Positions 1-16,676 of a stretch of 16,676 bases of DNA are shown here, piece after piece. The stretch is from a virus (Duplodnaviria; Heunggongvirae; Uroviricota; Caudoviricetes): IMG/VR virus record IMGVR_UViG_3300014932_000131; one strand, written 5' to 3'. Numbering within the stretch: the stretch's first letter is position 1; every line of letters starts with the position of its first letter. Under the pieces are notes generated by a model, which did not search any database, was not told where the DNA came from, and saw nothing but the letters and a program-made list of their open reading frames with translations. The position numbers and the translations under genes were made by a program.

Positions 1-211
1 ATAATTTCTTTAAATATGCAGATTTCTTATATTCAAATGTTCCAGGTTCATAATCTATATGTTCTTTTCTAAAAAATTTGTTTGTATACTTTTCTTTATT
101 TTCACAATAGTCTTCCACTGAAATACCATATCTATTACAAACATAGTACATTCTTATATACTCTTTTGTTTTAGGTTTTATACCATGGTTATATTTAGAT
201 TTTCCAGCCAC
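1..211 (-). CDS. Partial hypothetical protein (runs off the window); possibly an endonuclease VII-like or homing endonuclease
   Basis: Not in the ORF track. A GTG at 211-209 overlaps the TAG of the upstream gene, and the frame is open to the window edge: (M)AGKSKYNHGIKPKTKEYIRMYYVCNRYGISVEDYCENKEKYTNKFFRKEHIDYEPGTFEYKKSAYLKKL. The ending resembles the 'LKRKYGIT' lead-in of Endo VII-like domains, but no catalytic part is visible. Confidence 0.55.
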   Translation of the reverse strand, partial: MAGKSKYNHGIKPKTKEYIRMYYVCNRYGISVEDYCENKEKYTNKFFRKEHIDYEPGTFEYKKSAYLKKL

Positions 212-498
212 TATTCTGATAAATTTATTTCAAATACAATTGTTGCTGAGCTTTTAATGCTCTTAGATAAGTCTAACTTAATCTGAAATAGGTTATGGAA
301 CTTTAATAATTCCTCTAATAACATCTCATTATACATAGGCAGGGATGCTGCTATTCTAAAATGATATGAATTAGGATTCTTAGTTACTTCCATTATAGAA
401 AGTTCGTCCACAGAATCTATAATTCCTTCTAAATGAGCAAAATATGCAATCTCGTTATCTGGCATCACCTCAGAAAAGAATTTCTTACTAATTTGCAT
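211..498 (-). CDS. Hypothetical protein (95 aa)
   Basis: ORF whose ATG overlaps the upstream stop (TAATG at 498). No recognisable motif. Confidence 0.8.
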   Translation of the reverse strand: MQISKKFFSEVMPDNEIAYFAHLEGIIDSVDELSIMEVTKNPNSYHFRIAASLPMYNEMLLEELLKFHNLFQIKLDLSKSIKSSATIVFEINLSE

Positions 499-914
499 TA
501 AGACTGGGTTAACAAGAATAATGTTTTAGATGCTTCTCCTCCTAAACTTTGTGCAAGATTGGATATGTCTCCATATCCTTTAGCATTTCCAAAGCTTTCT
601 AATTGTTTAGCAAATGTTCTTACATCTGTAACTAGTTTAGAAGGAGCTCCAGGAATATAGTCTGTAAGAGCATCAATTTTATATGCTTTTAATTTTCTTC
701 CCTCATAGCCCATCAATTTTTCTAAGATTTCATCTTTAGCATCTACAATATAATCCCAGAAGTTCAAAGCTGAATGCTCAGCATGACTAGGTGTTTGTAA
801 ATGTAATAAATGAATTTGTTCAAAGAAATAGGACATTTTTGCAGCCACAGTTTCTATTGTTAATTCTCCCCCAGAACTACTCATCATGTCCTGTGGAAAT
901 AATGATTTTGCCAT
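498..914 (-). CDS. Ferritin-like/Dps-like four-helix protein (DUF5856-like)
   Basis: Helical pattern QIHLLHLQTPSHAEHSALNFWDYIVDAKDEILEKLMG, with His/Glu/Asp spacing like phage ferritin-like proteins (HxQT...EHxAL...D...E). Confidence 0.7.
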   Translation of the reverse strand: MAKSLFPQDMMSSSGGELTIETVAAKMSYFFEQIHLLHLQTPSHAEHSALNFWDYIVDAKDEILEKLMGYEGRKLKAYKIDALTDYIPGAPSKLVTDVRTFAKQLESFGNAKGYGDISNLAQSLGGEASKTLFLLTQS

Positions 915-916
915 TA

Positions 917-1042
917 TTAGTGGGTTTCAGGTTCTTCAGTAGGTGCTACAGTTGTAGTAGTAGTTGTTGTTGAAGCTTCAGTTTTGCCAGTGATTTCTTT
1001 CACTTTAGCAATACTAGCTTTTAATTTTTCAAAGTCTGTCAT
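917..1042 (-). CDS. Micro-protein (41 aa) with a poly-Thr tract
   Basis: Below the ORF-track cutoff. Translated by hand as MTDFEKLKASIAKVKEITGKTEASTTTTTTTVAPTEEPETH*. It fills the gap between two minus-strand genes, has an A-rich upstream region, and the Thr run uses mixed ACA/ACT codons. Confidence 0.75.
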   Translation of the reverse strand: MTDFEKLKASIAKVKEITGKTEASTTTTTTTVAPTEEPETH

Positions 1043-1056
1043 TGTTAAAGTTTTAA

Positions 1057-1485
1057 TTAGTCAGCAAATGAAAATGCCTGAAGAGCAGTAGCTCCACTAC
1101 CAACAAATATTGCAGCAGTTGTAGCATTAGGATTAAATACTAAGTCACCACCTACCACAGTAAATTTACCAAGGTATTGTAATGTACTATTGTAATAAGC
1201 AGCTAATTCAGCTACATTATTTACTGTTGTATTATTGGCATAAGTATAGATGTATTGACCATTTCCACCATCACCTTGTATTACAAAGTCTGGATAAGAA
1301 AATGGAAACGAAGTTTGTACATCTACTACCACTGGTGATTGGTCATAGTTACAACATTGGTAACTTTGTATTTGTTGGAAGTTTCCAACTGTAGGCTTCT
1401 TCTTTCTGAAGATAAGACTACCTGCAACTACTCTCCCACTACCATCGTAGCGGACAAATGCTTTAAGATCTCTAAGATTTCCCAT
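1057..1485 (-). CDS. Hypothetical protein (142 aa), possibly virion-associated
   Basis: Basic N-terminal module (LKAFVRYDGSGRVVAGSLIFRKKKP...YQCCN) followed by a beta-rich, aromatic C-terminal part. No signal peptide. Confidence 0.8.
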   Translation of the reverse strand: MGNLRDLKAFVRYDGSGRVVAGSLIFRKKKPTVGNFQQIQSYQCCNYDQSPVVVDVQTSFPFSYPDFVIQGDGGNGQYIYTYANNTTVNNVAELAAYYNSTLQYLGKFTVVGGDLVFNPNATTAAIFVGSGATALQAFSFAD

Positions 1486-1503
1486 TTTTTAAATTTTTTA
1501 TGG

Positions 1504-2520
1504 TTAATAGTTAAGGTTATATAAATTTTTCAATTCCAAAAGTTTTGTAACATAGTAATAAGTACCATATTGTCTTGATTGTTCATTATTAGCTACAGCT
1601 AATATCTGACTATCTGTAAAAGGATCTTTACCTGTGTGGTATGTTCCTTTATAGAACGCAGGATATCCATTCATCTCTTTAGATGTAATCCCTGCATTGT
1701 GAAACAATCCTAATTTTTCTACCTTCTCCATAGGATCTGATGCCCAAGAGAAGTCCATTTCAGGAATGTTTTTAGTTTCATGGTCTTTTAACCATAGGTT
1801 CCATAACACAGCCCACATATCTGCACACCAGCTTTGAAACCCTTTATCTTCATTAGCAAAGAATTGCTTGTTTACATGTTGAAGATATTTACGGATGATA
1901 ATACAATCATTCATAACCTTGTGCCAGAAGTTAGCATCTACATTCTTTAAGAAGTATTGAGCTCCTCCAGAATTTAGATTATTTTCTTCAGCTATTTCTC
2001 TAGTGATTCCTATCAGGCTTGTAAGCTCTGCTAAAATGTCTCTAGTTTTGTATTCTTCCAGCTTTTCTGGCAGAACATCTTTTATTTTACTATCAAAATA
2101 TGAAGCATTAATGTAGCTATTTGTATCAGAAAGATAACAAACATCATCATTTATGTATTGATCTATATTAAATTTATCTGTAAACAGAATATCACAGTCA
2201 CAATAAAACACTGCTTTTGTTATCATATCAGGATGTTCCTGAAAGTATTTCATTAAGACAAATGGACGTAGAACAGGAATATAAACTCCTAATTGTTGAC
2301 TAACATCACCATTGTCTTTATAATAAGCAAAGGTTGCTTCTGGATATAAATCTGATATCTTCTTCCATTTATCACTTTTCTCTCTAAAGCTTGGTGTATA
2401 TACTAATACAATAGCCTTGTCTGAGTGCCCAAGTTTCTTCAAACTTTCTAACCATAAATGTACCTGCCATGTGTAATAGGTATCATCTGGTTGAGCACAG
2501 ATAAACTTTAAATCCTTCAT
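1504..2520 (-). CDS. GT-A fold glycosyltransferase, HPAT/SERGT (GT95/GT96)-like
   Basis: DxD motif (FYCDCDILF). YYTWQVHLW, VLRPFVLMKYF, GGAQYFL and SWCADMWAV parallel motifs I recall from plant hydroxyproline O-arabinosyltransferases and peptidyl-serine galactosyltransferases (YxxWQ, NRP/NKP, DxD/EPD, GWxxEMY). Confidence 0.65.
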   Translation of the reverse strand: MKDLKFICAQPDDTYYTWQVHLWLESLKKLGHSDKAIVLVYTPSFREKSDKWKKISDLYPEATFAYYKDNGDVSQQLGVYIPVLRPFVLMKYFQEHPDMITKAVFYCDCDILFTDKFNIDQYINDDVCYLSDTNSYINASYFDSKIKDVLPEKLEEYKTRDILAELTSLIGITREIAEENNLNSGGAQYFLKNVDANFWHKVMNDCIIIRKYLQHVNKQFFANEDKGFQSWCADMWAVLWNLWLKDHETKNIPEMDFSWASDPMEKVEKLGLFHNAGITSKEMNGYPAFYKGTYHTGKDPFTDSQILAVANNEQSRQYGTYYYVTKLLELKNLYNLNY

Positions 2521-2547
2521 ATATGTAGTTTGTTGGTTTTCTCTTTA

Positions 2548-2700
2548 TTAAGGAGTAGCAGTAGTTGTTGTGGTAGTTGTAGTTTGTGTATTCTTAACTA
2601 CAGCTCCAACTTGGCCAATTAAAGCCTCTAATTGCTTGGATATTTCCCAAAGGAGGTTATCTGTTGTCCCCCAACCTATCTGTCTTGATGGTATTGCCAT
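2548..2700 (-). CDS. Micro-protein (50 aa) with a C-terminal poly-Thr tail
   Basis: Below the ORF-track cutoff. Translated by hand as MAIPSRQIGWGTTDNLLWEISKQLEALIGQVGAVVKNTQTTTTTTTTATP*. It is the first gene after the promoter at 2720-2749 and ends in tandem TAA TAA. Confidence 0.8.
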   Translation of the reverse strand: MAIPSRQIGWGTTDNLLWEISKQLEALIGQVGAVVKNTQTTTTTTTTATP

Positions 2701-2719
2701 GATATAAAAAATTAATGTT

Positions 2720-2749
2720 CAAAGATATGTCGTTTTTGACTATAATCAA
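2720..2749 (-). promoter_or_regulatory. Bacteroidota housekeeping-sigma promoter (-33/-7)
   Basis: On the minus strand, TTG (2749-2747), a 19-nt spacer, then TATCTTTG (2727-2720) match TTG-N19-21-TAnnTTTG. The motif lies 20 nt upstream of the ATG at 2700. Confidence 0.7.
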
Positions 2750-2770
2750 TGAGCTTGATAAAATTGGTAT

Positions 2771-2798
2771 AATCAAATTAATTATAATTAAATTGATT
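2771..2798. repeat. 28-bp near-perfect AT-rich palindrome
   Basis: AATCAAATTAATTATAATTAAATTGATT is self-complementary except for one mismatched pair. It lies between the stop of the beta-barrel-like gene and the downstream promoter. Confidence 0.7.
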
Positions 2799-4047
2799 AG
2801 AGATTTATTTTACTTCCCACCACCATGAATACCAATGAAGGCATACTTGGATTAGTGCTAAGACTTGTCTTTAATCCTGTATTAAATTTAAATCTCTTGG
2901 TTATCGAATAGTCTATATTGAAGCCTGTAAGGAACGTCATATCTTCACTTATTGTAAAGGTGTTATCTTTTGTTCCATAAGTTACAGGGCTCCCAGATAT
3001 ATATAAATCAGGAGATATAGTTAGTTTTCTATTGATACTGAATGGTTTAGTATAAAATAATAATAGAGAATGTGTTGTTGTATATTGTTTTTTGTTTAGT
3101 CCATAACTTGCAGAAGCTATACTAAGTGTCATGTTACCTCCTGTTACCCCCCAGTTACCCATTGGATAGATGTAAGCATAAGTTATAAACCCAAATACAT
3201 TACCAAAAGCATAAGCCACGGTTGCACCATAGTTAGATATACTTTGTAGTTTACCATCTACTATATTCATCTGTGTATATCTACTAGATAGAGCGAATTG
3301 TTGAAGATTACTCCATACCATTCCTGTAAGTCCCCAGCTTACGTCACCTGCCATAGATGATTGTGATATACCACTAGTTACTATTAAGTTAACTGAACCA
3401 TCTAAAGTTTGTCCACCAGTAAGATCAGAGTTAAATAGTATGGGATTCATTTTAGCTCCACCACCCTTTCCACCTGAGGACTTACCCCCTCCCCCCTTGC
3501 TTTCAGATTTGCTTTCTGATTTTGATTCTGACTTGCTCTCTCCTGAACTACTAGATTCACTTTTACTTTCTCCAGAACTTGAACTACTAGAGCTTGATTC
3601 AGAACTGGTTGTAGAAGAAGAACTTGATGCTGAACTAGCAGCAGCAGAACTAGCACTAGAAGCTGCTGATGATGCTGCAGAGCTTGTAGCAGCTCCAACA
3701 GCTGAACTAGCTGCTGAACTAACAGCTGAGCTTACTGCAGAGGATACAGCAGAGGCTGTAATTTGAGTAGTAGTTGATGCACTTTGTGCAACAGAACAAG
3801 GAGATAATGCTCTATATTGTTCATAAACTTGGTTAATCCATATTTGAAATGCTCCATTTGACACATCAGCAGATGTGAAAGTTCTTGACTTATTGTAGAA
3901 TACAATAGTAGTGCTTCCAGTAATAGGTATACTAAAAACACTAACAACCTTTGTACAGGGATCAATAAATGTCTGTATTAGAGTTTGAGAATAAGTTATT
4001 ATTGGTAGTATTACTACTAATATAACCATTAATATAAACCTTCTCAT
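2797..4047 (-). CDS. Secreted protein with a Ser/Ala-rich linker and a C-terminal outer-membrane beta-barrel-like domain
   Basis: Signal peptide MRRFILMVILVVILPIITYS|Q. A ~110-aa N-terminal domain is followed by a ~100-aa S/A/E/K/G low-complexity linker. The C-terminal half has alternating hydrophobic/aromatic beta-strands and ends ...FMVVGSKINL. Confidence 0.7.
   Translation of the reverse strand: MRRFILMVILVVILPIITYSQTLIQTFIDPCTKVVSVFSIPITGSTTIVFYNKSRTFTSADVSNGAFQIWINQVYEQYRALSPCSVAQSASTTTQITASAVSSAVSSAVSSAASSAVGAATSSAASSAASSASSAAASSASSSSSTTSSESSSSSSSSGESKSESSSSGESKSESKSESKSESKGGGGKSSGGKGGGAKMNPILFNSDLTGGQTLDGSVNLIVTSGISQSSMAGDVSWGLTGMVWSNLQQFALSSRYTQMNIVDGKLQSISNYGATVAYAFGNVFGFITYAYIYPMGNWGVTGGNMTLSIASASYGLNKKQYTTTHSLLLFYTKPFSINRKLTISPDLYISGSPVTYGTKDNTFTISEDMTFLTGFNIDYSITKRFKFNTGLKTSLSTNPSMPSLVFMVVGSKINL
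3447..3770 (-). repeat. Coding low-complexity repeat (ASSAVSSAVSS..., SSSSSSS, ESKS x n, GGKGGG)
   Basis: Read directly from the translation of 2797..4047. Codons are degenerate, so this is not an exact tandem DNA repeat. Boundaries are approximate. Confidence 0.8.
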
Positions 4048-4766
4048 TATTTAGTAAAGATTCCTTTTTTCACCATTCTATCCAAGATTCTAGCACAAGC
4101 TATATCTAGAGCCTTTTTAGTTGCAATACTAATTGTTGATTGGTTAAATTTCACAGGATCTAATGCAGCATCTGAAGTTATACCAGCAGTTTCTTTAGTT
4201 GTTTTTGCATCACCAAGACCAGAGCCACTAAACACCACTCCAGTTTCAGCATCTGTGAATCTAACTTGTAGACCAATTCGTGTGACCACAAGTTGCTTTG
4301 TACCATCTTTAAGGCTAATAGCCTCATCTTCTGAAATACTATAATCATAACATTCTATTGTAACAAAATATTTAGCTAAGTTGATCTTTCCTCGACCATC
4401 TAGCTTGTTCTCAGATATACCTGCTTGGCTAGCCTGGAACTGTTTCACCATCCTATTCTTAATTTCAGTTTTATCTTCAGTAAACTTAAACCTATTAAGG
4501 TTTTCTAAATACTCCATAGATATATTAGCCACACCTAACCCCACACGTTTTTCCTTAAGCTCAGGATACATCTCATACATTTCATCATTGATACCACACT
4601 TCAGGATTTGAATAGGAATTTGAGGTCCTTCATAATCCATAAAGCTTGATATATCAATAGCCTTCTCAAAGCTAGCCTTGTATTGCTCTGTAGAGGTTTT
4701 TGCAAGTTGAGCTTGTAACAAATTAGTATATAAAATTGTTACAAAAAGTATTAATAATTGTTTCAT
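4047..4766 (-). CDS. CsgG-like (curli assembly/transport family) secreted protein
   Basis: Signal peptide ending LLQA|Q. Segments RVGLGVANISMEYLENLNRFKFTE, QFQASQAG, AKYFVTIECYDY and IGLQVRFTDAETGVVFSGSGLG follow the CsgG/TolB-N/FlgT-like topology. There is no lipobox, unlike enterobacterial CsgG. Confidence 0.7.
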   Translation of the reverse strand: MKQLLILFVTILYTNLLQAQLAKTSTEQYKASFEKAIDISSFMDYEGPQIPIQILKCGINDEMYEMYPELKEKRVGLGVANISMEYLENLNRFKFTEDKTEIKNRMVKQFQASQAGISENKLDGRGKINLAKYFVTIECYDYSISEDEAISLKDGTKQLVVTRIGLQVRFTDAETGVVFSGSGLGDAKTTKETAGITSDAALDPVKFNQSTISIATKKALDIACARILDRMVKKGIFTK

Positions 4767-5128
4767 TAATGTCTGATTCTTCCATGTGAATGTCCTCTAA
4801 TTATAGTATAAGGTATATACTGTTGAGGTACAACTATTGGATATGAATGATAAAAAAATGGGGTTGATGTGATGTTAAAACTAGCTTGTGGAGTCATAGA
4901 AGTACCATCACTATAATATTTTTGAATAGTATGCACTTGCTTGCCTGTACTATCTGTTGTAATAGTTTCTACAATATGATAAGGTGTATTACAACTCACA
5001 ATAAATATTACAATAATTAACATTGCTATTTTCTTTAGCACTGCTAAATTAGCTTTAACTAATTCTAACTTTTTAATTCCAGAGCGTATGCTACGCATAG
5101 GTCTCTTTTTAGGTGCTGCACTTCCCAT
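4766..5128 (-). CDS. Putative lipoprotein with a basic N-terminal extension (start uncertain; internal ATG at 5023)
   Basis: A Lys/Arg-rich first 35 aa, then MLIIVIFIVS|C (lipobox-like Cys, codon 4991-4993), then a short beta-rich region and a Pro/Tyr/His-rich tail. Confidence 0.6.
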   Translation of the reverse strand: MGSAAPKKRPMRSIRSGIKKLELVKANLAVLKKIAMLIIVIFIVSCNTPYHIVETITTDSTGKQVHTIQKYYSDGTSMTPQASFNITSTPFFYHSYPIVVPQQYIPYTIIRGHSHGRIRH

Positions 5129-5131
5129 AAT

Positions 5132-5464
5132 TTACCATTTAGGATCTTGATTTTTAAATTCATCTCCTTCCTTTTTCTTAGGAGCTGGAGCTGGTTGACT
5201 TGCTTTTTCTTTCTCTTTAATTACCACTGTCTTAGTTCCAGCAGCTTGTTGTTGCTGAGGAATATTAATGTTAATTGATTGAGGTTGAACTTGTTTATCA
5301 CTCTCTTTAGGCTTTTGTAAGTAGGTCATTAAGAATGCACCACCTGCAGTGACTAAAGTACCAACAGTACCAATGATTGTTTTTTTCAAACCACTCATTG
5401 AACCATCATTATGTTTTTCGTTTTTCTCCATTTTGTCCTCTGGAGATTGTTCTTTCTTAGCCAT
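5132..5464 (-). CDS. Membrane-anchored hypothetical protein (110 aa)
   Basis: One hydrophobic segment (TIIGTVGTLVTAGGAFLMTYL) with charged and Q/P/K-rich, probably disordered flanks. Confidence 0.75.
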   Translation of the reverse strand: MAKKEQSPEDKMEKNEKHNDGSMSGLKKTIIGTVGTLVTAGGAFLMTYLQKPKESDKQVQPQSININIPQQQQAAGTKTVVIKEKEKASQPAPAPKKKEGDEFKNQDPKW

Positions 5465-5823
5465 TATTTTATAGTTATAGGTGTTTTAGATTCATTTCCT
5501 TGAATATCAAGTAGATGTATATCATAATTTAGTTTCTTCACTGTAGATAGATCGTACACTCTAGTTACAAGAGCAGTGCTTGCTGTAAATCCTTCTTTTA
5601 TAGTTGGTGTACTAGAGTTAAATGGAATGATTTGTACAGAGTATTTAGATCCTGAAGTTACAGCAAATGTAGCGGTAACAACATTATTAGTTTGTATAAC
5701 ACTAACAATGGAAGTTGATGTAGCTTTAATACCTAAATCAATTCCTATTGGTGTTGGTTGAGTAATTGTTTTAGTACAACCAGATATTATAATTAAGGCA
5801 CAGCAGATTTTTATAATTTTCAT
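5464..5823 (-). CDS. Putative lipoprotein with an Ig-like domain resembling a T9SS C-terminal sorting domain
   Basis: Lipobox MKIIKICCALIIISG|C. The C-terminus YSVQI...YDLSTVKKLNYDIHLLDIQGNESKTPITIK resembles the type A T9SS CTD pattern (..D-l-S-x-L-x-x-G-x-Y..K-x-x-x-K). Confidence 0.6.
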   Translation of the reverse strand: MKIIKICCALIIISGCTKTITQPTPIGIDLGIKATSTSIVSVIQTNNVVTATFAVTSGSKYSVQIIPFNSSTPTIKEGFTASTALVTRVYDLSTVKKLNYDIHLLDIQGNESKTPITIK

Positions 5824-5824
5824 A

Positions 5825-7588
5825 CTAGAAGTTGTTATATCCTGTTAATTTAATTGTGTTTGTATTCAGTTTAATCCCTAATTGATTTCCCTTATTATCA
5901 GAAGCATCCATTATATTACCCACCTTTATTTGTGTAGCTATATCTAATCCATTTCCTATAGCAGAAAATTTAAGTGTAAAAGGAACTTGAGCTCCTGTAA
6001 TGGGTGCTTTTAAATCTTTATTAATAGCTCCAAATTTAATTCTACCATCTTTAGGAGTGGCAAATGTAAACCATGTATTAGGGAGATTTGTAGCTAAGCT
6101 TTCAAATTTGATCTTTGTAGAATCATAATCAAACTCAAATTGTAAAGCTCCTACATTATTTGTTGTGTTAATATTAATAGGAATCTCTACAGTGTTAGAA
6201 GTTACAGTGAGATTATTCAAACTAACATCCACTGGATCTTTATTAATATTAGGAGTGTTAATATATCCTATAGAGAAAGATTTAATAACTCCTGCAGTGT
6301 CAACTACTTGTGAGCTATGACTTCTATTTATATCTCCAGGAATTAAGTATTTTAAGTTCAATGGAAGATTAGATCCCAACTTACCTGTTTTAAAATATAC
6401 ATACTCAGATGTAATATCTTTCCAGCTACTAGTAGTTGTATTATTAAATACTGAGTCTGTAAATGTAGGAACATCTAAATATACATCTGTACCTGATTTG
6501 TAGTTAGTTGGTAATACATAAAATGAATCTAGAGATACAGTTTGAGCAAATATTCTAGTAATATCACCTCCATCAAATATGTGATTTTTATTAACATCTG
6601 CAGCATAGTATCCCATACCAGTTTTGATATTAGATCCTGAGAATGTACCATCTAGATTTTGATTAGTAAATTCAGCCTGAGCTGCAGTGAAATCACTCAC
6701 TGTAATAGCAGCATTTGTAATATCTTTCACTACATCAGCATTCACTCTAACTGCCACTTTATAAACTGTATTAGCTTTAAACTTAGTTTGATCTACAGCA
6801 AGATCACCATTATCATTAGCATCTACTAAATAGGTAGTTTTAGCAACTGTATCTATAAATGCCACTCTTGTAAGGGTAAATTGAGTTAAAGCAGAGTTAA
6901 CATCTACACGACCTTTAACATATGATTCAGAATTAGGATCTAAGTAAATTGGAATGTTTAATGGAGTTTCCATAACTGTAGCTCCTGTAGAACCATCACT
7001 ATTAAATGCAGCACCAAAGTTCATTCTAATAGGATCAAAAGATAATCCTACAGCATTAGCATTCAATCTAAATGTAAGTTTTTCTAATCCCCAATAGGTA
7101 GTATAAGGCATTTTGTTAGCAGAAGCCCAAGTTAATGAATGTCTAATAATGGTATGATTACCACCTTGAGTGTATGCATAGTTTGCATATTGGTAGTTTG
7201 TGTTACCATTAGTTGTAGTGTTATTAGTATTCTGGCTAAATCTATATCCAGGATATTGATAATAAGATTCTGATATACTAGCACCTGAAGGAAGAGTTCC
7301 TCCATTACCACCAGTTCCTGTATTAGTAATGCTTAATAATGTCAAAGCTGTATTCTGATATTCAAAATCAAAATATAGCTGTCTAGTGGTAGTGTTTGAA
7401 TTACCATTAGCTGCTACATACATAACTAGTGTATCCCCTTTTTTAAGAGTGGTTCCATGATCATTAACACTTACAGTATCACCAGTACCATTAACATTTG
7501 AGCTTAATTTAAGTTTAATGTTTTGTCCAAAAGAAAATGTCACAATTATTTGAAAAATTGTGACAAGTAATAATAGTTTTTTGTTCAT
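5825..7588 (-). CDS. Secreted multidomain protein with cohesin-like and dockerin/EF-hand-like elements
   Basis: Signal peptide ending FSFG|Q. C-terminal cohesin-like segment VEIPININTTNNVGALQFEFDYDSTKIKFESL. N-terminal cohesin-like segment GDTLVMYV...LYFDFEYQNTALTLLSI. Dockerin-like Ca-binding loops AADVNKNHIFDGGD and GDINRS. Very Thr/Asn-rich. Confidence 0.7.
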   Translation of the reverse strand: MNKKLLLLVTIFQIIVTFSFGQNIKLKLSSNVNGTGDTVSVNDHGTTLKKGDTLVMYVAANGNSNTTTRQLYFDFEYQNTALTLLSITNTGTGGNGGTLPSGASISESYYQYPGYRFSQNTNNTTTNGNTNYQYANYAYTQGGNHTIIRHSLTWASANKMPYTTYWGLEKLTFRLNANAVGLSFDPIRMNFGAAFNSDGSTGATVMETPLNIPIYLDPNSESYVKGRVDVNSALTQFTLTRVAFIDTVAKTTYLVDANDNGDLAVDQTKFKANTVYKVAVRVNADVVKDITNAAITVSDFTAAQAEFTNQNLDGTFSGSNIKTGMGYYAADVNKNHIFDGGDITRIFAQTVSLDSFYVLPTNYKSGTDVYLDVPTFTDSVFNNTTTSSWKDITSEYVYFKTGKLGSNLPLNLKYLIPGDINRSHSSQVVDTAGVIKSFSIGYINTPNINKDPVDVSLNNLTVTSNTVEIPININTTNNVGALQFEFDYDSTKIKFESLATNLPNTWFTFATPKDGRIKFGAINKDLKAPITGAQVPFTLKFSAIGNGLDIATQIKVGNIMDASDNKGNQLGIKLNTNTIKLTGYNNF

Positions 7589-8134
7589 TTATTTTGTGTC
7601 TAATAGTTTGTTAACCAATGAGTTACAAGCAATTTCTCTGAGCTTTTGTTTAGTTTCTTCTGAATGTTTCTTACCAGTATTTATAACTCTAAGTTTTTCT
7701 TTTGTTTCTTCAGAAAGAACTTTACCCTTATGACGTTCGCTTATTTTTAACTTTGTTTCCTCAGAATGACTTCCTCTTTTTTTTCCTAATTTAGCAAGTC
7801 TAAGTTTTTCTTTATGCTCTGGAGATAACGTTTTGCCTAACCAAGTTCCTTTTGTTCCAGGGTTAGAAGCTCCTCCATCTGCCATATTAACTAATAGTCC
7901 TTCTTTCAAATCAAATCTACCATAATCTTTGATCATACCAATTTCTACTATTCTAGCTTCATCTATGGTGCAACCTTCTATAAGTATATCTACAGCATAC
8001 CCTACTTTATTGACTATATTTTTCCAATACTTATTTCTACTAGATTTATTATATGCTCTTCCTTTATTGGCACCTATACCTATGTAGAATACAGTATTGT
8101 CATCTAACCTTCTATGTTGATATACTACTGCCAT
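7589..8134 (-). mobile_element. Free-standing GIY-YIG-type homing endonuclease with NUMOD3 repeats
   Basis: N-terminal VVY...FYIGIG...GRAY...E...LVN (GIY-YIG variant) and four NUMOD3-like repeats (LSPEHKEKLR, HSEETKLKIS, LSEETKEKLR, HSEETKQKLR). It is wedged with TAA-ATG junctions into an otherwise secreted-protein operon. Confidence 0.85.
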
Positions 8135-8581
8135 TTAATTTAATAACTTATTTATTAATGACACACAAGTCTTTTTCATTGCAGAAGAAAGACTAGTCTG
8201 ATTAAACTTGCCCCCTTCATCTATCAACAAAGTGGACATTGATGTTTCTTCTGCAGATTCTTCAGCTGTTGCTTTCTTCTTTCCAAGAGTTCCTTGTAAT
8301 CTAATTACAACTTCCTCTTTATTACTATGCATCACAGAGAAACTTGATTGTGTCTTTAATACATCTAAGTAAACTATATCTACATCTATTCTGTTTTCAG
8401 AATTATGATCTATTAAAATATCTTTATCTTGAAGTACTTCTTCTAGGATGTTCTTAACACCAAACTCTAGCTTTCTATTGCCAGCCACTGGTCCAAGCTT
8501 CACTTTATTTGTAATATTTCCTATACTAACAGACTTTGGTTGAGGAAACCATAACGTTAATGCTAACAATAAGGTTATCAT
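8135..8581 (-). CDS. Secreted or membrane-anchored hypothetical protein (148 aa), possibly a small CsgG/LptE-like alpha/beta fold
   Basis: Hydrophobic N-terminus MITLLLALTLWFPQ. Helix RKLEFGVKNILEEVL, strands IDVDIVYLD and VVIRLQG, and a C-terminal helix SLSSAMKKTCVSLINKLL. Confidence 0.7.
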   Translation of the reverse strand: MITLLLALTLWFPQPKSVSIGNITNKVKLGPVAGNRKLEFGVKNILEEVLQDKDILIDHNSENRIDVDIVYLDVLKTQSSFSVMHSNKEEVVIRLQGTLGKKKATAEESAEETSMSTLLIDEGGKFNQTSLSSAMKKTCVSLINKLLN

Positions 8582-8700
8582 TTTCCTTGTCTATTATATG
8601 GTTTAGTTGCTTTGTCCTTAGGACCTTTGAACTTTGTAGCTTTACCACCTTTACGTTTTCCAAAGTTGATTTTTTTTGTACTTGATGCTGCTTTTGCCAT
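8578..8700 (-). CDS. Highly basic micro-protein (40 aa)
   Basis: Below the ORF-track cutoff: MAKAASSTKKINFGKRKGGKATKFKGPKDKATKPYNRQGK*. It is coupled on both sides (TAATG with the endolysin stop, ATGA with the next start). Confidence 0.8.
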   Translation of the reverse strand: MAKAASSTKKINFGKRKGGKATKFKGPKDKATKPYNRQGK

Positions 8701-9305
8701 TAAATGCTTCCGTTTAATAAATTATTATATATATGAAAATGTTTAATACGATCTTCAAGACCTATTACACCACCATTCACCTTTCTAGTTACCTTACCTA
8801 CTATTTCATCACTTGCTCCTTGATCAGCTACAGCATTAAGTCCTACCTTGTTCCAGAAAAACCCAGCAGAAGCTAAAGGATATTTAGTTGCAACAAGATC
8901 AGGATTAGCTACAGTATCTTCTCCAATAGCTTTAGCAAATGCTGCATAGTTATCATGACCTGTTAATTGAATATATCCTCTACCATGAAACTTCCAACCA
9001 TCACCAGAAGCTTTATCTCCATTACCCATTCTGTTAGCATACACCAAATTAGCTATCTTTTCAGGCTTACGTTCATATGCTGCAGCAGTGGCTACATCAA
9101 AATATTTAGGGAATGTACCTAATAAACCTTTAGCTCCATAGTTTAAATTTTCATTAACTAGTTTGAAATCACCAGATTCATGAGCACATTGTGCTAAGAA
9201 ATGAGCTAAACGTAATGGTGTATTGATACCAAATTTGTCCTGAATATCAGGGATTTGTGTAATAACACTATCAGGAACAGTTCCTTTTAATTTATCTACA
9301 TTCAT
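8700..9305 (-). CDS. Endolysin, glycoside hydrolase family 19 (chitinase class I-like)
   Basis: Hallmark motifs LAHFLAQCAHESGDF, YANRMGNGD, GRGYIQLTGHDNY, SAGFFW and VTRKVNGGVIGLEDR. Confidence 0.92.
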   Translation of the reverse strand: MNVDKLKGTVPDSVITQIPDIQDKFGINTPLRLAHFLAQCAHESGDFKLVNENLNYGAKGLLGTFPKYFDVATAAAYERKPEKIANLVYANRMGNGDKASGDGWKFHGRGYIQLTGHDNYAAFAKAIGEDTVANPDLVATKYPLASAGFFWNKVGLNAVADQGASDEIVGKVTRKVNGGVIGLEDRIKHFHIYNNLLNGSI

Positions 9306-9451
9306 TATTTTTTCTTTTTAGGAGTGATTTTTTCTTTTACTTCTTTCACCTCATCTTTAACAGCAGATTCAAGTTGTTTTAATTCAATAGCTTTTTCAAC
9401 CATTGAACCTCCACCTAATAAGGCTTTAATTAAATCAATTATCTTTTTCAT
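9305..9451 (-). CDS. Small hypothetical protein (48 aa) in the lysis cassette
   Basis: Below the ORF-track cutoff: MKKIIDLIKALLGGGSMVEKAIELKQLESAVKDEVKEVKEKITPKKKK*. Amphipathic N-terminal helix; the TAA overlaps the endolysin ATG. Confidence 0.75.
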   Translation of the reverse strand: MKKIIDLIKALLGGGSMVEKAIELKQLESAVKDEVKEVKEKITPKKKK

Positions 9452-9452
9452 A

Positions 9453-10052
9453 TTATTTTAATTTCCAATAAGCATTGAATCCATAAACAATTTGACTATT
9501 AATAGTACTGCCTATGTTTAATCCAAATACCTTATTACTTTTTGTTTCATATAATAAACCACCTTGTACACCTGTTACACCAAGAGTTTTGTTACCATTA
9601 ATACCACCACCTAAATATAAATGTGAGGTGGCAGGGGCATACTTAGTGATAGTCACTGTGTTAGTGATTGTAGGAATCTTGTAATTATATTTGTAAGATC
9701 TACCTTGTAATAGATCTTTTTGCACTGTATCAGCCACAGCTACATATCCAAGAGTATCAAGCTTCACTGTATCAGCATATATGTTCTTAGCTAGGTATTG
9801 TCTTACTAAAGAATCATATTGAGCTTTTAATCTAGGATAGTTAGTATCTGCTATATACTCAGGGGGAACTGTTTCATAGATAGTATTTGTCACCTTCATC
9901 TTTTTAACTATCAAACTGTCATGAGTTTCCCATGTAGTATCATGTGCAATTACTGTATCAGCTTTTTGATGAGCACTTCCACAACCATTATGTTGTACAG
10001 CTAATACAAATAATAAAGCTACAGTAATAAGTAATATTATCTTATTCATCAT
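9453..10052 (-). CDS. Membrane-anchored or lipoprotein lysis-cassette protein with C-terminal beta-strands (spanin candidate)
   Basis: N-terminal hydrophobic helix followed by QHNG|C, an extended stalk, a short helix, and about four amphipathic Gly/aromatic strands ending YGFNAYWKLK. It lies between the holin-like gene and the endolysin. Confidence 0.6.
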   Translation of the reverse strand: MMNKIILLITVALLFVLAVQHNGCGSAHQKADTVIAHDTTWETHDSLIVKKMKVTNTIYETVPPEYIADTNYPRLKAQYDSLVRQYLAKNIYADTVKLDTLGYVAVADTVQKDLLQGRSYKYNYKIPTITNTVTITKYAPATSHLYLGGGINGNKTLGVTGVQGGLLYETKSNKVFGLNIGSTINSQIVYGFNAYWKLK

Positions 10053-10305
10053 CTTTAGTTTTAAGTTCTTCAGTTGGAGCTTTCTTAGTAAACTTGTCTA
10101 ATGTATCAGCACCCATACCAATAGCTGTGATAATCATTACAGCATCTACAAGCTTGTCAGAAGGAGCTACATCTTTATTTGAATAACTATTAGCTAACAT
10201 TGTGCCACATAAGAATAAAGCACCAAAGAAAGCTATAACTGGTTTTACTGATATTGCACCTCTTTCATCTTTGAAAAGGTCAACAACCCATTCTTTAAAA
10301 GTCAT
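10042..10305 (-). CDS. Putative holin (2 TM, class II-like)
   Basis: 87 aa with two hydrophobic segments (VIAFFGALFLCGTMLA and LVDAVMIITAIGMGA), a highly charged C-terminal tail, and a position upstream of the endolysin. Confidence 0.6.
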   Translation of the reverse strand: MTFKEWVVDLFKDERGAISVKPVIAFFGALFLCGTMLANSYSNKDVAPSDKLVDAVMIITAIGMGADTLDKFTKKAPTEELKTKDDE

Positions 10306-10580
10306 ATTTTTTTAAATTTAATTTTGTTATCTGGAAGCACAGCCACTCTTGTAAGCATGATTGGTTCTTTAGGAATTTCTGTAGGATAGCTAGCAGTTGT
10401 TTTATAAGTCTGTCTTTCTAGATTTTCAATTCTAATATGATCAGCACTTCCTTGTGCAATTAGAGTTTTTATATCTGATTTCATCTCGGTAATATCATAC
10501 CAAATCATGATAGCTATACCTGTGATTAGTATAGGGAAAGCAGAATTCTTAAAGTTTTCGAACTGAGAGGATGTTGCCAT
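10302..10580 (-). CDS. Small single-TM protein with a coiled coil (holin/antiholin-associated candidate)
   Basis: TM segment AFPILITGIAIMIWY followed by a heptad-like stretch (ITEMKSDIKTLIAQ...IRIENLE). It is the first gene of the lysis-containing operon. Confidence 0.65.
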   Translation of the reverse strand: MATSSQFENFKNSAFPILITGIAIMIWYDITEMKSDIKTLIAQGSADHIRIENLERQTYKTTASYPTEIPKEPIMLTRVAVLPDNKIKFKKI

Positions 10581-10720
10581 TTACATATTAAATAAAAATA
10601 GCACATATAACTCTATAGAAATTAGAGAGATATATACTATGTAATTAAAATTGTGATTATAAAACTTCAGTCTATCTTGTAAAATAGACATAGTAATAGC
10701 AGGAAGCTATTTCTAAGCTT

Positions 10721-10752
10721 CAAAGGTATGTAAAATAAATGAAATAACCAAA
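10721..10752 (-). promoter_or_regulatory. Bacteroidota housekeeping-sigma promoter for the lysis/envelope operon
   Basis: Minus strand TTTG (10752-10749), 20-nt spacer, TACCTTTG (10728-10721): a full consensus match, in the intergenic gap. Confidence 0.75.
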
Positions 10753-10759
10753 TCTTTTT

Positions 10760-11128
10760 TTAGTAGGGCTGATAGGACTTTTCCTCTACAAATTCAGAGC
10801 CATGTTTCATATTAATTTCTTTTTTAATACGTGCTCTTTCATCGTTTAATTTGTAAACACTTCTAGCCAAATCAATGAATCTAATACTAAAATCTTTGTC
10901 TTTTTCACAGATTCTAAGGTCATCTTCTACGTTCCAAAGCTTTTTATTCACTTTAAGCAAATCATCTACTAAAGAATCATGTAAAACCTCAGTATCTATC
11001 ACTGTATTTAGATAAGCTCTTTCCTTAAATACGTTTATAAGCTTTTCCCTATCTGTGATATTTAAAGCTTTGATGGAAAGAATAGTCCATTTATCTACTA
11101 TTTCTCCTATAGAAACTTCTATTTTCAT
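10760..11128 (-). CDS. DUF6165-like helical protein
   Basis: Motifs IEVSIGEIVDKWTILSIK, LLKVNKKLWNVEDDLR, LARSVYKLNDERARIKKEIN and GSEFVEEKSY match the family as I recall it, which is often found next to glycosyltransferases. Confidence 0.75.
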   Translation of the reverse strand: MKIEVSIGEIVDKWTILSIKALNITDREKLINVFKERAYLNTVIDTEVLHDSLVDDLLKVNKKLWNVEDDLRICEKDKDFSIRFIDLARSVYKLNDERARIKKEINMKHGSEFVEEKSYQPY

Positions 11129-11136
11129 ATAAAATA

Positions 11137-11167
11137 TTGTTTATTTCATACAAAAGTAGTACATTTG
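11137..11167 (+). promoter_or_regulatory. Bacteroidota promoter for the glycosyltransferase operon
   Basis: Plus strand TTG (11137-11139), 20-nt spacer, TACATTTG (11160-11167); the ATG is at 11185. Confidence 0.7.
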
Positions 11168-11181
11168 TTGCAAATATCCAA
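11151..11181 (-). promoter_or_regulatory. Bacteroidota promoter for the DUF6165-like gene
   Basis: Minus strand TTG (11181-11179), 20-nt spacer, TACTTTTG (11158-11151); the ATG is at 11128. Confidence 0.7.
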
Positions 11182-11184
11182 CAG

Positions 11185-12123
11185 ATGAAACCAGTTTGTT
11201 TAGACTTGTCACAATGTAATGGTCTTGGTGATTTAATCTGTGCCACTCCCACTATCAAAAAACTGTCTGAAAGCTATGGCCAAAAGATAACCATCCTCTC
11301 TCAGATGCCTGAGCTATTTAAAATGAATTCCTATGTAGAGAAGAGCTATAAAGCTGCTTCAGTTGACAAGGATTACTTTACAACTCATTATATCATGCAC
11401 AACTCTTTCTATCTAGTAGGTAAGAAAGATGAGCGTGGTATAGAGATGAAACATAACATGATGGATATTAGACAGTTCCATGCTATACATCTAGGCTTTA
11501 TGCTTGGGCAAGATGAACTAAGATGTTACTACAGACCTACAGAACCTAAGAAGAATTTTATTCATGAGAAGTATATAGTTATACACCCTGTCAATAGCTG
11601 GCCTAATAGAACTTGGTCACAAGATAATTGGGTAAAGTTAATTACATCTTTAACAGATATGGGATATACAGTTGTGGCTGTGGGTAAGGATAGTAGTGAG
11701 ACAGGGTTCTTTAATGTACAGAAACCTGTACATGATTTAGAAGGATCTAAAGTAATTAACTTAATGAACCAAACATCTATATCTGAGACATGGCATTTAA
11801 TAAATGATGCTAAAGCTGTCATCACTATGGATTCTGGTATACTACATTTAGCAGGTACAACACAAACATATATCATTGAATTAGGATCTCCTATCAATCC
11901 TGAATTTAGAACACCTTATAGAGTGGGAGTACAAGGATTTAAACACTATTATATTGGAGGAAGCTGTACCTTATTTTGTTCTTCTAATATGAAATATGCT
12001 CTTGAGTATTGGCCTACAATAGATTCTGTACAGCCATTGATTGGATGCTTAGAAAAGAAAGAAACCTTTGAATGTCATCCTACAGTGGATAAAGTAATAG
12101 AATGTGTAAAAGTAAATATATGA
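11185..12123 (+). CDS. Glycosyltransferase family 9 (ADP-heptose:LPS heptosyltransferase-like, GT-B)
   Basis: GLGDLICATPTIKKL, IVIHPVNSWPNRTW and ITMDSGILHLAG are typical GT9 motifs. Start revised from the track's TTG at 11137 (which is the -33 promoter element) to the ATG at 11185. Confidence 0.85.
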   Translation: MKPVCLDLSQCNGLGDLICATPTIKKLSESYGQKITILSQMPELFKMNSYVEKSYKAASVDKDYFTTHYIMHNSFYLVGKKDERGIEMKHNMMDIRQFHAIHLGFMLGQDELRCYYRPTEPKKNFIHEKYIVIHPVNSWPNRTWSQDNWVKLITSLTDMGYTVVAVGKDSSETGFFNVQKPVHDLEGSKVINLMNQTSISETWHLINDAKAVITMDSGILHLAGTTQTYIIELGSPINPEFRTPYRVGVQGFKHYYIGGSCTLFCSSNMKYALEYWPTIDSVQPLIGCLEKKETFECHPTVDKVIECVKVNI

Positions 12124-14783
12124 AAAAACTATTAATAATCACTCCTCACCTATCAACTGGAGGAGCTCCACAGGTAACTGTAAACAAAGTGGAACTATTA
12201 AGGGACCACTTTGAAATCAAGGTGATAGAGTATTCATTCCTAGCATGGTCATTTGTTGTACAACGTTTAAGGATCATTGACATGCTTACAGAAGGAGTTA
12301 ACTTCCATTCTCTAGGAGAAAATAAGTATGATAAACTTGTGCAAATTATGCAACAGTTTAGTCCAGATGTAGTTGTGATGGAAGAGTTCCCTGAGATGTT
12401 CATGGATGATAAGATTACAGCATTCATCTATTCAAAGACTAGAACCTGGAAGATATCTGAGACTACGCATGATAGCTCGTTTAATCCTAAGCATAAGAAA
12501 TGGATGCCTGATAGCTTTGTATTTGTAAGCTCTTATAACATATTTAAGTATGTACATTTAGATATACCCATGGATGTAATTGAATATCCTATAGATAAGA
12601 AATCTAGAAACAAGGTGGAAAGACAAAAACAATTTCAATTAGATCCTGCTTATAAACACTTTGTCACTGTGGGACTATTTACACCACGTAAGAACCAAGC
12701 CTATGCATTTGAATTAGGTAAGTATCTTAAGAACCACAAGGTGAAGTTCCATTTTCTAGGTAACCAAGCAGGTAATTTTGCAGATTATTGGCAGCCACTG
12801 ATGGTTGACAAACCAGATAACTGTGTTGTATGGGGAGAGCGTAATGATGTGAACACATTCCTAGAAGCATGTGATGTATTCTTCTTCCCATCTAAAGGAG
12901 ACAGGGGCAATAAGGAGCTTAACCCAATAGCCATTAAAGAGGCCATGGAATATGATGACTTAATCAAAGTAATGTACAATCTAGATGTATATTGTAACAA
13001 GTATAATGATGAGGAGAATGTAGTTTATTTAACTGGTGATATCAGTAGTGATGCTACCAATTTAATCAAAAAATTAAACCTAGATGTATTAGACGAGGAG
13101 TGTATCATCTTGGGCACCTATCCTAATATTAAAGACAGAGTGCAATGGACCAAGGATACCATCAATAGTCTTAAGCCATTGGGTAGAAAGATTATTCTAT
13201 TGTCTCACTATCCTGTAGACCAGGACATACAATGTATGGTGGATTATTACATATACGATGCATATAACCCTCTAACTCACCATAGCTATTACACTAGATT
13301 TTATAATGATAGAGATGACTATTTTGCTGAGATTAACATCAATGGTTTGAAGGATAGTAACCAATCCTTGACTGTCTTAACTAATATATTCAATGGTGCT
13401 AAGGCTGCTAAAGAGCTTGGGTTCAAGAGATTCTTCTACACTACGTATGATGTTATATTAGATGAGAGAGATATCCCTGCAGTGAATGATGCATTTAAGA
13501 CAGATAAGAAACTTTGTGCTGCTACACTACCTACACCACAGGGTAAGGGAATTCAGACCAATGGTATTATGTTTGATACAGACTTCTTTATAAAAGAGAT
13601 GGATGATGTACGTACACCAGAAGAGTGGAATGAAGTGTGTAAGCGTAGAAGATGTGAGAACTATTTAGAAGACTACTTATCTAAGGTGATATTTAGTTTC
13701 AATCCAAATGATATACAATTAGTTACTAATGATAAGGATACTCTATTGATACACAGTGGGTTAGGTGTTGCATCTAATAGTGAATACTATTCTATTATTC
13801 CTGTAGAAGGAAAAGCAAACTTTTACATGTTCTATTTCTTTACATATAACAGAGACAATAGAAAGATATATGTAGCCATTGGAGATGATATGTCTAAAAG
13901 GATTGTTCCTTCACAAAGACATGAATGGTCTTATGAGTTTGAATTCAAAGGAGAGCCCATTATTGTAAAAATGGATTTCTATGATGGAGATGATTGTTAT
14001 AAGATAGAGGAATTCAAATTAAACAAAGATAATCTACATCTATATAATAACACTGGTAGGTTTAGATGGAAGAAAACAAAAAGACCTAGAATAAAATTAG
14101 TTCACATACAAACAACACTAAATGATGAAAGAGAACAAGCAAGCAGAACTTCCCTTGAACAAGTTAAAGACCATGGATGGGAATATATCCTACACACTAA
14201 CGAGCCCTATAAGTCATTACCACCATCATATAACTGCATCAGACCCAGTTGTGTTTCAATGGAACTCTTCAATGAGGAGCAAGTTCAACAGTATGGTACA
14301 GCACTTACCCCAGCACATTATGGATGCTATGAAGCATTCAAGAATGCCATCTTAAGTGAGTTTCATGATTGTGACTTCTTAATGGTGTGTGAGGGAGATT
14401 GTATCATTGAGACAGACATACACTTTTTCGTACGAAAAATTGAGCAATGTGCACACTTAATGGGACCAAATGGTATCAACTATATGTCTTTTGGAGACAA
14501 GGATACATTAGAATATGGCTGGCCTCAGAGTCCTGTTATTAAAGATATCAATGAGGATATGTATGTTACAGATCACATCATAGGTTTACAATCTATTATG
14601 TTCCCTATATCTACAGCTGATTATTTAAAAAGTACATTAAGAAAACATAAGTGGGATGCTTCTGATATGTATTTTAATAATATCTTTGCAGGTCCACAAA
14701 TGGGCATAGTTAAGAAAAGACTTACCACCCAAGCAGATGGATTTTCTTTAATAGACAATATGCAAAAAACATTCAGGAAATGA
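12120..14783 (+). CDS. Multidomain glycosyltransferase: N-terminal GT4-like (GT-B), central uncharacterised GT-like domain, C-terminal GT25-like domain
   Basis: GT4-like: HLSTGGAPQV, VGLFTPRKNQ, FFFPS...ELNPIAIKEA. Central domain from ~13100: IILGTYP...IILLSHYP, FFYTTYDVIL. C-terminal domain from ~14085: LTPAHYGCYEAF, LMVCEGDCII. Start revised to the ATG at 12120 (ATGA overlap with the GT9 stop). Confidence 0.8.
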   Translation: MKKLLIITPHLSTGGAPQVTVNKVELLRDHFEIKVIEYSFLAWSFVVQRLRIIDMLTEGVNFHSLGENKYDKLVQIMQQFSPDVVVMEEFPEMFMDDKITAFIYSKTRTWKISETTHDSSFNPKHKKWMPDSFVFVSSYNIFKYVHLDIPMDVIEYPIDKKSRNKVERQKQFQLDPAYKHFVTVGLFTPRKNQAYAFELGKYLKNHKVKFHFLGNQAGNFADYWQPLMVDKPDNCVVWGERNDVNTFLEACDVFFFPSKGDRGNKELNPIAIKEAMEYDDLIKVMYNLDVYCNKYNDEENVVYLTGDISSDATNLIKKLNLDVLDEECIILGTYPNIKDRVQWTKDTINSLKPLGRKIILLSHYPVDQDIQCMVDYYIYDAYNPLTHHSYYTRFYNDRDDYFAEININGLKDSNQSLTVLTNIFNGAKAAKELGFKRFFYTTYDVILDERDIPAVNDAFKTDKKLCAATLPTPQGKGIQTNGIMFDTDFFIKEMDDVRTPEEWNEVCKRRRCENYLEDYLSKVIFSFNPNDIQLVTNDKDTLLIHSGLGVASNSEYYSIIPVEGKANFYMFYFFTYNRDNRKIYVAIGDDMSKRIVPSQRHEWSYEFEFKGEPIIVKMDFYDGDDCYKIEEFKLNKDNLHLYNNTGRFRWKKTKRPRIKLVHIQTTLNDEREQASRTSLEQVKDHGWEYILHTNEPYKSLPPSYNCIRPSCVSMELFNEEQVQQYGTALTPAHYGCYEAFKNAILSEFHDCDFLMVCEGDCIIETDIHFFVRKIEQCAHLMGPNGINYMSFGDKDTLEYGWPQSPVIKDINEDMYVTDHIIGLQSIMFPISTADYLKSTLRKHKWDASDMYFNNIFAGPQMGIVKKRLTTQADGFSLIDNMQKTFRK

Positions 14784-15454
14784 ACATAGATGTAATCATA
14801 TTAACAGATAGTTCTGATGTAGCTCTTACACAACGTACAATAGATACATTACATGATAGTGCTATTCATGAAAACTTTTGTGTACAGCTTGTAGATTCAG
14901 GATCTAATGATGTAAATAGATATAAAGGATGGACTAACTACATACATCCTGAAAGCTCATTCAACTATAATAAGTTCTTGAACATAGCCATTAAGTATTG
15001 TACAGAAGACTGGTTGGTTATATCTAATGATGATGTTAGTTATGAAAAAGGATGGTTTTCTGAAATAATGGATGTACATAAAATCAGACCTGACATAGAA
15101 GCCTTCTCTCCCAAAGATCCATTCTTATATGCTAAATACTTTTCTAGGTATTTTATAGGGGGCAATAGTTCCTATCATGAATCATATACTGTTACAGAAG
15201 CTCTTCAGGGTTGGTGCACTGTGATTAAGAAATGTGCATTAGATAAAATCCTACCATTTGATGAGATGTTTGATATGTACTATCAGGACAATGACTATGC
15301 TGAGAGACTAAAGCAGGCAGGTATTAAACATGCTCTTGTGAGACATTCTATTGTATGTCATATGGAAACATTAAATGTAGGACAGATAAGTGAAGCTAAG
15401 TCTAGAAAGCTTAGAATAGATGAAATTAAATTTAGAAACAAATGGAATCAATAA
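14780..15454 (+). CDS. Glycosyltransferase family 2 (GT-A)
   Basis: IDVIILT, VQLVDSGS, FNYNKFLNIA, WLVISNDDV (DxD-like) and FDEMFDMYYQDND. Confidence 0.85.
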   Translation: MNIDVIILTDSSDVALTQRTIDTLHDSAIHENFCVQLVDSGSNDVNRYKGWTNYIHPESSFNYNKFLNIAIKYCTEDWLVISNDDVSYEKGWFSEIMDVHKIRPDIEAFSPKDPFLYAKYFSRYFIGGNSSYHESYTVTEALQGWCTVIKKCALDKILPFDEMFDMYYQDNDYAERLKQAGIKHALVRHSIVCHMETLNVGQISEAKSRKLRIDEIKFRNKWNQ

Positions 15455-16464
15455 AATCAGTACATGTTGCTACAGGACTAATAACTATACCACCAAATGG
15501 ATGGGGTGCTGTAGAAAGACTTACATGGGAATATAAGATAGCTCTTGAGAAACTTGGACATGGTGTAGATATTAGATACATGAATGAGTTGGAGAAGTGG
15601 CCCAATACAATTGTGCACACACATTTAGCTAATCAAGCTCTTGATTGTATAGATAAGGGTATTCCCTATGTGTATTCTTTACATGATCATCATACAGAAT
15701 GGTATGGAAAAGATAGCTGGGTGTTTAAACAAAACCTAGAAGCTATGAAGAGTAGTATTATATCCTTCACTCATGCTGAATATTTGGTAGACTATTTTGA
15801 TGCTGTAGATAAACTATTCTATCTACCACATGGGGCTAATACAGATTTCTTTGTTCCTAATTATGAACCAAAACCACATGCATTATTTATGCTTGCTAAT
15901 AATGGATTAGCAGGTGATTCAGGATTTGATAGAAAAGGATTTAGATGGGGGATAGAAGCAGCTGAAGAACTAGACTTACCCATCACTATAGCTGGACATC
16001 CTAACAATCAAAAGTTCTTTGATATTCATTCAGAGCTATTGCAATATAAAAAGTTAACTTTAAAGTTAACAAACCCTACAGATGAAGAGACTAGAGAGTT
16101 ATATCAGTCTCACACTATCTTCTTACATCCATCTATGCTAGAAGCAGGACATCCTAATCTAACACTTATGGAAGCCACAGCTTGTGGTATTCCTATTGTA
16201 GGAACTTATAGAGGTAGTAAACCTATACCTGGAATGCATGTTCTTGATAAGATTACAAAAGAATCTGTAATAGATGGCATCATAGATGTTATGCATAACT
16301 ATGACGAACGTAGACAAGATATATTTAACAAGCGTACAGACTATAGTTGGGATGAAGTGGGTAAGATATTAGCTAAATACTATTACAATATTCTTAAAAT
16401 TAATGAGGGATATACATCAGAAAAAACAAGACAATTATATATAAACGCATATGATAACTTATAA
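15442..16464 (+). CDS. Glycosyltransferase family 4 (GT-B, retaining)
   Basis: IPPNGWGAVE, RKGF and FLHPSMLEAGHPNLTLMEATACGIPIVG (E-x7-E-type motif region). Confidence 0.88.
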   Translation: MESIKSVHVATGLITIPPNGWGAVERLTWEYKIALEKLGHGVDIRYMNELEKWPNTIVHTHLANQALDCIDKGIPYVYSLHDHHTEWYGKDSWVFKQNLEAMKSSIISFTHAEYLVDYFDAVDKLFYLPHGANTDFFVPNYEPKPHALFMLANNGLAGDSGFDRKGFRWGIEAAEELDLPITIAGHPNNQKFFDIHSELLQYKKLTLKLTNPTDEETRELYQSHTIFLHPSMLEAGHPNLTLMEATACGIPIVGTYRGSKPIPGMHVLDKITKESVIDGIIDVMHNYDERRQDIFNKRTDYSWDEVGKILAKYYYNILKINEGYTSEKTRQLYINAYDNL

Positions 16465-16676
16465 AATAACACATGTTAATGGTCTTTATTTTGAACTACT
16501 AGATGATGAGGGGAAAGGCAGAGAGTATGATGTAACCTTTGTAGATAGAAAAAATGATGGGCATATATATGAAACCAAGCTTAAACCAGGAGCATGGGCT
16601 AAGCTTAGTAGAAGCTATCTATCTGACATAGCCATCTTTATTAAATACCAAGGACGTACAGTTAAACAGATTAACT
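16451..16676 (+). CDS. Partial CDS (runs off the window); N-terminus resembles that of Aah/TibC-like autotransporter O-heptosyltransferase homologues
   Basis: Not in the ORF track. The ATG at 16451 overlaps the GT4 3' end and the frame is open to the edge: MITYKITHVNGLYFELLDDEGKGREYDVTFVDRKNDGHIYETKLKPGAWAKLSRSYLSDIAIFIKYQGRTVKQIN. The NG-x-x-x-E-I...YxVxFxD...Y...W.K..R.Y pattern is recalled from that family. No catalytic domain is visible. Confidence 0.6.
   Translation, partial: MITYKITHVNGLYFELLDDEGKGREYDVTFVDRKNDGHIYETKLKPGAWAKLSRSYLSDIAIFIKYQGRTVKQIN

Follow-up and report, generated by a model that had tools for sequence, protein, structure and literature searches.

What does a phage gain from an enzyme gene set between two tiny reading frames that each carry a run of threonines? 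This arrangement lies in a stretch of 16,676 nucleotides (the window), which comes from a crAss-like phage and gave no match when the whole of it was compared by megablast with GenBank phages. The initial annotation, made from the sequence, had proposed that the phage O-glycosylates threonine runs on its own small proteins. Our analysis supports this as a probable, candidate activity, on the evidence of the fold of the enzyme and its co-occurrence with threonine tags.

Gene content of the locus

The genes and sites on which the argument turns are the following:

2720..2727, minus strand: candidate Bacteroidota-type -7 promoter box TATCTTTG, weak, in the 96 nt that precede the 50-aa ORF
2548..2700, minus strand: 50-aa micro-protein ending TQ-T8-ATP, with a conserved head of about 35 aa (MAIPSRQIGW..LLWxISKQLE..); proposed acceptor
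1504..2520, minus strand: 338-aa predicted soluble GT-A glycosyltransferase (phrog_4417) of HPAT/SERGT-like fold; proposed Thr O-glycosyltransferase
2191..2199, minus strand: DxD motif D108-C-D110 of the 338-aa enzyme, the presumed metal and nucleotide-sugar site, its catalytic role being that of GT-A enzymes generally
1813..1836, minus strand: Q229-SWCADMW block, the most conserved in the enzyme family
1057..1485, minus strand: 142-aa protein with an N-terminal domain of about 48 aa (..LKAFVRYDGSGRVVAGSLIFRKKKP..CCN), without a Thr run
917..1042, minus strand: 41-aa micro-ORF with S-T7-VAPT; second proposed acceptor, least conserved of the four genes
498..914, minus strand: 138-aa DUF5856/Dps-like protein (PF19174 at E 2.4e-6, under the cut-off; phrog_858)
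211..498, minus strand: 95-aa protein downstream of the cassette, with no family match

The four ORFs described in the initial annotation (50, 338, 142 and 41 aa) are all present at these positions. They are close-packed on the minus strand, separated in that order by gaps of 27, 18 and 14 nt. The unit proposed for 917-2749 does not end at 917. The DUF5856/Dps-like gene begins 2 nt past the stop of the 41-aa ORF, and both this gene and the 95-aa gene after it (median identity 77%) accompany the cassette in 75 of 80 relatives. A single promoter placed at 2720-2749 is unsupported, as a sigma-70 scan finds no minus-strand site there. Across the window, the number of sigma-70 promoter and terminator matches is that expected by chance. 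A TAnnTTTG box does lie at 2720-2727 on the minus strand, yet the window has no excess of this motif (22 found vs 24 expected). A six-frame scan for Thr runs, defined as at least six consecutive Thr or Ser residues with at least five Thr, found two in the whole 16.7-kb window, both flanking the enzyme.

Judged by their sequences, the micro-ORFs appear to be genuine genes. Of 80 related viral contigs, 78 carry the 50-aa family, whose alignment consists of an invariant head followed by one or two T7-8-[AV][AP]P modules. The head is under purifying selection, with pN/pS of 0.31 and dN/dS of about 0.17 over 30 codons. Codons within the Thr runs are a mixture of ACT, ACA and ACC, so the runs are maintained as protein sequence. 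Of the four genes, the 41-aa ORF has the least to support it: homologues that can be recognised, with Thr-rich tails, are confined to a few of the nearest relatives (e.g. L003 and L005), and a strict regular expression for the family retrieved 3 loci only, so that either the family is narrow or the pattern too tight. The N-domain of the 142-aa protein is present in 80/80 relatives, most of which have a poly-Thr tail or linker directly after it. The versions in relatives include tandem paralogues and T-tailed proteins 60-90 aa long; the window copy has a different C-terminal domain.

Fold and kinship of the enzyme

The 338-aa enzyme matches phrog_4417 (E 2e-53), a family of unknown function, and a Pfam search with it returned nothing at E<=1, GT8 (PF01501) and GT6 included. 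Four motifs that the initial annotation had lined up with those of plant HPAT and SERGT enzymes occur in the order given there, YYTWQ at residues 15-19, LRPF at 84-87, CDCD at 107-110 and SWCADMW at 230-236, and all are conserved in the enzyme's own family. D108 and D110, located after model strand 103-106, are invariant across the 62-sequence alignment A1. Q229 is invariant in the same 62 sequences, and D234 is conserved in at least 90% of them and invariant in a 14-sequence alignment. The Q229-SWCADMW block was the pattern used to retrieve relatives from bacterial genomes, in a scan that employed a narrower alignment, A2, in place of the too diverse A1. The enzyme has no hydrophobic segment (maximum 19-residue hydropathy 0.88), and its model is globular from residue 4.

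An alignment-based AlphaFold (AF2) model of the enzyme, used instead of a single-sequence prediction with a pLDDT of 38, reached a pLDDT of 97.1 and has a GT-A fold. Its best reviewed structural match is Arabidopsis SERGT1 (E 3.4e-10, TM 0.64), followed by eight HPAT-family enzymes (TM 0.58-0.61), among them HPAT1/2/3, PLENTY, RDN1/2 and NOD3, with the GT8 enzymes glycogenin and galactinol synthase below them (TM 0.40-0.51). In the AFDB clusters, HPAT-like domain proteins dominate after the family's own members. ESM Atlas HPAT clusters match the model at TM up to 0.71, and PF23452 is found in 10-58% of the members of the neighbouring Atlas clusters. The fold comparison suggested for 1504..2520 thus places SERGT1 and the HPATs as the top named matches, above GT8 and GT6, and neither a GT8 enzyme nor a DNA transferase came out best.

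In the PDB, at least 210 chains match the model at E<=0.001 (Foldseek), the top ones all GT-A. The best of these are retaining GT-A enzymes, with glycogenin at Z 14.0, and they include the protein-glycosylating enzymes GlyE (Z 12.8) and PBCV-1 A64R (Z 11.2). A profile search of PDB sequences with the enzyme family gave chance matches only, and the Pfam HPAT model PF23452 has no match to the window enzyme and matches 2 of 62 family members weakly (best E 0.012). Because this model misses the enzyme, the kinship with GT95/GT96 is one of predicted structures (TM ~0.6-0.7), and membership of the HPAT/SERGT group is structural only. On the model, the best account of the 338-aa protein is that it is a DxD-type GT-A glycosyltransferase, soluble and cytoplasmic, whose fold belongs to the retaining GT8/GT6-like group.

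Comparison with characterized enzymes indicates what such a protein might do. SERGT1/SGT1 (GT96) and HPAT/RDN/PLENTY (GT95; PF23452), the best named structural matches over residues 2-333 (TM 0.58-0.71), have the DxD-type GT-A fold in common with the phage enzyme, in whose sequence the order of motifs proposed for them is also seen. They put the first sugar on hydroxy-amino acids of repetitive mucin- or extensin-like peptides, and the same is proposed here. The plant enzymes differ in that they are Golgi type II membrane proteins, whereas the phage enzyme is soluble; their acceptor is Hyp or Ser, that of the phage presumably Thr; and sequence identity is 12-14%. The closest solved folds are GT8/GT6 enzymes (glycogenin, LgtC, alpha-1,3-galactosyltransferase) and GlyE (Z 12-14, 210-245 aligned residues). 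Two of these, glycogenin and GlyE (the latter from the pathway for the pneumococcal serine-rich-repeat protein), have proteins or protein-linked glycans as substrates, although the TM of the GT8/GT6 group to the phage enzyme (0.40-0.51) is under that of HPAT/SERGT. A64R of chlorovirus PBCV-1 is a virus-encoded cytoplasmic GT-A enzyme that helps to glycosylate the virus's own major capsid protein, but this is a eukaryotic giant virus and the fold match is more distant. The capsid glycans of PBCV-1 are N-linked at atypical sites.

The enzyme occurs in crAss-like phages, Firmicutes siphophages, jumbo phages and Bacteroidota prophages. Its carriers, 77 GenBank phage records and 774 cluster representatives, include laboratory or dairy phages of Enterococcus, Lactobacillus, Lactococcus, Staphylococcus and Clostridium. 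Some relatives are fused to GT6, GT2, DXD-sugar or methyltransferase domains.

Joint presence and absence of enzyme and threonine tag

Within the lineage of the window phage, all 80 relatives have a same-strand Thr-run ORF at most 2 kb from the enzyme. Upstream of the enzyme, 72 such ORFs lie within the first kb, and downstream 100; farther out there are almost none. Co-occurrence with Thr-run micro-ORFs in other genomes, anticipated in the initial annotation, was seen in 13 of 14 enzyme lineages (<50% identity), where a same-strand Thr-run ORF lies within 3 kb and mostly 0-25 nt away. Pooled over loci, 347 Thr runs fall in ~1018 kb near the gene vs 12 in ~1918 kb of far flanks, a ~54-fold difference in density, although loci within one lineage share synteny and these raw linkage counts overstate independence. 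One viral cluster of 14, which includes two giant-virus bins, has no Thr runs near the enzyme. Chromosomal two-domain homologues in Sphingobacterium, Pedobacter, Chitinophaga and Elizabethkingia adjoin GT2 and GT11 genes and have no neighbouring Thr-run ORF; the enzyme family is therefore not always tied to poly-Thr.

In Firmicutes phages, the tagged proteins include a major head protein (phrog_10, E 3e-63), a major tail protein (phrog_117) and a virion structural protein, and all 113 tags in 70 loci are C-terminal. In phiFL1A, 9183, iLp84, bIL285 and phiCTP1 the enzyme gene comes directly behind or close to structural genes, following that of the capsid or of the tail tube, and in 67 loci it begins 1 nt past the capsid gene. 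Orthologous tail-tube proteins have a C-terminal Thr tail in 12/12 cases in which the enzyme gene follows and in 0/14 in which it does not, both states being found at two identity tiers. The same holds for orthologous capsid proteins, which have the tail in 67/67 cases with the enzyme vs 0/5 without; neither comparison has a discordant case. Because enzyme and Thr tails come and go together, these phages very probably sugar-coat proteins of their own.

The micro-proteins of the crAss-like lineage could nevertheless serve another end. They might be intracellular or released glycopeptides (RiPP-like products, decoys or primers) and no part of the virion, which would confine the virion reading to the Firmicutes phages. 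Their tiny size (41-61 aa) and a conserved head resembling a leader peptide fit such a role, and so do ESM Atlas neighbours of the enzyme fused to PqqD, a peptide-binding domain that serves peptide recognition in RiPP pathways. A LanC-like gene also adjoins a Chitinophaga homologue, in a weak match (E 7.6e-5) under the cut-off. Yet relatives join the same N-terminal heads through Thr linkers to large C-terminal domains, which is a modular pattern of structural proteins, and in a complete relative of the lineage Thr tracts occur in the crAss muzzle protein and a tail fibre, among others. Searches of Pfam, PHROG and the relatives' gene content also found no protease, cyclase or exporter in the conserved cassette. 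We consider the glycopeptide reading unlikely, while regarding it as the best placed of the alternatives. A complex prediction for the enzyme with the 50-aa protein scored 0.01, which weighs neither for nor against binding.

A slightly less probable alternative concerns the reaction itself. The enzyme might extend a glycan begun by a host or other phage transferase, or act on a non-protein acceptor, with the Thr runs being flexible linkers. Further transferases (GT9-like, GT1 and GT2) are indeed encoded at 11137-16464 in the window and also in relatives, 37 of 80 of which have an 893-aa GT1 protein. The cellular homologues described above likewise lie in multi-transferase loci without Thr-run neighbours, and the closest solved folds include the sugar-acceptor enzymes LgtC and GT6. 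The Firmicutes phages argue against this: five small ones with tagged capsid or tail proteins gave no GT2 or GT1 match, which leaves the present enzyme as their only recognisable glycosyltransferase. Moreover, the joint gain and loss of tag and enzyme in orthologous proteins is hard to explain if the runs are linkers, and the named enzymes with the best structural matches use peptide hydroxyls as their direct acceptors.

The position of the gene in Firmicutes phages also bears on whether the enzyme's target is the host envelope (teichoic acid, LPS or capsule), with a change of serotype or a block to superinfection as the result. Phage transferases commonly alter host surface glycans (reviewed in PMC9863714), and many carriers are temperate Firmicutes phages. 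The gene lies, however, within the operon of late structural genes, directly behind the tail-tube gene or 1 nt behind the capsid gene, and away from the lysogeny module; the enzyme is without a membrane segment, and the strict link to the Thr tag is left unexplained, all of which makes this reading very improbable. Least credible of all is a DNA-base glycosyltransferase of TAGT/JGT type that decorates hydroxymethylated bases: GT-A transferases related to Fringe and GREB1 do glycosylate 5hmC/5hmU in phages and kinetoplastids (PMC7968844), but no ThyA-like hydroxymethylase (PF00303; search control positive in 10/14 genomes) was found in five complete relatives (113-119 kb, 99-100% complete), GREB1 is not among the best 30 Swiss-Prot structural matches listed, the gene sits within structural modules of small temperate phages, and this reading offers no reason for the Thr-tag linkage, a Tet_JBP search carrying no weight as its control was silent.

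A proposed glycosylation of phage proteins and its precedents

The reading that we favour as probable, from sequences and models, is a phage-encoded O-glycosylation of Thr7-8 tags on the phage's own proteins. It draws together what the analysis shows, namely the modelled fold, a DxD motif that does not vary, the linkage in the genomes, and the fact that enzyme and tag are present or absent together. Late in infection, the soluble enzyme would take a nucleotide sugar and put the first sugar on threonine hydroxyls, Thr being the presumed acceptor and initiation, not extension, the presumed step. Its targets would be short poly-Thr tags on phage proteins, typically T7-8 followed by [AV][AP]P. Beside its enzyme gene, the window phage encodes two tagged proteins, the 50-aa and 41-aa micro-proteins. 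Targets in relatives would include T-tailed paralogues of the 142-aa protein and the tail-fibre and muzzle proteins with Thr tracts, and in Firmicutes siphophages the tags would be the C-terminal tails of major capsid and tail-tube proteins. The micro-proteins would presumably end up on the virion, where the coat may serve in shielding, solubility or adhesion.

The nearest precedent comes from mycobacteriophages. As summarised in papers citing Freeman et al. 2023 (PMC12619734, PMC12363180, PMC13445384), transferases of phages Che8, Corndog and Myrna O-glycosylate the C-termini of these phages' own capsid and tail-tube proteins, the same two proteins that are Thr-tailed in the Firmicutes relatives. 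A transferase gene in or beside the structural genes is likewise found in Firmicutes carriers of the present enzyme. A Ser/Thr-rich C-terminal acceptor on capsid or tail-tube proteins is found in these relatives too; the window itself has tagged micro-proteins, and its capsid gene lies outside the window. The hosts in those summaries are Actinobacteria, whereas here the phages are crAss-like phages, Firmicutes siphophages and jumbo phages. Unlike in the mycobacteriophage system, sugars would be accepted here by a discrete T7-8 homopolymer, a tag that is found also on free-standing micro-proteins and as inter-domain linkers. Glycosylation is reported there as demonstrated and is proposed here.

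These accounts qualify the initial annotation, which was aware of no described phage version of such an enzyme-substrate cassette, since mycobacteriophage virion glycosylation is a precedent; the enzyme family and the poly-Thr tag, for their part, appear undescribed in the searchable literature. A search that left most subscription journals outside its reach found no publication linking the enzyme family, GT95/GT96 or poly-Thr tails to phage glycosylation. GT95/GT96 enzymes were earlier described as plant-specific (PMC4738400).

A broader scheme is offered tentatively and is rather doubtful. The T7-8 tag and the soluble HPAT/SERGT-like transferase may form a portable cassette that moves between unrelated phages and turns surface-exposed protein ends and linkers into a mucin-like glycan brush. 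The crAss-like micro-proteins, each a 35-aa anchor with a glyco-tag, might then form a glycan fur on the particle, and the enzyme family could be a prokaryotic or viral sister of plant GT95/GT96.

If the proposed glycosylation is true, the phages that glycosylate their own particles would no longer be a few mycobacteriophages but a large and varied group with crAss-like phages among them. It would give phrog_4417 a function, solve the puzzle of the poly-Thr tails that capsid and tail-tube proteins carry, and provide a simple genetic pair of tag and enzyme for glyco-engineering phage surfaces. The hypothesis is directly testable with cultured phages and standard mass spectrometry. The structural tie to the extensin-glycosylating enzymes of plants raises the question of the origin of GT95/GT96. 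A glycan coat could alter antibody recognition, stability and adhesion, and would be relevant to phage therapy and to the ecology of phages in mucus and biofilms.

The gene cassette and its conservation

Features of the window, with coordinates and strand
2797-4047, minus: 416-aa protein; signal-like hydrophobic segment at the N-terminus, plus a Ser/Ala/Lys/Gly-rich low-complexity tract of ~110 aa
2548-2700, minus: 50-aa ORF, first in the gene string, C-terminus TQ-T8-ATP
1504-2520, minus: 338-aa ORF (the enzyme), 27 nt after the 50-aa ORF
1057-1485, minus: 142-aa ORF, 18 nt after the 338-aa ORF
917-1042, minus: 41-aa ORF with S-T7-VAPT, 14 nt after the 142-aa ORF
498-914, minus: DUF5856/Dps-like gene, 2 nt after the 41-aa ORF
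211-498, minus: 95-aa gene, next after the DUF5856/Dps-like gene
7589-8134, minus: NUMOD3-containing homing endonuclease (phrog_314), an ordinary phage gene
8700-9305, minus: GH19-type endolysin (phrog_181, E 5e-69), an ordinary phage gene
11137-16464, plus (opposite to the cassette): four more transferase genes, encoding a GT9-like protein of 328 aa (PF01075, E 5e-17), a GT1-domain protein of 893 aa, a GT2 (224 aa) and a GT1 (340 aa)

The four ORFs that the initial annotation placed in the 917-2749 region are present on the minus strand with tight spacing (27, 18 and 14 nt), and its enzyme motifs (YYTWQ, LRPF, CDCD and SWCADMW) were all found in the order claimed. The promoter it proposed at 2720-2749 is unsupported: a sigma-70 scan stayed at chance level, with no minus-strand site there. 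A Bacteroidota-type TAnnTTTG box occurs at 2720-2727 on the minus strand, a motif not enriched across the window. Judged by spacing, the string is presumably co-transcribed, and the unit extends beyond 917 to the DUF5856/Dps-like and 95-aa genes. A six-frame scan of the whole 16.7 kb detected no Thr runs ([TS]≥6 with ≥5 T) beyond those of the 50-aa and 41-aa ORFs.

Comparison of 80 related loci defines a conserved core comprising the enzyme and the N-domain of the 142-aa family (80/80 each), the 50-aa family (78/80), and the DUF5856-like and 95-aa genes (75/80 each), while the remaining window genes vary. The 416-aa protein, whose C-terminal half is rich in beta-strand-like sequence, was found in only 10/80 relatives and therefore lies outside the cassette. 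It could represent another type of acceptor, or alternatively a host-surface protein. Conservation of the plus-strand transferases ranges from 5/80 to 37/80, and these could serve glycan extension or host-envelope modification.

Members of the 50-aa family have an invariant head (dN/dS ~0.17) followed by one or two modules of T7-8 and [AV][AP]P, with mixed codons in the Thr runs. The 142-aa family often occurs in tandem copies, and in most relatives its head leads directly into a Thr tail, or into a Thr linker that joins it to a larger domain. Throughout the micro-ORF tails of loci L003-L082, the runs keep a strikingly constant length of 7-8 residues before [AV][AP]P, the module being repeated once or twice and not lengthened; Firmicutes tails are similar, with a T6-[KR]P-T7 pattern. 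As read from sequence, this uniformity suggests a defined recognition unit. Within 1 kb of the enzyme we counted 72 and 100 Thr-run ORFs on its two sides, and almost none further out, but since the 80 loci share ancestry, such clustering within the lineage alone proves little.

No DNA-level match of the window was found among GenBank phages. A 65-88% identical enzyme is encoded by 284 IMG/VR contigs, several of which are complete at 113-119 kb. The lineage is placed among the crAss-like phages by one of these complete relatives, in which Pfam models identify a crAss muzzle protein (PF25731, E 8e-25) as well as tail ring protein 1 (PF24228). The closest genome-collection matches lie on contigs assigned to Bacteroidota MAG bins, namely a 112-kb Sediminibacterium contig (69% identity) and contigs of Cytophagales and Saprospiraceae. 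This points to a Bacteroidota host, binning being weak evidence. (ACN)6 tracts in the complete relatives are strictly strand-specific, and in the one inspected, G003, they also occur in a tail fibre and a ~150-aa region of the muzzle protein. This region forms the C-terminus of the G003 muzzle homologue (L182:7009-12063; 1684 aa) and consists nearly throughout of Thr/Ser runs set apart by short Pro/Ala spacers, and the tail-fibre and small proteins adjoining its gene start or finish with Thr runs.

Fold and relatives of the enzyme

The enzyme has no Pfam match and belongs to phrog_4417 (E 2e-53; annotated function unknown in PHROGs), and an exhaustive search of its family yielded 774 cluster representatives. 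Nine residues are invariant in a 62-sequence alignment (Y80, D108, D110, Y136, Q229, F257, H274, K291 and Y323), from which AlphaFold produced a model of pLDDT 97.1.

Structural matches of the enzyme model, by collection
Reviewed AlphaFold models: SERGT1 best (E 3.4e-10, TM 0.64); next HPAT1/2/3, PLENTY, RDN1/2 and NOD3 (TM 0.58-0.61); lower, GT8 and Gnt1 (TM 0.40-0.51)
AFDB clusters: members of the family itself, followed by 'HPAT-like domain' proteins
ESM Atlas: HPAT clusters (TM 0.71); a PqqD-fused bacterial cluster (TM 0.67)
PDB: glycogenin (Z 14.0), LgtC (13.6), GlyE (12.8), GT6 (11.8), PBCV-1 A64R (11.2)

The likeness to plant HPAT/SERGT enzymes suggested by the initial annotation is thus borne out in fold, with SERGT1 and the HPATs ranking above GT8 among reviewed models. 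The PDB matches are retaining GT-A enzymes, with no HPAT structure among them. As the Pfam HPAT model matches only 2/62 relatives, and weakly, we describe the modelled enzyme as HPAT/SERGT-like in fold, not as a demonstrated family member. Some relatives carry fusions to GT6, GT2, DXD-sugar or methyltransferase domains, a domain content that would fit a role in glycan building. The ESM Atlas neighbours include bacterial clusters, mostly Pseudomonadota, in which a PqqD peptide-recognition domain is fused to the HPAT-like domain, and the GenBank note of Enterococcus phage 9183 ORF095 mentions PqqD homology. The PqqD fusions hint at peptide-directed relatives in RiPP-like pathways.

Linkage of enzyme and poly-Thr tag

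The expected co-occurrence of enzyme homologues with Thr-run ORFs was recovered across lineages. Clustering the enzymes of 181 loci at 50% identity gave 14 clusters, and 13 of these have a same-strand Thr-run ORF within 3 kb, usually 0-25 nt away. Pooled density is ~54-fold higher near the enzyme (347 runs in ~1018 kb) than far from it (12 in ~1918 kb). Tagged neighbours are virion proteins: PHROGs matches identify a major head protein (phrog_10, E 3e-63), a major tail protein (phrog_117) and one further virion structural protein, and in the GenBank phages phiFL1A, iLp84, bIL285 and phiCTP1 the tag occurs on capsid, decoration-like and tail-tube proteins. In Chryseobacterium phage MA9V-3, two Thr-linker proteins lie immediately upstream of the enzyme, and all 113 tags in 70 Firmicutes loci fall within 8 residues of the C-terminus.

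The only viral cluster lacking a nearby Thr-run ORF is L177-L180, which includes two contigs labelled giant-virus bins. Cellular homologues (L192-L215), found on chromosomes of Sphingobacterium, Pedobacter, Chitinophaga, Elizabethkingia and Mucilaginibacter, have two domains and span 450-710 aa; in one, the second domain is Glyco_transf_7C-like. The cellular homologues, those of Sphingobacteriia and Chitinophagia included, have no Thr-run neighbours, and the genes beside them encode GT2, GT11, thioredoxin-like and weakly LanC-like proteins. The family is not always tied to poly-Thr, and its cellular members provide a natural comparison group.

The idea that tag and enzyme would work as one unit draws its strongest support from their joint presence and absence. 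A probe made from the Thr-free part of the phiFL1A tail-tube protein retrieved 26 orthologues (65-100% identity): all 12 with an adjacent enzyme gene end in a T6-x-x-T6-7 tail, versus none of the 14 without it. Tailed and tailless orthologues are each present at two identity tiers, so gain or loss happened independently at least twice. For the capsid protein, whose stop codon lies 1 nt before the enzyme gene, 67 sequences have enzyme and tail, 5 have neither and none is discordant. The naive Fisher probability is ~1e-7 for each protein, the sequences being related.

We consider it probable that the enzyme O-glycosylates the Thr tags; from computation we infer the sugar, linkage, acceptor residue and micro-protein location. 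A live alternative is that the micro-proteins are RiPP-like or decoys rather than virion parts. The enzyme might also extend a glycan rather than initiate it, a possible role since the window encodes further transferases, although five small Firmicutes phages have tagged proteins and no GT2 or GT1 match. Modification of the host envelope is improbable, fitting poorly with where the gene lies, with the absence of any membrane segment from the enzyme and with the tag linkage. A DNA-base transferase is less credible still, as no ThyA-like hydroxymethylase was detected in five complete relatives and small temperate phages carry the gene inside structural operons.

Relation to known phage glycosylation

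Phage self-glycosylation is established in mycobacteriophages Che8, Corndog and Myrna, where glycans are reported at the C-terminal ends of the capsid and tail-tube subunits (as cited in PMC12619734, PMC12363180 and PMC13445384). HPATs have been described as plant-specific (PMC4738400). In the searchable literature we found no paper connecting phages with phrog_4417, GT95/GT96 or poly-Thr tails, in line with the earlier impression that no phage version of this enzyme-substrate cassette had been described. The principle proposed here is the one already known from mycobacteriophages; what sets this system apart is a different enzyme family, a distinctive homopolymeric tag and a much wider host range.

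Follow-up and report, generated by a model that had tools for sequence, protein, structure and literature searches.

The Locus and Its Genes

The window, the full 16,676-nt stretch of the Caudoviricetes record IMGVR_UViG_3300014932_000131, of which positions 7,589–8,581 are the piece shown, includes three genes that abut one another via stop-start junctions on the minus strand: gene A (8135–8581, 148 amino acids), an endonuclease ORF (7589–8134, 181 amino acids), and gene C (5825–7588, 587 amino acids). A glycoside hydrolase 19 endolysin is among the neighbors, and relatives of the locus are found on viral contigs of about 100–130 kb, which identifies the DNA as that of a phage. Genes A and C belong to a coupled gene block behind the endolysin (2797–8581), characterized by hydrophobic N-termini.

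The predicted model of gene A (pLDDT 78) has an alpha/beta fold with a terminal helix at residues 128–147, and its best Foldseek matches are to LptE (E 1e-6, TM about 0.54). A preliminary description of this DNA called the gene “accessory,” a label not supported for one conserved over thousands of relatives (3431 homologs); it is a conserved gene with a predicted LptE-like fold, here considered a putative envelope-protein gene. Gene C has a weak match to a cohesin domain (PF00963, E 8e-5, under the cut-off).

The ORF between them matches the phrog_314 homing endonuclease (E 6e-22). Residues 1–90 (7865–8134) form a predicted GIY-YIG catalytic domain, for which the best structural superposition is with the catalytic domain of I-TevI (Z 9.7, rmsd 2.3, 85 residues aligned), followed by further GIY-YIG enzymes and UvrC; Foldseek alone gave this fold with E 0.05 and probability 0.98. 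A Pfam search of the endonuclease found no GIY-YIG model, and a PDB sequence search returned only spurious helicase matches. Across 51 sequences, residues Y5, Y17, R26, E64, and N83 show no variation; by motif order, they are the presumed equivalents of the I-TevI catalytic residues. Positions 7637–7837 encode NUMOD3 repeats (PF07460, E 3.6e-11, above the cut-off), four short helices that are also present in the predicted model and are presumed to bind DNA. For unsaturated pairs, nuclease dN/dS is about 0.1–0.3; the catalytic domain is conserved under purifying selection, and the enzyme looks intact. There is no signal for a promoter of its own, with seven promoter-like sites against 5.7 expected.

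A Replaced Gene End and a Stranded One

It had been noted previously that the last ten codons of gene A (8167–8138) resemble a stretch close to the end of the endonuclease ORF (codons 170–179, 7627–7598, both on the minus strand), and this was confirmed in all particulars: 7 of 10 residues and 19 of 30 nucleotides are identical, four of the identical residues are encoded by different synonymous codons, and ATG directly follows both stop codons. With BLOSUM62, this match scores 37; of the 33,288 ten-mers obtained by translating the window in six frames, the next best reaches 24. The duplicated ends are thus real, but the feature is longer than originally noted: as shown below, the swap begins at 8201, 13 codons upstream of the peptide first seen.

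Eighty viral loci with relatives of gene A were compared. None has an endonuclease after gene A, and in nearly all of these empty loci gene C follows directly. Gene A of the closest, L001, ends in a DTK tail, as do P0121 and P0122, which are 94% identical to the window's gene A. The contig carrying P0122 (L246) is an empty allele. Aligned with the window, it shows 97.4% identity along 2360 bp of left flank and 93.4% along 544 bp of right flank (97.7% for the first 300 nt of gene C), and the junctions are sharp. Within gene A, 378 of 380 nt agree up to position 8202, then only 39 of 64 (61%); from 7630 on, the two agree again, without a mismatch through the stop codon and into gene C. By this alignment, an element of 571 bp (8201–7631, minus strand) stands in place of 31 native bases, its insertion point falling within the final 24 codons of gene A. 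The preliminary description had predicted an endonuclease-free allele in which the DTK tail comes directly before the cohesin gene, and L246 is exactly that; the closest endonuclease-free relatives share this arrangement. Nor is this tail a generic ending of NUMOD3 endonucleases, since none of about 75 endonuclease relatives at other loci ends in this way.

Gene A in the window is therefore a hybrid, consisting of a native body and an element-borne 3′ end of 21 codons plus stop (8135–8201), the swapped part corresponding to the terminal helix of the predicted fold. The native 3′ end has been left stranded at 7589–7630 (13 codons plus stop); it is identical to L246 at 42 of 42 bases, retains the stop-start junction with gene C, and now serves as the end of the endonuclease ORF, which lacks its own stop codon and continues into it.

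The proposal that the endonuclease supplied a “recoded replacement” holds as far as the replacement goes, but this is not plain recoding. Compared to L246, five of the 21 replacement codons are identical, eight are synonymous, and eight are non-synonymous; this rules out a purely silent recoding and indicates a diverged homolog. Over 60 nt, the window's replacement tail is 82–83% identical to the best other filled alleles and 72% to the best empty allele, so that it travels with the element; at this level of identity, no donor was found among the empty alleles compared. A foreign donor or long divergence on the element would fit equally well. No single base was found that divides all replacement tails from all empty alleles; window positions 8198, 8188, and 8187 are skewed between the two groups, but not absolutely.

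A group I intron can be dismissed. For positions 7000–9000 of the window, no Rfam match was obtained at E up to 1; moreover, none of the 571 bases is noncoding, and gene A reaches its own stop codon before the nuclease begins.

Gene C, on the right flank of the element, is itself a mosaic, with a start like those of L001–L003 and a body nearer the L047–L077 group (about 50% vs. 41%). Its first codons also include a hairpin of 10 pairs followed by a T run (7538–7565, minus strand). L246 shares both, so the mosaicism predates the element and the hairpin is not part of it.

Filled Alleles in Other Lineages

The same site is filled in L241, L242, L243–245, L247–248, L249–250, L251–252, L254–255, L256, and L257–259, and the close relatives of the nuclease examined (65–97% identity) are all between genes A and C. 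Filled alleles look rare, a point against homing, with none in the 80 viral loci and one confirmed among the best 120 protein matches; those listed were obtained through protein look-ups, and neither a metagenome scan nor a DNA pattern scan of viral contigs turned up a close one. The layout is the same in independent assemblies from ENA, JGI, and Logan.

Each filled allele has its own in-gene tail and its own stranded tail. Five filled alleles were paired with the nearest empty one, whose identity is 80–100% to the stranded tail and 63–70% to the in-gene tail. The stranded pieces vary in length: the longest begin at the codon of the window's left junction, while others are shorter by up to about 11 codons. 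There is no stop codon ahead of the stranded DNA in any copy. The stranded tail is read in frame in some copies and out of frame in L242, L247, and L251, and P0010 and P0011 appear to be one frame apart at the same junction. The endonuclease had been described as capturing the C-terminus of its neighbor; its ORF does read into the native tail in the window, but the out-of-frame copies show that in-frame capture is not a required feature, and it is probably an incidental by-product.

P0208, chosen solely for a tail resembling the window's, proved to belong to a filled allele, L258. The elements of L258 and the window share 93% identity, against 71% (left) and 62% (right) for the 300-base flanks, and the stranded tail of L258 is identical to that of a related empty allele, L004, at 33 of 33 positions, compared with 26 of 33 for the window. 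When the window is compared with L243, the nuclease shows a synonymous difference of 0.37 and gene A one of 0.73. As judged from these alignments, the element has moved recently between phage lineages.

Tails and nucleases do not always correspond. The window's tail is 82% identical to that of L249, whose nuclease is 67% identical, and 73% identical to that of L243, whose nuclease is 89% identical. This hints that tails may be exchanged or fast-changing.

How the Element May Move

The insertion site is within a gene; the gene is completed in frame by a diverged end; the host's own tail is left behind; and the same site is occupied in several lineages. Most likely this is an intron-less homing element in which a GIY-YIG/NUMOD3 endonuclease is combined with a spare 3′ end for gene A. 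The preliminary description had suggested tail replacement without an intron, of the kind known from fungi, and this reading is supported with adjustments (the swapped end comprises 21 codons, and 31 native bases have been lost), with cleavage and immunity as its presumptive parts.

In a mixed infection, the nuclease would cut the empty allele in or near the 31 replaced bases. The filled genome would then serve as repair template, with homology provided on the left by the conserved part of gene A and on the right by the stranded tail together with gene C. The filled allele would escape cutting, with its tail about 40% diverged and the 31 native bases gone. Since the tail encodes what is predicted to be the terminal helix of the fold, gene A could presumably not simply be truncated, and a spare tail would be needed. 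Probably there was a single ancestral insertion, which left the entire tail stranded and cost the nuclease its stop codon; separate deletions would later have shortened the stranded piece.

Homing could also depend on a distant cut, in gene C, the endolysin, or another neighbor, as for the Seg enzymes of phage T4; the tail swap would then be an insertion scar rather than a source of immunity. Free-standing T4 endonucleases are described as cutting hundreds to thousands of bases from their own genes (PMC2988022), and the lack of a diagnostic base in the tails is in keeping with this. Such a cut would, however, be expected to carry donor DNA into the interval separating it from the element, barring erasure by later recombination; instead, host sequence continues up to the element edge on both sides: on the left for 41 of 41 nt in two pairs, on the right for 42 of 42 and 33 of 33. 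This favors cleavage within or close to the 31 replaced bases, allowing that later recombination could also restore flanks, and makes a distant cut unlikely. More improbable again is a passive passenger, in which a single illegitimate insertion created the duplicate tail and the spread since then came about through ordinary recombination, the nuclease being kept for some other job (for example, interference with co-infecting phages) or slowly decaying. The genomes of this group are mosaic anyway, as gene C shows with 41% identity to one clade and about 50% to another, but exactly this unit has been transferred repeatedly among hosts that differ by about 30%, the junctions coinciding with its ends, and its catalytic domain is under purifying selection.

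That the two ends are similar by chance, or represent a generic NUMOD3 ending or an assembly artifact, might be suggested by the shortness of the stretch and the AT-rich DNA. The exact match to L246 refutes this, however, and the agreement of independent assemblies and the lack of this tail on nucleases elsewhere leave it a negligible prospect.

A bolder reading, possible but less likely than not, is that tail-swapping is common, if so far undescribed, among free-standing phage endonucleases, and that the replacement tails at this locus are in an arms race like that of WHO elements, changing or being exchanged faster than the nuclease and thereby letting elements evade cutting by one another.

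Comparison with Known Systems

The window probably contains a phage version of a kind of homing element well described in fungal mitochondria and yeast. In mitochondria, mORFs, for which tested cleavage is reported, create gene hybrids in atp6 of Allomyces macrogynus and in atp6, atp9, cox2, and nad3 of Glomus sp. (PMC3630166). Their layout is that of the window, with a foreign C-terminus joined in frame, an endonuclease ORF behind it, and the native C-terminus last; compared to an empty relative, the native end is 91–98% identical and the inserted end 64–81% (PMC3630166), against 100 and 61% here. The Glomus atp9 element, like the window's, has a GIY-YIG nuclease (PMC3630166). The differences are that the window is from a phage, that its swapped end is only 21 codons long, that 31 native bases have been deleted, and that its nuclease, lacking its own stop codon, continues into the native tail.

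WHO elements, at FBA1 in Torulaspora, likewise involve neither intron nor intein: the 3′ part of the host gene is replaced, and the old part is left downstream, where old fragments are progressively deleted, another likeness to the window; allele-specific cutting and self-resistance have been tested (PMC7282813; 10.64898/2026.08.13.744650). They differ in having a LAGLIDADG nuclease with a zinc finger, in replacing half of an essential yeast gene, and in forming stacked clusters. No stacked elements were seen at the gene A/gene C site. The window's element would operate in much the same way, but with a GIY-YIG/NUMOD3 nuclease and a host gene of predicted LptE-like fold, it is not a WHO element in the strict sense.

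Among phage systems, the T4 Seg enzymes are also GIY-YIG nucleases outside introns with an I-TevI-like catalytic domain, and their movement is termed “intronless homing”; their genes are intergenic and they cut at a distance, and the available part of the account describes no gene end both replaced and stranded (PMC2988022). The HEG-islands of ICP1-like phages resemble the window in having gene fragments beside nuclease genes, proposed as substrates for homing recombination, but they carry multi-gene cargo bracketed by nucleases, and no single in-frame tail swap is described in the portion of that source available (PMC10055350). No description of the tail-swap layout in a phage was found in the literature searched, which is weak evidence given its limited coverage; what comes closest is the mention of gene fragments in the ICP1 HEG-islands.

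The locus offers a clean, probable phage example of homing free of introns and inteins that lends itself to testing: empty and filled alleles can be paired, and the candidate target spans no more than about 31–70 bases. It illustrates how a tightly coupled operon can admit a free-standing nuclease with both neighbors left unbroken. It also suggests caution: the last codons of such genes have a history unlike that of the rest of the gene, and the annotated ends of nucleases may be borrowed.

Other Sites

Relatives of the nuclease at other loci include two further candidate tail-swap sites. In L141 (2870–4500; also in L139), a 964-aa gene, whose product we read as SbcC-like, is followed by a 234-aa GIY-YIG-type gene, after which come two stranded copies of the 964-aa gene's C-terminus, near 3772 and 4462. 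The pattern resembles scars left by two insertions stacked on one another, like those of WHO clusters. In L090, L091, L096, L106, and L179, the nuclease and an upstream 288–293-aa gene share their last four to six residues, with synonymous differences, possibly a miniature version of the same swap.

The gene block containing genes A and C seems to have been invaded repeatedly, since distant relatives of the nuclease occupy other junctions within it, about 3.4 kb after gene A in L053 and about 2.1 kb after it in L057; L057 showed no duplicated tail. At a different site, immediately ahead of the endolysin gene, L253 (2501–3160) has a member of a 218-aa nuclease clade, 57% identical and with a longer C-terminus, which may resemble the ancestor of the element's nuclease before its C-terminus was lost.
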